64,000 nucleotides of DNA. It comes from a virus. The position numbers and the translations under genes are program-made. This document shows positions 1-64,000 of the stretch, one piece after another. Below the pieces are notes generated by a model, which was not told where the DNA came from, ran no database searches, and saw nothing but the letters and a program-made list of their open reading frames with translations. The number at the start of each line of letters is the position of its first letter. The first letter of the stretch is position 1. The DNA is taken from positions 1-64,000 of the IMG/VR virus record IMGVR_UViG_3300042449_001328. The stretch is one strand, 5' to 3'.

Positions 1-187
1 TGCAGGAGAATTGTTGTATCAGTTCTGCGTCCTGATCATCTAGTATCAGATCAAAAGTTTCATCCAATATCCTATCGTCTTTTGCCTCAATAACACAATA
101 GTTATTGTCACCTATATTGAATACCTTGTTTGGTTTAAGCCAAGTGTGAGCAAGATTGTTATCTATTAGGTATTGCGAAATATTCAT
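1..187 (-). CDS. 5' part of a gene running off the window (MNISQYLIDNNLAHTWLKPNKVFNIGD...); possibly a replication gene such as a DNA polymerase
   Basis: Open frame from ATG at 187, overlapping the integrase stop (ATGA), to the window edge. Function guessed only from its position after helicase/primase. Confidence 0.55.
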   Translation of the reverse strand, partial: MNISQYLIDNNLAHTWLKPNKVFNIGDNNYCVIEAKDDRILDETFDLILDDQDAELIQQFSC

Positions 188-996
188 ATTGGCAATTGAA
201 CTTTGGATAATAATTTAGTGGATACATGTGTGTAAATTTCAGTGGTTTTTACATTACTATGCCCTGCTATCTTTTGTATCAACCTTAAATCAGTACCATT
301 TTCTAACAGGTGGGTAAATGAAGAATGCCTTAAATTATGGATACTGGTTTTTGTATCAATGTACTTTTTGTAAATCTGTTGACAGCTTCCTATTGAATAT
401 TTGGGTGAATTCTGGCCATTAAATAAAAATTCTACTGGTTTGTAATTTACAAAATAAAATCTAAGTAGCTTTAATACTGTTTCTGACAATGGAACTATTC
501 TATCCTTTCTACCTTTTGCATTGTTTATATGAATCAACATTCTTTTTGAATCAATATCGTTTATTTTTAAATTAACAATTTCTGACACCCTTAGCCCTAC
601 TGAATAAGCTAGGGTTAGTATCGTCTTATGTTTTAAATTTGGTATAATAGCTATCTTTCCTATTAAATCTTGTTGGTCTATTACCCTAGGCAACTTCTTT
701 TCGCCACGGGGTCTTTTTAGTTTATAAAATTTTTTAGGTTGAGATAATATCTTTTCATAATAAAACTTGATGCAATTAATGATCTGATTTTGTTTTGTTG
801 AAGACAATTCGCCATTGTCCAATAATTTATTCAAATAACCAACTATCTCATCATAAGAAATGTGCCTTACATTTTTATTTTCAAATGAGTTTACAAATTC
901 CTTAAAATAAGACAAATAAACTTTTATAGTGTTTTCTGAATAATTCATTCGTTGAAGTGTGGTAACATAATCTTCAAACAACTTTAAATTTTTCAT
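184..996 (-). CDS. Tyrosine recombinase, integron-integrase-like (SAM-like N-terminal domain plus catalytic domain)
   Basis: Catalytic residues R (GLRVSE), K (AKGRKDR), HxxR (HNLRH), H (AGH), Y (TEIYTH); N-terminal YSENTIKVY. No obvious IntI-specific insertion before box II. Confidence 0.92.
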   Translation of the reverse strand: MKNLKLFEDYVTTLQRMNYSENTIKVYLSYFKEFVNSFENKNVRHISYDEIVGYLNKLLDNGELSSTKQNQIINCIKFYYEKILSQPKKFYKLKRPRGEKKLPRVIDQQDLIGKIAIIPNLKHKTILTLAYSVGLRVSEIVNLKINDIDSKRMLIHINNAKGRKDRIVPLSETVLKLLRFYFVNYKPVEFLFNGQNSPKYSIGSCQQIYKKYIDTKTSIHNLRHSSFTHLLENGTDLRLIQKIAGHSNVKTTEIYTHVSTKLLSKVQLPI

Positions 997-1018
997 ATAG
1001 GATAGTGTTGGTAATCAA

Positions 1019-1213
1019 TTAGTTAAATGGACATTGATATATATGATTGTTGGTGGCAATGCCGCCCCGCTCCAATGGTGCTTCGGGCATGGAAGCTATT
1101 CCTAGCACCGCCCACGCTTCGGGGCGGCACTGTTCGCGCCAACGCGCAAAGGCCGACCCAAGCCCACCAACATGGGGTTTAAAACATAGGGCAACATTTA
1201 GCGCGTTTTTCAT
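1019..1213 (-). CDS. Small cassette ORF (starts in the loop of site 1, crosses the core as ...KPHVGG...)
   Basis: 64 aa ORF with the same geometry as the other cassette ORFs; GC-rich, coding status uncertain. Confidence 0.35.
   Translation of the reverse strand: MKNALNVALCFKPHVGGLGSAFARWREQCRPEAWAVLGIASMPEAPLERGGIATNNHIYQCPFN
1031..1062 (+). other. Putative attI-like primary recombination site
   Basis: Lone GTT core (GTTGGTGGCAATGC at 1049) just upstream of the integrase start, with no preceding hairpin arm. Its complement CCACCAAC (1164-1171) closes the first cassette. Confidence 0.55.
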
Positions 1214-1867
1214 AGGTAGTTTCGTGGGAAGGTTTTAGAATTAATTGCCGCCCACGCGCGAGAAAGAGATAACCCAAACAAACGGGTTTTCATTCCATGA
1301 TTGTTGACCGTTGACTTTTTCCCATAACATTTGCCATGCAAGTTTAGGTGTACTGGATGTTGGTGAGCAAGCCCCTTCCTTGTAGCAATCAGCAATAGAA
1401 ATACCTTGCAGTTTTTCTGCGCTTATATCTTCAATCCTTAACTTTATTCGGCAAGCCTGTTTTGGCATAAAAATGCTTGGTTTCCATCTCCACTCTTCCA
1501 TAGTTTCCCAATCAGGGTCTGTGGCCCTGTAAACATATCCGTTATCTTCTCCAGCAAAATCAACGTATTGCCATGTTTCACGCACCCAAAGTATGTCTCC
1601 AATTTGTCCGTATGGGCATTGTGTTTTGATTGATTCCCACCACTTCGGGTTACTGGCGGTTTCCATCCATCCACGAAACGGTTCCTTTACTATCCTTCTT
1701 GTTTGTGTTTTGCTGCCATCTAAAATAGCCCTTACCATTGACCCAGAAAATAAAATTGGGTGTTCCTTTGCCCGCCCTTCGGCAATTAATTCTAAAACCT
1801 GTTCGTTTTCCATAGTTATTTTATCTGTTTAGTTGCCCTACGATTTTAAACCCCTTATACATTATGC
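1165..1867 (+). repeat. attC-like site 1 with a giant (~635 bp) loop
   Basis: CACCAAC 1165-1171; arm GGGGTTTAAAACATAGGGCAAC 1174-1195 pairs with GTTGCCCTACGATTTTAAACCCC 1832-1854; ATTATGC 1861-1867. Confidence 0.75.
1241..1813 (-). CDS. ASCH/PUA-like phage protein
   Basis: EHPILFSGSMVRAILDGSKTQTRR, CPYG..GD.LWVRETW, WKPSIFMP and W..NPFVWVISF motifs of a widespread phage family. Confidence 0.8.
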   Translation of the reverse strand: MENEQVLELIAEGRAKEHPILFSGSMVRAILDGSKTQTRRIVKEPFRGWMETASNPKWWESIKTQCPYGQIGDILWVRETWQYVDFAGEDNGYVYRATDPDWETMEEWRWKPSIFMPKQACRIKLRIEDISAEKLQGISIADCYKEGACSPTSSTPKLAWQMLWEKVNGQQSWNENPFVWVISFSRVGGN

Positions 1868-2092
1868 GTAATGCTCCGAATACTTCTGTTCAAGTTCAAG
1901 CATTTTATCCCATATCTCTTGGTGGTGGACACTATCCCAAGCACATAATCTTGGACTTTTCTTTTTCTCTTGCAAAAATGCTTTCAGTTCATTGTAACAA
2001 TTAGCACTACGCATAACATCGGCTATACGCAATTGCTCTTCGTATTTTTCAACGGTTTCTTTTGCTTTTAAGTAATCTTCTTTTTTTATCAT
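1862..2092 (-). CDS. Cassette hypothetical protein
   Basis: 76 aa; start lies in the loop of site 2; stop lies in the ATTATGC core. Confidence 0.7.
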   Translation of the reverse strand: MIKKEDYLKAKETVEKYEEQLRIADVMRSANCYNELKAFLQEKKKSPRLCAWDSVHHQEIWDKMLELEQKYSEHYA

Positions 2093-2141
2093 TTTGTTTA
2101 ATTTTTAAGTTCGCAACTGCGTATAGCCGTAGCCGTTAGGC
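2011..2141 (+). repeat. attC-like site 2
   Basis: GCATAAC; CGGCTATACGCAATTGC 2020-2036 / GCAACTGCGTATAGCCG 2113-2129; GTTAGGC 2135. Confidence 0.85.
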
Positions 2142-2145
2142 ACAA

Positions 2146-2385
2146 TTAAACCCAACTCTTCCAATGTGTAGGTGTGTAATAAACATACATACTACCATCA
2201 GGCAACCACCAAAGTTTACCATCAAACTTTAATTCTTGTTCGTTCCTTGAACCGTTTTCATCTTCAATTTTGGTCATCATCACCCTATTTTTTGGTGGAT
2301 GCTCTTCTGAAATTTTTTTCCACATAATAAAATTAACTGTGCCTAACAACGTATATAATGGATACGCCAATAAGCGGTTATACAT
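2146..2385 (-). CDS. Cassette hypothetical protein (DUF551-like, W.....PP...PTHW)
   Basis: MWKKISEEHPP...YTPTHWK resembles the phage DUF551 family; the true start may be the internal Met. Confidence 0.65.
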   Translation of the reverse strand: MYNRLLAYPLYTLLGTVNFIMWKKISEEHPPKNRVMMTKIEDENGSRNEQELKFDGKLWWLPDGSMYVYYTPTHWKSWV

Positions 2386-2434
2386 TTATTTAAGTTTATC
2401 GGTGGCGTACCCATCATATACGCAACCGTTATAG
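2341..2434 (+). repeat. attC-like site 3
   Basis: GCCTAAC; CGTATATAATGGATACGCCA 2350-2369 / TGGCGTACCCATCATATACG 2403-2422; GTTATAG 2428. Confidence 0.85.
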
Positions 2435-2457
2435 GAAATTTTATTTTTCCCATCGCA

Positions 2458-2808
2458 CTACGAAAAGTGCGAGAAAATGAACAGATAAGGTTCTGCAATT
2501 GGTTCATCTTCTTTCAGCTCAAAAACTTCACGGTATTTTGATTTTACCTTTTCTGCGTCTAAATTTTTGAAATCCAAGTGGACAAAATCCCATCCTTCAT
2601 ATTTATCTCCACCGCTTTCAATCCGTATTCCAAATACGTTATATTGTCCACACATTCCATCGCTTACAAGTGTAAATTCTTCGCCTTGATGTCCTTCAAT
2701 CATTGGCAAAAATTTATCATCCGATAAATCAATTTTACCGTTTTCGTTTTTTAGTTCATAAGGTAATTTATACCCGTAAACAATGTAATCTGTTCTATCT
2801 ACTCCCAT
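2458..2808 (-). CDS. Cassette hypothetical protein
   Basis: 116 aa ORF filling the cassette between sites 3 and 4. Confidence 0.75.
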   Translation of the reverse strand: MGVDRTDYIVYGYKLPYELKNENGKIDLSDDKFLPMIEGHQGEEFTLVSDGMCGQYNVFGIRIESGGDKYEGWDFVHLDFKNLDAEKVKSKYREVFELKEDEPIAEPYLFIFSHFS

Positions 2809-2850
2809 TTTTAAATTTGTTTAAGCCAACCCACAAAAAATAAAACTATC

Positions 2851-2947
2851 CTATAACACGGGTTTGGCGTAATGCCACCAGATAGTTTGTGCCTAAATTT
2901 AAAGTTCGTGCAAGGTGGCACTAACGCCAAGCCCGAAATCGTTAGGC
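2851..2947 (+). repeat. attC-like site 4
   Basis: CTATAAC; CGGGTTTGGCGTAATGCCACC 2859-2879 / GGTGGCACTAACGCCAAGCCCG 2914-2935; GTTAGGC 2941. Confidence 0.85.
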
Positions 2948-2960
2948 ACAATAAAATTTG

Positions 2961-3185
2961 CTACCCAACGCACTCCCATTCAACATCAGGAAATTGTTCA
3001 GCAAATCTTTGTTTCTCCTCTGCCTGTCCCTGCTTTACTTCTTTCAATACCTGTTCTTTTGGTATTTCTAAACTTGGCTTATAATTGCTTATACAAAATG
3101 GGTTTCCAGCCCACAAGTTCCAATATTTACGCCCTTTCTTTAACCATGCGTAGTCAGCTATTTGTTCAAATCCTTTAAAATTCAT
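2961..3185 (-). CDS. Cassette hypothetical protein
   Basis: 74 aa ORF filling the cassette between sites 4 and 5. Confidence 0.7.
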   Translation of the reverse strand: MNFKGFEQIADYAWLKKGRKYWNLWAGNPFCISNYKPSLEIPKEQVLKEVKQGQAEEKQRFAEQFPDVEWECVG

Positions 3186-3204
3186 AATCGCAAATTTTAC
3201 AGAT

Positions 3205-3296
3205 GCCTAACATGCGGTAAAAGTAAGCCGCAGAAAGGCTGTTACTAAATTTGAGCAGTCTACAAAGCGGCCTACTCTTACCGCCAACCGTTAGTG
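3205..3296 (+). repeat. attC-like site 5
   Basis: GCCTAAC; GCGGTAAAAGTAAGCCGC 3214-3231 / GCGGCCTACTCTTACCGC 3267-3284; GTTAGTG 3290. Confidence 0.85.
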
Positions 3297-3302
3297 GTAA
3301 TG

Positions 3303-3524
3303 CTATAAACACACACCATTAAATGTGTTCAAATAGTTTTTGAACTTTATATAAACATCAAGCATATCGTCAACATGTATTTGTTGCTTATCAAAAACTA
3401 TTTTAGCACTACCTGTATCTAACACAACATTTGGTGGTGTTACCGTAAAAGCACTACCACTAACAGCAAGTATATTCAATTGCTCACTTTCTTGGTTATT
3501 TTCAATTTTATCTTTCATACCCAC
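3303..3524 (-). CDS. Cassette hypothetical protein
   Basis: 73 aa; start in the loop of site 6; crosses the arm and core as QLNILAVSGS. Confidence 0.65.
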   Translation of the reverse strand: MGMKDKIENNQESEQLNILAVSGSAFTVTPPNVVLDTGSAKIVFDKQQIHVDDMLDVYIKFKNYLNTFNGVCL

Positions 3525-3590
3525 TCTTATTTGTTAATTAAACTTTTGTTTTTCAAAGTCGCAACTAATTATACTTGCAACTCGTTAGCA
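3458..3590 (+). repeat. attC-like site 6
   Basis: CACTAAC; GCAAGTATATTCAATTGC 3466-3483 / GCAACTAATTATACTTGC 3561-3578; GTTAGCA 3584. Confidence 0.8.
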
Positions 3591-3594
3591 GCCA

Positions 3595-3846
3595 TTAAGG
3601 TAGCGTTTCCAATTCATCGTGACTAAATGTTAAACAAGCTATTGTCCCTTGCGGCACTTGTGGACAAAACTCACCCCACATATTCCATGCCTTGCCATCT
3701 TTTGCAACCACTTGACAAGCAATGAATCTATCATCAGGCAATCCTTCAAGTGCCTTTTTAAGAGTTCCAACCGTATGAAAATTAACGGCTGCTAACACAT
3801 TATTTGCGTCAGTGGGGGTTTCGTGCTTTTTAGAATCTGTCTGCAT
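3595..3846 (-). CDS. Cassette hypothetical protein
   Basis: 83 aa; start in the loop of site 7; crosses the core as DANNVLAA. Confidence 0.7.
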   Translation of the reverse strand: MQTDSKKHETPTDANNVLAAVNFHTVGTLKKALEGLPDDRFIACQVVAKDGKAWNMWGEFCPQVPQGTIACLTFSHDELETLP

Positions 3847-3922
3847 AATTTAAAAATTTGTACTGTTAATAATCTTTGGTGGTGTAACGCCCCACCGAAC
3901 GCAAATAATCGTAACGTTACCT
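3790..3922 (+). repeat. attC-like site 7
   Basis: TGCTAAC; ATTATTTGCGTCAGTGGGG / CCCCACCGAACGCAAATAAT (ends 3909); GTTACCT 3916. Confidence 0.8.
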
Positions 3923-3929
3923 GCAAGTG

Positions 3930-4142
3930 CTACATTTCGGTTTCAAATAAACTTGGTGCAGAAAAACTTTTATTAAAATTTCCCACTCTCTTATTTATAA
4001 TTTCAAAATACTTTTCGTCAATCTCATAACTCACAGTATCAAAACCTAATTCATTTGCAACTTTGCTTGTCGTTCCGCTTCCTCCAAACGGGTCAATAAT
4101 TGTTTCGCCTTCCTTTGCAGTTATCTGTATAAGATGGGTGTT
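3930..4142 (-). pseudogene. 5'-truncated DNA N4/N6-methyltransferase fragment
   Basis: Manual translation IQITAKEGETIIDPFGGSGTTSKVANELGFDTVSYEIDEKYFEIINKR...ETEM* (motif I DPFxGSGTT); in-frame stop upstream and no start codon. Confidence 0.8.
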
Positions 4143-4253
4143 TCAAACGCCCCCGCGCTGGTTTAATTTTAAAAAAGTTTTAGTTTGTATTTCATATTTA
4201 AGTTTGTGCTATGCCTGTTTCAGCAGCTACACTTGATACATTAGTGGCAAGTG

Positions 4254-4412
4254 CTACATATTGCTATCCAAAAGTTTTATGCTTCTGTATATCGGTATAA
4301 ATAAAAGCCAATAGGTTGTTACAAGATGTACCTCTAAATGAGATTTATCTTTAAAACCAGCATCAAAACTTTTCACATACATTTTTCTTTTGTGTTCTGT
4401 TCTTTTTATCAT
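4254..4412 (-). CDS. Small cassette protein (52 aa, below the ORF-track cutoff)
   Basis: MIKRTEHKRKMYVKSFDAGFKDKSHLEVHLVTTYWLLFIPIYRSIKLLDSNM* fills the cassette 4240-4444. Confidence 0.65.
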   Translation of the reverse strand: MIKRTEHKRKMYVKSFDAGFKDKSHLEVHLVTTYWLLFIPIYRSIKLLDSNM

Positions 4413-4437
4413 TTTCGTTTAATTTAACCGCACCAGC

Positions 4438-4571
4438 CACTAACATTGCATTGCAAAAAGCAGGGCTGACGTAATGCTTTCAACAATGGGAATACTATTA
4501 AACTTCACCTATAACGCATTGGGCAGACGTATTCCAATTCCCCTGCCTTCTGCAATGCTTTGCCGTTAGCG
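4438..4571 (+). repeat. attC-like site 9 (site 8 survives only as a right half, ATTAGTG at 4240)
   Basis: CACTAAC; GCATTGCAAAAAGCAGGG 4448-4465 / CCCTGCCTTCTGCAATGC 4541-4558; GTTAGCG 4565. Confidence 0.85.
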
Positions 4572-4577
4572 GCAACC

Positions 4578-4793
4578 CTAAACGACCGCAGTAAACGTGG
4601 TTAAAGATTTACGAACGGTTACTTCTTCGCCTTTTTCGACTTCATTGTAAGCAAGAATAGCTTTTGCCTTTCCTTTGGTAATTATACCACTTGCCCAAGT
4701 TTCATCTTGATGGGTAAGTTGCATTCTAAATTTCCCTTTTCGTTGAGATACTACATCGTAAATCTTTCCAACTTCTAAATTTTGATTTTCCAT
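4578..4793 (-). CDS. Cassette hypothetical protein
   Basis: 71 aa ORF filling the cassette 4565-4828. Confidence 0.7.
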   Translation of the reverse strand: MENQNLEVGKIYDVVSQRKGKFRMQLTHQDETWASGIITKGKAKAILAYNEVEKGEEVTVRKSLTTFTAVV

Positions 4794-4899
4794 TTTATTT
4801 TGATTTGTGAAGAAGGGCAGCCGCTAACAACGTGCTTGTGCCATTTAAAAATGCGTCAAAGTTCAGTGCCTTTAATCAAGTTCGGTGAGCAAAATAAAT

Positions 4900-5289
4900 T
4901 TAAACAACCCCACCGCACTCCTTCGTAGAAAGTTCGTGTTGCAATTGAAAGTACACGTCAAAGAGTAATTCAATTTCCTTTGCCCGTTCGACAATTTTTC
5001 CTTGTATAATCTCACGGAACTTGTCATAGTTTTCAGGCTCTATTTTATTATGCCAAGAGTGTTTCCATGTGTCCATATCAATTACTATTTTGATAAGTTC
5101 TTTTAAGGGGTCATCACCAAAACAATTTGGTTTCTCCCACCTTAATTCAAACCCGTCTTTGATAATGTACTCTTTGTCTCCTGAAAACGGTCTTACAATT
5201 TCGTAACGTTTCGCAGTCCCTTCAATTGTTGTACCTCTAAGGCCAACACCAATTTTACTAAGTTGGTTGATAAATTCTAAATGATCCAT
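4900..5289 (-). CDS. Hypothetical protein in the array
   Basis: 129 aa ORF. Confidence 0.7.
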   Translation of the reverse strand: MDHLEFINQLSKIGVGLRGTTIEGTAKRYEIVRPFSGDKEYIIKDGFELRWEKPNCFGDDPLKELIKIVIDMDTWKHSWHNKIEPENYDKFREIIQGKIVERAKEIELLFDVYFQLQHELSTKECGGVV

Positions 5290-5608
5290 CGCTCAAGTTG
5301 TTTAAATTTATTTTGTTTAGTATTTCAAATTAATATCGTGACACACAATCCAAAGCCTTGCTATCCGTGCCTAGTTTCGGGTTGGGTGCGCCAGCTGCTA
5401 ACAACGTGTTTGCCTCATGGCTGAAAGTGCTATTTGATATTTTTGTTTTCATCTATAAAATTTATCTGTTCAAAAATCTATCCGTTACCCACCGCATTAG
5501 AAACTACTAACTCATTTCCGGTGTGCTTCGTTTCTTTTTCCACTTGGCGGTATCATGTCTATTTTGCGCTTTACTCATCTCTATTTATTTAGTTCGTGTT
5601 CGGCCATT

Positions 5609-5863
5609 TTACTGACACATATTTGCGGCTACATTAGTTGTAATTCTACTCAACACCATTCTGTTTAAGATACTCATTGAACATACCTTTCTTTTAAGTC
5701 CTTCAATCATATAATCTTCTAACTGCTTGTTAAGTTGAGAAGAAAGCCTACCTATAACATCCGCTATAAGAATATTTGTTCTTTCTGCATTCATTGGTTG
5801 TAATTTAAAGTTAAGTAGTTCTAAATCCGCGTAATTGAAAAAGCGTCTGAGTTCGTATTTCAT
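5609..5863 (-). CDS. Probably chimeric or degenerate cassette ORF
   Basis: Crosses core 5752 as ILIADVIGR; the flanking cores are not complementary. Confidence 0.35.
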   Translation of the reverse strand: MKYELRRFFNYADLELLNFKLQPMNAERTNILIADVIGRLSSQLNKQLEDYMIEGLKRKVCSMSILNRMVLSRITTNVAANMCQ

Positions 5864-6008
5864 AAGTCAGTCCATATAGGTGTAGCCACAAAATTGTAAT
5901 CTCAATCGTTTACTTTTACAAAATGAGAATCGCCAGTCATTTTCATCAAAGCCGTAAAGGTCTCCTCTGTAAAGAATAAACTCGCATAGCCACTTTCCAT
6001 CTTGGTTA

Positions 6009-6224
6009 CTACAACAAAGGAATTTTGTGTATAAGTGTTTCATAATTTCGTTTACATTTGTTAGTGGCAGTTAACTCACCGCCAACATTGTGTTTGAGTA
6101 ATTTTCGTTCACGTTCCAAAACAACAGCTTCATCAAGTAATGAAACTATATATCTAACATCAATCATTGATACTTCGCCAATTTCTCCAGCTATCAATAT
6201 TTGTTCTTTAGTATATTTTTTCAT
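6009..6224 (-). CDS. Array-distal small ORF coupled to the primase stop
   Basis: ATG overlaps the primase TGA; crosses the cores as HNVGGELTATN. Confidence 0.55.
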   Translation of the reverse strand: MKKYTKEQILIAGEIGEVSMIDVRYIVSLLDEAVVLERERKLLKHNVGGELTATNKCKRNYETLIHKIPLL

Positions 6225-7195
6225 AAATAATCTAAGTTTATTTGCATAAAATTAACACTTTTTGTCATAAGTTCCAATGATTGTTCCTCATTTATATCTC
6301 CAGGGTCAAATCCGTTTAAATGAGCTACCCTTACCTCAAAATGGGTTGATAGGTATGCAGCTATTGTTTTTACTTTATCCAAAACGTCAGCTTCAAACCA
6401 TAACCAAATGACAGTCAAGCCTTTATCCTTTAGTAGTTGAACTTGTTGTTCACTTATCTTAGCACCAAATGTAGCCACGCACTTTAACCAATCTTGAGTG
6501 TGTAACTGTAGATTATAATCTGTCTTTGTCTTTGACAATATACCTTCCACTAGGATTACATCAGTTGTTTTGCCTTTTATTATTTCATCGTATCCAAACA
6601 GCATTTTACTGAAATCACTCATCGAGTTCTCATAACGTAGGTACTTTTTGCCCCCTGTTTTTTTTATTTCTTCATTGTAAGCATCTATCCATGCTTTGCT
6701 TTTTATAGACCTTGACACATATCCTGTTATCTTGCCTTCCATTTCAACTAGGAAAGTAATGTAGTCTTTCTTTAGTCTTGATACTCCTATCTTATATTGC
6801 TCGAATTGATAGGACTGCATTCCTCTTTCGTTTTGAAGATATTCGTTTTCAAATACCCTCTTCCATCCTACAGGAGGTTGAACTTCTGGTAATTCTTGTT
6901 GCTGTATTATGTCTTCACTTGTTTCAAATACATCTAGCAATAATCCTTCTGGGTCTATTTCTCTTTCTTGTACAAATTCTTTAAATTTATTTAAGTGTTT
7001 TAAAAGTGTGTATATATTCCCCGTGAAGCCACATTTGGACTTTCTGAAGCAACTGAACGGGTGGTTATTTTCTACAATAGAAATTCCAAACTCATCATGA
7101 CCACACTGAGGGCATAACCCGTAAATATCTTTACCGTCAGAACTGGGTCTTGGATTGGATATGAGTTGCTGCAACTGGTCTTTTGTGAGTTTCAT
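6221..7195 (-). CDS. DNA primase (Zn finger + TOPRIM)
   Basis: CPQCG...C...C zinc finger; VILVEG TOPRIM motif; DPGD. Confidence 0.85.
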   Translation of the reverse strand: MKLTKDQLQQLISNPRPSSDGKDIYGLCPQCGHDEFGISIVENNHPFSCFRKSKCGFTGNIYTLLKHLNKFKEFVQEREIDPEGLLLDVFETSEDIIQQQELPEVQPPVGWKRVFENEYLQNERGMQSYQFEQYKIGVSRLKKDYITFLVEMEGKITGYVSRSIKSKAWIDAYNEEIKKTGGKKYLRYENSMSDFSKMLFGYDEIIKGKTTDVILVEGILSKTKTDYNLQLHTQDWLKCVATFGAKISEQQVQLLKDKGLTVIWLWFEADVLDKVKTIAAYLSTHFEVRVAHLNGFDPGDINEEQSLELMTKSVNFMQINLDYL

Positions 7196-7422
7196 TGCTC
7201 TAATATTCTCTTGTTAACAATTAAACAAGCATTTTCAAAAGTAAAACCTTTGTCTATTAAATCTTTGCGAAAACATCGCTTTTCTAAAACTCGTTTTGCT
7301 GATTCACTCCGTTCTCCCAAATCTAAGTTTGCGATGGCTTGTAGTCTTTCAGGGCTTCCCATACTACCAATACTGTTTATGTAGCTGTTGATGCTACCGT
7401 ATTTTTCAATTAAATGATCCAT
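7192..7422 (-). CDS. Hypothetical protein
   Basis: 76 aa, coupled to its neighbours. Confidence 0.6.
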   Translation of the reverse strand: MDHLIEKYGSINSYINSIGSMGSPERLQAIANLDLGERSESAKRVLEKRCFRKDLIDKGFTFENACLIVNKRILEQ

Positions 7423-7424
7423 AA

Positions 7425-7868
7425 TTATTGTTTGCTTAATTTTGTTTCATTTGATTTTATTCTAACTTTTAAGCTGTGTAGTGGGCATGTTACCCATCCA
7501 TCGCTATCGCATTTTTCGTTTGACAAATCGTATCCTTTATGTGGACATTTTAATTTTTCTAAATTTTTGTAATTTAATTTTGAATTAGATATAAAGGTGT
7601 CTGGTGTTCTATACAAATGTTCTTTAAAATACATCCTTCTTTTTCGGTAACATATTTTTATTAAAAAATTTGGATCGTTTTCAATTCTAGTGGTATTTAT
7701 TTTTTTCAATAAATTCTTATGATGTTTTTTGCTTATAAACCTAAAATCTACATGATAGTGTGGTGTCATTTGACCGTTCTCTTTATCGTGATGCAAATGA
7801 TTGTATATAGGCACAATTAGCCTTTCAGGAAAAGATAATACAGCGCAAGGGACTTTGTGTTTTATCAT
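7425..7868 (-). CDS. Protein with a C-terminal Rieske-like [2Fe-2S] motif
   Basis: CPHKGYDL...VTCPLH (CxH...CxxH). Confidence 0.65.
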   Translation of the reverse strand: MIKHKVPCAVLSFPERLIVPIYNHLHHDKENGQMTPHYHVDFRFISKKHHKNLLKKINTTRIENDPNFLIKICYRKRRMYFKEHLYRTPDTFISNSKLNYKNLEKLKCPHKGYDLSNEKCDSDGWVTCPLHSLKVRIKSNETKLSKQ

Positions 7869-9250
7869 TTTTGCTTTGGAGCGTTCTTTATTATCTTGTT
7901 ATTGATGGGGTCCCAAAATCTTTTGTTGGTCTCTTGTATGTCTATAAATCTGCCTTTATTTCTATCTTGTGCTATATGATAAGTAGATTCCCATGAAAGT
8001 ATTTTTTGAAACCTGAATGCCTCTTCATGTATGCGCATTATGTCTTTATCATTTTCATCGTCTGTTTGATTTAAAGTAATTGTATAAGCAAAGGGGTCTA
8101 CTGTAGCTTTTAAATTTGAAATATTCTCTCTTGTGATAACAAAATTAGGATCGTTGTAATCTTTTTTCTCTATACTAGATGCTTGAGTGGCAGTGGCGCA
8201 AAATATTTTAAACTCAGTTGCTATGTTGACAATTTTTTCCGCAACAGCTAATTTTTTAGCCCTCTCCCCCTCTGCATTAGTTCCATATCTCTTTCCGTCA
8301 CCTGGATCAAATTTTTCAAGATAATCAAAAATTGCCCATTTTATATTATACTCCTTCATTAAATCCAATATAGCTTGCCTACACTCTGCTATGGAAGCAG
8401 AATTAAATTGTTCATAAGAAACAATGAATATTTCCCCACATTGAGCTAGGAAAGATTTTCTAGCCTTTTCAATAGTCTCTACATCTTTGCCTGTCAAATC
8501 CCCTTTCCTTATATCCATCATAGGCACACCAGTCCACATTGCATCATAAGCATCTTCAACTTCTGATTTTGTACCTTCAGCTTGAAAATGAATTCCATTA
8601 TGCCCCCTGAAAGCCAAATTGTGACCTATTGATCTCAAACAAGTACTTTTACCTACTCCTTTTCTAGCAATCACTAACATTGCCCTTCCAGGTTCAACCC
8701 CTCCCTTAGTGTGATAATCAAAAGCAGGTATGCCAATAGGCCACTTTACATTTGTAAAATCCCTTTGCTTTCTTTCTTGTTGCCGTCTATCAAAATCAGA
8801 AAATACTCTAGTGTGAAGTTTTGAAGTTAAACAAAATGAGTTTATCTCTTTGCTCTCCTTCTCAAGCAGCAACATAGCTTTCTCATGTTCCTGCTTATTG
8901 TACATCTCCTTAACGTCTTCATGTAGTTTTTGAAACCTGCCTTTCTTGATGAAAGATTCAAAGGACTGCATGATCTGGTCTTTACTATCATGTATTGAAG
9001 TTTCCCTAATGTTGTTCAGTACATTTATCAAGGAAGGTTTTTGAGGCAAGTTTTGAGATAATGTCCCTAAAGTAGGGATTTTTGAATGTATGCCATGATA
9101 GTCAAATATGTATTTAAAAACTTCTTTATACTCCTCTCCTTTTATGAAAGAATAATTCAAATGCTGTTTGACAATCTCTGTCACATCTTGACTAGATAGA
9201 CATAGCTTTGCCAGCTCGTTGAGATAGTTGCTTGAAAGTTTATCTGACAT
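7865..9250 (-). CDS. Replicative DnaB-like helicase
   Basis: Walker A ARKGVGKST, catalytic E in QAEG, Walker B IFDYLE, TATQ. Confidence 0.88.
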   Translation of the reverse strand: MSDKLSSNYLNELAKLCLSSQDVTEIVKQHLNYSFIKGEEYKEVFKYIFDYHGIHSKIPTLGTLSQNLPQKPSLINVLNNIRETSIHDSKDQIMQSFESFIKKGRFQKLHEDVKEMYNKQEHEKAMLLLEKESKEINSFCLTSKLHTRVFSDFDRRQQERKQRDFTNVKWPIGIPAFDYHTKGGVEPGRAMLVIARKGVGKSTCLRSIGHNLAFRGHNGIHFQAEGTKSEVEDAYDAMWTGVPMMDIRKGDLTGKDVETIEKARKSFLAQCGEIFIVSYEQFNSASIAECRQAILDLMKEYNIKWAIFDYLEKFDPGDGKRYGTNAEGERAKKLAVAEKIVNIATEFKIFCATATQASSIEKKDYNDPNFVITRENISNLKATVDPFAYTITLNQTDDENDKDIMRIHEEAFRFQKILSWESTYHIAQDRNKGRFIDIQETNKRFWDPINNKIIKNAPKQK

Positions 9251-9852
9251 TAGTACCCTCTGTTTTTAAACAATATTGGATTGACCGCTTTCAATATGCT
9301 TTTGCAAGATTTCTTTTGGAGACACGTTACGCAAACAGGACTTCTATGATTGTATAGAGTGGTCAAGGTAGCACAAGAATAAAGCCTTGCTTCTGTGTCT
9401 GGCAACCTGCTTTTATTGGCCTCTTCTATTGGGTTTGTGGAAAGATAGTTTATCTTTTCTGACTGCTCTTCTTTTACCAAAGCTGCCCTTAGTTCATCTA
9501 GGTTTATGGAGTTCTCTCTCAACCACTCTTTTGTATAGTAGTCTTCGCCATCTTTTCTTTCAATGAATCTTTTCAACAGCTTTTTCCCCGCTATCCAGTT
9601 CAATGAGATATTCCTTTTCAAGTGTTTAGAATCAAAATAGTGAAATCCAAAACTAAAGTAGTCTATCAGATAATTTATCCCAACTACTTCAGGCCCATAT
9701 TGGACTGACAATAGTTTGACAAAATTCTCGACTACTTTTCTTTGATTGGCTACGCTGAGATCTAATTTAAACGAGCTCTTGTACTTCTTGTTATAGAAGA
9801 ACTCAAACAGCCTAACGATGTGACGTTCGCTGTCTCTTCTCTGCTCGCTCAT
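9250..9852 (-). CDS. Conserved hypothetical protein with a C-terminal Cys cluster
   Basis: 200 aa; C...CxxC....C; adjacent to the helicase. Confidence 0.7.
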   Translation of the reverse strand: MSEQRRDSERHIVRLFEFFYNKKYKSSFKLDLSVANQRKVVENFVKLLSVQYGPEVVGINYLIDYFSFGFHYFDSKHLKRNISLNWIAGKKLLKRFIERKDGEDYYTKEWLRENSINLDELRAALVKEEQSEKINYLSTNPIEEANKSRLPDTEARLYSCATLTTLYNHRSPVCVTCLQKKSCKSILKAVNPILFKNRGY

Positions 9853-10051
9853 CGTATATCTTTATCATTTCATTGATGCCAGCGGCCAGTGCTTGAAAGT
9901 CTTCTGGCTGGATTCTGAGGACGGTATCCCCCTCTTTGTTGACTACATCAATTGTAGAACCTTCGTCTATCTCCCAAGTGGCGTCTTCAAAATCATCATT
10001 GGGGTCAGTGGGGTCTATATCCCTATACAAAATACCAGCTTTTAGGATCAT
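9812..10051 (-). CDS. Hypothetical protein
   Basis: 79 aa acidic ORF. Confidence 0.6.
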   Translation of the reverse strand: MILKAGILYRDIDPTDPNDDFEDATWEIDEGSTIDVVNKEGDTVLRIQPEDFQALAAGINEMIKIYDERAEKRQRTSHR

Positions 10052-10099
10052 AAAGATTTGTGTGTTAAGATTACAAGTGTAAAATTAACAACAAAATCT

Positions 10100-10675
10100 C
10101 TAAACCCAATCAAAAGTCAAAGAAATATTTTCTTGGGTCTCAGGAAAGTAGACTTTGTTCATGATGTCCACGTATTGTTGAGTGGTCAAAGGGTCTATAA
10201 ATGAAGCCTTTAAGGTTCTCTTTATGTATATGGCTAGGTAGTTGCCATTGTCTAAGTTAGGCAATTGTAGGGCATTATCTATGCCTACTGCGTTTTGAAA
10301 CATGACCGTGTATGGAGTGGCGTATATTGAGCTTAATTGTTCACTTAAAAGGTCACCGCATTCGTCTGCCGTGACAGGGGCGTAACCTATTTGATATTCG
10401 CATACATTGCTGTCTGACAATGGATCGCCTGATTGGGGGTAGGTAAAATAGGCTTTTAATGAAGTTTTTGTTGGTGCGCTGGAGGATTTGATTGCTATTG
10501 CCCTAAACTCAGGTTTGTTCTGAGTTTTTGTAAAAGCACTGATGTCCCCAAACACATTCCTTATAGTAGCATTGGGTATGGATGTAGAACTTATATACCC
10601 TCCTAAAGACTTAGAAGAGTCTTGTTGTATAGCGTTAAACTTAGAAGCTCCAGTATAGTATAAAATTAAACTCAT
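10100..10675 (-). CDS. Virion/tail-associated protein
   Basis: SLGGYISST...NVFGDIS motif seen in phage tail-end proteins; last gene of the tail module. Confidence 0.6.
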   Translation of the reverse strand: MSLILYYTGASKFNAIQQDSSKSLGGYISSTSIPNATIRNVFGDISAFTKTQNKPEFRAIAIKSSSAPTKTSLKAYFTYPQSGDPLSDSNVCEYQIGYAPVTADECGDLLSEQLSSIYATPYTVMFQNAVGIDNALQLPNLDNGNYLAIYIKRTLKASFIDPLTTQQYVDIMNKVYFPETQENISLTFDWV

Positions 10676-10759
10676 TGATTATCAGTTAGTTACAAACTAT
10701 TAGGTGAAAGTTAAAATTTTTGTTACTATATTTATGGCATAAAAATACTAAAAACATTT

Positions 10760-11236
10760 ATGAAAACAAAATTTATTATTTTATTGATTTCATCTATCCT
10801 ATTTAGATGTATAGTTGTAGAACCTATAACACCAAATTACAATTTTCCAAAAGAGATTGCACCCTATGTGGATAAATTTTTACTTGAAGGAAAAAAAAGA
10901 GGTTTGGATATTGATTTAAAAGGTTTAAAAATATTTTATCAAGATTCTTTGCCATACAATCAATATCAAGGGTACTATTATCCAAACACGCACTCTATTT
11001 ATATAAAAAAAGGAATTGAACCTTATTTAGTCTTCAATGAATTCCCAGAAGAACTGATTATGCACGAACTTGGTCACGGTATTTTAAAAAGAGACCATAT
11101 TTACGACAAACTAGAAAATGGAGATTTTAAATCAGTTATGGCCACTCCTTATGTTGGATGGTCAAGAAATAGAGAAAAAGAACAACATTATTATGATGAA
11201 TTATTTGATAAATCACAATTCAATACTTTGAAGTAA
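10760..11236 (+). CDS. Putative lipoprotein zinc metallopeptidase (metzincin-like)
   Basis: Hydrophobic N-terminus ending in Cys17; HELGHGILKRDH plus SVM Met-turn; the only convincing plus-strand gene. Confidence 0.75.
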   Translation: MKTKFIILLISSILFRCIVVEPITPNYNFPKEIAPYVDKFLLEGKKRGLDIDLKGLKIFYQDSLPYNQYQGYYYPNTHSIYIKKGIEPYLVFNEFPEELIMHELGHGILKRDHIYDKLENGDFKSVMATPYVGWSRNREKEQHYYDELFDKSQFNTLK

Positions 11237-11242
11237 ATTCTT

Positions 11243-13534
11243 TTAAGGTAAGTATTGAATTGTTACCCATCCACGATTAAATGATGTGGCATTAAAGTCA
11301 ATTGAATCAAAAGCCCCAGTATCTGTTCTTTGTAATATAATATTAGTTGGTCCTATAGAAAGAACTGATCCAGAAGTCAATCCGTTAAGAAAATTAACAA
11401 CTTGCAGATCGTAAAAAAAAGAATCATCATCTCTTCTTATCATTACCGAAACCGTTCTTATTTTCAAGAAATCAGATAATCCATGGGCTACGTTTGTAGA
11501 CGAATTTGCGTCCATATTCCAATCTCCAATATTAATTACTTTTGTAATTAAACCTCCTAAAGCATTAACTACCGCTGCTTGAGTTACAGAACCATCTACA
11601 TTCGATGCAGATAAATCTGTGTATAACTTAGCAATACCAGCTGTTGTGTTAGTGGCATTAGCAATTACATCATCTTTAGATATATAATCAAAGAACCTCC
11701 AATTAGAGCCATCAAAATAAAGCTCAACGGTCAAATTGTTTGCTAGGATTTGAGAAATGTAAAAGGCACTTGATATGTTAAGGATAGTTGTTCCAGGGCT
11801 ACCTGAGTTGATGTAGTTTTGAGTGATTATAAGGCTATTGCCTCCAATAGTTATGTTGCCCCTCAAGTCCAATTTAAAGCTGTTGCCTTGTATAGCCCCA
11901 GAGGTAGATATGTTTATATAATGGTTGACAGAGAAAGCATAAGGGCTTGTAGGGGTGTTAAATATCTGTCTTTGTTTGGCTACACCAACGGTCAAAGTTG
12001 TAACTGGGTTTGCATTGTCAAACAATCTGGTTTCAACTCCAAACAAGTCGCCTGTGGTAATGCCGTTTATTACGTTTATGTAGGCATTGGTAGGTTGAGT
12101 TAACCTAATGTATCCAGCAGTAAAACTTGAAGTGTATGGGTATCTAACGGGTACGTTAAGTGATCCGTCGTTGTTGAAAGAACTCTCTCTAAGGTAACCA
12201 ACTGAGTGTGATGGAGGCTGTCTGTAAGTGCCATTGGCGTTAAAGTGCTTGTAGCGATACCTAAAACCATAATCACATGTTGGTGCAGAGAATACTGTCA
12301 AGGGTATTTGTGCGCTGTATTGATTGATAGGGTACACGTAACGCTCCCAATTTATAAGTTCAGTGTTTGTAACGTCCTTTGCAAAAAACAACTCAATCTC
12401 TTCTACGTTAGGTGCAACCGTCAATTTATAAGCGGTGTCGGTGAACTTACTTGAATCAAGTACATCTACAGTCAAGTTTATTTGGCTGCCTGAACGAGAG
12501 CTTGCACTGATGTTTAAATAAGAGCCGTCTTTTAAGTAAAGTCTCCAGCCATCAAAATCTCCGTTGGTAAAATCTGAAGTAGTGAGAAACTTACCTCCCG
12601 AACCTGAGTTTAAGGTAACTAAGTTAGTGTTGGTGTTAATAGTCCAGTTATCACTAGAGAAAGCCCACTCTACATTAACTAGGTTTTTGCTCCTAGGTGA
12701 AAATACATCGTCAAACTTTACAGAAGTTACAGCAATCAAAGGATTGGCTGCGTCTGGGAATACGTCTATCTCATATCCTGTTACTGATTTATAAATACTG
12801 TTTCTCTTATCTTCAATGTTCAAAGTGCTTCCGTTCCTTCTTACTCTGGCTAAGAAAAATTCAGTACCGCTTATTGAAGATGGAGGTGTGTTTAAAACAG
12901 ACTCTGCAACCAAAGTCATCAAACAACTGTCGTATTGGAATATCTCTTTATCCCCACTAGAAGGGACTGCGTCAGGGGTGAAGCTGCCTATAACTGCATA
13001 TTGAATATTGCTTTCTGCTGAGAATACGCCTGACAAAACTGAGGATGTGTTGCTTATAACTTCAGTTACATCATATTCACCTGTATTTAATACAGAACCA
13101 ACAAATTTAATCCTTGCTGGTATGTTTGGGTTACCCCTCAACACCTCTGTGAACAAAGTACCGTTGCCAGCCAAATTGCCTGAAGCATCTATTGTCACAG
13201 TTCCAGTCTCTGTAGAAGAATATTGAAAAGCTATCTTGACCCAATACCATGAATTGTCATTAGGTACAGAAAAGTTATCAAAGGCTGGTTTGGTTATAAG
13301 CTGACCACTTGAGTTTACCGCCACTCCATTAGCCCCTTGAATTGTCCCTACGTTAGTTCCTTGGCTTATTTTAAAGTTATTGAAGTTTCCGTTTATGGAA
13401 TTGTTGAACAAGCCATATGAAATTGAATTTTGCAGAAATATCTTGCGAAATCCGTCATCGTCCATGAATTTTTTAAAACGATTGAGCTCTTGACTTTCGA
13501 GAAAAAGATCGGGACTAAACTTGACGTATGACAT
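11243..13534 (-). CDS. Tail/baseplate adsorption-associated protein
   Basis: 763 aa, beta-rich; N-terminal F.P.LFLES.EL; follows the baseplate genes. Confidence 0.7.
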   Translation of the reverse strand: MSYVKFSPDLFLESQELNRFKKFMDDDGFRKIFLQNSISYGLFNNSINGNFNNFKISQGTNVGTIQGANGVAVNSSGQLITKPAFDNFSVPNDNSWYWVKIAFQYSSTETGTVTIDASGNLAGNGTLFTEVLRGNPNIPARIKFVGSVLNTGEYDVTEVISNTSSVLSGVFSAESNIQYAVIGSFTPDAVPSSGDKEIFQYDSCLMTLVAESVLNTPPSSISGTEFFLARVRRNGSTLNIEDKRNSIYKSVTGYEIDVFPDAANPLIAVTSVKFDDVFSPRSKNLVNVEWAFSSDNWTINTNTNLVTLNSGSGGKFLTTSDFTNGDFDGWRLYLKDGSYLNISASSRSGSQINLTVDVLDSSKFTDTAYKLTVAPNVEEIELFFAKDVTNTELINWERYVYPINQYSAQIPLTVFSAPTCDYGFRYRYKHFNANGTYRQPPSHSVGYLRESSFNNDGSLNVPVRYPYTSSFTAGYIRLTQPTNAYINVINGITTGDLFGVETRLFDNANPVTTLTVGVAKQRQIFNTPTSPYAFSVNHYINISTSGAIQGNSFKLDLRGNITIGGNSLIITQNYINSGSPGTTILNISSAFYISQILANNLTVELYFDGSNWRFFDYISKDDVIANATNTTAGIAKLYTDLSASNVDGSVTQAAVVNALGGLITKVINIGDWNMDANSSTNVAHGLSDFLKIRTVSVMIRRDDDSFFYDLQVVNFLNGLTSGSVLSIGPTNIILQRTDTGAFDSIDFNATSFNRGWVTIQYLP

Positions 13535-13572
13535 TTTTAATTTTTTATTTTTATTGCAAATCAGTTAATGTT

Positions 13573-15198
13573 TTACACTGATGAAACATAACCCTGTGTA
13601 AACTTAAAAATACTATTTCTCTTGAAACTGGTATTGTAAGGGATGAATTCATTTCTCATGATTATATCTATCTCCTCATCAGTGTAGTCTGCGTTATTGT
13701 TGTGGGCTATTACATCTATAAAGTTCTTGTTGTTCAAAAAACAACGGCTATATTCAATGCTAGAAGGCCTTACTTTAATGTCCCATAAGTTGATTCCACT
13801 AGATACAGAGCCTATCAAAGAATTGTCCAGCACTATGTAAGGGATTATCTTTCTGGCTGTACTAGGGAATCTCAAATGATTTCCTATACCTATGTTGAGT
13901 AAACCTTCTGAAGCTGGTCTTATTGACTCAAGGTAGTTGAACACTATCCCCCTGACAAAATAATACTTATCGTTTCTGTTCAATCTTTGTCTCAAAAAGA
14001 AATTATTTTGTGTACCGCCCGTGATTAAGCTCTGTGTATTTATAACATTATTGTCTTTATCCAAACATATGACGCCAAATGTTAGATTGTTAGCCAATGT
14101 GGTTTGTTTTACCTGAAACGTTATTTCAAAATTAACGTTAGGGTCAATCAGTATTGCTTTTGTTGCATCAATAGCCCCTATACCAGCTATTGTGTTTGCA
14201 GGAATAGCGTTTATCCTTAATACACTTTTAGGAGAATCTGGCGTAACGTTGCAATAAGTTGTTTGAAGTAATGGATAAAGGTTTTTGTTTACAACATCTT
14301 TGGTGCTCTCATAACCTAAATTAAGATCTGGTCTATTCAAAGAACCTCTATAACTAGGTGAGGAATTTGATATATTCCATCCGTTGTACTTTGAAGGAGG
14401 GTTTGCCAACAAGAAGAAATCCAATGGGCTTTGGCACAATAACCTCAACAATTCTCCGTCTGCCAAAACTTCACCAGACAGTCTCTTTATCATATTGGAA
14501 GAACCTCTCTGAGACCTTATCCTTAACTGATTTTCTATAACATACAGTAATTGATCTAACGTCTCATCTCCACATGTACGGTTGCCTCTGTTTTGCAAAT
14601 AAAGATTAGCTAAGTTTGCATCGTTTTGGAAGTTTTCAAACGCCCTAGCATACTGCACAAGGTAAGAGAAGAATATGGTTATTGATTTCCAAAACTTGAT
14701 ATAGTCAGCGTCTTGTACAGAATCGCCTACCCTAGTGATGTACTTAGGCACTATACCGGGTCTATATAGTTTCTCTAATACATTTAAAGCCCAAGCAAGT
14801 GCATCAAGGTCTAGTGAGGTGAAATAATCTTTAAATACAGAGTTTGAAAAAATAGGCGGATCTGCTAATGTGGTAAAAGTACCGTTGAGTGTTGTGTTTT
14901 CCCACTCTAGCAAGCCAGAGTTATCAGAACCACTCCTTATATATCTATATTGAACAAAGAATGTGTCGGTAGAGTTGACGGTTATTGCCATCAAATTTGG
15001 GTTGCTTAAAATTGTCCAAGGGGAAAAATTAAGCCCATCCGTACTGTACCTAAACTGACGTTCAAAAAACCTTGATGCTGTCTCACCTTCTGTGGTATCT
15101 AAGAAAGATGAAAGTGCTATTAACCCCACGACAGGCACGGAAACCCTTATTTCTATGATGTCCCCTATTTCGCTTGCCGTATTGTTGACTACTGCCAT
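13573..15198 (-). CDS. Baseplate wedge-like structural protein
   Basis: 541 aa in the baseplate region; RSQRGS motif. Confidence 0.6.
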   Translation of the reverse strand: MAVVNNTASEIGDIIEIRVSVPVVGLIALSSFLDTTEGETASRFFERQFRYSTDGLNFSPWTILSNPNLMAITVNSTDTFFVQYRYIRSGSDNSGLLEWENTTLNGTFTTLADPPIFSNSVFKDYFTSLDLDALAWALNVLEKLYRPGIVPKYITRVGDSVQDADYIKFWKSITIFFSYLVQYARAFENFQNDANLANLYLQNRGNRTCGDETLDQLLYVIENQLRIRSQRGSSNMIKRLSGEVLADGELLRLLCQSPLDFFLLANPPSKYNGWNISNSSPSYRGSLNRPDLNLGYESTKDVVNKNLYPLLQTTYCNVTPDSPKSVLRINAIPANTIAGIGAIDATKAILIDPNVNFEITFQVKQTTLANNLTFGVICLDKDNNVINTQSLITGGTQNNFFLRQRLNRNDKYYFVRGIVFNYLESIRPASEGLLNIGIGNHLRFPSTARKIIPYIVLDNSLIGSVSSGINLWDIKVRPSSIEYSRCFLNNKNFIDVIAHNNNADYTDEEIDIIMRNEFIPYNTSFKRNSIFKFTQGYVSSV

Positions 15199-15221
15199 GA
15201 TTGTTAAATAACTCTATTCTT

Positions 15222-15440
15222 TTACTTTTTGGTTTTTAACTCATATTCTACACCTTCGCTTGTCATGCTTGCAACAACAACATCTTCTGTTTTTATACCA
15301 GCACTTTCTAAAGCTGAAAGTATCAAATCTGACTCATTGCGCAAAACTATGCTAATGGAGTTGTTCAGATTATCGCGCTGCAATTTTAAAACTTGTAAGA
15401 CTGATAGCTGATTTTTTGTTAATTTGATCAATCTTTTCAT
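15222..15440 (-). CDS. Small coiled-coil protein (fibre chaperone-like)
   Basis: 72 aa with its own upstream promoter-like motif. Confidence 0.55.
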   Translation of the reverse strand: MKRLIKLTKNQLSVLQVLKLQRDNLNNSISIVLRNESDLILSALESAGIKTEDVVVASMTSEGVEYELKTKK

Positions 15441-15493
15441 TTTAAAATGTAAAAATAACTAATTTTTTGCTATTGTATGAAATATAAGTTTTG

Positions 15494-17056
15494 TTAGAAT
15501 CCTCTATAACCGTTTACTGTAATAAACACCGTGCCAGTGGTCAAACTAGTTGGTATTAAAAAGTTTGTTATTGTGTTTGCAATCCCCCTTAAAGGTTGAC
15601 TATAATTCATTAATTGAGTCCCTGCTACGGTGTCCAGTACGAATTGATCAAACACTCTATACATTGAAGTGCCAGTGTAAGCTACAGAGGGAACTACGTT
15701 AGCTCCTCCAGGCGTTGCCGAAAAGTTAAATGTAGTTGCTGAAGCTACTGTAGTTACATAGTATATTTGATTTACTGTCACGCCAGTGCCTCCAGCTAAA
15801 GCTGTAAAAATAATAGCATCCCCTACCCTAAGATCGTGTGTACCAGTTGTTGCCAATCCAGTTGTAATAGCAATCGAAGTAACCGATACTATTGAGTCTA
15901 ATATAAGCAGCGTACCGCTTGTACCTAATGTATTGTTCCTAACACGTATTGACTTAATGTAATTTCTTACTGACGCTTGAGCTGGAGATGCCACTAAGCC
16001 TTGTACTGTATTTACAGTACCAACGCTTGATACTGGTATTGTGAAATCTAATTCTGATGTTGCGCCTTCCTTGGTAATTGTTTGAAGACCTGTTGATACA
16101 GGTAAATAGGATGCATCACCAGCTACTAGGGTTGCATCTTGCGTAGCAATAGTTGTAGGGACTACCCTGCCTCCCATTTGGATAGGATTGGCAGTAGTAG
16201 CAGTTGAGTGAGCAACAGATCCGTTAGCTATCACGGTAGCATTTAAGTTTGCTGCCGTTGCGTTGGAGACTTGATAGTATGTTGGAGAGAAAGGGGCTTG
16301 AGAAAAAGTAGAAATAGCCTGTATTGATCCGCCTGTTATTGTTGAAACAATCCTTAAACGTATATACCTAAAAGTTCTTGGGAAGATGTACCCTATTTGT
16401 GAGGCCGTAGCTGTGATTGCTGAAACAATTGGCGTACCTGTAGCTGTAACTTGGTTCCAAACAGGTATTGCTTGGAAGTTGGCTGTAGGGCTGTTACTTC
16501 CCTCAAAGATAAAAGTACCCGCTGTTCCAGTAGATACAACTTGTACACATGCGCTTCTGTATGGCAACATATCGCTCCCATTTGTTCCTGAAGATGGTGT
16601 CAATATATTATTTACAACAGCAGTTTGAGCTGAAGCCCCAACTACAGGCTGGTCTATAATATTGTCAATACTTAAAATCCCAGTTGCATAAGTGGTACGT
16701 ATAAAAATAGAAGCAGATCCAGTTACAGCTGTATTTGCAGAAAGCCTAAAACCTATCCAGCCAGAGCTATTGGCTTCATAACTGCCAACTTGATTTGATG
16801 GTATAAGATTGAAACTATCTTTTGTTATAATATCTATAACTGTTGCAGTCAACCAATTAGTGCCATCAATAGTAAATTGAGGAGTCAACCCTTGGTTTAA
16901 GGTATTGGCTGTAATATGGATTGAAACAGATTCTCTTCCATCCATTTCAATAATATGTACAGTAGAGTTTGCTGTTGCTGTTCCAGAATTAGGGTTTAGG
17001 TTCTGTGTGGTTATATTACCAGAACTTGTTTTATCATTTGGTGGAAAATATGCCAT
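15494..17056 (-). CDS. Virion fibre/decoration-type protein
   Basis: 520 aa, T/S/G/A-rich beta protein. Confidence 0.6.
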   Translation of the reverse strand: MAYFPPNDKTSSGNITTQNLNPNSGTATANSTVHIIEMDGRESVSIHITANTLNQGLTPQFTIDGTNWLTATVIDIITKDSFNLIPSNQVGSYEANSSGWIGFRLSANTAVTGSASIFIRTTYATGILSIDNIIDQPVVGASAQTAVVNNILTPSSGTNGSDMLPYRSACVQVVSTGTAGTFIFEGSNSPTANFQAIPVWNQVTATGTPIVSAITATASQIGYIFPRTFRYIRLRIVSTITGGSIQAISTFSQAPFSPTYYQVSNATAANLNATVIANGSVAHSTATTANPIQMGGRVVPTTIATQDATLVAGDASYLPVSTGLQTITKEGATSELDFTIPVSSVGTVNTVQGLVASPAQASVRNYIKSIRVRNNTLGTSGTLLILDSIVSVTSIAITTGLATTGTHDLRVGDAIIFTALAGGTGVTVNQIYYVTTVASATTFNFSATPGGANVVPSVAYTGTSMYRVFDQFVLDTVAGTQLMNYSQPLRGIANTITNFLIPTSLTTGTVFITVNGYRGF

Positions 17057-17058
17057 AA

Positions 17059-19137
17059 TTATATTGCGTAAAAATTAGTTCCGTCTGAAATTACAGTAAA
17101 TGAATTGAGTGGCAGTAAACCTGATGAACCCAAATAAGCTGAGTTATTGTCTATTGTGCCTGAGAATGTTACAGTATTTGAAGTTGAATCAATTCTTTTG
17201 ATAGTGTGTTGTGTTGTACTTGAAGGCGTAGGTAAAGTGATAACAATATTGCCTGAAGATGCGTCAACAAATATATTGTAAATGGTACTTGCTGCGCTAG
17301 GCAGAGTCTGAGAGGTGGTTACAGATACGCTTATCAACTCTGCACCAGACGCAGATCCCACCACTACAGTGCCATCTCCTCCAGTAGTCCTTAATACACC
17401 GTTAGTAGTATAGGTGCTTAATTTTAAAGGTGCGTTCACATCAAATACACTACTGGCCTCTACTGTTACCTTACTCGGGGCGGTGACGGCTGCACCAGCC
17501 CATCCACCAATGTAAAGGTCATTCAATCCAGCACCATAGGAGTAGCTACTGAATAGTCCAATGCCATCGCTCGCTATAAGGCCGCTCCCTCCAGTTCCGC
17601 CATCTTGAAATCGAGGAATCGTAAACCGAAAAACTTTAGGTACTCCGCTTGTTATCGTGTTTGATTCAAAAAGATTTACACCAGCACCTTCATCCGCTCC
17701 AGCTTGAAAATTAACACCGTGGTAGGTAAACTTTTTTTCTCCCGGTGTATTTGTGCCGATTGTAAACTTTGAGTTTGTGGTCGATGTAAAATCTGCCACA
17801 TTCAAATTGGTTGTGGGTGCAATCTTGGCAATCACAACATCGGTATCAATCAAAATTGAATTGAACCGAACATTGTCGCCTTGCACTACTGTCTGGTCTA
17901 CATTTAGATTGAGCGTGTACAAATCATTTTGCGCTCCCACACCTGTTTGCGTACCAAGTCCATAAATCAAACGCTGCGAGCCGTCTGCCATTGATACGGT
18001 CAAAGGGCTTGCGGCATCGCGTTGCGGAATGGATGTGTTGTAGATCTGATGGATAGCATTTGTTTTGTCGACACTGTAGGCGAACACATTAAAATTATTA
18101 CCCGGCCCACTGAAGCCTTGCAATAGATAAATCCTGTCGTTAAAAACTGCGGTGGTTGGGAACTGTACGCCCCTGCTAACTTGCCCAAAGTTTGTCCAAG
18201 TCAATCCATTGTCTGAGCTTACCCAACAATTTTTATCGTATGTCCTTACCTCCACATTTGTGTTTGGGTCGGGTGGGTCTTCATAAAACAAATCATCTTC
18301 ATAAACACCGCCCGAAAGAACGTACATTTTGCCGTTAAAACTTGCACCGCAGCCACCTATGTTTTTACCGAATTGCGTCAACCCTGTCTGTACTTGCGCC
18401 CATGTAGCCCCACCGTTTGAGCTTTTCCAAATGTCCGTGTAATACGTTGGAGATACGATGGAGCTTTGGCCGCCAATCGTGTAGAGTTCGTTATTGTGAA
18501 CAAATGCAGAATAGAACACTCTGTTAGTGTAAGGGAGAGTGGCTATCTTTTGCGTCCAAGTAATAACTCCAGTACCTGCATTCACAACACCTTCCCAACA
18601 ATCATGAGCAAAATTTGCAGAGTATGCGTCAGAACCCCAAATGTATATTTTCCCATTGGCAACGCCACACCCTACTGCATGTCTGCGATACCACGGAGCG
18701 TTGGCCAACTGTGTCCACGAAGATAGGTTAGATCTGTTGGTACGATACACTTGCGAATTGGTGACAGGTGTTTGCCCAAGATTCCAGCCTCCCATAATAT
18801 AAACCCAATCGCCTACTTGAACCATTTGAGCACCATCTCTAGCAAAGGCGGTAACGGATGAAGTCAATAATGTAGGATCAAAATCATTTGGCTTAGTTAC
18901 ATTAGCAGAACCTCCTGTACCAGTTTTAGGGATCAAACCTGTATCAGTTAAATCCCCATCTAACCACCAATATTCACCTAGACCAGTGATCATTACAGTT
19001 AGACCTCCTACCCTTAATCCTAAGGGCACTCCCGCTCTAGCTGCCGCCAATGAAGCCCAAGGGCCTCTTCTTATATCTAAAGATACTGGGTTTACAACGT
19101 CTATACCTGTTGATAATGCTAATACTCCTCCTGCCAT
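17059..19137 (-). CDS. Tail fibre/receptor-binding-like protein with a Kelch/BNR beta-propeller
   Basis: YIMGGW, LYTIGGQ, MYVLSGG Kelch repeats; SSNGGATW and SSDNGLTW Asp-boxes; C-terminal ITLP...IKRID motif. Confidence 0.75.
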   Translation of the reverse strand: MAGGVLALSTGIDVVNPVSLDIRRGPWASLAAARAGVPLGLRVGGLTVMITGLGEYWWLDGDLTDTGLIPKTGTGGSANVTKPNDFDPTLLTSSVTAFARDGAQMVQVGDWVYIMGGWNLGQTPVTNSQVYRTNRSNLSSWTQLANAPWYRRHAVGCGVANGKIYIWGSDAYSANFAHDCWEGVVNAGTGVITWTQKIATLPYTNRVFYSAFVHNNELYTIGGQSSIVSPTYYTDIWKSSNGGATWAQVQTGLTQFGKNIGGCGASFNGKMYVLSGGVYEDDLFYEDPPDPNTNVEVRTYDKNCWVSSDNGLTWTNFGQVSRGVQFPTTAVFNDRIYLLQGFSGPGNNFNVFAYSVDKTNAIHQIYNTSIPQRDAASPLTVSMADGSQRLIYGLGTQTGVGAQNDLYTLNLNVDQTVVQGDNVRFNSILIDTDVVIAKIAPTTNLNVADFTSTTNSKFTIGTNTPGEKKFTYHGVNFQAGADEGAGVNLFESNTITSGVPKVFRFTIPRFQDGGTGGSGLIASDGIGLFSSYSYGAGLNDLYIGGWAGAAVTAPSKVTVEASSVFDVNAPLKLSTYTTNGVLRTTGGDGTVVVGSASGAELISVSVTTSQTLPSAASTIYNIFVDASSGNIVITLPTPSSTTQHTIKRIDSTSNTVTFSGTIDNNSAYLGSSGLLPLNSFTVISDGTNFYAI

Positions 19138-19138
19138 A

Positions 19139-20074
19139 TTATGATGTTGTTATTCTATGTGTAGTTGATGTTGTGTAAGGAGAAGCTATAACCATCTCAT
19201 ATTTATTGTACAATCTTGATGTTCCTCCAGCATCTAAGACCGATATAGTACCAATAAGAACATATTGGCTGGTAATATTTAGATTTAAGTTTCCTACATC
19301 TATTACAGAAGTGATTGTAACAGAAGGCGGTAAACAAACTGAGAACCTAGTTAAAGATGTTCCTGTTGTTAAATCAAACGTATTACCTGCTGTTTGAAAA
19401 GCATTGCTTGGTAAAGCTCTTACGTTTGCTGATGTAGTTGGCGAAGTAGCTGTAGCTCCCCAAAATCTCCTAAAAAAAGCTGTGACTGTAAAGTTACTAG
19501 AATCTATACTGCCTGGAGTTGACCCAGTATCTATAAGCGTACCTCTATAAACTCTATTTGCGCCATTGCTGTTAAGTATTACTGTGCCTAAAGAAACTCC
19601 TGATTGAATACCATCGTTAGCCGTTCCAGCCACTAAGGTAGTGGCTCCAGATATATCTTTAATATCTATACTGAGTACTATTCCTGAGTTTACTTGAATT
19701 CCCCAAGTAAAGGTAGCAGGTGTGGTCAATGTTGTTCCTACTTCTACTGAAGTAGCCTGTCCAGATATTGCAAATGATGTAAATACGGGGAATATGTATT
19801 CCCTTGCAATCAAGTTCATGACCTGCTCTGGTGTTAATCCAGCGGATGGTATTGTCTGACCGTTTGTATATCTACCAAGTGTTTTGCCTCCTGTAAGAGA
19901 TACAACAATATTGGAAGAAAATGTGCCATCGCTCTTTAGGCTAACCCAATTTGAAACAGTTGAATCATACCATTTAAGTTGATCGACATTGGTGTCTCTC
20001 CAAATCACATTAGTGTTTGTGGGAGCGACTGAACCAACAAAAATAGCTTTTACGAGACCTAGGTTGACTACCAT
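19139..20074 (-). CDS. Virion structural protein
   Basis: 311 aa, T-rich; APTNTNVIW.DT motif common in fibre proteins. Confidence 0.6.
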   Translation of the reverse strand: MVVNLGLVKAIFVGSVAPTNTNVIWRDTNVDQLKWYDSTVSNWVSLKSDGTFSSNIVVSLTGGKTLGRYTNGQTIPSAGLTPEQVMNLIAREYIFPVFTSFAISGQATSVEVGTTLTTPATFTWGIQVNSGIVLSIDIKDISGATTLVAGTANDGIQSGVSLGTVILNSNGANRVYRGTLIDTGSTPGSIDSSNFTVTAFFRRFWGATATSPTTSANVRALPSNAFQTAGNTFDLTTGTSLTRFSVCLPPSVTITSVIDVGNLNLNITSQYVLIGTISVLDAGGTSRLYNKYEMVIASPYTTSTTHRITTS

Positions 20075-20111
20075 TTTAGTTCAAATATGTATTTATTAAA
20101 AATACTTAATT

Positions 20112-20411
20112 TTAGATTGTGTATGTAAGCTCCCCATTTGAGTTTATGCTGTACTGAAGCGCATCGTCACCTATTATCAATAAATCTCCTCCTGAATTTA
20201 ACTGTACGTCTATTAGCGATGGATAATTTTTCAAGATAGCTAATAGTTCGTTTTCAATAAAATCTGTCCCATCCAAAGAACCAACATAATCCTCTATCAA
20301 CATTTGGATAATGTTTGGAGGAGTGTCTGAATCGTTATAGTACGTGAATATAACAATGTCCCCATCCAGTATCGTGTAGTTTGTAAGAGAGGATACTACT
20401 CTGAGATTCAT
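20112..20411 (-). CDS. Hypothetical structural protein
   Basis: 99 aa in the baseplate operon. Confidence 0.55.
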   Translation of the reverse strand: MNLRVVSSLTNYTILDGDIVIFTYYNDSDTPPNIIQMLIEDYVGSLDGTDFIENELLAILKNYPSLIDVQLNSGGDLLIIGDDALQYSINSNGELTYTI

Positions 20412-20413
20412 TT

Positions 20414-21625
20414 TTATAAAACCGTTAAAGCAAATGAAGGGTCAATTAAATCCTGATAATAAATTGGGTTTATTGTTCCAGATTGATTTATCTGGATATT
20501 GCCGTTTATGTCCCTGACCACAAACCCTCTGAACCTAGGTAGTTTATTGCTTGGTACTTTTATATCTATGTTTGGTGAAAAATAAGTATCAGGCACAGAT
20601 TTTACACCCTTTGTGTTTTTTACTGCAAACAATAAATCTTGCCACTTTATATTGTTCTTAGTAGAAGACCAAAACCTAAAATCAACTAGCTTGTTGAATT
20701 TGAATTGAATTTCTTTAACTACGTCCGTGAAAGTAAATGTATCAAATAGACCTATCCTAAATTCTACATCAATCATGAAATATTCTATATTCTTTAACAT
20801 TACACCGTAAGAAGAAGTGCCTATTGGGTTTAGCTCTGTTAGTGACAAATAAGGGATGATTCCTTGCAATATCACATCCAATTCATTTGTAGTAAAATCT
20901 ATTCCGTTTTGGGATACTACAGACAGTATTGTTTTACCTGTTGTATCCACTCCTTCAAAATTTATTTTCAATACATTTGGGTTAGCCTTCAAAGCGGCTT
21001 GAGTCAAATAAGACAAAGTGCCTCTGGACAATCCATCCGCTCCCTGCTTTATCCTTTGTCTTAACAAACTATCGTCTTCAATATCTCTGCCGCCTACTGC
21101 CGCAAATTCATTTATGACGCCTATGTGACCAGAAGGTATAGGAGACACAGTGGCTATTGTGTAAGGGTCTACATTGGTTATAAAACCTGTAGATTGAGAT
21201 CTTACTTTAATGTAATCATATCCTTTTGTCCCTATTGTTTTTGTTTGTTCTACGTCAAACACTATTCCGTTTTTACCGCTAAAAGTATGGATTCCTGCCG
21301 TATATATGGTTCCTGGATTAGCTTTTACACGTAACCAAGTACTAGATTGAGAAGCTCCAAATCTAGGTGCTATGCCGTTGTTTTCAGCAACTGTATCTAG
21401 GGTTGTTCCAAAAGCGGTATCTGGGAATTGATGAGATGCAGCCAAAGCTATATCCTTCAGTGCTTTCTTTGCTACCTTTGCAGAACCTGCTATTACACCT
21501 TGAATAACTGAGTCATCGTTTACTTTTGTGACTGCCTGAGTTGTATTGACAAAAACCTCTGTCATTACAGCCCTCAACTCTGCTTCAGTTGTAAGTCTAG
21601 TTACGTTATTGCTATTTGAAGCCAT
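20414..21625 (-). CDS. Baseplate J-like protein
   Basis: TAFGTTLD.VA...GI.PR, GGRDIEDDSLLRQRI motifs. Confidence 0.88.
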   Translation of the reverse strand: MASNSNNVTRLTTEAELRAVMTEVFVNTTQAVTKVNDDSVIQGVIAGSAKVAKKALKDIALAASHQFPDTAFGTTLDTVAENNGIAPRFGASQSSTWLRVKANPGTIYTAGIHTFSGKNGIVFDVEQTKTIGTKGYDYIKVRSQSTGFITNVDPYTIATVSPIPSGHIGVINEFAAVGGRDIEDDSLLRQRIKQGADGLSRGTLSYLTQAALKANPNVLKINFEGVDTTGKTILSVVSQNGIDFTTNELDVILQGIIPYLSLTELNPIGTSSYGVMLKNIEYFMIDVEFRIGLFDTFTFTDVVKEIQFKFNKLVDFRFWSSTKNNIKWQDLLFAVKNTKGVKSVPDTYFSPNIDIKVPSNKLPRFRGFVVRDINGNIQINQSGTINPIYYQDLIDPSFALTVL

Positions 21626-21626
21626 G

Positions 21627-22559
21627 TTATAAATTTATCTTGTTGTTAAAAAAATCACCTACCCTTGTTTCTACCTGAAAATAAACCACTGTGTTCTCTA
21701 ACTGCTTATCTATGTTAAGAATAGCAAAAGAGCTGAAGGTATCGTCTTTAGCAAAAGTGGCTGCAAGTTGCCTAAATACTGTTGGGTAAAAAGCCCCTAC
21801 AAAATTATTGCCTACCACTAGTGAATGGTCTACGCCATCTTCTGGGAATATTGGGTTATCCCCCTGCCTCATGCTAGATATAATCTCAACGGCTTGCTGT
21901 ATTGTATCTCTATATGGCAAAGTCTGTAAATCGTTGTTTACAATAGTGAGTTTTCTATATAAATCTTTACCGTAAGTTTTTTGGCTAGAGTCGAGATTGT
22001 CAACTACACTTTCTAAAGAGATAGTCTTGTTTGTTTTAAAAGTAGCTTTTAAAAAAACTCCACCTTCAGGTGTATAATCTTCTTCCCTTAATTGATTTAT
22101 CAACGCAGTATCTACCCAATCTTCTTCTGGATTTTCAGAAGATAACTCTCTCTCTAAATCTTCTAGGGATTGATTTTGTCTAGTCACTAAATCAACTTGG
22201 GTATTGTTTGAATAATTATAATTGACTATACTAGATCTTGTCCATCTACTGGAATTGTTTGCTGTATTAAGTGAAGTGATTATATCTTCTATAAATTCAG
22301 TCAATATCCAAAATTTATAATGACTAAGTGAAGCACTGTTTGAACTTAAAACATCAATTAATTCATTTGAAGATGATCTTAATTTTTTTAAAAAATCAAA
22401 AGAACTTTGAGGAAAAACATCTGAGACTTGGGTGTAAAAATTTATTATTTTCTGGTAATGAATATCATTGAACGTTGTGTAATATGTCAAATAAGTTCTT
22501 ATATCAAACTTAGTGATCGACTCAAAATCATCAATTATCTCCCTTGTTATATCTTCCAT
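21627..22559 (-). CDS. Baseplate wedge protein (gp25-like C-terminus)
   Basis: YGKDL...QQAVEI...GD.P.FPEDG; lies just before baseplate J. Confidence 0.65.
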   Translation of the reverse strand: MEDITREIIDDFESITKFDIRTYLTYYTTFNDIHYQKIINFYTQVSDVFPQSSFDFLKKLRSSSNELIDVLSSNSASLSHYKFWILTEFIEDIITSLNTANNSSRWTRSSIVNYNYSNNTQVDLVTRQNQSLEDLERELSSENPEEDWVDTALINQLREEDYTPEGGVFLKATFKTNKTISLESVVDNLDSSQKTYGKDLYRKLTIVNNDLQTLPYRDTIQQAVEIISSMRQGDNPIFPEDGVDHSLVVGNNFVGAFYPTVFRQLAATFAKDDTFSSFAILNIDKQLENTVVYFQVETRVGDFFNNKINL

Positions 22560-22563
22560 AGTT

Positions 22564-23307
22564 TTAAAAGACAGATTTTAAACCAAACTTTACTTTGTTA
22601 GCTATGGAATTGGCTTTCTTTTGAAGAGAACCAAAAGATATATTTTTGACAGAGTTCAATAAATTCTGTGAACTTGAAAGTAGATTGTTTAATGGAGCAA
22701 CTGCTGTCAATTGAATTGCGTACCCTGAGATCATGTTGTACCTACCGTTATCTTGCTTGTGTGTGAAATTATTGAATTCTACTACATAGTTATTCCCCAA
22801 GATAGGGTTATAAAGGACTAGCGTGTGAGGTTTCTGGTATTCATCTAGTTGCTTACTTTTCTCTTTTATAGACTCTATTGCCTTTACACAACCATACCCG
22901 TTCTTTGCAAAAGAACTAAATTGCGCTCCTTTAAAACTGAACTTCTTGTTCTTAATGCTCTTTATCACCGCCCCTATTCCTGCAAAATCAAATTTTTGGC
23001 CATTTATCAATACCCTAAATTTTCTGCCAAAATCCCCCCTAATGTTTATCTGTCTAGGGTTGAATGTAGGGTTTTTTAATACGCTTACAGCACCTATGCT
23101 TTTTCTTATAGTTGTTATCTCAGGTTGACTGTCTTGTATCTCGTCTGGCAATACTGGAAAAGCAAAGTAATCTACGGTCTTGCCTTTTGAATCAAATAGC
23201 TCAAAAGCTAAAAAGTAATATGGTATTTCTTCAGGAAAAAGAGCATTAGCTGCACCTTTACCTATATTTTTCAATAAGTCAGAATACTTAATATCTATTG
23301 CCGCCAT
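22564..23307 (-). CDS. Baseplate/tube-initiator-like protein
   Basis: FAFPVLPDEI...INIRGDFG; position in the module. Confidence 0.55.
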   Translation of the reverse strand: MAAIDIKYSDLLKNIGKGAANALFPEEIPYYFLAFELFDSKGKTVDYFAFPVLPDEIQDSQPEITTIRKSIGAVSVLKNPTFNPRQINIRGDFGRKFRVLINGQKFDFAGIGAVIKSIKNKKFSFKGAQFSSFAKNGYGCVKAIESIKEKSKQLDEYQKPHTLVLYNPILGNNYVVEFNNFTHKQDNGRYNMISGYAIQLTAVAPLNNLLSSSQNLLNSVKNISFGSLQKKANSIANKVKFGLKSVF

Positions 23308-23328
23308 TTTAATTAAAAATACTTAAAA

Positions 23329-23559
23329 CTAAGTCAATGAATTATTTAGTATGACTGGAACTGCGTTGGATTGAGCTGAAGGAGAACCTACTACATTTAT
23401 AGCTCCGCTTGGTATGGTTATAGTGGCTGATTTTATTGCATCAACTATTAATTCAGCTAATTGGGATTTGAATTCGGACTTTGCTTCTTCCAAAGATAAA
23501 GATGCTGTTGAATCCAATAACAAACCTATTTGAGCTTCTATTTGAGATTTTACCATCAT
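23329..23559 (-). CDS. Small baseplate-associated protein
   Basis: 76 aa, LAELIVDAIKSATI. Confidence 0.5.
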   Translation of the reverse strand: MMVKSQIEAQIGLLLDSTASLSLEEAKSEFKSQLAELIVDAIKSATITIPSGAINVVGSPSAQSNAVPVILNNSLT

Positions 23560-24356
23560 TTGACAAAACTTATTTTACTCTTCAGATCGTCTAATTTATC
23601 TTTCAATTGTATGTATTGCGCGTTATTCAGCAATGGATAAGGCCCCGCGCTATCTTTACCTAGTATGTCTAACAAGTCTGAAATCAGTTGCATTGTTTTG
23701 TTGCCTAACAAAATAGGCTCATCGCTTTCATTCAACTTTATCGACTCTTTGGTCAATATAACTTCATTAATATCTTCTCCCTCTACTTGGGTATCCAATT
23801 TTAATGAAATCTTTTTTGTAGAAATCACATTTACGTTTCCGTCATTGTTTACGTTAATATCTCCATTGCACACCACGTTCAATTGAGCAGTCCTAGAATT
23901 GTTGCTTACATTTAGGTTTATCTCGCCTCCAGTGTCTTCGTCACTATCAACGTTTAAATCTAGTGTACCTGTGTTCACATCCATCACTATCTCTACGTTT
24001 TTCCCTAGGAACGTTTTCTTTATTACAGATACCTTTTCGTTTCCTGTACTATAAGTAGATGGGCTTTGATATACTTGTATTACAAAAGGTTTATCTTGAT
24101 AAGGTAAACTGGCACATAGAACTTGTGAACCTATATCTTGAGAATCGACTGGAAAGGTTATCTCTCTAAGTAAAGAAATTGGAATAGGTACTCTATGCTT
24201 TACTTCTGCCCCCCTAACTAGGGTCACTGTATTTGTAAAGAAACAATTTTTTATGTATTCGTCTCTATCCCTATCTGAAGGTAGATATATTGCCCATAGA
24301 CTTATAGAGTCTCTGGTTCCTGGCAAAGGCTCTCTATCTATGTGATCTATTTCCAT
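23556..24356 (-). CDS. Baseplate central spike-like protein
   Basis: Beta-repeats G.IN..., EPILLGNK; follows the hub gene. Confidence 0.6.
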   Translation of the reverse strand: MEIDHIDREPLPGTRDSISLWAIYLPSDRDRDEYIKNCFFTNTVTLVRGAEVKHRVPIPISLLREITFPVDSQDIGSQVLCASLPYQDKPFVIQVYQSPSTYSTGNEKVSVIKKTFLGKNVEIVMDVNTGTLDLNVDSDEDTGGEINLNVSNNSRTAQLNVVCNGDINVNNDGNVNVISTKKISLKLDTQVEGEDINEVILTKESIKLNESDEPILLGNKTMQLISDLLDILGKDSAGPYPLLNNAQYIQLKDKLDDLKSKISFVK

Positions 24357-26653
24357 TGCTGTCTTGTAAGGAAAAAATTAAAAACATTTTTATTTACTTT
24401 CCAATCCTTTAAAAAGGAATTATCGGCAGCATTTTTAGGTATCTCCATTTTTATTAGATTGAAATAAGAAACATTGTCCTTAGAACCGTCTTCAAATTTA
24501 ACCTCTACGCCCTTTATATATTTTTCAACCATACCTCTGGTCACACCTATGGTAGTCAATCTGCGGTTTTCTCGACCTGACACTAGTCTTGTGTTGGAAA
24601 CTGAATCAACATAAAATATTTCTCCAGTAGGCTTATATCTTATATACATGCCCCTCTTTATCCTTCTGTCCCCCAAAATTGTTATTGATCCTTTTCTAGT
24701 AAAAGGTAAATGACAATTAGATTCCACTATAAATTTCATGTCGTGAAAAATCTGTGTCAGTAGATTAGTGTTTGCTGAATCAAATGTTTTATCTTGATTG
24801 TATATTTCAATTGGTAGATAGTTGTTAGGCACGGTTAATTGCCTTGATCCCCACACCTCTCCATATTCATCAAAAGAAACTATTGGGATTATTAGGGCAG
24901 CTTTTTTAAAATCTGGTACAAGCCCTTGTGGGTACATACTGTACCATGAATAAGCTGTATTCTCATAAGTCAAGCTCTCACTTTCTACAACTTCATCTTT
25001 TATATCAATTACTAGGCTTTGTCTTTTGCCTGTAACCACTATTTGTTCCAAGTCAACGTCAGTGTTTTGCTCTTCAAACTTAAAACCTCTGTTAACATCA
25101 TTGATAGTGGTTTTAGGCTCTAATTCTTTTAACTCATCGGTATTTTGGTTAACTACCTCTCCATACACTAAACCTAACACTCCTTGTTTATCAAAAGGAG
25201 GCTTTCTTACCATAAGATAAAACTTATCTCCGTATGTATCTGCATAGAATTCAACAAAAGGTTGTTGACACAATTTGTTTATTGAGTTCAATATACTGCC
25301 ACTTTCTGGTGTCAAAGAGCTGTCTGCCAATCTCCGCTGTTGAATTTGTGGGTCAAAAATTAAATTCATTACACGCCAAATGCCCCTAACATCTTCTTTC
25401 AAGAAAATGTCATCAGCTTTTATTATCTCCTTTATAGCAGGGTCTTGAGAGGAGCTTGTCATGCTGTATTTTTTAGACCGCTGGTTACTGCCGTAACCAA
25501 CAAATACATCGTCTGGTACACAACCTAAGTTACTGAATTTATTGAATATAAACTTCATAACTATGTCTATCGGGTTGTTGCTGTATATTGCCGTGATAAC
25601 TGATTGCAATACTAGTTCCACCCTGTTCCTTCTAGCTAGCACTCCATCGTTATTAAAGAAAGAAACACCAGTGCCTCCTTGGGCTGCTAAATATTCTGCT
25701 GAAAAGAAAGAGTTATCTTCAATCAAGGGTTTTATCAAATCCCTGCCTGACACATTTATTCTCACTGAATTTTCATCAGTAACTATACTAGTGGTGTCGA
25801 CCAATCCAATTAAGTCATATACCAATCCTGGCACATCTTGTGCAGACAATTGATTGGCTTGAATCAACTGTGCTTTAGTCTCATTGTTAAGCCTCTCAAA
25901 TCTGATGTACACTACATCGTTCTGTTGAATGCAGTCTTTGAAGAAAAAAACTGGACGTTTAAATGCTGACTTATCAGGGTCTTTGTCTTCTTTATACTTA
26001 GTTACGTGAGAAGTAATCAATATATCTTGATCCACCCCATTGCTAGAATAACTTTTACTTGACTTAGGTTGCCAACCGTTTTCAGGGGTATATGCTGCTT
26101 CAACTGGTAAGAATGAGATATTAAAAGACCCTCCTTGCTTTGTTACGTTTGTGGTACAAGATTCTATAAAAGGCGAAACATCAAGCCATCCTCCTTCACT
26201 CGTTCCTTGTGGCGATGAAGATCTGATCCACATAAAGACACTAAGTTCATTGTTGACCAACTCTACCGTAGTTTCTTTTTTCTTTAGAACACTTATATAA
26301 TTAGGGTCTTCGAATAATTGTTGAAGCTGTAATGCTATAAAGGCTTTGTAGTTAGATGTATCAAAAATGTCAGGCTGATCGGTAGTGCCTATAACCTCTC
26401 TCATGATCTGATCGTCAGGCACAAGTATATTAGTACCGTGTTTCAGTAAAATATCCTGATACTTACCTGAGTCGTATTTTTCTTGTTGCTCTTTTAGTTC
26501 TTGAGCGGTATATCTACGTTTTGCCCTTTGATAATTGGTTATAACAGTATCTCCCTTATAGTCAAGCAAATCTTTGCTTAACAGCAAAGTACGGAAGTTT
26601 GTGAGAAACTTTTCTACTGTTTGGTCTTCTAAAGAAGGGATGGTATTGTACAT
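24347..26653 (-). CDS. Baseplate hub-like protein
   Basis: SGRDL.K.L, PFVEFYAD, RKPPFD, GSITILGDRRIKRG...FYVDSVS motifs. Confidence 0.75.
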   Translation of the reverse strand: MYNTIPSLEDQTVEKFLTNFRTLLLSKDLLDYKGDTVITNYQRAKRRYTAQELKEQQEKYDSGKYQDILLKHGTNILVPDDQIMREVIGTTDQPDIFDTSNYKAFIALQLQQLFEDPNYISVLKKKETTVELVNNELSVFMWIRSSSPQGTSEGGWLDVSPFIESCTTNVTKQGGSFNISFLPVEAAYTPENGWQPKSSKSYSSNGVDQDILITSHVTKYKEDKDPDKSAFKRPVFFFKDCIQQNDVVYIRFERLNNETKAQLIQANQLSAQDVPGLVYDLIGLVDTTSIVTDENSVRINVSGRDLIKPLIEDNSFFSAEYLAAQGGTGVSFFNNDGVLARRNRVELVLQSVITAIYSNNPIDIVMKFIFNKFSNLGCVPDDVFVGYGSNQRSKKYSMTSSSQDPAIKEIIKADDIFLKEDVRGIWRVMNLIFDPQIQQRRLADSSLTPESGSILNSINKLCQQPFVEFYADTYGDKFYLMVRKPPFDKQGVLGLVYGEVVNQNTDELKELEPKTTINDVNRGFKFEEQNTDVDLEQIVVTGKRQSLVIDIKDEVVESESLTYENTAYSWYSMYPQGLVPDFKKAALIIPIVSFDEYGEVWGSRQLTVPNNYLPIEIYNQDKTFDSANTNLLTQIFHDMKFIVESNCHLPFTRKGSITILGDRRIKRGMYIRYKPTGEIFYVDSVSNTRLVSGRENRRLTTIGVTRGMVEKYIKGVEVKFEDGSKDNVSYFNLIKMEIPKNAADNSFLKDWKVNKNVFNFFLTRQQWK

Positions 26654-26659
26654 TTACCT

Positions 26660-28375
26660 TTAATTGCTTTTCTTATCTCTTGCTTGCAAAGATTTCCACT
26701 CTTTTTCAAATTCACTTCTACTCAATCCAGCAACCTTATCATTGCCAGATATTCTATTCAATATATCATCATATATTGCTTTATTGGCTTCAATCATTCT
26801 ATCCTTCCATTGGGAAGCCACTGTATCTATACCTACCTTAAAACTAACAGTAAAAGCATTAGTGGCTTCAGCGGTTTCTCTCTCCTGTCTTGTAGTCAAA
26901 GCACTTGCTTGTGACATTGATGAGTTCTGTAAGGTATAGCTCCTTAAAGTTTCATCAGAAACATCCATGTTGCCAGACATGAAGCCTTTATATAATTCAT
27001 TTGAACCAGTTGCACTTATACCAAAAGGTTTTAAAGCAGTTTGGAACATTAACTTATCAATAGAACTACTGGCTCCTCCAGTGATGGCTAAACTAGATAG
27101 GAATTGCCTTAATACTTTAGGATCACTGCCAGCCGTTTCCTGTAAGGCTTGCAGATCGGCAAAGTCAGCATCAGGATTCATCTTCCTTAAAATCTGATAC
27201 ATTGAGGCTTGTCCGTAAGGAGTGGATGGGTTTTGCATGGCACTCTCCAGTGCCGTCTGATAGCTAGCACCAGTGGCCGAACCTATTGCAAACATACCAC
27301 CTACTTGGTTTAGACCTAGCATGGTCTCCATGATGTTTGAAGTATTGGCAAAACCTCCTGACATTAAATGCCCTTGTGTTATAGATGCTTGTTGAGCCAA
27401 CGCTTCTGATCTAAGGCCTGGCCTTATGTTCAAAGATTCCATAGCACCAAACAAGTTTGATATAACAGAACCTGAATGCCTTTTGGTTTGCCTTGCCTGT
27501 CTCTCTAACGTCATTATAATGCTGTCATCAAGGTCAGCTATCTTTTTGAATACAATGGTGCTTAATAGATTATCCCTAGTGACAGAACCAGTGCCTGATT
27601 TAGCCATACTTCCAGCTAGTTCTGCTACCTGAATATTATCATATCCATAAGATGTGGCTGGTACACCTACATTATATTCACCGCCTGAGATTGCCCTGTA
27701 ACGCCTTGTGGCTCTTTCAAGATCATCTTTTGCCTGAATACTTCTGGTCAAAGCTGAACCATAAAAACCTGCCGCTTCCCTACCAACATAAGCACCTGTG
27801 GTACTAGCCCCAAAGCCGTAACCTATTGCGCCTCCTAGCGCAGAACCTTCTATCTGAAGACCCGATGTTAATAAATCCAATCCAGATCTGGCTGAAGGTA
27901 TTCTGGATACTACATTGATCGTATCGCGAACTATACCAGCCCTCATGATTGAAGTAAAAGTGCTCTCTCTGTTTTTGCTGCTATCTTCTGCATCAGAACC
28001 TTCGCCTTTAGATGGCATTCTATCTTTTACAATAGAGAGAATATTTTTTAATATAGAGTTGGTCTCATTTAAACTGCCTACAGTAAAGTTAGTACCACTT
28101 CCCGTATTGACACCGTAATTTCTTGCAGTAGAAGAACTAGTCCTAGAGGCATATTCTCTATCTCTAGCCGTACTTTCAGAACGCCTATCGTTGTATTGTT
28201 CGTGTTTTTTTGCAAAGGCTTCTCTTCTAGCTTCATCTTTGGCTTTTGCTTCTTGAGCTCTTTCCCACTCAAGCTCTGCCTTATATTGTGCTGAAGTCCT
28301 ATAACTGGTTCTAGGGTCACCTCCACCAGTGACACCGTTGCCTCTACCTGAAAATGTTTGACCTGCGTCTGGCAT
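26660..28375 (-). CDS. Tape measure protein (short)
   Basis: Helical, A/G/S-rich 571 aa; downstream of two chaperone-sized ORFs and the tube gene. Confidence 0.7.
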   Translation of the reverse strand: MPDAGQTFSGRGNGVTGGGDPRTSYRTSAQYKAELEWERAQEAKAKDEARREAFAKKHEQYNDRRSESTARDREYASRTSSSTARNYGVNTGSGTNFTVGSLNETNSILKNILSIVKDRMPSKGEGSDAEDSSKNRESTFTSIMRAGIVRDTINVVSRIPSARSGLDLLTSGLQIEGSALGGAIGYGFGASTTGAYVGREAAGFYGSALTRSIQAKDDLERATRRYRAISGGEYNVGVPATSYGYDNIQVAELAGSMAKSGTGSVTRDNLLSTIVFKKIADLDDSIIMTLERQARQTKRHSGSVISNLFGAMESLNIRPGLRSEALAQQASITQGHLMSGGFANTSNIMETMLGLNQVGGMFAIGSATGASYQTALESAMQNPSTPYGQASMYQILRKMNPDADFADLQALQETAGSDPKVLRQFLSSLAITGGASSSIDKLMFQTALKPFGISATGSNELYKGFMSGNMDVSDETLRSYTLQNSSMSQASALTTRQERETAEATNAFTVSFKVGIDTVASQWKDRMIEANKAIYDDILNRISGNDKVAGLSRSEFEKEWKSLQARDKKSN

Positions 28376-28377
28376 AT

Positions 28378-28674
28378 TTATTTTAATTGGCTAAAGTCTA
28401 AATCCTCAAAGCCTTTTTCTATCTCTTTATCGTTTTCCACTGGTCTGATCCAAACATCAGGATTGCCTTTTCTAAACTTTTGATCTTCTTCTATTTTCTC
28501 CCATCTTTTCTTTTCCTGTTCCTCTAGCTTGTATTCTATATATTCAAAAGCTATGTCTATTTGGTTACTATCTCTGTGTTGTTTGCTGTTGAACATGATA
28601 GAGTACTTTCGTCTAAACCAAAGATCATATCTCCATTGATCGTTCCAACGTAAGACTAGTTTTTTTAGGCTCAC
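28378..28674 (-). CDS. Tail assembly chaperone-like protein
   Basis: W.....D.WFRRKY motif; directly before the tape measure gene. Confidence 0.6.
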   Translation of the reverse strand: MSLKKLVLRWNDQWRYDLWFRRKYSIMFNSKQHRDSNQIDIAFEYIEYKLEEQEKKRWEKIEEDQKFRKGNPDVWIRPVENDKEIEKGFEDLDFSQLK

Positions 28675-29054
28675 AACTGTTCATCATCTTTATCTAAATC
28701 GTTGATTACTTTTCTCCATTGAGAAATCCAAGGGTAGTAGACTTTATTGTAAGCCTTAATGATTGTTTTTGATTGCAATGGGTCTAGTTCTAATAGCGAG
28801 GATACCGCTAAGTCTTTCTTTAACTGTGGAATAAGTACATTGAACGTAGAGATGGCCTCAATAAGTGTCCATGAGATTTGGCCTGACTCTGTATAAACCA
28901 TGTCCCTGTGAGTGCCATTGCTCATTGAGATTTTCATTGCCTCGATGTCGATTAAGGCACCATTTGATGGGAACTTAATCTCGTAGTCATTTTCTCCAAT
29001 TGTAACTGTAATCGCCTTTGAAGGCAATGATGCTTTTTCTTTCTGTTCGCTCAT
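28671..29054 (-). CDS. Tail assembly chaperone
   Basis: 127 aa between tube and tape measure genes. Confidence 0.6.
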   Translation of the reverse strand: MSEQKEKASLPSKAITVTIGENDYEIKFPSNGALIDIEAMKISMSNGTHRDMVYTESGQISWTLIEAISTFNVLIPQLKKDLAVSSLLELDPLQSKTIIKAYNKVYYPWISQWRKVINDLDKDDEQL

Positions 29055-29169
29055 ATTTTTAAATTAAAAAGGTCTCTATTGAGACCATAAAAATACTAAA
29101 TATGTAGTGAATGAAAAAATTAAAGATTGTGGTTAACTAAAGTCAATCTTTGTTATAATTTTTATTTAA

Positions 29170-29379
29170 TCATTTTTTTGCAACCACCTTAGCAACAATA
29201 TTGCCATTGCTATCAAGATTAAAATTTTCGTCACTTAATTTCCAACAAAGGTTATCTGCTAACTTGCTTTTAGTTTGACGCTTTATAATATTTTGCGCTT
29301 CTTTCAAAGAAAATTCAGTTTGTTCGCCAGTTTCTGGATTGGTCATTTTTACTGACATTGGCATTCTTGTTCTCAACAT
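29170..29379 (-). CDS. Hypothetical protein
   Basis: 69 aa. Confidence 0.55.
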   Translation of the reverse strand: MLRTRMPMSVKMTNPETGEQTEFSLKEAQNIIKRQTKSKLADNLCWKLSDENFNLDSNGNIVAKVVAKK

Positions 29380-29406
29380 ATTTTATATTGATTAAATAGT
29401 TTTAAA

Positions 29407-29889
29407 TTACTGGGGGAACAACACTGGGTCTAAATACCTTCCTGACTGAGAGTGACCAGAAATAGCTCCTTCAGCTAAGTCCATTCCATCTGATTCAATA
29501 AAGAATCTTTTTATACTAGCATAAGGGGTAGCTTTTGGCTTAATTAACCTTGTATTAGGATCAACTAAATCAGATACTTTCTTAAATAAATCCACTTGAA
29601 CTCCGTCCGTATTCAACAGCAATTGGTCTTCGAATTCTTGATTTGTCTGAACATCTCTACGGATAGCTCCTGGAATTCCTGTGTCTTTAAAGTTGATCTC
29701 ATAGAAATCACAACTAAGAGAGCCAGTCCAAGCTGTAGCTGGAGTTTCGCTGGTGAGCAATGTACCTAACCCCATTACCTCAACTCGCCTGATTGATTCA
29801 GTCATTCTCCAGTTGCGCATCTTACCAATAGGCGTACCGTTCACTCTGATAATTGCCAATGCGCCTGTTAACGTTTTAGTATCTGCCAT
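29407..29889 (-). CDS. Tail tube protein
   Basis: 160 aa directly after the sheath; I.VNG.PIG...V.GLG.L...E pattern. Confidence 0.8.
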   Translation of the reverse strand: MADTKTLTGALAIIRVNGTPIGKMRNWRMTESIRRVEVMGLGTLLTSETPATAWTGSLSCDFYEINFKDTGIPGAIRRDVQTNQEFEDQLLLNTDGVQVDLFKKVSDLVDPNTRLIKPKATPYASIKRFFIESDGMDLAEGAISGHSQSGRYLDPVLFPQ

Positions 29890-29934
29890 TTTATTGAATT
29901 CTTTTTATTGTATTAAAAATACTAAATTATCAAA

Positions 29935-31902
29935 TTAAGAAATTGGGTCCAAGAGCAAGCCCGAAAACAGAAGAAAACTAACTTCATAGTTGGGTATCAC
30001 ACCGTAATTTATAAAGTAAGCATCTCCCTGCACTGTTACTGTAACATTCTGGAAACTGATAATAAGATTATCTAACTGATCTGTCGCTACTTTGCTTGTC
30101 AAGTATGCTTCAACCCATGTTTTTACATCTTCAGCAGAAAGAGTGTTTCTGTTTGCACCGTTTGGTTTTTTAAGCAAAGTCCTCTTACCATTAATTATCA
30201 ATTCTTTGTTCAACTGTCTAACGATACGAGCAAGTTGTTTACTTGAAGTGCTTCCGTCTGGATTGACTAGATATGAATTGATCTGTAAGGTGTTTACTCC
30301 TTTCACTACTTCAAATGCTGAACCGTCCGCTCTTGTCATCAAAACTCCAGCGTCTAGTCCCGCAATAGCCTCATTGTCTCTCAACTGATGTACAACTCCA
30401 TCTACGCCTATGTTCTTAAATGTCAAAGGTACTTGAGGTGCAAGTCCCGCCTCTCTGCCCATCATTACAGCTGCGTGGTAGATTGATTGATAGTTCTTTA
30501 ACAGTCTACCGTTGAAATCGGTTCTTTTTACCCCTGAATGAACTAAGGTAACAAATTGGCTATTGAACGCTTGTGCCATATTCACAGAACTTGTAACACC
30601 TGAATTCCACTTAGAACTATCATTGCCTCCACCAATATATACATCTGGTTTGATTTTAGCTGCGGTAGCATAAGCCTGAATTGCTAAGTTGTTTGCTGAC
30701 CTTGCGTTATCCCCCCAATTGTCTGCTAAGATAAAATCATAAGTGCTTCCAGCAATTGCGTCAAGGGCTTGTGTCAAATACTGAGATCCATAAGTATCTG
30801 TACCGCCTGTAAACATTCTAAGAGCAGAGTTGGAACTCAAATCTCCTGCATTCACCAATCCTGTACCTGCTATTGAACTTGATTGTCTTTCAAAGTAAGA
30901 CTGGAAGGTAGGGTCAGAATCCATCCACGCAATCAAAGTAGAAATGTTTGAGAACTCAGGCGACTGCGCAACTACTTCTGCGGTTGTGCTTAACTCGCTC
31001 ACTCCATCATAAGGAGTGCCGTCACTAATGTCTGTACTTAGCCCTCTGAAAGTTCCCCTTGAGAACTGCATAATAAACCTTGTTGGGTCTATCACACCAG
31101 CAATCATTCTTGCAGCATATCCTCTGGTCAATCTTGTTCCTGTTACACCGCCTGTATATGCTCCAGATATTGATCCTGCACCTGTGGCTGTTGCGACCAA
31201 TACTGGTGTGATTGTGTTGGCTGCTATTCCAAGCCCCCTTGGAGCTGAAAATGTTACAGTAGTACTTGTGCTGGACACTACTGCCGATATACCTAATGAA
31301 TTGATTGAATTAACAAGACCTGCTACAACGGATGCTATATTGTCCCCTACTTGGGTAGCGTATGTGGCAATTGTTTCACCGCTAGATGTGATAGTGAAAG
31401 TACTTGTTCCTACAGTACCTGCGTTTGAAATGGTTACAGTAGCTGCACCTCTAGTTTCATCGCCCATAACACCATTCCCTACCCTGCCTTCTGCTCTATT
31501 TCTTAAAGTAAAAGTTCCTCCGTTACCACCTCCACCAGTGAACGTATAAGATACTGAACTTGGTGTAGTCAATGCTGCTTTGATGAATGTCAAAGATGAA
31601 GCACCTTGAGTAGCTCCTCCTCCTGGAAAGAATATTGGACTAGATAAAAACCAAAAAATACCTCCGTGTTGATGTGCTTGTGCCGAACCTACGTCTGTGA
31701 ATGTGTATATTGAATCTAGGTTTTGTTTTAACGTTCCAGCTATACCAGAACCTCCGCCAAAAAAGCGGGAGCTGCCCGTGTCGATAATTAAACAATTCCC
31801 GAACTCTAATGCTACGGCTGGATTTTTTATACCGGATTTTACTGTTGAGTAAGCTCCGGGAAGAGAAATTTTACGTCCATCGAAAAAAACTGATGTAGCC
31901 AT
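29935..31902 (-). CDS. Tail sheath protein
   Basis: N-terminal F.G.....PGAYS; C-terminal PLTFK, GVNT motifs. Confidence 0.88.
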   Translation of the reverse strand: MATSVFFDGRKISLPGAYSTVKSGIKNPAVALEFGNCLIIDTGSSRFFGGGSGIAGTLKQNLDSIYTFTDVGSAQAHQHGGIFWFLSSPIFFPGGGATQGASSLTFIKAALTTPSSVSYTFTGGGGNGGTFTLRNRAEGRVGNGVMGDETRGAATVTISNAGTVGTSTFTITSSGETIATYATQVGDNIASVVAGLVNSINSLGISAVVSSTSTTVTFSAPRGLGIAANTITPVLVATATGAGSISGAYTGGVTGTRLTRGYAARMIAGVIDPTRFIMQFSRGTFRGLSTDISDGTPYDGVSELSTTAEVVAQSPEFSNISTLIAWMDSDPTFQSYFERQSSSIAGTGLVNAGDLSSNSALRMFTGGTDTYGSQYLTQALDAIAGSTYDFILADNWGDNARSANNLAIQAYATAAKIKPDVYIGGGNDSSKWNSGVTSSVNMAQAFNSQFVTLVHSGVKRTDFNGRLLKNYQSIYHAAVMMGREAGLAPQVPLTFKNIGVDGVVHQLRDNEAIAGLDAGVLMTRADGSAFEVVKGVNTLQINSYLVNPDGSTSSKQLARIVRQLNKELIINGKRTLLKKPNGANRNTLSAEDVKTWVEAYLTSKVATDQLDNLIISFQNVTVTVQGDAYFINYGVIPNYEVSFLLFSGLLLDPIS

Positions 31903-31912
31903 CTGTGTATTT

Positions 31913-32818
31913 TTAATTTTGTTTTAATTTATTGTAATCTTCTAAGTACATCCATTTAAATCCACAAGCAGTTATGGCTTTTGAATGAATTACTCGTGAG
32001 ACAGATCTATTTTTAAAAAATCTAACAGCATCACTTATGCAATCCCATTGCTTAACAAAAGAATCATCCATATTTAACTGGACAATTGATTTAGCCACTG
32101 GACTATTCTTACCAAATTGTTTTAATTTTTGTAATTCTGTTTTCTTTGTTCCAATCCAACCTCCATTTTTTATCCTTGATAAAACCATTTTATCAATTAC
32201 ATCTTTTGACCTTTCTCTTCCTTTTAATGGAGTCACCCAACCTTCTGGTCTAATAGGTTTTTTACCTAAATGAGATTCACTTAATTTTCTTCTATGTTCA
32301 TCTGAAAATTTTCTACCTTTAGTTGCCCCAACTCTTCCAGTTAAAGTTTTAGATATTTTCTTTTTAGTCTCTTCTGAAATAGAGAAATCATAAGTATGTT
32401 TTCTAATCTCTTTAGTTCTTTTCATCTTAGCGATACTTTCTTCAGTAGGCTTTCTACCTTTCTTCAAAAGGGACATCTTTAAACACGACTCTTCGGTATG
32501 CTGTATTCCTTTATTAAAAGCCACTCCCCCTGGAGCTACATTGTAAAACAAGTCTGACTTAACTGCTCCAAAATAGTCGATCCAGTAAATTTCTGATTCA
32601 TTTAAATCTTCTTTGTCTACACAATACTGAAGAATCTCTTTTTGAAAATTTTCAATGCCGTATTTATTAACTGATTTTTGAAAAAACTTACCTGACCCTA
32701 TATAGTTTTTATTACGAGCAGAATTCTTATGCTGCCCAATATACTTCTTCCCATTGACCAAATTTGTGGTACAATAGATTGTTCCAAAACAATTATCTTG
32801 ATTAGGCAGTAAGCTCAT
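31913..32818 (-). CDS. Free-standing GIY-YIG homing endonuclease (NUMOD3/NUMOD1 repeats)
   Basis: GTIYCTTNLVNGKKYIGQ; SEETKKKIS and SDEHRRKLSESH repeats; terminal TACGFKW. Confidence 0.9.
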   Translation of the reverse strand: MSLLPNQDNCFGTIYCTTNLVNGKKYIGQHKNSARNKNYIGSGKFFQKSVNKYGIENFQKEILQYCVDKEDLNESEIYWIDYFGAVKSDLFYNVAPGGVAFNKGIQHTEESCLKMSLLKKGRKPTEESIAKMKRTKEIRKHTYDFSISEETKKKISKTLTGRVGATKGRKFSDEHRRKLSESHLGKKPIRPEGWVTPLKGRERSKDVIDKMVLSRIKNGGWIGTKKTELQKLKQFGKNSPVAKSIVQLNMDDSFVKQWDCISDAVRFFKNRSVSRVIHSKAITACGFKWMYLEDYNKLKQN

Positions 32819-32823
32819 TAAAT

Positions 32824-32833
32824 TAAAAATACT
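32824..32833 (-). promoter_or_regulatory. Representative copy of a recurrent promoter-like motif AGTA(T/A)TTTTA (minus strand)
   Basis: Plus-strand TAAAA(A/T)TACT at 10740, 20097, 23314, 29088, 29914, 32824, 34272, 41443, 44273, 46713, 51469, 52600, 61348, 62372 (variants at 10080, 15450, 41902, 60713), always intergenic and upstream of a minus-strand gene. Confidence 0.8.
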
Positions 32834-32866
32834 AAAAAAAGGTGTAGATTTTAATTTAAAGATTTT

Positions 32867-34267
32867 TCACTTTTTAGGAAATTTTAGTGAAATTTTAAAA
32901 TCTTCTTTTTCTTGATCGGTTTTTAAAGAATCGAATTTATCTAAATTATTGTTTCTTTCTTCTGTGGTTTTACCCCAATCCAGATTGTTCATAAATACTT
33001 TTTTATTTGACTGGTCTAGATGGGATTCAAAAGACTTCTTGCCATGCAATACCGTTGAACCGTCTGCGTCTTTTTTGTGATAATAGGTATAGTGTGCGTC
33101 TGCTGCGTCTTTATGATCTTGTTTTGAAAAGTCTTTGTAAGAATCGTGGTCTGCTGTTCTGTTTTCGTAAATAGGCTTCCCACTTTTTGTATGTCCAATA
33201 ATTTTCCCGCCCCTTGACCCCTCACCGCCTTTCATGAGATCGTAATTTGAGTTAGATTTTTTTAAATTAGATTTTTCTTCACGATCCGCTGCTGCATGAG
33301 TTAAATGACGATGAACTTCATGATCTTCAAGATACGCATTGTGTTTAATAGCAGTGCTTTTATCTTTATTGGGAGCCATCATGTATCTTGAATAAGAACC
33401 TTTATCTTTGCCTTTATTAGGCTGTATATGTTCTATTTGTTTATGACCTTGGTAATCAACTAAGGTTTGATGATTTTCACCAGATTTTAATTTTTCCAAA
33501 GCCTGATCTGCATAATCTTGATGCCTTTTATAAATTGGAGACCCGCTTGAGGTATGCCCTAAAACCTCTCCACCTCTACTGCCTTCACCGCCCTTCATGA
33601 AGTCGGGGTCTGAGTCGGATTTTTTGATTGAATTACCTATTTTTGCAATTCTATCATAAGTTTCTTTTTTCTTTGCTTCAGAATCAGCTATTATTCCAGC
33701 AACTTTTTTATGAACTTCCGCATTCTTTTTATTTCCTGCTTTCTCATGATGAGCGGCGGCGTCTCTATGATCTTGTTCACTCCAATCTAACATAGATGGA
33801 TGATTTTTTTCATAAATAGGTTTGCCACTCTTTGTATGCCCAATGATATGGCCTCCACGAGAGCCTTCGCCTGATTTGGCTTTGATGAGGTCGAGGTCTG
33901 AGTCGGATTTTTTAACATTTTCTGTATGCTTTTCTAACTCATGATCGTCATATACTCCATCTCCTCCACCATCATAGTATACACGAAAACGTTTTCCGCC
34001 AATTAGTTCTCTATGTATCTTGCCAATAAATGTAGAACCATTAGGCGTTTTACCAGTAACAATATCACCAACCTTATGTCTTCCTGAACCAACTCCACCT
34101 TTAACTAGCAAGTTCTCAAGCTGCTCTTTTGCGCTCTCAAAAGTTTGTTCATCAATCAAACCTTTGTTGAAGTTATCTGTAATGATTTGAAGTGGAGTTC
34201 TGTCTTCTTTAAAAGAACCTAAGATATTGTGGCCTTGATAGTCAGCTTTTGAAATTATGTTATCCAT
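32867..34267 (-). CDS. Repeat-module protein, probable internal head protein
   Basis: Three GEGSRGG..IGHT.SG.PIY modules separated by hydrophobic-x-K-[GAS] linkers. Confidence 0.7.
   Translation of the reverse strand: MDNIISKADYQGHNILGSFKEDRTPLQIITDNFNKGLIDEQTFESAKEQLENLLVKGGVGSGRHKVGDIVTGKTPNGSTFIGKIHRELIGGKRFRVYYDGGGDGVYDDHELEKHTENVKKSDSDLDLIKAKSGEGSRGGHIIGHTKSGKPIYEKNHPSMLDWSEQDHRDAAAHHEKAGNKKNAEVHKKVAGIIADSEAKKKETYDRIAKIGNSIKKSDSDPDFMKGGEGSRGGEVLGHTSSGSPIYKRHQDYADQALEKLKSGENHQTLVDYQGHKQIEHIQPNKGKDKGSYSRYMMAPNKDKSTAIKHNAYLEDHEVHRHLTHAAADREEKSNLKKSNSNYDLMKGGEGSRGGKIIGHTKSGKPIYENRTADHDSYKDFSKQDHKDAADAHYTYYHKKDADGSTVLHGKKSFESHLDQSNKKVFMNNLDWGKTTEERNNNLDKFDSLKTDQEKEDFKISLKFPKK
33852..33912. 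repeat. 61-bp exact direct repeat, copy 1
   Basis: CCTCCACGAGAGCCTTCGCCTGATTTGGCTTTGATGAGGTCGAGGTCTGAGTCGGATTTTT, identical to 39811-39871. Confidence 0.9.
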
Positions 34268-34291
34268 ATTGTAAAATTACTAAAATTATTT

Positions 34292-34990
34292 TTAAAAAGA
34301 ACTATCGTCAACCAAATATAATGAGTAGTTTAATTGATTTATTATGGTGTTCACTAGCAATTCTGGGGCTACTGTTTCGTATTCAAAACTGATTGTGATA
34401 GGCCTTATAAACCTTCTTTCTGGGGCTGATTCGTTCAATCTTACATCTCCGCCACCTAGTTTTATGTTCAATAATCCTGATAGCTCTAAGTGATTGATAC
34501 AAGATATAAGGATCATCTTTATGATTGAATAGATGGCTATTACCTCATTCTTATTGTCTGCCATGATAACTATATGATAGGTAGCAGAAAACCTTCTTCC
34601 AAACTGAGCTCTCCAAGTGTCACCAAAACCGTCATTGTTTGTGTCTGTAACAAATTCAGGATAGTCACCTTCCCCTATCTGAAGTGAATTAGTTCTATCA
34701 CTTTCACTAGGTAGGCTTATATGGATTGATATAGGTCTTTTGCTGTCGTGATCGTAGCTCAGTTTTACTTCAATGTAGTTTGGGTCTTCTGGGGTATTGC
34801 ATATCAGCTTCTTTAGATTATCGTACATGATGTACTTACCTAAAGCAAGTCCGTTGTACATGGTGTACAATAGGCTTTTCTGCTCATTACCTGCTATCAC
34901 TGCGTTCTTGAAATCTTTTCGGAAAGCATCTAGGCCGTTCTTCAGCGTGTCCGCTAGTATTGAATCTGGTATGATTAAGTTTGTTGCCAT
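34292..34990 (-). CDS. Tail terminator/neck protein
   Basis: 232 aa; last neck-region gene before the sheath. Confidence 0.6.
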   Translation of the reverse strand: MATNLIIPDSILADTLKNGLDAFRKDFKNAVIAGNEQKSLLYTMYNGLALGKYIMYDNLKKLICNTPEDPNYIEVKLSYDHDSKRPISIHISLPSESDRTNSLQIGEGDYPEFVTDTNNDGFGDTWRAQFGRRFSATYHIVIMADNKNEVIAIYSIIKMILISCINHLELSGLLNIKLGGGDVRLNESAPERRFIRPITISFEYETVAPELLVNTIINQLNYSLYLVDDSSF

Positions 34991-34991
34991 T

Positions 34992-35747
34992 TTATGCTAA
35001 ACCTGAATTAACTAACCAAGCATCTATTGCCTGACCTACTTCTACTTCTTTGTTCAATTCACTTAACGCTCTTTGAGAAAAGTTTCTAGCTACAAGTCCG
35101 GGGTGCAACCACGATGCAGGATCTGAATTTTCACTCACCCTTCTAAAAGACATGAATGTGTTTTGCTTGGTAACGCTATCCTGTTTCTTTGTCAACCCTT
35201 CGTATATTGAATTCTTATGCTCATACATTTCAAATTGCTTTGGCTTCATCTCTACTTTATGCGTCTTTTTTTCTTCAAAAGGTTTTGGGATTTCAGATAA
35301 GGTAAGGGGTTTATCTACTTCTCTATCTTTCATTTCTTGATAAATCTCCTTTGGCATTAGCCCGCCATTGAAGTTTTCTTCAAGTGAAGTTGGTGTACCA
35401 ACATAGAAAGGTACTGTATTGTATTTTTTGCCGTCTTTTGAAGTTTTTGCTTTAGGCCCATTTAAAATACCTTCCTTAATATCAAAAGCAGGTGATCCGC
35501 TCTCAATCATGTTAGGGAATTGTCCTACCAGCATAACTGATGCTGTGCCTTTGCCATTGTCTTTTACCACTAGGGATCTGACGTATTGCTGCCTACTGGC
35601 ATGTAGCTCTCTTACAGCCAACTCTTCCCAATTTGCCGCATAAGATGCTGCTATTGTCTTAACCACATAGTTCACCAAGTCATCAGCTTGTGCCTGAGTC
35701 ATTGGGTATTGCTCTGACAGGGATTTGGTATCAATGAATATATCCAT
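34992..35747 (-). CDS. Neck/tail completion protein
   Basis: PNMIESG...FDIK, FRRVSENSDPASWLHPG motifs typical of SPO1/Twort-like neck proteins. Confidence 0.7.
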   Translation of the reverse strand: MDIFIDTKSLSEQYPMTQAQADDLVNYVVKTIAASYAANWEELAVRELHASRQQYVRSLVVKDNGKGTASVMLVGQFPNMIESGSPAFDIKEGILNGPKAKTSKDGKKYNTVPFYVGTPTSLEENFNGGLMPKEIYQEMKDREVDKPLTLSEIPKPFEEKKTHKVEMKPKQFEMYEHKNSIYEGLTKKQDSVTKQNTFMSFRRVSENSDPASWLHPGLVARNFSQRALSELNKEVEVGQAIDAWLVNSGLA

Positions 35748-35750
35748 TTT

Positions 35751-38381
35751 TTATTTTGCCCTTATCTCTACTGTATTTATAGTTATGCCTGTTCCCGCTG
35801 TAAGAACTATCAATCTTACAAACCGCCAAATTTCATTTGCTACTTTATAGTGAACAATGCCAACTACTGAGGTCATATTACCACCACCATGATTGTGCCA
35901 AATTGAACCGTCTGTCGAAAATTGCAATCCTAATGTCACTGCTGTTGTTTGTGCTGAAACAGATAGGACAAAATTAAAATTAGTGCAACCTTCAATATAA
36001 TACACTGGAGTTGTTGAATTGAGTGTGCTCAGATTTATAGACCTGTCTATAAATTGTAAAAACCTACTTGTTGAATCACTGGTCTGCAATCTATTGATAG
36101 ACCTAGTAAAAGAAGGTGACGTTCCTCCTATTGTTTGCACATATCGAACCCTATTGCCGCTCAATGATAATTTTGGAGTCCTGTAAACACCAGTGGTTGT
36201 TATCCTAGGTAGATCATAAACCCTATACCAACTGGTACCGCTATCATCGCTTTCCTCTATGGATATATCGTAGGTAGGGTTTGTGCCGCTAACAGCGGTT
36301 ACTGGTATTACCAATTCGTAACTTAACCCAAATGAAGGCGTTATAGCTGCTACTGTATTACTAGATGTAATGGCTGCACTTGCTACGTCTGCAACTATTG
36401 TTGGGATAGGGGATGGAGTTAACCCAATTAAATTTGTTCCAGCCGCTAAAGCTGGAAGTGTTGTAATTGCATTGATATTCCAAGTACCCGCTTGGCTAAT
36501 ACCCGCTGGAACTGTCACTGCCAATGAGCGAGACAAATCGCTAGAACCGTGCTGATTGGCTATCTCAACTATGTGCCTAGTGTATTCCATCTCGTGTATG
36601 AAGTGTACACGCACATCCGTGCGCCTAATAACAGCACCGCCGCAATTGACAGAAACAAAATCAGGGCCTATTGATTCTAATTCGAGAGTAGTAGTGTTTA
36701 GTCTCAGTACTTTGTATGCCCCATCATATAATCCCATTGAAATTGCATCACAACCGTATAATTGGAATGTTTCACCTGGTAAAGGAGTAGTCCAGTTAGC
36801 ATTCCCGATTAGCGTCAATACGTTATTTATTCGCGATATGCTTTGCACGTTTTGATTTAATAAACCTGGGGGAATTACCGATCCTTCTACTTTCCAAACA
36901 CCGCCTCCAGCCGAACTGGCTGTGACCGCTCCGCCTATCACAATAGTAAATTCAGTAGGCGAAACAATTGAAGCAACAGCAGTTTGGGCCGTTAAGTTTG
37001 GGAAGTTAACTATGTCGCGAACACCATAAATCTGTACTTGCTGACCTACGATTAGATTATGATCTACGTCTGTAACCACGTTTGCCGTGGTTGTTCCTGT
37101 TTTTGATATAGAAACAATTTTGGCAATCGGAGTAGTTAAGTTAGAAAGGTTTTTTGCCCTCACTCTAATCTTATAATATTTTTCTTCGTCTGGTATTCCT
37201 TGAGTGTATTTCAAAGGAGTGCTGGAAGCCGCAATTGAATCTGACAGTCTTGGTATCAACAACATTTCTTGCATCGTAGCTTGCAACTCCAAATGTGAAG
37301 CTGCATTAAAAGCATCTGAATACGGTGAAGTGTTTGATTGGGTCGCTGTTGTTGTATTTACTGTTGAGTTTATACTCCTGATGCTTGCACCATTCCTTCT
37401 TGCAAACCAAGAGGCATTTGTAGCGGTAGTGTTTTCAAACAATACGCCTACTGCGTTATCAGCTCTTTTTACATGATCTGCCCATTCAACAAATCCGCCA
37501 GCGTTGTAAGTTCCGTTTGCCAACGTACATGGGACTGTGATTGAAAGAGAAGAAACAATGGTGACCACAACAGGACCAACGTTAAGTCTTTTTTCTTCAT
37601 TACCTTTTATAACAACACGATCTCCACCGTGCAAGTTATGTGGGGACGCAAAGTTTATAGTTGCTACGTTGCTGGTTATTGTAATTGTTCCTAAAATAGA
37701 TAAATCAGCAATTGGTGAACCTACTTCAATAAGCCCTGCATTATCACATCCTACTAAAGAGACTTCAACCTCTTGACCTATAATTCTTTGCGACATTGAA
37801 AGAGCCGCAATAAACCTAGATGGCAGTTTAAACTTATCTTTTGATATTAACTCGTATTCTGAATTTGGCGTCAAAGGCGAGAGTGAAATCTTTAAGTAAG
37901 AAGACCCAGCCGTATCCCCTCCTCTGGCAACAAACGAATCGGATTGGTTTGTCCATATCTGATCCCATACGGTCAGATCGGGAGATCCAGTGATAAAACC
38001 ATCTCTGAATTTTCTCATTGCGTTGCCTGTTGCAACAGCATCGTTTTCAGTCAGTTTACCATATTGAGAATTGCCGTCTGTGTCTTTAAAACCAGCCATT
38101 TGAACTTTTGCTGGAACTGCTGAATTTACTAAAGAGGTAGCGTCACTTTCTTCAACAAATATTTGAAGCACGTCTGTACTGGACATACTAGAAGTGTTGT
38201 AAGCCAAAGTCAACACGTTGCCTGTCAATGAAGCACCTAACAGATTGTCGGCAAAATTATATACAACAATGTTTCTGGTAACGTTAGTGATCAACAGCAA
38301 TTGATCTAATGTTATAGCGTTACTAAAAGTTATTGTTCTATTAGTGGCGTTAAATATATAATCTGTTCTTTTTACTTTCAT
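35751..38381 (-). CDS. Large virion fibre/decoration protein
   Basis: 876 aa; N-terminal YIFNA...TITF...LLLITNVT domain; repeated H.L..GD.V.I.G beta domains. Confidence 0.65.
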   Translation of the reverse strand: MKVKRTDYIFNATNRTITFSNAITLDQLLLITNVTRNIVVYNFADNLLGASLTGNVLTLAYNTSSMSSTDVLQIFVEESDATSLVNSAVPAKVQMAGFKDTDGNSQYGKLTENDAVATGNAMRKFRDGFITGSPDLTVWDQIWTNQSDSFVARGGDTAGSSYLKISLSPLTPNSEYELISKDKFKLPSRFIAALSMSQRIIGQEVEVSLVGCDNAGLIEVGSPIADLSILGTITITSNVATINFASPHNLHGGDRVVIKGNEEKRLNVGPVVVTIVSSLSITVPCTLANGTYNAGGFVEWADHVKRADNAVGVLFENTTATNASWFARRNGASIRSINSTVNTTTATQSNTSPYSDAFNAASHLELQATMQEMLLIPRLSDSIAASSTPLKYTQGIPDEEKYYKIRVRAKNLSNLTTPIAKIVSISKTGTTTANVVTDVDHNLIVGQQVQIYGVRDIVNFPNLTAQTAVASIVSPTEFTIVIGGAVTASSAGGGVWKVEGSVIPPGLLNQNVQSISRINNVLTLIGNANWTTPLPGETFQLYGCDAISMGLYDGAYKVLRLNTTTLELESIGPDFVSVNCGGAVIRRTDVRVHFIHEMEYTRHIVEIANQHGSSDLSRSLAVTVPAGISQAGTWNINAITTLPALAAGTNLIGLTPSPIPTIVADVASAAITSSNTVAAITPSFGLSYELVIPVTAVSGTNPTYDISIEESDDSGTSWYRVYDLPRITTTGVYRTPKLSLSGNRVRYVQTIGGTSPSFTRSINRLQTSDSTSRFLQFIDRSINLSTLNSTTPVYYIEGCTNFNFVLSVSAQTTAVTLGLQFSTDGSIWHNHGGGNMTSVVGIVHYKVANEIWRFVRLIVLTAGTGITINTVEIRAK

Positions 38382-38384
38382 GGC

Positions 38385-39320
38385 TTATTGTAAGGCTATT
38401 GCGTATAATATTTGTTTTTTGAAATAGATTGAATCTAATTCATTTTTTTGCTTTGAGGTCAATGTATCGTACAGTGTTTGAGTGTTTGTGTTTTTAACTT
38501 GACGTTCAAATGCTGTAAGGTCTTCTGTTTGACAGATATTAGGTAGCCAACTGTTATCCAGCAATTTATCTCCATCAAAGTTTTCTGCATCTTTTATGTG
38601 ATGTGCTTTCTTAGCGATTGCATGAACTGGAAGGATAATTGGCGTAGGGACTCCATTGCTCACCACAGTAGACCTCATTGAATCCCTACTTATGTCCCAA
38701 ATATAGTAAGTGGGGGCGTGAACGTATCTAATGCTGACACAAGGATCGACTAATCCATTATAACTAGTATTGAAAGTGATTTTATTGTCTTGAAATGTAT
38801 AATCGGTAATCTCTATTAATTTTGTTACCTTAGTAGACTCGTTTGCATATAACCCAATAAAGTCAATGCTTTTGATGTCGTATTTTGTCATTGAAAACAA
38901 AGTAGTGCCAGCATCATCTAGGACTGGATATAAAATCTCACTCATTTCTGAAGTGCCGTCAACTATCACTAGTTGATCCATTCTCGATAACTTGTTTTCT
39001 TCAAACGCAGTTACCCTGACCATCCCTAGATCATCTCTCCCCCACTCCTCAAACTTTTTATCGTTTGAGATACCTGAGATGATCATTTTGGTCTTTGTGG
39101 GGTTTGCCCAGAATTGACCTACTCCCCCACAGTTCTTGCAAGTTGTTCTGTGATCGCTTTCTTTTGATTTGCAAGGGCAAAGATAGGCTTTGCTGTAAAT
39201 TACATTGTACCCCTTATCTCGAATAGTAGCATATACCTCTGATTTTACAAAGTCGGCATTTAATGTTGGACTTGTATCAAAGATTTGTTGTACTAATGTT
39301 TTTGAGGATAAGCGAGACAT
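38385..39320 (-). CDS. Head closure/neck protein
   Basis: CPC.......C.NC.G.G motif typical of Herelleviridae-like neck proteins. Confidence 0.65.
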   Translation of the reverse strand: MSRLSSKTLVQQIFDTSPTLNADFVKSEVYATIRDKGYNVIYSKAYLCPCKSKESDHRTTCKNCGGVGQFWANPTKTKMIISGISNDKKFEEWGRDDLGMVRVTAFEENKLSRMDQLVIVDGTSEMSEILYPVLDDAGTTLFSMTKYDIKSIDFIGLYANESTKVTKLIEITDYTFQDNKITFNTSYNGLVDPCVSIRYVHAPTYYIWDISRDSMRSTVVSNGVPTPIILPVHAIAKKAHHIKDAENFDGDKLLDNSWLPNICQTEDLTAFERQVKNTNTQTLYDTLTSKQKNELDSIYFKKQILYAIALQ

Positions 39321-39323
39321 TCG

Positions 39324-40304
39324 TTATTTTTGCCCAAGTTCTTTTTGTTTTTGAAAATGATGTTGAGCTTGAGATTGATGATATTTGAAAGCCTCTTGAG
39401 CAGCATTGCTTTGCTCTTTATCAAATCCTACTCCAAAAGCTTCTTTAGTAGCATGTCCAGCCATCCTTGTGTGGAAAGCCTCCATCTTACTGTGATGCTC
39501 AATCTGCTTTTTCTTTTGATCGGCTAGGATTTTCTTTTCGTCTTTTGATAGGCTCGATTCGTGTTCGGATTGAGCATACTTTTGTGACTGCGTATCGTGA
39601 TACTTTGCTTCGTCAGCATGATGCTTGTGAAGTTTCATTTCTAAATCTCTTGCAGCATACCCAACTTTACCTGCTGTATCAAAATGACGAGCAGCTTTAT
39701 CTCTATGGGCAGTGGCTGCATCTGAATAATCTTTTGAAGATAAATTACCTCCACCTATTTTACCATCAGCATAGATTGGCTTTCCACTAGAAGTATGTCC
39801 GATCACATGACCTCCACGAGAGCCTTCGCCTGATTTGGCTTTGATGAGGTCGAGGTCTGAGTCGGATTTTTGCAATAATCCGTTTTTAACTCCTATATGA
39901 TGTTTTTGTTGTTCAAAAGCATAATCATTATCTTCCTTGTCTTTGGCAGTCGATCTAGTGTTATAATGATAATTTTCTCTAACCTTACCATGAGCGTCAA
40001 TAGCATCATTATGATCTTCAACTGTAAAGTCTTTATGGGAACTATGGTCTGCATTACTGTAGATAGGTTTACCAGATTTTGTGTGTCCTATTATGTGACC
40101 TCCTCTACTTCCCTCACCGCCTTTAACTAGCAAGTTCTCCAACTGATCAATTGCCTTATTATATACATCTTGATCGATCAATCCTTTTGATAGATTGTCA
40201 GATAGTTGTTTTCTGATCTGAACCTCAGTGGGAATATTTTCTACAAATCCCTTAACTAGATGAGGATTGGTTGATTGGTTTTTGTAGTCGTCAATAGTGA
40301 TCAT
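39324..40304 (-). CDS. Repeat-module His-rich protein, probable internal head protein
   Basis: Two GEGSRGGH.IGHT.SGKPIY modules; N-terminus paralogous to 32867..34267. Confidence 0.7.
   Translation of the reverse strand: MITIDDYKNQSTNPHLVKGFVENIPTEVQIRKQLSDNLSKGLIDQDVYNKAIDQLENLLVKGGEGSRGGHIIGHTKSGKPIYSNADHSSHKDFTVEDHNDAIDAHGKVRENYHYNTRSTAKDKEDNDYAFEQQKHHIGVKNGLLQKSDSDLDLIKAKSGEGSRGGHVIGHTSSGKPIYADGKIGGGNLSSKDYSDAATAHRDKAARHFDTAGKVGYAARDLEMKLHKHHADEAKYHDTQSQKYAQSEHESSLSKDEKKILADQKKKQIEHHSKMEAFHTRMAGHATKEAFGVGFDKEQSNAAQEAFKYHQSQAQHHFQKQKELGQK
39811..39871. repeat. 61-bp exact direct repeat, copy 2
   Basis: Identical to 33852-33912. Confidence 0.9.
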
Positions 40305-40322
40305 ATCTTTTTAATTTTAAAT

Positions 40323-41147
40323 TTATAGCATAGGTAAAAATAATCCAAAAATAAGAGCGAGGCTGCCAATAGTCACTCCCACATAATTCGCTTTCAACGC
40401 TTCCATAATCTTGTCAAACTGATCTCCATCAATCTTAGCTAATGCGCCAAATGCTACACTTGAGGAACTAGCGGTTGTGCTTACTGATTGAGAAAGCCCA
40501 TCGATACCTATTGACTTGTTTGTTACTCCAGGAACCCCTACGTTTTGTGAAATGACTGGAAGTAAGTCTATTTTAGCCCTTAATGCAATTGCCTTCAAGA
40601 AATTTTGAGGCACTCGATTGAACCCCGTTACGTAAGTCAATTGCCAGTAGTTAGGGATAGTCTTATTGCCAAAGTAACCTACGTATGGGGTTAATCCTAC
40701 AAATATAGATTGCCCTGATAATGTGGTTACAGAACCTTGCAAGGGTACTAGGTTGATATTCCTATGCCCACTTTCATCCCCTATCTGTTTTTTTACAGAT
40801 AGCCATTCTTTAGGGTAATCTATTTGCAAAGTGGTATTGTAAAAGCCCAATACTTTGTGTGCATCTACTACAGGATATGTGGTAGGGAAGTATCCCCAAT
40901 TCCACCAATCTTCTATGTAAAAAGTCCTATCTTCTTGAATAGCCTGTCTGTTGAGCTTTATGTTCAGAATATCCTCTACATAATCTTGTGCGCCCCTAAT
41001 GTAAGCATCAATCATATCGTCTGTGATAGACTGGCAGTTAACGTTGGTCAACGGCAACCCAAATAAGTACAGTGATTTTAACTCAGAAGCTGAATATACT
41101 AACCCTGTGTTTTTTTGGTATGATATGGTGAATGTGATGCTGGGCAT
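40323..41147 (-). CDS. Head-tail adaptor/neck protein
   Basis: YLFGLPL, YVTGF..VP, SIGIDGLSQS.STT motifs. Confidence 0.75.
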   Translation of the reverse strand: MPSITFTISYQKNTGLVYSASELKSLYLFGLPLTNVNCQSITDDMIDAYIRGAQDYVEDILNIKLNRQAIQEDRTFYIEDWWNWGYFPTTYPVVDAHKVLGFYNTTLQIDYPKEWLSVKKQIGDESGHRNINLVPLQGSVTTLSGQSIFVGLTPYVGYFGNKTIPNYWQLTYVTGFNRVPQNFLKAIALRAKIDLLPVISQNVGVPGVTNKSIGIDGLSQSVSTTASSSSVAFGALAKIDGDQFDKIMEALKANYVGVTIGSLALIFGLFLPML

Positions 41148-41150
41148 TCG

Positions 41151-41438
41151 TTAATCTTCGCCATAAGCTTCTTGTCCATCATGTACAATAATGATACTTC
41201 CAGCAGATGAAGCGGTTATAGCCGTAACTGGAAAGGGATAAACCGTATATGCTGGATAAGATGTTAACGTTATGGTATTGCCAGCATACGTTCTTATTGT
41301 AATATTAGATACAGCGGTGCAAAAAAACAAAGCGGCCTCTAGCTTTTGCCCTAGTGAAGGTGAAACTATCCTATTGGCAGATGGTGTATATACTTCTTGC
41401 CAAGATCCGTCAATGTTGAAAGGTTTTAAATATGCCAT
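41151..41438 (-). CDS. Small virion protein
   Basis: 95 aa with its own promoter-like motif. Confidence 0.55.
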   Translation of the reverse strand: MAYLKPFNIDGSWQEVYTPSANRIVSPSLGQKLEAALFFCTAVSNITIRTYAGNTITLTSYPAYTVYPFPVTAITASSAGSIIIVHDGQEAYGED

Positions 41439-41463
41439 GCTGTAAAAATACTAAAAATATTGC

Positions 41464-41877
41464 TTAACTTATTTTATCCAACAAGAACTTTCTTAGCTGA
41501 GTTTCATTCTTTCCTTCTATGTCTTTTTTGCTGATGCCTTCCACTAAAGGGATCAATTCGTTCAATTCATCAAAAGATGCAGACTCGATTGCTTCTATCA
41601 AAGCATCGTCTTTTTCAGGTTTTGATGGTTCTTGCTTTTGCTCTTTTAGTTTTTGTTGTTTGGCCTGTTTCTGTTCTTTGGCTTCTGTTTGTTTTTTCTT
41701 TATCTCCTCTTTTGTGTTGAATTCTAAAGATCCTTTTGATGCTTCGATCAATTGATCTGCCAATTCAGATTCTACTTCTATGCTGCCGTCTGAATCTAAA
41801 GTCACTTCACCTACTACAGGTAAAATAAGGGTTTGACTTGCATACCTAGGATCTGTGAATAATTTTTTTGTTGCCAT
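41464..41877 (-). CDS. Hypothetical protein after the major capsid gene
   Basis: 137 aa, K/E-rich. Confidence 0.65.
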   Translation of the reverse strand: MATKKLFTDPRYASQTLILPVVGEVTLDSDGSIEVESELADQLIEASKGSLEFNTKEEIKKKQTEAKEQKQAKQQKLKEQKQEPSKPEKDDALIEAIESASFDELNELIPLVEGISKKDIEGKNETQLRKFLLDKIS

Positions 41878-41912
41878 TTTTAATTAGGTTAATTTAGGAA
41901 GTAAAATTAAAT

Positions 41913-41938
41913 AAAAAAGTCCATATTTCTATGGACTT
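41913..41938 (-). terminator. Rho-independent terminator after the major capsid gene
   Basis: Stem AAGTCCATA/TATGGACTT with a 4-nt loop, followed by a T-run on the minus strand. Confidence 0.75.
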
Positions 41939-41964
41939 CTTTAAAATTATTTACTACAGACCTA

Positions 41965-43470
41965 CTATGTAGATGCTACAGTATAAGGGCCTACGTTTAA
42001 AAATCTCACTATTTTGCGCTGTGCAAAAACTACGGGTGTCCCAAAGAGGAACGCGATAAAACGCTTGCTCATTCCAAGTGTAGCTAAATCCAGCTTACCT
42101 AGAGGTGCCAATTGTTTGAAGCTCAATACGTCTTCTGACATTTCAGTACAGAATGCTTCTTCTGTATCAGGCAAGAACCTGTTGCGATCTCTAACTACGT
42201 TAGCTGCCGCTCCGTCAAATCCAGCAGTTCTTTGTGCTACCGATACTTTGAAGATAGGGAAGAAAACAATATTATCTGTAGTAGCGTTCACAGAAGGTGT
42301 AATCTTAGAACGGTAGATTTGATAACCAGTTGCTGGGTTTGCACCACCTGCGTCTGCAAAAGTCAAATCAACTGACTGACCTGCTGTCAAAGTGGTCTTA
42401 GTGGTGTTGTTTAACACTCGCAAAGAGCTTTCACCAAAACGGTTCAAAGCTGATACTGCGTAGAAAACTGCACCCAAAGCACCTGTATGAGTTTCTCCAG
42501 CCACAAACCTTGATTGACCTGCGTCTGCTACTAGGGCTGCGCCTGTAGCAGTTGGTGTGTTAGGGGCTTTTGCTGAAGTGGCTGTTGCAGATAAAGTTTT
42601 GGCTGCATCTTTCTTCATGCCTTTATCGTGCTTCAAAGCTACAGTACCGAATGTTGTGTCAATACCTTTGATTGGTGAACCTGGAGAAATTGCTTGTGGA
42701 GAAGCATTAACCAAGATACGTTGACGTTGGAAGTAGTCTTTGGCAAGACCTGCAATTACAGAAGGAGGTGCAAACAAAGCATCTACGTTACCGAAAGCAT
42801 CGTCTACTTGGATAGAAGCGTCCTCTACTGTTTTTTGGTTCAAAGAAGCACCACGCAAGTCAATGACCGCAGGTGATGTCAAGTAGTCATTCAATGAAGT
42901 GAATGCTGCGCCTGTACCTGTTGCACCGTGCTGTGCGTAAATTCCATTGAATTCTTGACCGATAATAGAAGCGTTCGCTTTGGTCAAGCTGCTGTTGGCT
43001 TTGCGAACAACCCACATTGTCTTGTTCTCAACTTCTTTGCGCATTGCGTCTACGTAAGAGCGAACAAGTTGGGCTTGGTAAGTTACCTCTCCAGTTACCT
43101 GAATATACTTTACCAATTCTGCTTTACGGATGTAAGTAGAATCTTCTACGTCTGAAAGTTCACCCTCAGAATAGAAACCTCCACGATCTGAACCGTAAGA
43201 AGATAATTGCAAATATTCCTCAACAGTGTTGTAAGCTGTTTGCTTAGGAATGGAATTCCAAAGCACGATGTCCTTCATGCGGAAATCGAGTAATTTTAAA
43301 GTAGTCTCTAAGCTCTCAGCTTTAAGAGGCTCTTGACCAAGTAGTTGGTTTGTAGTGTCACGACCAGTTACCGTTCCAGCTTGCATAGCTTTTAATAGGC
43401 TATCTACCTCCTGTTCGCTTCCGAAACCTCCGAAACCACTATCTTGATATGATGATAGATTTACGTCCAT
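41965..43470 (-). CDS. Major capsid protein (SPO1/Twort-like)
   Basis: PLKAESLETTLK, NTVEEY, EFNGI, VIDLRGASL; follows the protease and scaffold genes. Confidence 0.9.
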   Translation of the reverse strand: MDVNLSSYQDSGFGGFGSEQEVDSLLKAMQAGTVTGRDTTNQLLGQEPLKAESLETTLKLLDFRMKDIVLWNSIPKQTAYNTVEEYLQLSSYGSDRGGFYSEGELSDVEDSTYIRKAELVKYIQVTGEVTYQAQLVRSYVDAMRKEVENKTMWVVRKANSSLTKANASIIGQEFNGIYAQHGATGTGAAFTSLNDYLTSPAVIDLRGASLNQKTVEDASIQVDDAFGNVDALFAPPSVIAGLAKDYFQRQRILVNASPQAISPGSPIKGIDTTFGTVALKHDKGMKKDAAKTLSATATSAKAPNTPTATGAALVADAGQSRFVAGETHTGALGAVFYAVSALNRFGESSLRVLNNTTKTTLTAGQSVDLTFADAGGANPATGYQIYRSKITPSVNATTDNIVFFPIFKVSVAQRTAGFDGAAANVVRDRNRFLPDTEEAFCTEMSEDVLSFKQLAPLGKLDLATLGMSKRFIAFLFGTPVVFAQRKIVRFLNVGPYTVAST

Positions 43471-43508
43471 TTTTATTTATTTATTTAGTTTAATTGTTAC
43501 GATTTAAT

Positions 43509-44237
43509 TTACCCTGTTATTACGATATTATGAAGTCTCCTTAATTCCCTTGCCACTACACCAGCTTCTCTTTGGTCTACACCCAAAGCACCTGCTATCT
43601 CAACTGTTGAAGCGGCTTTTGCAAACATATTGTTCTCGTTGAAGTCATTGCCAGCTGCTTTTACCAAGGCTTCTACTACTTGTTTTTTGTTTCTTGAGAT
43701 TGATAATTCTAGTTCCCCTTCTTGTTTAGAAGCAAAGCGATCCACAAAATTTTGTGTAGTGATCGACTTAGGGCCTGGGTTAGCTTTTGATAAAGCGTTG
43801 ATTGTTTCTTTGATCTCATCCAAAGATTTCTTTAGATCGTTGTTTTCTTGTTCTTTGCTTGACAATAAAGTTGTCATGGCTTCAAACTTTGAATCGTATG
43901 ATTTAACGATTTCAGAAAGTTCTGCTTTAACAAGTTCTTGGGTTTCTGCTTTGTCGAATTTTTGAACAACCGTTCCCACGTTAGGCATTTCCTTTCCAGA
44001 AACTATTTCGCCTTCTTCAGGACCCATTGTAACAGAAGCTATTTTAGCTTTGATTTCTTCAGCCTTTTTCATGTACTCGTTGCCTTTTTTAAGGCACTCA
44101 CTCATTTCGGCTTTCATTTTTTCAATCTCGTCTTTCGACATGCCTTTTACAATTTCTTGTTCAGGTTCAGCTTTAATTAAGCCTAGGGCTTGCTTTGCTA
44201 TTAATATAGACTCTTCTGAAATTTTAGTAACTTCCAT
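43509..44237 (-). CDS. Scaffold-like protein
   Basis: Coiled-coil, many hydrophobic-x-K-[AGS] sites; between protease and capsid genes. Confidence 0.7.
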   Translation of the reverse strand: MEVTKISEESILIAKQALGLIKAEPEQEIVKGMSKDEIEKMKAEMSECLKKGNEYMKKAEEIKAKIASVTMGPEEGEIVSGKEMPNVGTVVQKFDKAETQELVKAELSEIVKSYDSKFEAMTTLLSSKEQENNDLKKSLDEIKETINALSKANPGPKSITTQNFVDRFASKQEGELELSISRNKKQVVEALVKAAGNDFNENNMFAKAASTVEIAGALGVDQREAGVVARELRRLHNIVITG

Positions 44238-44299
44238 ATTTAGATTTTTGAAATCTTTTTATTCGTTGAAATTAAAAATACTTAAAAAAAATATATGTT

Positions 44300-45166
44300 T
44301 TAAACTTTGGATTTCTGATCAATAATATTCACAAGCTCCCAGAATTTATCACAACTGTCTTTATCCATGTTGTGTTCTTGTACTAGGTTGGAGTATAGTT
44401 CCCCTTTTGAAAACATATAACCTTGTTTCTTTTTCTTTCTTGGATCAATTCCGTTTACGCTTTCAGTTTGAGTTACTCCACTTGAAGCCGCTGCTGTTGA
44501 TGCTGTTTGAATTCCTTCTGCTTTCCAGATTTTGATATTGAAGTCTTTGTCGATTGTCCTTCTTACTCCTTTGTCATCTGTTACGTCAACTAAATAAGGT
44601 GTGAATTCACCTCCGTTATTTACATTCATGTCGGCTTTTTCAAAGTCATAATGAATATCTTCAAAACCGCCTTTCATGATTTCCATTTTTGTCCCCTTGC
44701 ATTTTGGACTTGGTGTGATGGCTACGGCACTCAATTTTGACTTTAGGATTCTATTTTTATTTTTAGGGTCTCTCTGGAGTGCTTTCCCTTCAATGCTGAA
44801 GCCAAGACGTCTTGTGTCACTATCTCTTTCCAATATCTCACCCAAATCATATACGCTACGTGCTGTTTGACTAGATGGGTACAGTTTTCCTTCAATATAT
44901 AAATCACCATCTTTTACTTCAGCTTTTGTAGGTTCGCCTATAATAGCTAGTGGATCTTTGGTCCAGAGATGATGGAAATTTAAGGTGCCTCTTGCAAGCA
45001 AATCTGATAAATCCATTCCTTCTGGTTCAAGAGTTTCACCATCGCTATCAACGCCTTGTTTAGTAGTACTGGCAATTCCCTTTATGCGCATGTTTTGATA
45101 TTTATCAGTGCCTTCGCCGCCTTTTTCTATTTCAAAAGGAATGAATATTGAAAATTTATCTTCCAT
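44300..45166 (-). CDS. Prohead protease
   Basis: IKGIAST...DSDGE, NFHH, IGEP, LGFSIEG, VAIT.SP motifs. Confidence 0.9.
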   Translation of the reverse strand: MEDKFSIFIPFEIEKGGEGTDKYQNMRIKGIASTTKQGVDSDGETLEPEGMDLSDLLARGTLNFHHLWTKDPLAIIGEPTKAEVKDGDLYIEGKLYPSSQTARSVYDLGEILERDSDTRRLGFSIEGKALQRDPKNKNRILKSKLSAVAITPSPKCKGTKMEIMKGGFEDIHYDFEKADMNVNNGGEFTPYLVDVTDDKGVRRTIDKDFNIKIWKAEGIQTASTAAASSGVTQTESVNGIDPRKKKKQGYMFSKGELYSNLVQEHNMDKDSCDKFWELVNIIDQKSKV

Positions 45167-45192
45167 CTCTATTTTATTTTTATTTTAAATTA

Positions 45193-46686
45193 TCAAACAA
45201 CTGCTATTTCATAATACGTTCCTTGATTTCTTTCTAGTAAGAAAGCATCCGCATTAGAGATTGAACTATTAAATAGAATTGCCTCTCCGATAACTCCAGC
45301 ACCAGCTCCATTGCCTAAAGGACTTCTTGCTCCTATCGTCAAGTTGCCCGCAGTGCTACTCTCTCCCCCAGAACCAGTCGCTCGTACAACCCCGTTTGTT
45401 CTTATATCATTCGCGCCAGCTGCGTATCTTCCAGTTGCAATAGAGTATGCGTTATTAGTAATATCTCCGTTGGATATATCCGCACCTGTTGTGTAACGCC
45501 AGTTAGTCGAACCAGATGGGCCGCCTAATGACCTTAGATTTGTGACTGTTGCTGTACTGCCCAATAGTGAAAAAAAATCCCTATCTGATGTTACTTCTGA
45601 ACGAGCCAAAACGTTCATTGTTTGTGGATTAGCTCCCCATAAGCTTGCATCTGCCGAGGTAGCCGTGTTGAATAACCATGTTGTAGCACTGAAGCGTATA
45701 ACAGGTTTGGTATTTTCAATATTTACTACACCACTCGTTACTATTTGTGGCTGGTTCCCTGCTGTTGTTTGGGTTGCGTTAAATCCATTTATTGATTGGT
45801 CGTACCAAGTCCTTACAAATCCGTTACCTTGGTTGGCTGTGGCTACTGTTTGTCGATATGTTTGAGCGGTTGCCCCTAGAGTTACTTGAGCACCCCATAC
45901 GTATTTATTATGCCCAACCGTTCGAGTGGCATCATTATCTGCTGCGGCACTTGCAATAAGTGCTGCGTAGTCGGTTACCAAGGGAATACTACCTGTAATA
46001 GACACCCTATACCATCCACCCCCCACATTGGTTATTGATGAGCTAGTATAAATTGCAACGCCTATAGCGTCCGCAGTTCCTATTGTCCCAGTGTCTAAGT
46101 TTACCCAACACCTAAATTGATTGCTTGGGCTTGTTATATGATACACACCAACTCTAACCCAAGTTCCTACAGTCGCTTTTTTAAGATATACCGAATGTGT
46201 AACCGTTAGCCCTAATGATAATCCAGCTATTGCTTGAGTTCTTGCACTATTTGTTGATGTACACGTTGTTAAATCAGCAGTCATCTGACCATTTGGGGCT
46301 AAAGCGGCGTTTGTTGTAACTGTTTCACCTGCTCCTGATAATAAATCCCACGCGACATTTTCGAACTGTTCTGAATAGGTCAATAAGTTCTGATACCCCA
46401 CGTGATTCATTAAATCCACTTGGTCTAAATCACCACTGGACGTAAACCCAATATTTGCCTCAGCATTATCTATATCCCTGCGTACTCTAATAGCATTACC
46501 TGTATAAGCATTTCTTAGTCTCCTTAATGAGTAAGCAGCAGAAGATTGAATACTTATTAAATCTAATGGGGTTAGTGGTATTGTTAAACTTTTATATAAA
46601 GTATATGGGGTAAAAATATTTACCGAAGTTGGTTTTTTCTTATCCTTAAAAGCAATTGTCATTGCTGACATTCTGTTTATTCTCAT
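45193..46686 (-). CDS. Virion protein with lectin/LamG-like and carbohydrate-binding domains
   Basis: AAYSLRRL...YTGNAIRVRR, NLL.YSE.F...W, GGGWYRVS, WYDQS.NG..ATQ. Confidence 0.7.
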   Translation of the reverse strand: MRINRMSAMTIAFKDKKKPTSVNIFTPYTLYKSLTIPLTPLDLISIQSSAAYSLRRLRNAYTGNAIRVRRDIDNAEANIGFTSSGDLDQVDLMNHVGYQNLLTYSEQFENVAWDLLSGAGETVTTNAALAPNGQMTADLTTCTSTNSARTQAIAGLSLGLTVTHSVYLKKATVGTWVRVGVYHITSPSNQFRCWVNLDTGTIGTADAIGVAIYTSSSITNVGGGWYRVSITGSIPLVTDYAALIASAAADNDATRTVGHNKYVWGAQVTLGATAQTYRQTVATANQGNGFVRTWYDQSINGFNATQTTAGNQPQIVTSGVVNIENTKPVIRFSATTWLFNTATSADASLWGANPQTMNVLARSEVTSDRDFFSLLGSTATVTNLRSLGGPSGSTNWRYTTGADISNGDITNNAYSIATGRYAAGANDIRTNGVVRATGSGGESSTAGNLTIGARSPLGNGAGAGVIGEAILFNSSISNADAFLLERNQGTYYEIAVV

Positions 46687-46730
46687 AAACTTTTATATAT
46701 TCCCACAGTTATTAAAAATACTAATTTTAA

Positions 46731-48869
46731 CTACACTATGTTTAAATCGCTCACAAACGACTTTAAAAGCTCATTGTTCTCTTTGAAGAATTGATCTATC
46801 AATGGCTTTATTTTGCTGTTAAATACCTCTTTAGATACATGATTATCATCTTTGTGGTATGGAACACCAACGCTTTTATATTTTACAACATCTTCGCCTT
46901 CAACATTGACCGCATGATACTGCTCCAAAGCTCTGGCAAAACATTCACAAGTTCTGTTCACATAATCGCTATCTGTCTTTTTGTTCAAATTATTTCTGAA
47001 TGTATTGGCTATTTTCCCAGCAAGTGAATTAAAATCATCTGACGCATAATGTCTGTTTTTTGAATTACCCAATTGATTGTCTAAGAAGTGAGCAAATTCA
47101 TGAGCTAAAGTGAACCCAAACTTGCCATTTTCTTTATTGTCGCTTACACCGATTGCTTTCATTGATGGGTAATATAAACCTAAAGCATTTCTGGCGTGCA
47201 TCATTTTATCCCCACTGTGGCTTATCTTTAGGCCAAACTTTTTCGATATTGATGACCTGTCCCCAAATGATTTGTAAACTTCGTTCAATGAATTTTTTAT
47301 CTGCTCAATTTGCTGCTCTTTTATTTCTTTTCCGTTTTGCAATTTCACTTTCACTCCATGACTGTCAAGTAAAGTGTTTTTTGTCCCAGAGTCACCGTAA
47401 CTGGTCTCCCTGCCTTTATCAAAACTAGTGTTGTTCTCTTCTCTCTGTATACGTAAATCTTTTTTCCTCCACTGCAATTGATCTCTAACCTCTTTATACT
47501 CAATGACACAAGGATCATCGTAACTGTACGATCTTTTGCCCATATCAAAAGGGGTTTTGTAATCCTTGTTTACAAATTTTTTATACATGTCAAAATTAGA
47601 TTTCAACATACTGTTTTCATCTAATTGGCTTATCCTTTTGCCAGTAGGCAATTGGACAGGGGAATTTTTCATGTCTGGTATCTCTGCTATCTTTGCCTCT
47701 TTTGGCAAACCCTCCCATTGTTCCTTAGTGTATTTTTTCTTCTGTTTTTCAGAAAGCCTTTTATCATAATCAAATGGATAATACATTTTTATTTTTTCAT
47801 CACTCCATTCTGCTACTCTGGCCAGTATTTTCTTTGTTTCGTTTTCTTTCTTTTTGGCAATGATCGCTTTTGCAGTTTTTTGATAATAGTCTTGCATTGC
47901 TACCATTTGGTCTATCTGAACAACTGCATATTCTGATATATGGTTGTTCAATAATGCTCTATTATCTTCTTCCCATTTATTTTTATCAGAGTATTCATAT
48001 TTTTTGCCAGATATTTCTATTGCGTATCCATCTTTTTCATTGCCCCACACATTTGTTGGTGAATCTAACTCCAAGTAGCTGTACTTGCCATCAAGTATAT
48101 CCCTTTTCAACTGTTCGTTGTTCAGCTTATAAGAAGATGCTGTTTTATTATATCCATTTGTGGCCAACAAATAGGTATCATCACTTAATTTCACATAATC
48201 AAAAACAAAATTGTCCAACTTCCTTCCTGCAAAAACTGCAAGGTTTATATCTGGACACCAATTTGGTTTAGGCTTATCCAAAATACCTTCTTGTTCCACA
48301 AGCTGTATGTCCATTTGACTAATCAAGGTATAATCCAAGGCTTGTATTTTTTCACCCGATCTGGTTGTAAATTCCTTTACCTCAATATTGCTTTTTTGCT
48401 CTCCCTGTTTCTCTATGGTGTTGCTTACTGGAAGTTCACCGCTCTCTTTGCCAAACAGTTCTTTAACTGCCTTAAACCTGTTGCTTTCAGTAACATTGTT
48501 AATTATTTCAGAAGAATTTTCAACTGGAGGTATGCTTATCTCGCTTTCTGGCACTAGGGTATTGTTAACTTCATAACCTGCTTTATTATCAATAATTGAT
48601 ACACCACTTACCTCAAGTTCTTTTCCGTCAACCGTGACGTTAGTACTAACATCAACTAAATTCTTTAATTCTTTTGCTTGTTCTTTCTGTACAGTCTCTT
48701 GATATGTTTCTTCTGGCATTTTTGAAATCAAATTGGACATGATTTCTTCTTTTGCATTTAACGGGAAAATCCAACCCCCAAGGGTCTTGTTCCAACTACC
48801 TATACCAACATCTGATTTTATTTTTCTCAGCAATTCTAAATTAGCATAAGTGTTGCCTGTTATAAGCAA
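46731..48869 (-). CDS. Large polyvalent-type protein with a C-terminal zincin (LPD1-like) domain; frame stays open upstream to about 49075
   Basis: TLAHEFAHFLD...ECFARALEQY. The annotated TTG start is doubtful. Confidence 0.75.
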   Translation of the reverse strand: MLITGNTYANLELLRKIKSDVGIGSWNKTLGGWIFPLNAKEEIMSNLISKMPEETYQETVQKEQAKELKNLVDVSTNVTVDGKELEVSGVSIIDNKAGYEVNNTLVPESEISIPPVENSSEIINNVTESNRFKAVKELFGKESGELPVSNTIEKQGEQKSNIEVKEFTTRSGEKIQALDYTLISQMDIQLVEQEGILDKPKPNWCPDINLAVFAGRKLDNFVFDYVKLSDDTYLLATNGYNKTASSYKLNNEQLKRDILDGKYSYLELDSPTNVWGNEKDGYAIEISGKKYEYSDKNKWEEDNRALLNNHISEYAVVQIDQMVAMQDYYQKTAKAIIAKKKENETKKILARVAEWSDEKIKMYYPFDYDKRLSEKQKKKYTKEQWEGLPKEAKIAEIPDMKNSPVQLPTGKRISQLDENSMLKSNFDMYKKFVNKDYKTPFDMGKRSYSYDDPCVIEYKEVRDQLQWRKKDLRIQREENNTSFDKGRETSYGDSGTKNTLLDSHGVKVKLQNGKEIKEQQIEQIKNSLNEVYKSFGDRSSISKKFGLKISHSGDKMMHARNALGLYYPSMKAIGVSDNKENGKFGFTLAHEFAHFLDNQLGNSKNRHYASDDFNSLAGKIANTFRNNLNKKTDSDYVNRTCECFARALEQYHAVNVEGEDVVKYKSVGVPYHKDDNHVSKEVFNSKIKPLIDQFFKENNELLKSFVSDLNIV

Positions 48870-49039
48870 AGATTTATCTGAATATCTTGTAATTTTTAAA
48901 TCTAGTTTTGTATCCAGGGATTCGCCTAGTGGTAAATTTTCTTCTATCTTATCAGTACCTACCTCTCGGTACTGATAAAATGTTTTACCGCCCCTCTGTA
49001 CTTTTATGTATTCGTACCTTTTGCCTTTTTGGATAGTGT

Positions 49040-51436
49040 CTAAAACAGACTGTTCAAAAAAAAACCGTCTTCTGACTTTTTTATTTTAGTCTTTGCTTGT
49101 TCTGCTTTCCTAATCTCTATTTCCCTTTTTGCTGCATTACTTAATGTAGGATCTGAATGTGATTTCATTTTCATCAAAATATCATTTGACGTCCTACCAG
49201 CGTGTTCAGCTAGTTTTTCAGGTGAATGTTGGAATTTTCCCTTGCTGTTAGCTTTTTGTTGATCGTTATTTTCAGATTTAGAGATTAAAGTTTTTTTCTT
49301 TAACCTACTCTCCCACAAAATTTTACCGTCAGGGGTTAAGACATTATCATTTTTTACAAACTCTAGGCCATGTTGTTTTTCTGCTAATTCATAAAGCAAT
49401 GAACCTATTCCTTGACCCCTATGATTTGGATCTACTTGTACAGTTGTAGCTATTAAATTCGGTTTGAATTTGTTTTTTATATAAGTCATGTCTCCCACAT
49501 GATTGTTACCTTTTTTAGCAATAATTTTATATTCATTGTCATCCAAATGCTTTATATGAAATGAAGCATTTTCTCCATTTTTAAGTTTTTTTTCATAAAT
49601 AGGGTAACCTAAGTTTGTGTGACCTACAACAATTCCACCCCTATCCCCCTCAGCTTTTTCGAGATCGTTACTCTCACCCTTCTCAATTCCAAAATACTCT
49701 TTTAAGTGTTCTTTAGTGTCTTTAAATAAATCCGCTGCCATCCACTCGTTTACTGACATAAACTTTAATTGAGTAGCTTCGTTTTCTAAATCAATGTTAG
49801 CTAGAGGTGAAGTGCCTAAGTCTTGATAGAAATTTATGCAGTAACCGTTTAATGTTTGACCTGTTGGCAATTGCTTAGTGTAGCATGGAACTAGATAAGA
49901 GGATTTGTCAATGTCTAGATTTGTTTCTTCTTTGAATTCCCTGAATGCTGCTTCGTCTGGTCTTTCATCTCCGTCCACATGACCTCCAGGCAGCATCCAT
50001 TGTCCGTTATCTTCTCTTTTCATTAAAAGCAACTTTCCTTCGTGGTCTGTGTAGATAATTGCTACATAGTCTCCTTCGGCTTTTTTTAGCTCGTTGCTTA
50101 ATTCTTTCTTTTGCTTTTTAGCCTCTTTCTTTTGCTTTTCATCGTCATCCTCTTCTAGTATTTTTACTAGGTTCTTATGCTCTTCGATGAATTCATCTTT
50201 TGGGATTTCAACTTTTTCAGACTTTTTTATTTCACCTGAGATATGTTTTTTTACCGTATCTACTATTTGTTGTATAGAATCTCCTTCTTTAACATCTATA
50301 TTTATAAACTCAACATTTGGGTGTTCTTTTTTTATTTCTTCAAACGAAGTCTTATTTCTCCTATAATCTGAATTATTAAAATCGCCTACAGTAACATTGA
50401 TTATCTTTTTCAACCCATCATCTTCAATGTCTGAATTAAAGTTGCTCCAATCAGGTGTATGGTCTTTCACCCTTATTCCTATATCTCCAAACCTAGCATA
50501 GCCTTGATTCCCTAACGGGAAACCTAATGAGGCTTGTATGTCAAATTCAGCTTTAACTTGATTTTTTTCATCTAAATCGTAATCTTTGAATTTATGACCC
50601 GATAAAGCTGATTTAAAAGTAGTATGCCCTCTTACTCCACTTCCAATCCCTCCCTTACTCAACTCTATCTCCACAGCTAGTTGATATACTCTTTCGGCTG
50701 ATTCTAGGTCTAGGTTGTGAGATTTTTGGAGGTCGATTAGGATGTCGGCTTTAGAAACTTCCTCTTTTTCAACTTGAGTTTTATGGTAATTTTCACTCAT
50801 TCTATGAGCAGATTCATTAATGCTTGAATCTTTTATTTTACCATCACTGCGAGTACCATGTTTTTTATAAGAATCTGTTAATATTTTATTATGAGCATTT
50901 TGAGCATCTATATGGTCTTGTTTTGAAAAACTCGCATAATGATCCAAAACTTTTGATTTTGTTCCAGGTTTTAAATGAGATTCATAAATCGGTTTATTTG
51001 ATTGCGTAGTCCCTATAACTTTTCCGCCTTTAGAACCAACGCCGCCTTTCTCAATTAGCTCCTCTAACTCCTTCTCAGCTTTTTCTATCCCTTCGTGAAA
51101 CTTAGCTACCTTATTGATAAACTTATCTTCGTTCTTAGATCTCTTTTCTTGAAGGATTTGTTTTGTGGCTTGGATTTCTTCGTTGCCTTCTGATTTAACT
51201 AGGGCTTGATCGCAGGCTTGAATTTTAGATTCAAATTCCTGATCTATTTCATCGAAGTTTTCGATTGCTTTTTGCAAGTCCTCTTTGCCTAACTCAATTA
51301 CCTCCTCCAATGCCTCTGCTTTGCGTAGTTCTATTTGATCGGCAGTAAGATTGTTGCCTTGTTCATCTTGGATAACAACTCCGGGGATTTCTTTGATAGT
51401 GCCAAAAGCATTACGGATAGTTGAAAATAAATTCAT
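49040..51436 (-). CDS. Multidomain protein: repeat modules + Nudix hydrolase + GNAT acetyltransferase
   Basis: Nudix box LPGGHVDGDERPDEAAFREFKEETNL; GNAT motif A VDPNHRGQGIGSLLY; GG.V.G.T....PIY modules. Confidence 0.8.
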   Translation of the reverse strand: MNLFSTIRNAFGTIKEIPGVVIQDEQGNNLTADQIELRKAEALEEVIELGKEDLQKAIENFDEIDQEFESKIQACDQALVKSEGNEEIQATKQILQEKRSKNEDKFINKVAKFHEGIEKAEKELEELIEKGGVGSKGGKVIGTTQSNKPIYESHLKPGTKSKVLDHYASFSKQDHIDAQNAHNKILTDSYKKHGTRSDGKIKDSSINESAHRMSENYHKTQVEKEEVSKADILIDLQKSHNLDLESAERVYQLAVEIELSKGGIGSGVRGHTTFKSALSGHKFKDYDLDEKNQVKAEFDIQASLGFPLGNQGYARFGDIGIRVKDHTPDWSNFNSDIEDDGLKKIINVTVGDFNNSDYRRNKTSFEEIKKEHPNVEFINIDVKEGDSIQQIVDTVKKHISGEIKKSEKVEIPKDEFIEEHKNLVKILEEDDDEKQKKEAKKQKKELSNELKKAEGDYVAIIYTDHEGKLLLMKREDNGQWMLPGGHVDGDERPDEAAFREFKEETNLDIDKSSYLVPCYTKQLPTGQTLNGYCINFYQDLGTSPLANIDLENEATQLKFMSVNEWMAADLFKDTKEHLKEYFGIEKGESNDLEKAEGDRGGIVVGHTNLGYPIYEKKLKNGENASFHIKHLDDNEYKIIAKKGNNHVGDMTYIKNKFKPNLIATTVQVDPNHRGQGIGSLLYELAEKQHGLEFVKNDNVLTPDGKILWESRLKKKTLISKSENNDQQKANSKGKFQHSPEKLAEHAGRTSNDILMKMKSHSDPTLSNAAKREIEIRKAEQAKTKIKKSEDGFFLNSLF

Positions 51437-51483
51437 CTTTGTTTTGTTGAAAGTATAATGATTGTATTTAAAAATACTAAAAA

Positions 51484-52206
51484 TCAGCGTTCGTATTTAC
51501 ACTTGTCAGGATACAAGTGTTGTAGCAATATTTGAATCTGTCCGCCCTCAAGGCCAGTGTCGCCTATTGAGAATACTGGAGAATCGGATACTGATTGTTT
51601 TAATTCGTTCAGCGACCTGTGGTCATTGATCTTTATGTCGTTGAACTGGACTTTATCTAAGTTCATCAGGTTTCCATATAACGACTTTATTGTAAAACCA
51701 TTACGTTCTTCTTCCCAAGGGATGGCTGAATTTATGTCTAGGAATGATTGCCTGTTGTACCTGATAGGGGTGTGGCAATCGAAGTTGTGGGTTGTGCTGT
51801 TTCTTGAAAGCAGGTGGTCGATGGTGTTCTTTACCGAAATCCTGTAACTAGATTGAGGGTTTGTCCTTGACAATAACCCTTCCAGTGATTTGTTGTAGTA
51901 ATTAGGGAAAGTGTCCGCTGAATGGTCTTGGTTTAAAAAGTGATCGTCATTGAAAAACAAGAAGGTATCACTGATGCTATGTGTGCTACATGCTTCTTTT
52001 ATCTTGCTGAGTATGTTTTTCTCTTTGCATGGCGACCAATCGTCCATTGGTATGTGGATGCAGTTGTGTTCAAACCAAGGTGGTTCTCCCACTATATAGA
52101 CATTGCCTACGTCTTTTAAATGTTTTTCTATTGACCTAAGTGAATATTTAAGTTCTAGGTCGTAGAATCGACTGCCTATTCCAAGGACATATACAACGTC
52201 TGTCAT
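51484..52206 (-). CDS. Stealth-family-like sugar-phosphate transferase
   Basis: DVVY, ELKYSLRSIEK, VYIVGE.P.W, FLFFNDDHF, H.PI motifs. Confidence 0.7.
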   Translation of the reverse strand: MTDVVYVLGIGSRFYDLELKYSLRSIEKHLKDVGNVYIVGEPPWFEHNCIHIPMDDWSPCKEKNILSKIKEACSTHSISDTFLFFNDDHFLNQDHSADTFPNYYNKSLEGLLSRTNPQSSYRISVKNTIDHLLSRNSTTHNFDCHTPIRYNRQSFLDINSAIPWEEERNGFTIKSLYGNLMNLDKVQFNDIKINDHRSLNELKQSVSDSPVFSIGDTGLEGGQIQILLQHLYPDKCKYER

Positions 52207-52266
52207 GAACGCATTATCGTAACCCTATAACTTGATAAAATCAGAGGTTATAGGGAATAAGAAATT

Positions 52267-52578
52267 TTAGAAGCTAGAAGGGCCAGGGTTTTCAACCACT
52301 AAGGTCAGTATATTGGCTTCGTCTGTTTCTGAAACAAGAAGCCCTAATCCTCTCAATTGAGCTATGGCTACCAGTTCCTGAACAGTTGTTTCCTTCAATT
52401 GGATGTTTGACAAAATCTTTTGGTGAAAACTGTTTGTTATATTTTGAGGGTGTAAACCTTTTATTTCTAAAACGGTAAGGTTGCCCATAGCATCAGACAA
52501 ACCAGTGATATTAGGCATGAAGTCTGTATATAATCGAACTCTTACTTGTTGGTCTGTAAAGGTGAATAGTTTTGCCAT
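52267..52578 (-). CDS. Hypothetical protein
   Basis: 103 aa with its own promoter-like motif. Confidence 0.6.
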   Translation of the reverse strand: MAKLFTFTDQQVRVRLYTDFMPNITGLSDAMGNLTVLEIKGLHPQNITNSFHQKILSNIQLKETTVQELVAIAQLRGLGLLVSETDEANILTLVVENPGPSSF

Positions 52579-52649
52579 CGGTCTTTTTAGTATTGAAATT
52601 AAAAATACTAAATTTTTCTTTTACTTTTTAATCTCAACAATTAGTAAAA

Positions 52650-53285
52650 TCAAAATGGCAAAGAAGATGCTTGGACATAAAAAGCATCCCCCCAAGACTT
52701 ATTGAGTGCCCATTGGGTCTGTACCCTTGTGAAACCAAATGCACCTAAATAGAAATCAACATCTTCGATCAAAGCGCAGCCAGCATATAGTTCTGCTTTG
52801 TTGACCTCAATATATACTGCCTGAAATTGTTTTAACAAATCCCCCATGCCCCTTAATGCCAATAGATCTGCGCCCTGCAAGTCTATGTTCAATAGATCGC
52901 AGTTTTTTAAATCCAATCCCAACTTATCTACCCTTCTCATTACTGTCTTGAATTCACTGATATAAGTCACGTCAGGATGTTCTACGCTATGTAATTTTAA
53001 GTCCAATATTGAACTAGATTGACCTTTGTTGCTCGATACATGGAAGGTCACTTCTTTGCCCTCTTCATCTCCTATGCAATAATTGAATCCAGTTGCATCA
53101 GGGTACTTGCTCAAATTCTCTTTGAGTTTTAAAAATATCTCTGGATTGGCTTCAATCCAAATTTGTTTCTTTATACCCAATTGATCGTATATAGGAGCTT
53201 CTTCACCTACATTTCCTCCTATATGTAGGACGCCTGTGAATTTCAAATCATAGTATGGGAAAAGTTTTCTAAAATCTATTAGCAT
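52650..53285 (-). CDS. FkbM-family methyltransferase
   Basis: LHIGGNVGEE, IEANP, LNIDLQGADL, YIEVN. Confidence 0.88.
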   Translation of the reverse strand: MLIDFRKLFPYYDLKFTGVLHIGGNVGEEAPIYDQLGIKKQIWIEANPEIFLKLKENLSKYPDATGFNYCIGDEEGKEVTFHVSSNKGQSSSILDLKLHSVEHPDVTYISEFKTVMRRVDKLGLDLKNCDLLNIDLQGADLLALRGMGDLLKQFQAVYIEVNKAELYAGCALIEDVDFYLGAFGFTRVQTQWALNKSWGDAFYVQASSLPF

Positions 53286-53473
53286 TTTTGTATAATCATT
53301 AAGTGGATAATATCGTTAATATTTGAAGTAGGTTTGTCTTTATAAGCAAACGAATAAACTGCTGATGTGGTCTCATAAATCCTATCCATACCCCAATCAA
53401 CAAACTGTTTCCCATCTTCTTGTGGGACTATACCTTGTAGTTTAATAGATTTTAGTATGCTTAAATAATCCAT
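53279..53473 (-). CDS. Hypothetical protein
   Basis: 64 aa, coupled to its neighbours. Confidence 0.5.
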   Translation of the reverse strand: MDYLSILKSIKLQGIVPQEDGKQFVDWGMDRIYETTSAVYSFAYKDKPTSNINDIIHLMIIQKC

Positions 53474-53478
53474 AATTT

Positions 53479-54054
53479 TTATTTTTTTATAAACCAGAAT
53501 GAAACCATACTATCATCTCCATTTTCAAATGTTGTGTGAATATCAGACATAGTATATTTATTGTTACTTTCAGATACAAAACATTTAACTGCCTCATTAA
53601 CGCCATATTGAGGACTTAAATAATCATGCCCTGAAATTACCCCTCCACTCCTTACTTTAGGATATATAGCTTTCAAATCAGCTAAACACCCCTTGTAGCT
53701 GTGATCTCCATCTAAGTAGGCAAAGATAAGTGAATTGTCAGTTATTAATGGGATAGTGTCACTCGATTTGCCTTGATATATATATCTTTTGTTTTCAAAA
53801 GCGTTTGTTCTATACAATGCTTCTTTTAAATTATCGTCATGCCAGTTTTGTTCAAAGCCTCCGTCTCCTTTTTGATTGAGGGTTTGCCAAGCGTCAATCA
53901 TGTAATGTTTGGTAACATTAGGCCAAGAGATAATGTGTTCACTAAATCGTCCTTCAGCTACTCCTATTTCAACAGAGTGACCTACTAGGTTATTGTGTAT
54001 TAATAAGTTACAAAACTCTGTTCGGTAATTAAGTTGGTTTGATTTTAAGCCCAT
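53479..54054 (-). CDS. Class I SAM methyltransferase (Methyltransf_24-like)
   Basis: VEIGVAEG, YLDGDHSY, GGVISGHDY. Confidence 0.88.
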   Translation of the reverse strand: MGLKSNQLNYRTEFCNLLIHNNLVGHSVEIGVAEGRFSEHIISWPNVTKHYMIDAWQTLNQKGDGGFEQNWHDDNLKEALYRTNAFENKRYIYQGKSSDTIPLITDNSLIFAYLDGDHSYKGCLADLKAIYPKVRSGGVISGHDYLSPQYGVNEAVKCFVSESNNKYTMSDIHTTFENGDDSMVSFWFIKK

Positions 54055-54728
54055 CTTTTCTTTGCAAATAAATATATGTGTTCATATTCCACGTCATGGG
54101 TCTTTTTCAAGAACTCAATAGCGTTCATCAAATTTTGTTTTGCCTTCTCTTTCTCTATTCCCGTGAATGCGTGTGGATGGATTTCTGCTACTAGGTAATC
54201 TACTCGGTCGGCTATTTCTTCCAATGATTCTTTATGTTCCCATATTGTATTTTCGTTGCCCTCTATGTCGATCTTCATTACCACATTATCATCAGGGTAG
54301 CAATAATCGGTTAATAATTTATCTGGCATGATAAGCTCTACATTGGACACCTCTGCTCTGGGGTTGTTCTCCATATCTTGCTCATTGATATGATCACTGA
54401 TCGATAAGTATTCTTCGTTTGATCCATTTGTAGCATCTGTCTTGTGCCAAGTTTTACCTCTTCCTATTGCTTTTCTAATTAAATGGCTTTTTTCAATTTT
54501 AGTATGTTCTAACCATACTTTTTGATTCTCAGGATTAGGTTCTACTGCTATTATCCAAGCATTAGGGAAAAGCTCGTGAGCAAATCTAGTAAAGCAGCCT
54601 ACATTTGCCCCAAGGTCGAATATAATATTTGGGGTAAAGTCAAGTTGCCTAAGTCTATAACTATCATTGGTAACAACTTCTGCATACAAACCCCTAAATC
54701 CTCCGTTTAAACTGTCTTCTAGTTTCAT
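54045..54728 (-). CDS. FkbM-family methyltransferase
   Basis: FDLGANVG, AVEPNP, MKIDIEGNE, EIH. Confidence 0.88.
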   Translation of the reverse strand: MKLEDSLNGGFRGLYAEVVTNDSYRLRQLDFTPNIIFDLGANVGCFTRFAHELFPNAWIIAVEPNPENQKVWLEHTKIEKSHLIRKAIGRGKTWHKTDATNGSNEEYLSISDHINEQDMENNPRAEVSNVELIMPDKLLTDYCYPDDNVVMKIDIEGNENTIWEHKESLEEIADRVDYLVAEIHPHAFTGIEKEKAKQNLMNAIEFLKKTHDVEYEHIYLFAKKRWA

Positions 54729-54825
54729 TTGTCTTTATTGTTTCTTTTAAAATCAACTACATCTTGCAATATCATAAATACCAAAATTGCCAACACAATA
54801 AAAAATTGAACAGTCAATGTATTTT

Positions 54826-55659
54826 TCATAATCTTGCTTCTTTCCAATCAAATTTTTCTGGATCAAAATTTTCCATCCTGTCTTGATACCAGTAGGCACT
54901 ATTTTCTTCCGTACCGTTAAGTTTGCTGAATCGGCTAAATTCAGTTATATGCCCTGAACCTGGAATTTGATCGCTCAAATTATCCATTTGCTTTACACAA
55001 CCTGGAACAAATGCAAAAGTATGCAATTTCTGTGAAATATTTATCATTGAATGATCAATGCCAATTGATTGAGGTAAAAATTCGTCCAGTAAAGATAATA
55101 CTTTTTGAATCGAATTCCTATTTACAATGTAAGCGTAAGTACAAAAAGATCCGTAAGTACGAATCATTCTAGGATCATCTGTGAGTTCAGCGTCCCTGCC
55201 TAACTGTTCTTCTGGTTTTCTTTTCTCATCCCACCAAGGTTTCCCTATATGAAATGTTGCGCCAAGCCATACTGCATCCCACTTTCTTTCGATCTCTATT
55301 TTTTCTCCTAGATTGCAACATCTCCAATTATCAATATATTCTAATCTTTTTTCTAGGTCACTGCAAAATATTAAATCATCTTCCATTACAAAAGCATGTT
55401 TATTTTGCTGTAATGCTTGCTTCATGATTTTTTCTTGGCTAAGATAGCAACCAATAGCACCCTTCTGAGGTCTAGCTAGCATAGCTTTCATTTGATACGC
55501 TTTATAAGGCCACTCTTCTGGAGTCATTCCTTTTACTCTTACTGAATAACTAAATATATCAGGGAATCTATCAAACTGATTAAGCATGTGTTGCCTACGA
55601 TCATTTCTATGATCAAGATTTACATAAGCAACTAAACTGTCTTTTATCAATTGCATCAT
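54826..55659 (-). CDS. Glycosyltransferase family 25
   Basis: YVNLDHRNDRR, GAIGCYLSQ, VMEDD, TYAYIVN. Confidence 0.85.
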   Translation of the reverse strand: MMQLIKDSLVAYVNLDHRNDRRQHMLNQFDRFPDIFSYSVRVKGMTPEEWPYKAYQMKAMLARPQKGAIGCYLSQEKIMKQALQQNKHAFVMEDDLIFCSDLEKRLEYIDNWRCCNLGEKIEIERKWDAVWLGATFHIGKPWWDEKRKPEEQLGRDAELTDDPRMIRTYGSFCTYAYIVNRNSIQKVLSLLDEFLPQSIGIDHSMINISQKLHTFAFVPGCVKQMDNLSDQIPGSGHITEFSRFSKLNGTEENSAYWYQDRMENFDPEKFDWKEARL

Positions 55660-56888
55660 ATTGTCTTTTTTATTAATACTTGGTAGTCTCTTACTAGGAT
55701 TTCTAGGTTTCCTTTGTTTTTATCTAAGAATTTATCGATGCCTGTTTTTGTTTCTTTGCTCTGACCATAGTCATCGAATAGCATGTATCCATTTAACCGC
55801 AAAACATTGAATGAAAATTCTGCGTCCATAAATACACCCTCCTCAGTGTGGTCGCCATCTACATAAACAAAGTCAAACAAGTATTGTGATAAGTAATTAT
55901 AAGCCTCTGAACTTTTTTTTCTTACAAGCTCTATTGGTTGCCCTTTTGTGTTTTTTATAAAACGCTCATATTGGCCTTTAAACATCTCATTATCTTTATG
56001 ATCTGGCAGATATATATCTGTCAAAGGGTCTACGCAAATGAGCCTACTGCCGTCAACATCTTTGTTCAGCAAACAATCACAAATGTGGTTTGAACTTAAT
56101 CCTTCAAAACAACCTATTTCTAAAGCCAGGTGTACTTTACCTTTTAGGAATTCAGTATTTTTCTTAAATTCACTGTTCCAAAGCTGAGTGTACTCATACC
56201 TACCTATCTCTAGGTAACTTATGATGTAATTCTCTGCATGATAATCTTCCACAAACTCCCCTGCTTTTACTTCATTAAAGTATTTACCGTCCCAACCCCA
56301 CACCTTGTAACCAAAATCATTTACTAGCTCAATGATTGGTTTGAAAGTAAATCCACCTACTTTATAGTGTTCACTGTATTCGATCTGGATGAACTTGACT
56401 TGTTTTTCTTTTAAAATTCTTTTAGCACCATCTATGACTAGTTTTTCAGCACCCTCTACATCTATCTTGATTATATCTATTTCAAGTACTTCAAAAATAT
56501 TATCAAGTGTTGAACTATGTATTGTCTTTCTTTTTCTATCCAAAATTTCCTTTTCCCATTTTTTATTATTTAGAATAGAAGACAGACCTGAATGTTTATT
56601 GTCCCAATGATAAAAATCAACTAATTCTTCTTTATCAGAAATAGCATTTGACCTAAATATGATATTGGGATTATAGCTATATTTTACTTCCTGATAGCTT
56701 CTTAACTTATCATTGGGCTCTACTGAAATAACATTATATTTCAACGCTTCAGTGGACGTATCTCTATAATCTATTAAAGCATCAAACCATTCGCCTTTAT
56801 GGCTGCCTACATCAACAATTAGCCAAAATGGATTAAAGTATTGTGTTAAACTGAGTACCATCTCAGCTTCTTGTTTAGCTATTGCCAT
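55656..56888 (-). CDS. Double methyltransferase (FkbM + Methyltransf_24 fusion)
   Basis: VDVGSHKG...KIDVEGAE, then LEIGCFEG...YVDGDH...FDDY. Confidence 0.85.
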   Translation of the reverse strand: MAIAKQEAEMVLSLTQYFNPFWLIVDVGSHKGEWFDALIDYRDTSTEALKYNVISVEPNDKLRSYQEVKYSYNPNIIFRSNAISDKEELVDFYHWDNKHSGLSSILNNKKWEKEILDRKRKTIHSSTLDNIFEVLEIDIIKIDVEGAEKLVIDGAKRILKEKQVKFIQIEYSEHYKVGGFTFKPIIELVNDFGYKVWGWDGKYFNEVKAGEFVEDYHAENYIISYLEIGRYEYTQLWNSEFKKNTEFLKGKVHLALEIGCFEGLSSNHICDCLLNKDVDGSRLICVDPLTDIYLPDHKDNEMFKGQYERFIKNTKGQPIELVRKKSSEAYNYLSQYLFDFVYVDGDHTEEGVFMDAEFSFNVLRLNGYMLFDDYGQSKETKTGIDKFLDKNKGNLEILVRDYQVLIKKTI

Positions 56889-57856
56889 TTATTTGCTTGA
56901 GATTTAATCCAATCGTAAGTCAACTTAATTCCTTCTTCAAGTGAGTATTTAGGTTTCCATCCTAACTCTTTTTCTATCAACGTGTTATCTGAGTTTCTGC
57001 CTCTAACACCTTGAGGTTTAGTTAAATCATTTGCTATTGAAAGATTTTTGCCGCTTATTTTGATAATAAGTTTAGCTAAATCGTTAATGGAGATAACTTC
57101 ATCGCTGCCTATGTTTATAGGTTCAGTAAAATTACTATTCATCAATCTTTCTACTCCCTCTAAGCACTCGCTAATAAAAAGAAAACTTCTCACTTGAGAA
57201 CCATCCCCCCATATTTCTATAGCATCCCCATTTTTTGCTTGTGCAACTTTACGTGCAATTGCAGCAGGAGCTTTTTCTTTTCCACCATCCCAAATCCCTT
57301 CATGTCCAAAAATATTATGAAAACGAGCAATTCTAACATCTAAATTATGTGATTGAGTTGCCGCTTTATACATTAATTCACTCATTAACTTCTGCCACCC
57401 ATAGATCAAGTCAGGCATTGCAGGGAACACATCGGATTCTTTTAAAGAAATGTTTTGCACCCCTTCTTGTAAATACATATTGTACACACAAGCGGAACTG
57501 CTATAAAATGATTTCTTTACTTTATGGGCAATACTGCAATCAATTACATTAGCAACAATCTGTGTTGATCCAGTCATAATATCATGACTGTGTTTAGTGT
57601 CACCTATATAACCCATTCCGCCCATCAAACAAGCTAGGTTGTAAACTTCATCTATCCCATTTTTTAAATGAAATGAATTAAACACTTCCCTACACTGTAG
57701 TTGGTTTCTCAAATCCCTATTGAAGAATAAATGAGGCTTTTCGTATTTAGGTTCAACTATATCAACGCCAACAACAAAGTGGCCTTGTTGCTTTAATTTC
57801 CTGACTAAGTGGCTGCCAATGAATCCAGAAGATCCTGTGACAATAATATTTTTCAT
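56879..57856 (-). CDS. GDP-mannose 3',5'-epimerase-like extended SDR
   Basis: TGSSGFIG, LAC.MGGMGYI, SSSACVY, YGWQK, RFHNIFG, GGKEKAPAA..RK, GVRGRNSDN. Confidence 0.88.
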   Translation of the reverse strand: MKNIIVTGSSGFIGSHLVRKLKQQGHFVVGVDIVEPKYEKPHLFFNRDLRNQLQCREVFNSFHLKNGIDEVYNLACLMGGMGYIGDTKHSHDIMTGSTQIVANVIDCSIAHKVKKSFYSSSACVYNMYLQEGVQNISLKESDVFPAMPDLIYGWQKLMSELMYKAATQSHNLDVRIARFHNIFGHEGIWDGGKEKAPAAIARKVAQAKNGDAIEIWGDGSQVRSFLFISECLEGVERLMNSNFTEPINIGSDEVISINDLAKLIIKISGKNLSIANDLTKPQGVRGRNSDNTLIEKELGWKPKYSLEEGIKLTYDWIKSQANKWQ

Positions 57857-57876
57857 ATCTGAACTTTTAATATTCG

Positions 57877-58617
57877 TTAAATTCTAATCCACTCTTTAGG
57901 GACAATCTCTTCCGTCCATTCATTACTGTGCGATTCTGTCAACCATCGTTTCGGCACTATCACTTTTTTATTTGGGTTTTGATTTAACCAAGCTCCCCAC
58001 CACGAGAATGTACTGGCACTGTTTATGTGATGCTCGCATTGGCTAATTTGCTGTAAGTCCGTTAACTCATTTTGCCTTACTGAAAAAGAGCAATCTTTTC
58101 TTCCTCCAAACTCTCTTTGACACCATTCTATGTCGTCACTAAAGAAGTAAAATTCTTTTCCTTTAAATAAATCCATTGCATTTTCATACCACTCTTTGGT
58201 GACTAGGGGATGTTTGTGTTGTAAAGTCAAATAATCGCCCCTCCTTACGTGAACTGATACAGTATCTTCTTGATGTTTGTTGTATTGAAATCCCAGTGTT
58301 TCAATTATTTCTTTCCTGTAATCTTGGAAGTATTTTGGGTTCTGGAAGTAGCCTCTCAATAAGATATTTTGACTTCTATATGATTGATCAAATGGTAACT
58401 TGTCGTATCTGTAATATTGCTGTTCAACGATTATTCGATCTATATCACTAAAGTTTGTTGTAGGCAATCCTCCCATACTGTAAATTGGATCGTGATATTG
58501 ATCATTTGTTACTCCAGGCAGATATACTGAAAAACCATGTTCTAATCCGTAAGCTATTGCTGTGGCTACACAAAACAACCAGTTTCCCAATCTGCCTTGC
58601 GGCTTAAATGTTACCAT
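57877..58617 (-). CDS. Glycosyltransferase family 11 (alpha-1,2-fucosyltransferase-like)
   Basis: GRLGN, GYFQ, HVRRGDY, FSDD..W, STFSWWGA. Confidence 0.9.
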   Translation of the reverse strand: MVTFKPQGRLGNWLFCVATAIAYGLEHGFSVYLPGVTNDQYHDPIYSMGGLPTTNFSDIDRIIVEQQYYRYDKLPFDQSYRSQNILLRGYFQNPKYFQDYRKEIIETLGFQYNKHQEDTVSVHVRRGDYLTLQHKHPLVTKEWYENAMDLFKGKEFYFFSDDIEWCQREFGGRKDCSFSVRQNELTDLQQISQCEHHINSASTFSWWGAWLNQNPNKKVIVPKRWLTESHSNEWTEEIVPKEWIRI

Positions 58618-58844
58618 TACAATTCTACGTTAAATACTTTAAGATTTGTAAATTGTCCGCCAGAAGCTACCCAATATCCTTGTACCATAATTGGGGTTGA
58701 CCAATTGTTGATTATAGTATTTGTTAACAAGGTGTATTCCTTCCACTCAGGTATCAATTTGCTGATCTTTTCAATAAACTCTCCAAGATTAACTTCTCCT
58801 TCTATCTTGATTGTTTTAGCTGTGTCGTTAATTTGTAGTTTCAC
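58617..58844 (-). CDS. Hypothetical protein
   Basis: 75 aa. Confidence 0.55.
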   Translation of the reverse strand: MKLQINDTAKTIKIEGEVNLGEFIEKISKLIPEWKEYTLLTNTIINNWSTPIMVQGYWVASGGQFTNLKVFNVEL

Positions 58845-58847
58845 GTC

Positions 58848-59546
58848 TTATTTCATTTCTCTAATTTTGCCCATCAATACTTCAAATAAATTACCTGTCT
58901 TATGTACATTGTTCTTATAGTGAGACCCTGAATGAACAAGGTGGTCATATCTCATGTTTGGCACAACGTATATTGAATTTCCTGCTTTTAGCCAATTATA
59001 ATTTTGGAGTATCGTATCACTGGTATGAGGATCAATTGATCCATCCCACACGCGCAAATATTCGTCACGGTTGACAAAATAGTTCATGGCATTGATCATC
59101 CACAAGAAAGGTTTTATATCAGTGTAATTGGCCACGTTGTATTTTGAAATCACTTGACCTGACATTTGCCTGAAATCAAACAATGGTCTAGCAAATTCAG
59201 GTTGTAAGATTACTGATTTGTCCCATACTGGAGTCCTGTATATTGCATCTAAGTAATCAGTACCTATTTTATTGTCACTGTCCAAAATAATTACCCATTT
59301 GTTTTCTGCTTTTGAAATTGCTTCTCTCTTGTTCTTGTAGCAATCTAGGTTTTTATCGTTGCGATATAACTTGATCTTGTTTAGGTTTATAGCTTCCAAC
59401 TTAGCTTGTAAGCTGTAAAAATTTTCTAAAGCACTGTGGTCATCAACTATTACTATTTCTGAAATCCTTTCATCGTACATTACGTCTTCAATGGCATTTA
59501 TAACCATATCGGTACGATTCCATACAGTTAGGCAAAGTGAAATCAT
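58848..59546 (-). CDS. Glycosyltransferase family 2 (GT-A)
   Basis: ISLCLTVWNR, EIVIVDDHS, ILDSDN. Confidence 0.85.
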   Translation of the reverse strand: MISLCLTVWNRTDMVINAIEDVMYDERISEIVIVDDHSALENFYSLQAKLEAINLNKIKLYRNDKNLDCYKNKREAISKAENKWVIILDSDNKIGTDYLDAIYRTPVWDKSVILQPEFARPLFDFRQMSGQVISKYNVANYTDIKPFLWMINAMNYFVNRDEYLRVWDGSIDPHTSDTILQNYNWLKAGNSIYVVPNMRYDHLVHSGSHYKNNVHKTGNLFEVLMGKIREMK

Positions 59547-59944
59547 TTCTTAAATAGATTAACAATATTTTCTGTTCCTACTGGATTCATAGAATGTACA
59601 AATAACACAGGGTATTCCAGCTTTTCTTGGTCATAAACTTGTTTAAAGTATTTAGCAGCATGAAAACCTGTTTTATTAAAATCATCAGAATTGAAGTCTT
59701 CTGAGTTGTAATTAATTACTCCTTTCTGCATATTTTTATGATAGTGTCCATCTGCTAAGTCATGATCAAAAGATATATGAGTTATTTTACCTTTGAACTT
59801 ATCAATCACTTTAACAAATTCTGGATAGTTTCTTACTACATTCCAATCATAATCAAGGTAAGTATAAGTAAGTTTTCCTATTCTTTTTCCCATATATTCA
59901 ATACAATCAGTAGGAATGCGTATATCATCTAAGAAAATTTTCAT
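59543..59944 (-). CDS. Cyclic-phosphate-processing receiver-like domain protein
   Basis: IFLDDIR, ISFDHDL, KTG, VHSMNPVG motifs. Confidence 0.75.
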   Translation of the reverse strand: MKIFLDDIRIPTDCIEYMGKRIGKLTYTYLDYDWNVVRNYPEFVKVIDKFKGKITHISFDHDLADGHYHKNMQKGVINYNSEDFNSDDFNKTGFHAAKYFKQVYDQEKLEYPVLFVHSMNPVGTENIVNLFKK

Positions 59945-60708
59945 ATATCTATTTGTATCCAGTTATCTTCAACTATATCTTCTGCTGTCAAATGTTCTTT
60001 ATATTTGTCACTGAACCAAGTGTGCTTACTGGGGCATATTACTGTACCTCCGTATCTTGAATGTGTGTTAAGGTCTAGGTAAGCACCCCACCAACTAAAA
60101 GTGCTGTTAGTTATGATGTGGTGAATACACGAAGTCATTTCTGTTAACGCTGATTTGGGGTCTTGTTTGTCACTTATTGTAAACCTATCTCCTTTGAAGT
60201 TTTCTTTTGCCCAAACAATATCGTCTGTAAAAATCAATACTTTATATCTATCTGGGAAATGCTCAATAGCATCATGAAAATACTTTAATGAAGGTTGATT
60301 TAATCTCTCATTGGAAAGTGAATCGCCACGCCTAATGTGCATTGATATTGTCTCATTCAATCTTTGTTCGTACTTAGGTAGTTGAAATGCTTCAATTACT
60401 TTAACCAGATAATCTTCAAAATATTTTGAAGACTGAAAGTATCCAACTAGGTAATTTGCAGATTGAGGTATCTCAAAATACCTGCCAAATTTTTCTTCTC
60501 TATAAAAGCCGTTTATTGGCAAAGGGTATTCATGCAAGGTAGATAAGTGAGGGAACATCATTGGGAATTGATCTCTCTTACCACTTCTTTGAGGAAACAC
60601 ATATTGCTTTTTATGTCTCAACGAATGAGCTATCACTGCTGCGATCTGGAACATTTGGTTGCCCATTTGCCCCATCAACTTGCAGTAAATCGTGTTTTCT
60701 TTAATCAC
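59941..60708 (-). CDS. Glycosyltransferase family 11 (second copy)
   Basis: GQMGNQMFQ, GYFQS, HIRRGD, FTDD..W, NSTFSWWGAYL. Confidence 0.9.
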   Translation of the reverse strand: MIKENTIYCKLMGQMGNQMFQIAAVIAHSLRHKKQYVFPQRSGKRDQFPMMFPHLSTLHEYPLPINGFYREEKFGRYFEIPQSANYLVGYFQSSKYFEDYLVKVIEAFQLPKYEQRLNETISMHIRRGDSLSNERLNQPSLKYFHDAIEHFPDRYKVLIFTDDIVWAKENFKGDRFTISDKQDPKSALTEMTSCIHHIITNSTFSWWGAYLDLNTHSRYGGTVICPSKHTWFSDKYKEHLTAEDIVEDNWIQIDI

Positions 60709-60754
60709 GCAGTAAAATTAATAAAATTTTTTATAATTGAAAATTTTATTTTTG

Positions 60755-60878
60755 TTGACCAGATAGGAGTCGAACCTATAATGAGGCGGTTGTTAGGCAA
60801 TAAGCCGAGCAGTGCTATTTTAAAACGCTTACTCTATTACTAACTTACCACTGTGTTTGCCAGTTTCACCACTAGTCA
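60755..60878 (-). ncRNA. tRNA-like RNA with a greatly extended anticodon arm
   Basis: Acceptor TGACTAG/CTGGTCA, D arm GTG-AAACTGGCAAA-CAC, T arm ATAGG-TTCGACT-CCTAT; about 66 nt hairpin in place of the anticodon arm. Confidence 0.7.
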
Positions 60879-60885
60879 ATTTTTG

Positions 60886-61300
60886 TGGACCTGAGCGGAT
60901 TCGAACCGCTGTCCAGATAGCATACAATACCACGATTACTTACAGCTTGTTTGGTTTAAGTCCAACAACTCACTTTTAGGGCTACCAGCAGTTTTTCAAC
61001 TACCTACAACCTCCACCATTCGATTGCCATTACTTCTTTTGTGTCATATCGAAAATCCCCTTTGTTTTACTCATTAAGCAGCAAGCTCTAATTCTTGCTC
61101 TGCTTCAACTCTATTAAAGTTAAAGGCTGAGAAATCAAAACCTACTTTTGCATCTTGACGATTGCCAATAGTACCACCTAGGATACTGTTAGCGATTAAT
61201 TGATTGTCAATTGTTTGTGTATGCATATTTTCAGTAGGTACAGCATACTTCCCTACGCTGATTGTGTTACCAATTACTACTGTCAATTCCTGTCAGGCCC
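60886..61300 (-). ncRNA. ssrA: tmRNA
   Basis: 5' GGGCCTGACAGGAATTGACAG; 3' AGCGGTTCGAATCCGCTCAGGTCCA with a G3:U wobble; internal tag frame ending ...ELELAA-TAA-TGA. Confidence 0.9.
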
Positions 61301-61382
61301 ATTTATTTTAAAGAACGTTTTTCTATTTTAGTCGTTTATTGAGGACATAAAATTACTACTTATCGATCAAATAAAAAAATTT

Positions 61383-62006
61383 TTAACTATTTATTTTTAC
61401 ACTGTTTGCTCTATTCAGCCAGCCTTCCAAAAACCTTGATTGAGTACTGTCTTTCTTGACCAATTGTTGATAGAATTCATATCTGTCTTTTTTTAACCTA
61501 TCTAACAATGTTTTGCTAGGGATTTTGTTTATTGTCTCAATATCCTCAACTGTTATCTTATTGTCCAATTTAAGCCCCTTCAATTCAAACAATGCTTTCT
61601 CCAACATCTTGACAAATAATGTTGGTCCGTTGACCCTAAAGTCAAAAAGATAATCTGCTACTTGTTGATTGTCTAGTTCATACCACCCTTCTTTCACCCA
61701 AATGTCAAGATAATAATCAAGTACCCAAAATTCAGCCTCTGGAACTAGGTCATGCCTTTCTCTTTTGCTTTTGTCTATGTGTCTCCAGCCGTACCAATCT
61801 TTGTTCCATTTCTTTGTTATGCCAGCATAGGTCTCACCCCCTCTATCAAGTGGGTCGTTTACGTAGTTGCCTTCATAAGACCTTATGTAAGAGTATGTCA
61901 ATCTAAAATCTGCCTTATATCTCTTTAATTCATTTTTTGAAACTAAAACATTGTTTGCTTTAATAGCGACTATTAAAAACAGTATAGTTAGTATTAGTTT
62001 TTTCAT
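61383..62006 (-). CDS. Endolysin, glycoside hydrolase family 108 with a peptidoglycan-binding C-terminus and N-terminal signal sequence
   Basis: EGNYVNDPLDRGGETYAGIT; FLEGWLNR. Confidence 0.88.
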   Translation of the reverse strand: MKKLILTILFLIVAIKANNVLVSKNELKRYKADFRLTYSYIRSYEGNYVNDPLDRGGETYAGITKKWNKDWYGWRHIDKSKRERHDLVPEAEFWVLDYYLDIWVKEGWYELDNQQVADYLFDFRVNGPTLFVKMLEKALFELKGLKLDNKITVEDIETINKIPSKTLLDRLKKDRYEFYQQLVKKDSTQSRFLEGWLNRANSVKINS

Positions 62007-62019
62007 TTAATGTTTTTAG

Positions 62020-62092
62020 ATCCGATGGACGGGTTCGAACCGACAACCTTCTGCTTACAAGGCAGTAGCTCTTCCACATGAGCTTCATCGGA
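62020..62092 (-). tRNA. tRNA-Thr(UGU), slightly atypical
   Basis: TCCGATG/CATCGGA acceptor, GCTC/GAGC D stem, CTGC-CTTGTAA-GCAG, GTCGG-TTCGAAC-CCGTC; CCA not encoded. Confidence 0.8.
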
Positions 62093-62101
62093 TTGTGGCT
62101 A

Positions 62102-62137
62102 AAAAATAAGAGGCTTAAACTTTCGTTTAAACCTCTC
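62102..62137 (-). terminator. Probable terminator hairpin
   Basis: GAGGCTTAAAC-TTTC-GTTTAAACCTC hairpin followed by a T-run on the minus strand. Confidence 0.5.
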
Positions 62138-62162
62138 AAAACACAACACACATTTGTCTTGC

Positions 62163-62363
62163 TTATCGAGATAAGACGCTAAGTCTACCTGTAAAATTAC
62201 CTCCTATGTTCCTAATGTCCCGCTTCACTTCAAAATCATTTCCTTTCTTCTCCACTTCCCAGCTCTCTAAAGATGTTTCTACATTTAATGAATCCAGCTT
62301 CTCCTCAAATAAGGAGTTTGGTTTACTAAGGTTTTCATTTGTTTCTTTTTCAACGCTGTTCAT
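62163..62363 (-). CDS. Hypothetical protein
   Basis: 66 aa with an upstream promoter-like motif. Confidence 0.55.
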   Translation of the reverse strand: MNSVEKETNENLSKPNSLFEEKLDSLNVETSLESWEVEKKGNDFEVKRDIRNIGGNFTGRLSVLSR

Positions 62364-62404
62364 AACAGCAGTAAAATTACTAATTTTTTATAAATTGTCA
62401 AAAT

Positions 62405-62749
62405 TTAATTTCTTTGCCATCCGTTTATAAATCCTCCTAAATGTTTCCTGACTACCCCTATTTCGTCTGATAGACAATACTTGTTGCTTCTATTGAATAC
62501 AGATATAAATTTTTTAGGGTCAGGATGATTTTCCAATATCTCCCTTATGGTTTTATCTTTGAACTTATTTATGTTTGCGTTGTTCAACAAGTCCTCTGGA
62601 TATATATCGTCTTCGTAAATAATTGTCATCCCACTATTATAAAGTAAATACACCAGCCGATTATTTCTATTACAGTTGAAACAAATATACCTGACACGAC
62701 AGGATAATGCCATTTGTATTTTAATGTGAGATCGTCTCTCCAGAGCCAA
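62405..62749 (-). CDS. Hypothetical protein (start probably internal, MTIIYEDD)
   Basis: ORF track. Confidence 0.45.
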   Translation of the reverse strand: MALERRSHIKIQMALSCRVRYICFNCNRNNRLVYLLYNSGMTIIYEDDIYPEDLLNNANINKFKDKTIREILENHPDPKKFISVFNRSNKYCLSDEIGVVRKHLGGFINGWQRN

Positions 62750-62805
62750 ATTATTAAAAAAATTGTAATTGCCAAAACATACAATGCTATGTGTCTCATG
62801 TTTTT

Positions 62806-63009
62806 TTAATTTTGGGTTAACTTTTCATCTGAAAACGATACCACGCACTTAAATTCCCCATCAAGTTCTTCGTACAGTGTTTTGATTTGCTGACGTGTAA
62901 ACATCCTGTCCTCTGGCTGTTCAATGCTAGCTTGGGGTATCTCCATCTCGTACCAATATGATTGAATTCCTACGCTAAGGTCCCCTGAAAAATAGATGTA
63001 TGCTTTCAT
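62806..63009 (-). CDS. Hypothetical protein
   Basis: 67 aa in a coupled small-ORF run. Confidence 0.6.
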   Translation of the reverse strand: MKAYIYFSGDLSVGIQSYWYEMEIPQASIEQPEDRMFTRQQIKTLYEELDGEFKCVVSFSDEKLTQN

Positions 63010-63200
63010 CTTGTTGGCATTTTAAAATCCTTCAAACTTAATCCTTTTGTGATACTCCACAAAGTAAATCTTGATTTATTACTTCTGAACAATGCAATGG
63101 ATTCATTTGCATCTTGCAATGTCTCTTTTTCAAATGAAATGAAATCCTTGTATTCCCCTTGTGGGGAATTAGGATTGTGGTAGGTGTATATTTTGGTCAT
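63006..63200 (-). CDS. Hypothetical protein
   Basis: 64 aa in a coupled small-ORF run. Confidence 0.55.
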   Translation of the reverse strand: MTKIYTYHNPNSPQGEYKDFISFEKETLQDANESIALFRSNKSRFTLWSITKGLSLKDFKMPTR

Positions 63201-63423
63201 TGTGTGTTTTAGTTTTCTTGTTCTTAAATAAATTACTGTACTGTAGTTCTCCGTTCTTGACTACCTTAAATCTAGTGTGCAGACTAATCGGTCTTAGGAA
63301 TTCTATTTTTCTTTTCTCAGCATAGCACATGGCTTTTGGTTTATTGGTCATGTGTGTCTGATGCTTTATGAAAGTTCTGGCTCGGTGATCAAACCAGAAC
63401 TCTACTAGGTCATGGAGTTGCAT
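63169..63423 (-). CDS. Hypothetical protein
   Basis: 84 aa. Confidence 0.55.
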   Translation of the reverse strand: MQLHDLVEFWFDHRARTFIKHQTHMTNKPKAMCYAEKRKIEFLRPISLHTRFKVVKNGELQYSNLFKNKKTKTHNDQNIHLPQS

Positions 63424-63424
63424 T

Positions 63425-63664
63425 TTATTCCACTCTTTTTATTTGGCCTAGGCTATCTGCATTATCACGATTAAAATGCAATTGGATTCTTTCTCCAACT
63501 TTGAGGTCAAGAACTCTATCAAGATGTTCTTGCAAAGCATACTTCCATTCATCATTTGAATCTTCCAATATCTCAGACAAGGAGGGGAATTGTGTAACGG
63601 CAGCAGTGCCTTCAATAAAGGCTACTACATACTTTCTTTTAGATGGCAAATGTGTGTTTTTCAT
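63425..63664 (-). CDS. Hypothetical protein
   Basis: 79 aa. Confidence 0.6.
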   Translation of the reverse strand: MKNTHLPSKRKYVVAFIEGTAAVTQFPSLSEILEDSNDEWKYALQEHLDRVLDLKVGERIQLHFNRDNADSLGQIKRVE

Positions 63665-63801
63665 TTTTGTGTGTGTTTAATTATGGTATAAATATATAAT
63701 CTATTTCCTGTATCAGAAAACATTTTACTGTATTTATTTTCATTAAATACGTAACTACTTGATAATCAATTCAATTGATTTTACTAAGGTTTTTAGTAAT
63801 T

Positions 63802-63999
63802 CTAAGTGATCTGCAATGGCTGCGAGAATCTAGCTACTTGACCGTGGGCAAACCAGTTAGCGTTGCATTCAGTGTTCTTTATGAATTTACCATCCCTATC
63901 AACCAATTGTTTAGTCCAAGACAAATAGTGGAAAAGCTCGTGCGACAATATGTAGACAGACGCTTCCTCTACGCTATCGTACTTCCAAGATACCTTCAA
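63802..63999 (-). CDS. 3' part of a HExxH zincin-like protein entering from the window edge
   Basis: ILSHELFHY...TE..AN.FA. Confidence 0.6.
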   Translation of the reverse strand: MKVSWKYDSVEEASVYILSHELFHYLSWTKQLVDRDGKFIKNTECNANWFAHGQVARFSQPLQIT

Positions 64000-64000
64000 A

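Follow-up and report, generated by a model that had tools for sequence, protein, structure and literature searches.

Integron attC sites recombine as folded single-stranded DNA with replicative resolution. Cleavage of their folded bottom strand occurs in the 5' AAC box (PMC5027507). According to the prevailing view as presented in PMC7790495 and PMC5027507, the I2 insertion and extrahelical bases enable IntI to recombine folded single strands and to pick the strand; evolutionary intermediates are described as lacking in the same literature. The I2 helix, which docks the extrahelical bases, is regarded as the innovation enabling recombination of single-stranded DNA (PMC7790495). A G:T bias on the folding strand has already been published for classical attC sites: bottom strands of 263 mobile-integron attC sites contain 1.24 versus 0.39 G:T pairs per site and are 2.12 kcal/mol more stable (PMC5027507). 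Clusters of attC sites without an integron integrase (CALINs) are reported from virulent phages, e.g., Polaribacter phage P12002L (PMC9892861). In CTX phage integration at dif, an I2-less Xer recombinase exchanges one strand pair between folded single-stranded DNA and a duplex target (PMC3442271), which demonstrates that I2 can in principle be dispensed with.

The window, i.e., the analysed stretch of 64,000 nt (positions 1 to 64,000 of IMGVR_UViG_3300042449_001328), is part of a phage with a major head protein, a tail sheath protein and a DnaB-like helicase, and contains an integron-like gene-cassette array adjoining the gene of an Xer/IntI-like tyrosine recombinase (Table 1). As in integrons, a unique attI-like junction lies beside the recombinase gene (~55 nt upstream of its start), and the recombinase is encoded on the presumed folding strand. 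The terminal box of this junction reads CAAC in the window and TAAC in relatives, and a YTAAC-TAnTATATAT block is common to the window and 28 further loci (110-nt segments preceding the recombinase start, aligned with MAFFT). The minus strand is proposed here to be the analogue of the attC bottom strand, folding as single-stranded DNA, marked by wobbles and cut in the TAAC box (probability roughly 0.6).

Table 1 Features of the recombinase gene and cassette array in the window. Coordinates of sites 2–8 run from TAAC to GTTA inclusive; helix flaws are given for the minus strand, numbered in nt inside the 3' GTTA box; energies refer to DNA folding.
Feature	Position	Strand	Characteristics	Energy minus/plus (kcal/mol)
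Tyrosine recombinase	184..996	-	270 aa, Xer/IntI-like; IntI-specific insertion (I2 helix region) absent; profile and structure matches	
attI-like array end	1032..1052	-	CAAC terminal box, followed by conserved TAnTATATAT motif towards recombinase	
Non-coding element	1057..1167	-	GC-rich (~65-70%), strongly structured (folding energy); cargo position of cassette 1	
Site 1	boxes 1168-1864	-	variant boxes, minus-strand reading: GTTG 1168-1171, TAAT 1861-1864	
Site 2	2014..2138	-	sole arm flaw G·T at 15; start codon of ORF 1862..2092 in loop	-17.3/-16.6
Site 3	2344..2431	-	G·T at 10 and 15; start of ORF 2146..2385 in loop	-16.7/-13.2
Site 4	2854..2944	-	C·A at 6 (opposite polarity), bulged T at 12, G·T at 15	-17.7/-19.6
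Site 5	3208..3293	-	G·T at 10 and 15	-17.8/-16.1
Site 6	3461..3587	-	transversion at 11, T·G at 13, G·T at 15; start of ORF 3303..3524 in loop	-14.6/-7.8
Site 7	3793..3919	-	bulged T at 12, G·T at 15, bulged C at 21; start of ORF 3595..3846 in loop	-19.0/-15.7
Truncated methyltransferase fragment	~3930-4142		in window array	
Site 8	4441..4568	-	G·T at 12 and 15	-20.9/-18.1

The recombinase matches the Pfam families Phage_integrase and SAM_4; its top NCBIfam match is XerA_Arch (186.6 bits, below the cut-off of 220), and the integron integrase model TIGR02249 is matched in two separate stretches (161.6 bits, below the cut-off of 265). Alignment to the solved VchIntIA structure (2a3v) pairs residues 14-175 with 13-174 and 213-267 with 260-314, leaving ~48 IntI residues without counterpart in the window recombinase; unlike IntI, the enzyme thus contains no I2 helix insertion in its catalytic domain, an absence counted against the proposal. 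Its best solved relative is the XerC-like protein 4a8e (E 1.7e-37). A dedicated I2-less recombinase adjoins the array in ~46 phage contigs, and the nearest recombinases of cultured phages are just 34-37 % identical. The arrays resemble phage CALINs in combining attC-like sites with small cassettes including DNA methyltransferase, but CALINs are described as integrase-less and were tested with bacterial IntI1 (PMC9892861). As described, CTX integration differs in employing a host enzyme and the single attP hairpin of a filamentous single-stranded DNA phage; a cassette array and AAC/GTT cassette boundaries are absent, and a wobble code is not known.

Strand-symmetric local alignment of the left arm to the reverse complement of the right arm yielded the seven short-loop sites of the window; site 1 represents a long-range inverted repeat pair (1174-1195/1832-1853), the details of which were read by eye from the sequence. 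The arms of site 1 (1174-1195 and 1832-1854, inverted repeat search) enclose a loop that contains ORF 1241..1813 in full and, further inside, a perfect inverted repeat of 21 nt (1230-1250/1780-1800). In site 1, a T precedes the 3' box, an A is located at -7 and a G·T at -15, and the 5' arm of the minus strand contains one additional T. Under the proposal it would have to close a loop of 636 nt, which is counted against it.

Recounting the arm transition mismatches gave the numbers of the preliminary description, namely 12 minus-strand G·T wobbles (11 in the seven short sites and one in site 1) versus one of opposite type, the C·A of site 4, which is a wobble on the plus strand. Compared with a composition null of ~0.52 to 0.48, calculated arithmetically from the strand skews of the window, this corresponds to a one-sided binomial p of ~0.003, with 8 of the 12 mismatches being one conserved, non-independent feature, since every site contributes the same position 15.

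For related phage contigs, a site finder with obligatory TAAC and GTTA boxes and equal treatment of both transition types retrieved 225 sites versus 16 in shuffled sequence. Like attC, these are imperfect inverted repeats, AAC being conserved in one of the outer boxes and GTT in its counterpart. A strand bias in a larger site set had been set beforehand as a test, and it was clearly present, with 305 minus-type versus 96 opposite wobbles in 169 unique sites outside the window (binomial p 2e-26). The complete set of 176 sites displays 316 versus 97, matching the G:T enrichment of folding attC strands (PMC5027507); minus-type wobbles form the majority in 143 sites and the opposite type in 7, the remaining 26 being tied.

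This polarity is conserved by position. At position 15, G·T occupies 167 of 177 columns and occurs in 110 of 119 non-redundant clusters, and a G·T at position 10, likewise at 12, is found in about one fifth of the sites each. Once positions 10, 12 and 15 are removed, no excess is left (74 G·T vs 97 A·C; 57 vs 50 with six positions excluded). The polarity on which the originally suggested selection for minus-strand folding was based does not reflect wobbles being tolerated in general; three fixed positions of the stem account for it, and no general thermodynamic filter for one strand is visible. As far as described, the wobbles of attC are scattered (PMC5027507), unlike the fixed ones of the phage sites.

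Such a polarity could also arise without any selection on the sites, if deamination differed between the strands or the coding strand were loaded with purines. The plus strand of the window has negative GC and AT skews throughout, and control windows between sites are slightly more stable on the minus-type strand, but these skews predict a ratio of only ~52 to 48. The loss of the bias together with the three fixed positions leaves no diffuse mutational signal, and phage and bacterial sites that are unrelated in sequence have their wobbles at the same positions. Mutational or compositional bias is thus refuted by the positional analysis and has practically no chance of being the cause.

Two further fixed wobbles flank the TAAC/GTTA boxes, with a G after TAAC in 97 % and a T before GTTA in 99 % of the sites. 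At positions 9-13, 135 of the 176 sites have at least one flaw and 120 exactly one. Between the boxes of cassette mates, T·G occupies -7/+10 in 114 of 145 cases, and the neighbouring pairs are Watson-Crick to 68-90 %, as compared to 30-57 % between boxes of the same array site; as in attC, a cassette end is complementary to the opposite end of its own cassette, not to the adjacent half-box. Every fixed non-Watson-Crick place (conservation of at least 79 %) is a wobble, always on the same strand. By contrast, two semi-conserved flaws have the opposite polarity: 33 sites contain a C·A at position 6, and 13 an A·C at position 22. The stems covary, as illustrated by position 19 (G:C 53, C:G 52, A:T 17, T:A 45, non-pairs 4).

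For sites 1, 4 and 7, the preliminary description listed a single additional A located 11-12 nt inward from the outer end of the right arm of the plus strand; it is indeed present, corresponding to a real extrahelical T on the minus strand. In the site family it is infrequent: bulged bases opposite positions 8-13 were found in just 28 of the 176 sites on the AAC arm, T in only 17 of these, and in 6 on the other arm. The bulge at positions 9-13 is interchangeable with a wobble or mismatch, representing one variant of the second helix flaw. Thus, the two or three conserved extrahelical bases opposite the bottom-strand AAC of attC have no equivalent here, and a fixed G·T wobble occupies the conserved place instead. 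The spacer is also lopsided (4 nt on the AAC arm vs 0-1 nt), unlike the ~5-6 nt unpaired on each arm of attC; if the box-adjacent G or T is included, the AAC arm has a spacer of 5 nt in 128 sites and of 6 nt in 32, and the other arm one of 1 nt in 75 and of 2 nt in 77. Spacer extras and occasional bulges on the AAC arm reverse the canonical rule.

The sites bound mobile cassettes. Among 258 high-scoring segment pairs of inter-array homology, 36 start at -2 to 0 of the 5' TAAC box and 7 end at +4/+5, while no starts and 2 ends coincide with the 3' box. A 315-nt cassette is 100 % identical in two loci (L001 and L010), where it occupies different array positions with ATAACG at both ends. Accordingly, crossover takes place at the minus-strand 5' TAAC box, i.e., inside the AAC/GTT box as in attC, where the crossover point is likewise the 5' AAC box of the better-folding strand (PMC5027507).

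According to folding energies calculated with DNA parameters, the minus strand is the more stable one in six of the seven short window sites; site 4 favours the plus strand, a point counted against the proposal. Across the 176 sites, the minus-type strand is on average 2.97 kcal/mol more stable and lower in 165, in line with the lower energy of folding attC strands (PMC5027507). Coding control windows between sites favour the minus-type strand too, by 1.10 kcal/mol (Mann-Whitney p 6e-17 vs sites).

The minus strand is also the mRNA strand, and the preliminary description had considered RNA-level folding as an alternative or additional role, with hairpins selected for translation control, processing or stability and G·U pairs tolerated. 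With RNA parameters, the arms are 7.0 kcal/mol more stable on the wobble strand, which is the strand of the longest ORF in 140 of 145 phage cassettes; the ORF starts in the loop in 47 of the 140 and just downstream in 80. The asymmetry of whole sites (-4.66) is, however, not clearly above that of the coding control windows (-3.67; p 0.054), and the excess of G·U-type over A·C-type pairs that a selected RNA stem would show outside the three positions is missing. Moreover, only when the cassette is excised is the T·G at -7/+10 flanked by paired positions, and cassette boundaries at the boxes indicate a function in DNA. In chromosomal loci of Bacteroidota with I2-less homologues, a search requiring only AAC/GTT yielded 100 sites versus 10 in shuffled sequences, 79 of them unique and with the geometry of the family. 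Next to the boxes, G·T is present in 60 of these 79 and A·C in none. Wherever a G·T at 15/16 coincides with a confidently called ORF (44 of 44 cases), this ORF is on the strand opposite to the wobbles. The polarity is hence independent of the coding strand, which argues against mRNA folding as the cause of the signature. As such, the RNA explanation is considered very unlikely. The bacterial relatives thereby display the canonical integron arrangement (44/44), with the ORF on the top strand and the site downstream, while phage ORFs reside on the presumed folding strand and are preceded by the hairpin, which often contains their start.

The conserved G and T could also be read as base pairs in duplex DNA, which is counted against folding of a single strand. 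They would then represent contacts of two non-identical recombinase arms in double-stranded or cruciform DNA, as in dif with XerC/XerD, their wobble compatibility being incidental. The close relationship of the enzyme to Xer-type recombinases acting on duplex DNA (4a8e), its lack of I2, the restriction of the polarity to a handful of fixed positions, a pattern that recognition letters would produce, and the reverse polarity of the C·A at position 6 are consistent with this reading. On the other hand, the ~20-bp stems covary freely with complementarity kept, which a duplex mechanism does not need, and the boxes of cassette mates remain complementary. Although 8 of the 12 possible non-complementary combinations are of the transversion type, every fixed non-Watson-Crick place is a one-strand wobble. 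The Xer/dif duplex core consists of two 11-13-bp arms and a 6-8-bp centre, whereas the boxes are 71-220 nt apart (median 125 nt), too far for a classical core site; in the local TAAC-G-GTT arrangement read from the site consensus, the cuts would fall just 3 bp apart. Recognition as duplex DNA is therefore regarded as rather unlikely, though as the most serious competitor of single-strand folding.

Each cassette begins at a TAA|C box with an imperfect hairpin at its head, and the mismatch polarity is a built-in site code on the minus strand, which is also the coding strand of the recombinase. The code comprises the G after TAAC paired with the T before GTTA, the G·T at position 15, in most sites a second flaw between positions 9 and 13 (a mismatch, a bulged T, G·T or T·G) and, once the cassette is excised, a T·G in its box stem at a distance of 7 bp outward. 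Read on the plus strand, the same places are non-pairing A·C. In the proposed reaction, the minus strand would fold as single-stranded DNA, and the adjoining recombinase, the probable enzyme of the reaction, would recognise the hairpin, aided by wobble-induced distortions, and cut at AA|C in the 5' arm. The wobbles would thereby serve as the signal for strand choice.

The sites behave like those of integrons with respect to AAC-box boundaries, complementary cassette ends and one-strand G:T bias, yet they bear a different strand mark. One may speculate, at slightly less than even odds, that they belong to a widespread integron-like family of Bacteroidota and phages, in which an I2-less recombinase selects the strand via fixed G·T wobbles instead of extrahelical bases, either as an independent solution or as a surviving pre-I2 stage, the phage cassette genes having been turned onto the folding strand such that the site also heads the gene. 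If true, this would represent a second route to structure-specific recombination and explain the exchange of small accessory genes among large Bacteroidota phages. The wobble code predicts the active strand as well as the three or four base pairs that decide on it, and is thus testable by mutation.

The GC-rich element at the cargo position of cassette 1 has no Rfam match at E values up to 1, and no GC-rich stretch is present upstream of the recombinase in the 28 other loci examined. The element is specific to the window and does not belong to the platform; the DNA folding energies of the region 1040-1180 are -32.4 (plus strand) and -37.4 kcal/mol (minus strand).

Each hairpin's left arm was aligned with its right arm in reverse complement, both kinds of transition being scored equally, which yielded seven short-loop sites in the window; the eighth, site 1, is a long-range pair. 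Over the arms of all eight, 12 transitions read G·T on the minus strand versus a single one on the plus strand, so that the count given as approximate in the preliminary description is exact. The single extra A reported there for the plus-strand right arm was found again in sites 1, 4 and 7, and a G·T wobble at position 15 (counted in nucleotides inside the 3' GTTA box) is present in every window site. Folding of both strands as DNA gives the minus strand as the more stable one in six of the seven short sites; for the site at 2854-2944 it is the plus strand. An Rfam scan of window positions 1-10000 (E up to 1) returned zero matches; hence, neither the hairpins nor the GC-rich element next to the recombinase gene represent known RNA families.

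Features of the window referred to in the text
Feature	Position	Strand	Remarks
Tyrosine recombinase	184..996	minus	270 aa; Phage_integrase and SAM-like domains; left end of window
GC-rich element	1057-1167		110 nt, ~65-70 % GC; strongly structured; cargo position of recombinase-proximal cassette
Site 1 (long-range pair)	1174-1195 / 1832-1853		Variant boxes; encloses whole ORF
Inverted repeat, 21 nt	1230-1250 / 1780-1800		Perfect; flanks ORF 1241..1813, overlapping both its ends
ORF in loop of site 1	1241..1813		Complete, 190 aa; loop of 636 nt
DNA methyltransferase piece	3930-4142	minus	C-terminal part only; DPFGGSGTT-type motif (by eye)
Inverted repeat, 19 nt	4890-4908 / 5297-5315		Perfect; similar to 21-nt pair; around ORF 4900..5289
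DnaB-like helicase	7865..9250		ORF
Tail sheath	29935..31902		ORF
Major head protein	41965..43470		ORF; family phrog_752, E 1e-65
tmRNA-like gene	60885-61300	minus	Tag peptide EAEQELELAA (ARAGORN)
tRNA-Thr(TGT)	62019-62092	minus	ARAGORN

A larger set was collected with a site finder demanding exact TAAC and GTTA boxes 50-220 nt apart and complementary arms, but ignoring the wobble type; it overlooks long-loop sites such as site 1 as well as those beyond 4568 that have decayed. The finder returned 225 sites in total (16 in shuffled sequence), among them the seven short-loop sites of the window. Read on the recombinase strand, 176 of the 184 unique phage sites share one geometry, with a gap between TAAC and stem of 4-7 nt on the 5' side and of 0-4 nt on the 3' side, and almost all sites are located upstream of the recombinase gene. 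In one viral locus (L009:17731-20245), six equally oriented sites form a second run 7-10 kb downstream from the gene, in addition to the upstream array. In the 169 non-window sites, 305 wobbles fall on the recombinase strand versus 96 on the other (p 2e-26); therefore, the bias does not vanish in a larger set, the outcome that had been named as speaking against it. Per site, the recombinase strand has the majority in 143 of the 176 cases and the opposite strand in 7, with 26 ties. The eight sites without the family geometry were left out (13 vs 8). A composition null, predicting a ratio near 1:1, was rejected.

The strand bias is a positional code. By class (5' arm·3' arm), the 176 sites contain 278 G·T, 38 T·G, 36 A·C and 61 C·A pairs. 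At position 15, anchored on the 3' box, G·T occupies 167 of the 177 columns, accompanied by G·T at positions 12 (41) and 10 (33) and T·G at position 13 (15); C·A at position 6 (33) and A·C at position 22 (13) have the opposite polarity. Without positions 10, 12 and 15 the balance is 74 vs 97, and without all six positions 57 vs 50. In addition, TAAC is followed by G in 97 % and GTTA preceded by T in 99 % of the sites, which forms a further G·T adjoining the box stem. Of 119 non-redundant clusters, 110 carry G·T at position 15 and 114 have G/T as the pair next to the box. Cassette-mate boxes, in which a site's 3' box is matched with the following site's 5' box, pair in 68-90 % at -1 to -6 and in 79 % at -8, with T·G at position -7/+10 in 114 of 145, whereas the boxes of one array site pair in just 30-57 %. 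Positions 9-13 contain at least one flaw (wobble, mismatch or bulged base) in 135 of the 176 sites and exactly one in 120. In 28 sites a base is bulged, and in 17 of these it is T; the extrahelical T of the preliminary description is thus one form of a second flaw in the helix beside the invariant wobble.

Since the wobble strand of the phages doubles as the coding strand (140 of 145 cassettes), the alternative that folding of the mRNA underlies the polarity was tested in bacterial arrays. A scan of bacterial genomes revealed homologues of the recombinase (40-50 % identity) lacking I2, the IntI-specific helix insertion, in many Bacteroidota and in Ignavibacteria-type chromosomes. With boxes relaxed to AAC/GTT and a span ceiling of 260 nt, 100 bacterial sites were found versus 10 in shuffles, 79 of them unique and with family geometry. 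The pair beside the boxes is G·T in 60 of these 79 and A·C in 0, and position 15 is G·T in 53. Confident calls of the ORF strand, available for 60 of the 79, place the ORF opposite to the wobble strand in 50 cases and on the same strand in 10; for sites with G·T at 15/16 the ORF is opposite in 44 of 44. A stricter finder gave a similar result, with 21 of 24 opposite (own tally). It is therefore the site, and not the mRNA, that determines which strand carries the wobbles, and RNA folding is very unlikely as the cause. This agrees with the absence of a diffuse G·U-type excess among the arm mismatches of the phage sites. Whole-site energy asymmetry as RNA (-4.66) is not clearly higher than the coding background (-3.67, p 0.054), whereas as DNA (-2.97 vs -1.10, p 6e-17) it is clearly above background. 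A simple folding argument does not account for site 1 with its gene in the loop, nor for the flaws of opposite polarity at positions 6 and 22. Recognition of the conserved letters in duplex or cruciform DNA is an unlikely alternative. Among the bacterial loci (L075-L095, L107-L127), those of Flavobacteriia type carry the sites on the downstream side of the recombinase gene, their wobble strand being opposite to the gene; in those of Ignavibacteria type the sites lie upstream and the wobble strand equals the gene strand, like in classical integrons and the phages. The phage is listed in 24 public DNA runs and no RNA run, which does not address expression.

Matches to a major head protein, a tail sheath and a DnaB-like helicase identify the window as phage DNA. 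Upstream of the recombinase gene, small ORFs stand in a row on the same strand with imperfect hairpins between them. The top model score of the recombinase, under the cut-off, is with the archaeal XerA/integron-integrase model, and the integron-integrase model covers it in two pieces only. Its residues 14-175 and 213-267 align with 13-174 and 260-314 of the solved Vibrio IntI (2a3v), so that ~48 IntI residues of the I2 region have no counterpart, bearing out the missing insertion noted earlier. Relatives with 45-63 % identity are encoded on ~46 viral contigs among 69 loci collected. A tblastn search of 50,697 phage records gave 54 cultured-phage records, all below 60 % identity, with Polaribacter phages Freya and Leef and Cellulophaga phage Ingeline being closest (34-37 %). 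In the otherwise similar records of Freya_1 to Freya_10 (44-49 kb), the 36 %-identical integrase is found at positions 50 to 4147; the unequal upstream length may reflect variable content or merely different record starts.

For 263 attC sites belonging to mobile integrons, 1.24 vs 0.39 G:T pairs and 2.12 kcal/mol favouring the folded bottom strand are reported (PMC5027507); thus, the type of evidence and the inference of the preliminary description follow a known property. In contrast to published descriptions of classical attC, the wobbles here are fixed in position and conserved extrahelical bases are lacking; those of attC lie on the arm opposite the AAC triplet, whereas in the phage sites it is the AAC arm that bears the lopsided spacer and the occasional bulges. 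The phages also differ in their reversed cassette ORF orientation and in the recombinase without I2, an element credited with docking the extrahelical bases and with opening the way to single-strand recombination (PMC7790495). Phage attC clusters without integrase are on record (PMC9892861), and Xer enzymes are able to use folded single-stranded phage DNA (PMC3442271). No paper on an integron-like system without I2, whether from phages or from Bacteroidota, turned up in the literature searches, which does not prove that there is none.

Cassette boundaries were mapped from the ends of homology between different arrays by all-against-all BLAST of the loci. Among 258 match segments, homology starts at -2 to 0 of the 5' TAAC box in 36 and ends at +4/+5 in 7, compared to 0 starts and 2 ends at the 3' box. 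Two loci share 315 nt with 100 % identity at different array positions (L001:6562-6876, L010:2131-2445), starting and stopping at ATAACG. The same boundary behaviour is seen in another pair (L002/L018, 84 % identity). The hairpin therefore moves with the ORF following it on the recombinase strand, and this cassette unit fits the finding that 47 of 140 cassettes have their ORF start inside the loop. Every array closes ~55 nt before the recombinase start with a TAAC box, after which a TAnTATATAT block is conserved; this junction is attI-like. The resulting order on the wobble strand (cassettes, attI-like site, recombinase gene) is that of a classical integron viewed from the bottom strand, where the AAC triplet in the 5' arm of attC is the place of cleavage (PMC5027507).

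Contigs of four lake metagenome runs covering 900-6500 break inside and between sites; in two of the runs, the summed depth at 900-1273 exceeds that of most cassette bins by a factor of 3-8. Four contig joints were recovered (1172>4173, 1868>4132, 3557>3879, 4905>5300; sides of at most 37 nt with unknown letters between), none of them a clean excision junction at the crossover box, and no weight is placed on them. The contigs suggest several array variants on one common platform. The GC-rich element has no counterpart in the 28 other loci examined, which excludes a conserved attI or platform RNA; it is therefore cargo. In two runs, variant letters at 1098 and 1104 reach a summed depth of 113-178 versus ~8-11 for cassettes, so that the element or a close relative is far more abundant than the phage. 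The methyltransferase piece within the array is a truncated cassette remnant.

Follow-up and report, generated by a model that had tools for sequence, protein, structure and literature searches.

The question raised by this locus is why small phage genes, each headed by a hairpin resembling an integron recombination site, should lie on the same strand as a neighboring integrase gene. In the stretch of DNA analyzed (64,000 nucleotides of IMGVR_UViG_3300042449_001328, here called the window), about 10 integron-type cassettes occupy positions 1049 to 4571, adjoining a gene for a 270-amino-acid Xer/IntI-like recombinase, and all credible array genes are found on the minus strand (Table 1). We consider it likely that the phage carries an integron-like array of gene cassettes in which the recombinogenic (“bottom”) strand is the one that encodes the genes.

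Table 1. Features of the cassette array and its surroundings (window coordinates; loop start, ORF beginning in the loop of a site)
Feature	Coordinates	Strand	Remarks
Tyrosine recombinase gene, Xer/IntI-like, 270 aa	184..996	-	Lacks the IntI-specific insertion
attI-like docking region and last AAC core	997..1055	-	Region 997-1048, core 1049-1055 (plus strand); directly upstream of integrase ATG
ORF 1019-1213	1019..1213	-	Start in the 636-nt loop 1196-1831; same read-through, probably no gene
Integrase-proximal cassette	1056..1867	-	Encloses 190-aa ORF 1241-1813; 5' core degenerate (AAT for AAC)
GC-rich structured segment, 110 nt	1056-1165		In the integrase-proximal cassette
Giant-loop site	1174-1195 and 1832-1853 (arms)		636-nt loop 1196-1831 surrounds the whole of ORF 1241-1813
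274-bp cassette (1862-2135), site 2011-2141	1862..2141	-	ORF 1862-2092, 76 aa; start 2092 in loop 2037-2112
293-bp cassette, site 2341-2434	2136..2434	-	ORF 2146-2385, 79 aa; start in loop 2370-2402
Cassette, site 2851-2947	2429..2947	-	ORF 2458-2808, 116 aa, entirely within cargo
Cassette, site 3205-3296	2942..3296	-	ORF 2961-3185, 74 aa, entirely within cargo
294-bp cassette, site 3458-3590	3291..3590	-	ORF 3303-3524, 71-73 aa; start in loop 3484-3560 (GTG at 3524, ATG at 3518)
332-bp cassette, site 3790-3922	3585..3922	-	ORF 3595-3846, 83 aa, DUF6225-like cargo; start in loop 3819-3889
N6/N4 DNA methyltransferase, C-terminal fragment	3933..4142	-	No start codon; decayed cassette
Cassette, site 4438-4571	4242..4571	-	ORF 4254-4412, 52 aa, cargo start; next core degenerate
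Primase-proximal array part	4572..6224	-	ORFs 4578-4793, 4900-5289, 5330-5452, 5609-5863, 6009-6224

Read on the minus strand, a site runs from a 5' core (RYYYAAC) through a spacer of 4 to 6 nt, a stem of 12 to 24 bp closed by a loop, and a second spacer of 1 to 3 nt to a 3' core (GTTRRRY). This is the architecture of attC sites, in which the R and L boxes form imperfect inverted repeats that enclose a variable loop, and AAC and GTT are conserved; the window holds seven complete examples, and related loci supplied 211 distinct sites. A strict scan of the 89.7-kb genome returned six array sites plus three matches outside the array, compared with three matches over ten shuffled genomes (about 0.3 per genome). 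Complementary cores stand at both ends of each window cassette and join the cassettes into a chain, and together with the breaks seen in relatives (see below) they delimit the cassettes. The commonest spacer pairs (4/1 and 5/1) place three to four more bases on the 5' arm, making the sites asymmetric, and the stems, traced as gapless pairings, appear to lack extrahelical bases on the L'' (3') arm. In all seven complete sites, the minus strand has the lower calculated folding energy as DNA, and stem mismatches on this strand are almost exclusively G·T (10 versus a single A·C); across the family, symmetric scoring gave 529 G·T versus 164 A·C mismatches. Both measures are indirect evidence that the single coding strand may fold for recombination but, because the folding strand is also the mRNA sense, calculated folding and G·T polarity cannot by themselves separate DNA from RNA folding.

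The preliminary description of the sequence had placed all cargo ORFs on the minus strand, co-oriented with the integrase, and this was borne out. When 34 long genes of the same phage served to train a codon-usage score, 13 of 15 minus-strand array ORFs scored positive and 15 of 16 plus-strand ORFs negative. Likewise, the ORF on the integrase strand was the larger one in 158 of 162 cassettes from related viral contigs, the antisense ORF in 2, and the sites themselves favored the integrase strand in related integrase loci (230, against 13 on the opposite strand). The same score helped to sort individual ORFs: ORF 1241-1813 reached +0.20 per codon, while the GC-rich ORF 1019-1213 (-0.14) is probably spurious as a gene and ORF 5867-6043 (-0.10) is doubtful as one. 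The methyltransferase fragment matches PF01555 (E 4e-13) at profile positions 173 to 221 of 221. Toward the primase, the array contains 3' half-sites only, with cores, located by eye, near 4821, 5395, 5752, and 6080; folding of the two at 4813-4900 and 5387-5470 is weak whichever strand is taken.

In canonical integrons, the bottom strand of attC carries RYYYAAC, is cut within AAC, and is enriched in G:T, and the genes lie on the top strand (Nivina 2016, PMC5027507). Here, we did not find top-strand genes reading away from intI from a Pc promoter with attC behind them; array genes instead lie on the AAC-bearing strand, point in the same direction as the integrase, and are each preceded by their own site. 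The earlier wording “antisense to canonical” is thus apt, since the coding strand folds better and carries the 5'-AAC-3' crossover core, and since array, docking site, and integrase follow one another as on the canonical bottom strand (PMC5027507). Because the genes sit on the recombinogenic folding strand, the hairpin heads its gene. A sigma-70 scan for promoters gave no excess. The overlaps reported between the primase TGA and the first ATG, and between the integrase TGA and the next ATG, are present in the sequence as ATGA at 6221-6224 (primase/6009-6224) and 184-187, and together with the unidirectional layout they are consistent with expression of the array by read-through from the helicase-primase operon.

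The recombinase, which presumably acts on the cassettes, fell below the cut-offs of both the XerA/integron-integrase model (186.6 bits; cut-off 220) and TIGR02249 (161.6 bits in two stretches; cut-off 265). Its best solved relative is XerA (4a8e), and its residues 176 to 212 stand opposite residues 175 to 259 of VchIntIA (2a3v), with about 48 residues missing, so that it lacks the extra domain that marks the IntI clade. Its sequence is closest to XerA. Xer/XerA chromosome-dimer resolvases are two-domain recombinases that act on a single dif-like duplex site, and hairpin-site arrays in phages are a different context from dif resolution. Upstream of its gene, an AAC core located some 50 nt ahead of the integrase ATG is followed by an A/T-rich motif, in the window as in most of 18 related loci (by eye), and homology between sister contigs of relatives starts exactly at this core.

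Clean evidence for the crossover point comes from relatives with integrases 35 to 63% identical rather than from the window phage itself. In the cultured Polaribacter phages Freya_1, _6, _8, _9, and _10, the compared flanks are about 99.5 to 100% identical, and the only differences are groups of small genes that lie upstream of the integrase. Of four such differences, three have both of their ends exactly behind an AAC core, and the fourth (Freya_6) has only its left end there. Freya_10 carries a 305-nt cassette missing from Freya_9, located about 50 nt before the integrase ATG, as at a docking (attI) site, and its annotated 81-amino-acid gene starts inside its own site. Breaks at the AAC core also separate IMG/VR contigs (L010 from L011; L012/L014, L013, and L015 from one another; L021 from L022), and a 315-nt unit is common to L001 and L010. 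Among pairs with shared cargo, two do not break at 5' cores: L010/L047, where homology ends at the 3' core, and L016/L017, which breaks inside a gene. In the Freya phages and in IMG/VR contigs, cassettes come and go exactly at the coding-strand AAC core beside the integrase, which is the layout of the canonical bottom strand. The association is widespread: when sites were counted within 8 kb upstream of integrases at least 45% identical, 38 of 40 evaluable loci had them, 16 with at least five.

We then considered where translation of the cassettes begins and ends. All five ORFs proposed to start in a loop do so, including ORF 1019-1213, which is probably not a gene; all seven peptides quoted as recurrent occur in the ORF translations, and ORFs 5609-5863 and 6009-6224 read through their half-sites when the sequence is inspected by eye. 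Stops had been described as mostly falling in or just before a core, which holds: ORF 1862-2092, which runs from the loop through the 3' arm and core, ends with the TAA of the next core, and the other three loop-start ORFs with a complete site (2146-2385, 3303-3524, and 3595-3846) end 5 to 7 nt before one. The cargo-only ORFs 2961-3185 and 2458-2808 stop 14 and 24 nt before a core, respectively. Of 118 family units, 29 stop with the TAA of the core and 73 stop 2 to 23 nt ahead of it; the ATG falls in the loop in 47, and 68 start in the cargo. The claim that the site doubles as coding sequence and start codon found statistical support in the family: a loop ATG shares the cargo frame 49 times, versus 18 for the other two frames combined (82 units), and the sense-versus-antisense comparison gave 84 of 209 versus 7 of 209. 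The loop ATG is a candidate start rather than a proven one, given the 68 cargo starts, the near-neutral leaders, and the alternative starts described below. Loop ATGs occur mainly in a class of sites of about 130 nt, and the leaders they would add are variable (7 to 30 residues), with a recurring core-derived part in which GTT is read as valine in 30 of 47 cases.

It is conceivable that these loop ATGs are idle, that is, that the array is integron-like and translation starts at an xTG of the 3' spacer and core or deeper in the cargo, in which case the hairpin would stay untranslated at the 5' end, with open leader frames as tolerated by-products. An xTG is available at the core in 159 of 162 sites, and 44 of 47 loop-start cassettes offer an in-frame ATG, GTG, or TTG that is part of the core or follows closely behind it, so that shorter products are possible; among 21 homologues of ORF 3595-3846, 5 lack a leader and begin at the core, and leader changes (24 synonymous versus 67 nonsynonymous; 45/30/49 differences by codon position) indicate approximately neutral evolution. 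Nevertheless, idle ATGs would not explain why the loop ATG matches the cargo frame 49 times compared with about 9 for each other frame, and 25 of the 47 loop-start cassettes lack any ATG in frame close to the core. Moreover, one cargo (L009) contains no methionine at all and another (L002) none until near its end, and three of the four window leaders have coding-like codon usage. We regard idle loop ATGs as rather improbable; translation from the loop ATG is suggested by sequence patterns.

The remaining alternatives concern the hairpins, the recombinase, and the orientation itself. Selection could act on the hairpins mainly at the mRNA level, where they would affect stability, processing, or the control of translation between phage genes, with the mismatch polarity reflecting RNA G·U pairs and DNA exchange proceeding via short duplex cores or via the other strand. 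Because the folding strand is the transcribed sense, G·T polarity could equally come from such selection, and start codons located in loops would fit it as well. However, sister-phage homology breaks exactly at the 5' core AAC beside a tyrosine recombinase gene, complementary cores border each cassette, the two-stem architecture and asymmetric spacers match attC sites, and one Polaribacter phage site recombined with IntI1 when delivered as a single strand (PMC9892861), so that we find this explanation unlikely. An ordinary lysogeny integrase that lies by coincidence beside accessory phage genes parted by palindromes appears very unlikely: while the integrases of Freya, Danklef, and Leef have been taken as a sign of a temperate lifestyle (PMC8776804), same-strand sites lie just upstream in 38 of 40 related integrase loci but in only 1 of 15 loci with distant integrases, and the junction some 50 nt ahead of the integrase ATG is where cassettes are gained and lost. 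Finally, plus-strand ORFs of up to 87 amino acids exist (e.g., 2915-3178), and a canonical orientation would make them the true genes and the minus-strand ORFs chance frames. This is already contradicted by the coding scores on both strands, by the family count of 158 versus 2, and by 27 database homologues of the ORF 3595-3846 protein, which leave it virtually no probability.

Taken as an integron-like array, the locus shares with classical integrons (class 1; Vibrio cholerae, VchIntIA 2a3v) a tyrosine recombinase next to a docking site, one-gene cassettes, imperfect two-stem palindromes with RYYYAAC/GTTRRRY cores and crossover in AAC, G·T mismatches favoring one strand, and the order of the canonical bottom strand (PMC5027507). 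It differs from them in that the genes lie on the AAC-bearing folding strand behind their sites, start codons occur inside loops, there is no apparent divergent promoter for the cassettes, the IntI-specific insertion is missing from the recombinase, and the sites have gapless L stems without 3'-arm bulges and asymmetric spacers (4 to 6 versus 1 to 3 nt). CALINs, as called by IntegronFinder, are sets of at least two attC sites without IntI nearby; since the recombinase fails the IntI models, the present array might be filed as one if its sites pass the attC model. CALINs are known in phages of Flavobacteriia such as Polaribacter phage P12002L, with attC-type sites and recurrent DNA methyltransferase cargo as here, and IntI1 recombined one of the sites of P12002L (Qi et al. 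2023, PMC9892861). In that study, each tested phage had two predicted sites, “divergent directions” were noted for P12002L, and no dedicated phage recombinase was reported; our scan of the P12002L early genes found seven sites on the coding strand and one on the other. The accessible parts of that paper mention neither gene orientation relative to the folding strand nor start codons inside sites, and in the literature consulted we found phage attC clusters but neither of these two features. The nearest precedent for the starts are ORF-11, ORF-17, and ORF-18 of attI1, short frames with their own start inside a recombination site that cross the crossover point and serve translation of the inserted cassette (PMC8876359). 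They lie in attI and help the first cassette only, by coupling (PMC8876359), whereas in the phage array each cassette's own attC-like site can carry the start, often in a frame fused to the cargo. Integrase and cassette genes of the phage point the same way, as they do in “inverted integrase” integrons. In that group, which includes Treponema and others, the integrase gene is flipped and cassettes keep the gene-then-attC order; in the phage, it is the genes that are flipped, and the integrase is placed relative to the sites as in canonical integrons.

How such an arrangement might work can be outlined for the array that we favor. A coding-strand cassette begins with the C of an AAC core and ends with the AA of the following one, in the order spacer, 5' arm, loop, 3' arm, GTTRRRY core, cargo, and RYYYAA, so that the site leads its gene rather than trailing it, and new cassettes would enter at the docking site that immediately precedes the recombinase gene, itself oriented the same way. 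If the phage is transcribed wholly in one direction and the recombinase dictates how core, docking site, and integrase gene are arranged, expression would be limited to cassettes with their gene on the folding strand. Each message would then begin with a hairpin, in many sites with an ATG in its loop, from which an open frame through the 3' arm and core into the cargo would yield a protein with a variable leader, the gene usually closing within the TAA of the following core or shortly ahead of it. It is possible, although we would stop short of calling it probable, that the hairpin site is a portable “gene head” that unites recombination site, start codon, and disposable N-terminal leader. On this reading, as the folding strand is the nontemplate strand, transcription itself could expose the hairpin, coupling cassette turnover to expression. 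DNA without a start of its own, once captured behind a site, would be expressed as a fusion within a one-way phage operon, and the phage integron would reassort parts of proteins and could be a source of new small ones.

The window covers the initial 64 kb of one contig of 89,689 bases in which terminal overlap is absent. Nearly all ORFs of at least 100 amino acids lie on the minus strand, as do the array of small ORFs and its flanking genes (see the table). As stated in the preliminary description, the stop codon of the primase gene overlaps the first ATG of the array and that of the recombinase overlaps the ATG of the next gene. An Rfam search over the window returned nothing beyond one tRNA and one tmRNA. 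The array is punctuated by attC-like sites, seven of which are complete and fall within 2011-4571. On the minus strand, a complete site reads RYYYAAC (the 5' core), a 4- to 6-nt spacer, a stem arm, a loop of 33 to 77 nt, the second arm of the 12- to 24-bp stem, a 1- to 3-nt spacer, and GTTRRRY (the 3' core), after which the cargo sequence begins; at the primase-side end of the array only 3' half-sites are present. Moving downstream along the minus strand, the 3' core of one site can pair over as many as 15 nt with the 5' core of the site that follows, and these core pairs differ in sequence from one neighbor to the next. Complementary, pair-specific neighboring cores are a hallmark of integron cassettes. 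A strict hairpin scan of the whole genome returned six array sites and three other matches, compared with three matches in total in ten shuffles; it replaced a permissive scan that was too noisy (69 genome matches versus 21 to 36 in shuffles).

Coordinates of annotated features in the window
Feature	Position	Strand	Remark
Helicase gene	7865-9250	minus	First in minus-strand order
Primase gene	6221-7195	minus	Between helicase and small-ORF array
N6/N4 DNA methylase, C-terminal fragment, start-less	3933-4142	minus	Profile search
Eighth site, 636-nt loop	arms 1174-1195 and 1832-1853	minus	Inverted arms
Tyrosine recombinase gene, 270 aa	184-996	minus	After array, then one further gene
tmRNA gene	60883-61300	minus	Rfam
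tRNA gene	62020-62092	minus	Rfam

The long loop of the eighth site holds an entire 190-aa gene (1241-1813), both ends of which are overlapped by a perfect 21-nt inverted repeat (1230-1250/1780-1800). In the integrase-proximal cassette, within 1049-1172, lies a segment of 110 nt that contains no gene and has about 65% G+C, compared with 36% for the phage. Folded as minus-strand RNA, this segment reaches -65.4 kcal/mol (z -3.6), which none of 200 shuffles equaled, and an Rfam search of positions 950-1300 with E values up to 1 gave no match. Positions 997-1048 form a candidate attI-like docking site, where an A/T-rich motif follows the final AAC core, some 50 nt ahead of the integrase start codon; by eye, a similar motif occupies the same place in the window and in most of 18 related loci (among L005-L041). 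Also by eye, the same stretch of about 13 nt follows cores 3916 and 4241, giving two adjacent cassettes with common 3' ends. In the cores beside decayed cassettes (1861 and 4241), A replaces the G of GTT.

Relatives of the recombinase were found at 69 loci in IMG/VR. Forty loci combine an integrase that is at least 45% identical with 1 kb or more of sequence upstream of it. Within 8 kb upstream of the integrase, 38 of these carry at least one site, 32 at least two, and 16 at least five; of 15 loci with distant integrases, only one carries a site. The sites lie overwhelmingly on the integrase strand (230 versus 13 on the opposite strand), their lengths cluster near 54, 92 to 96, and 129 to 136 nt, and within a site class the loops are conserved and the stems covary. 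The scan found no sites in L070, a relative of the primase, and seven in Polaribacter phage P12002L, on the coding strand of its early genes. Several site loops of P12002L enclose whole small genes (e.g., 39512-39713).

With regard to which strand recombines, the DNA folding energy was lower on the minus strand in all seven complete window sites. Across the family, stem mismatches on the integrase strand comprised 529 G.T and 164 A.C, both scored alike; counted per site, G.T outnumbered A.C in 200 and the reverse held in 21 of 256 sites. The window stems show the same bias on the minus strand (10 G.T versus 1 A.C). The crossover point can be read from the cultured Polaribacter phages Freya_1, Freya_6, Freya_8, Freya_9, and Freya_10, isolates of one phage species whose compared flanks are about 99.5 to 100% identical and whose integrase is 35.6% identical to that of the window. 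They differ only in blocks of small genes, 0 to 12 in number, that lie immediately upstream of the integrase. Of the four differences, three have their breakpoints exactly behind an AAC core on both sides, that of Freya_6 being exact at the left junction only. Freya_1 has none of these small genes, its distal core being joined straight to the docking region; in Freya_10 there are 12 additional ones, and Freya_9 lacks only the integrase-proximal 305-nt cassette. Among the IMG/VR loci, breaks at AAC followed by a common docking region were seen for L010 versus L011, for L012/L014 versus L013 versus L015, and for L021 versus L022; moreover, L001 and L010 share a 100% identical 315-nt unit that extends from one 5' core to the next and whose surroundings differ between the two. 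Two pairs do not fit a simple unit: L010/L047 end at the 3' core, and L016/L017 break inside a gene. A separate observation is that Danklef, a second species from another host strain, has 38% of the Freya_10 array in common at 97.3% identity.

BLAST end-points and sister phages told more about cassette boundaries than did shared cassettes. For shared cassettes in different contexts, 2 of 36 nucleotide pairs were informative and pointed opposite ways, and of eight protein pairs two favored upstream linkage, two downstream linkage, and four neither; the cassettes are too diverse for a comparison of this kind.

Finally, the coding strand presents, in order, cassettes, AAC, docking region, and the integrase gene in sense orientation. 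This is the order found on the bottom strand of a canonical integron. Judging from these sequence comparisons, folding, crossover, and geometry agree on the coding strand as the probable equivalent of the canonical bottom strand. Excerpts of Nivina 2016 (PMC5027507) describe that strand as carrying RYYYAAC in R', cut between A and C, and as enriched in G:T, with genes on the top strand and opposite-facing cassettes never observed in mobile or chromosomal integrons. Since the phage arrays have these bottom-strand features on the coding strand, their recombination geometry would be canonical and their genes flipped, and the headline of the preliminary description, that the cassette ORFs are antisense to the canonical orientation, stands.

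With both the XerA/integron-integrase and the IntI model, the recombinase scores under the curated cut-off, and its best solved relative is XerA (4a8e). Its alignment to VchIntIA (2a3v) splits, with 37 recombinase residues opposite 85; the IntI-specific insertion is therefore missing. In IntI, this insertion contacts extrahelical bases. The phage sites have a 3' arm without such bulges and an asymmetric spacer.

Coding through the site was assessed in 162 non-redundant cassettes from related loci. In 158 of them, the ORF on the integrase strand takes up a larger share of the cargo than does any antisense ORF, and in two a smaller share, with median coverages of 0.86 (sense) and 0.20 (antisense). 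The sense ORF spans 60% or more of the cargo in 118 cassettes; its ATG is located in the loop (47 cassettes), in the cargo (68), or elsewhere (three). By site class, loop starts account for 37 of 57 cassettes at 108 to 136 nt, 1 of 35 at 77 to 98 nt, 5 of 22 at 52 to 61 nt, and all four with longer sites. The stops of these 118 ORFs are the TAA of the core (29), lie 2 to 23 nt before the core (73), further upstream (14), or beyond it (2). A loop ATG whose frame stays open through the rest of the site was counted in 84 of 209 sites in sense and in 7 of 209 in antisense, and in the 82 cassettes whose cargo frame is open from the first base, the loop ATG is in the frame of the cargo 49 times, versus 18 times for the other two frames together. 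From the sequences, it is likely that the loop ATG is used as a start. This reading has its limits: an xTG is present at the core in 159 of 162 sites, and 44 of the 47 loop-start cassettes have an in-frame ATG, GTG, or TTG between the 3' arm and 20 codons past the core. Of the 68 cassettes that start in the cargo, 39 also have a loop ATG from which a short ORF runs out of the site. The stop of this short ORF overlaps the main ATG as ATGA in 6 of 39 and lies within 12 nt of it in 13 of 39, which may reflect termination-reinitiation coupling or chance; coupling was dropped as a candidate, the six overlaps being judged not clearly above chance.

The ORFs of the window itself bear out most of what had been claimed for them. 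Five named ORFs start inside loops, two others read through half-sites, and all seven quoted peptides occur in window translations, where they derive from the 3' arm, spacer, and core; the peptide recurs because GTT of the core serves as a Val codon in most loop-start ORFs (30 of 47 in the family). Stops likewise fall where described, on the TAA of the next core (1862-2092) or otherwise 5 to 24 nt short of a core. Codon usage was scored after training on 34 long genes from the same phage: of the 15 array ORFs on the minus strand 13 had positive scores, and of the 16 ORFs on the plus strand 15 had negative ones. ORF 1019-1213 does start in a loop, but we do not count it as a gene because it crosses the GC-rich structured segment and its codon score is negative.

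The leaders, i.e., the N-terminal parts encoded by loop, 3' arm, and core, fall into families. A leader of about 26 residues is common to ORF 1862-2092 and to two ORFs from related loci (L002:9084-9320 and L009:9293-9544), whose cargo parts are unrelated; the L009 cargo contains no Met. ORF 3595-3846 has 27 database homologues in which the cargo domain is kept. In the 21 that were aligned (65 to 96% identity), the leaders vary in length and sequence, five proteins starting at the core without a leader and two having other N termini. Over 15 pairs, leader differences fell on codon positions 1, 2, and 3 in 45, 30, and 49 cases (24 synonymous versus 67 nonsynonymous changes), and divergence was 0.21 in the leader versus 0.24 in the untranslated part of the loop. 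The codon-position analysis of these pairs revealed no purifying selection on leaders, which argues that the leader sequence is not functional. Evolution of the leaders is close to neutral, and what seems to be selected is the presence of a start and an open frame, whatever the peptide. As for the cargo, 9 of 143 cassette proteins from related loci matched Pfam (four N6/N4 DNA methylases, two YopX, and one each of RNA ligase, DUF6527, and GNAT), and the window cassette proteins gave no firm match in Pfam and NCBIfam apart from weak DUF6225 and DUF3067 hits and the methyltransferase fragment.

The array is laid out in one direction, and no T-runs follow the hairpins. A promoter and terminator scan yielded no excess under a sigma-70 model, which does not represent Bacteroidota promoters. 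Expression may plausibly come by read-through from the replication genes, and promoters inside the loops may be another source.

As a rule of integron biology, the integrase selects the bottom strand, and genes that lack promoters are thereby oriented away from intI and transcribed from Pc. Portions of Qi 2023 (PMC9892861) report attC clusters in 17 phages, including P12002L, one site of which recombined with IntI1. In excerpts of Bartlau 2021 (PMC8776804), the integrases of Freya, Danklef, and Leef are taken as a sign of a temperate lifestyle, and the Freya genomes (44.0 to 48.9 kb) are presented without remark on cassettes. ORF-11 of attI1, as described in part of a review (PMC8876359), is the closest precedent for a recombination site that provides for translation. 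A literature search, covering few subscription journals, found no description of flipped gene orientation, of hairpins on the coding strand, or of start codons within loops in phage arrays. What emerges is a widespread phage system that keeps the recombination geometry and puts the genes on what is probably the recombined strand, with a site at the gene head that is able to carry the start codon and an enzyme without the domain thought to read extrahelical bases. Tools requiring IntI and canonical gene order will miss or misorient such arrays. The system is directly testable, since the cultured Polaribacter Freya isolates differ by whole cassettes, and it offers a candidate explanation for how phages plug in tiny accessory genes, mostly without an assigned function, among which methyltransferases recur.
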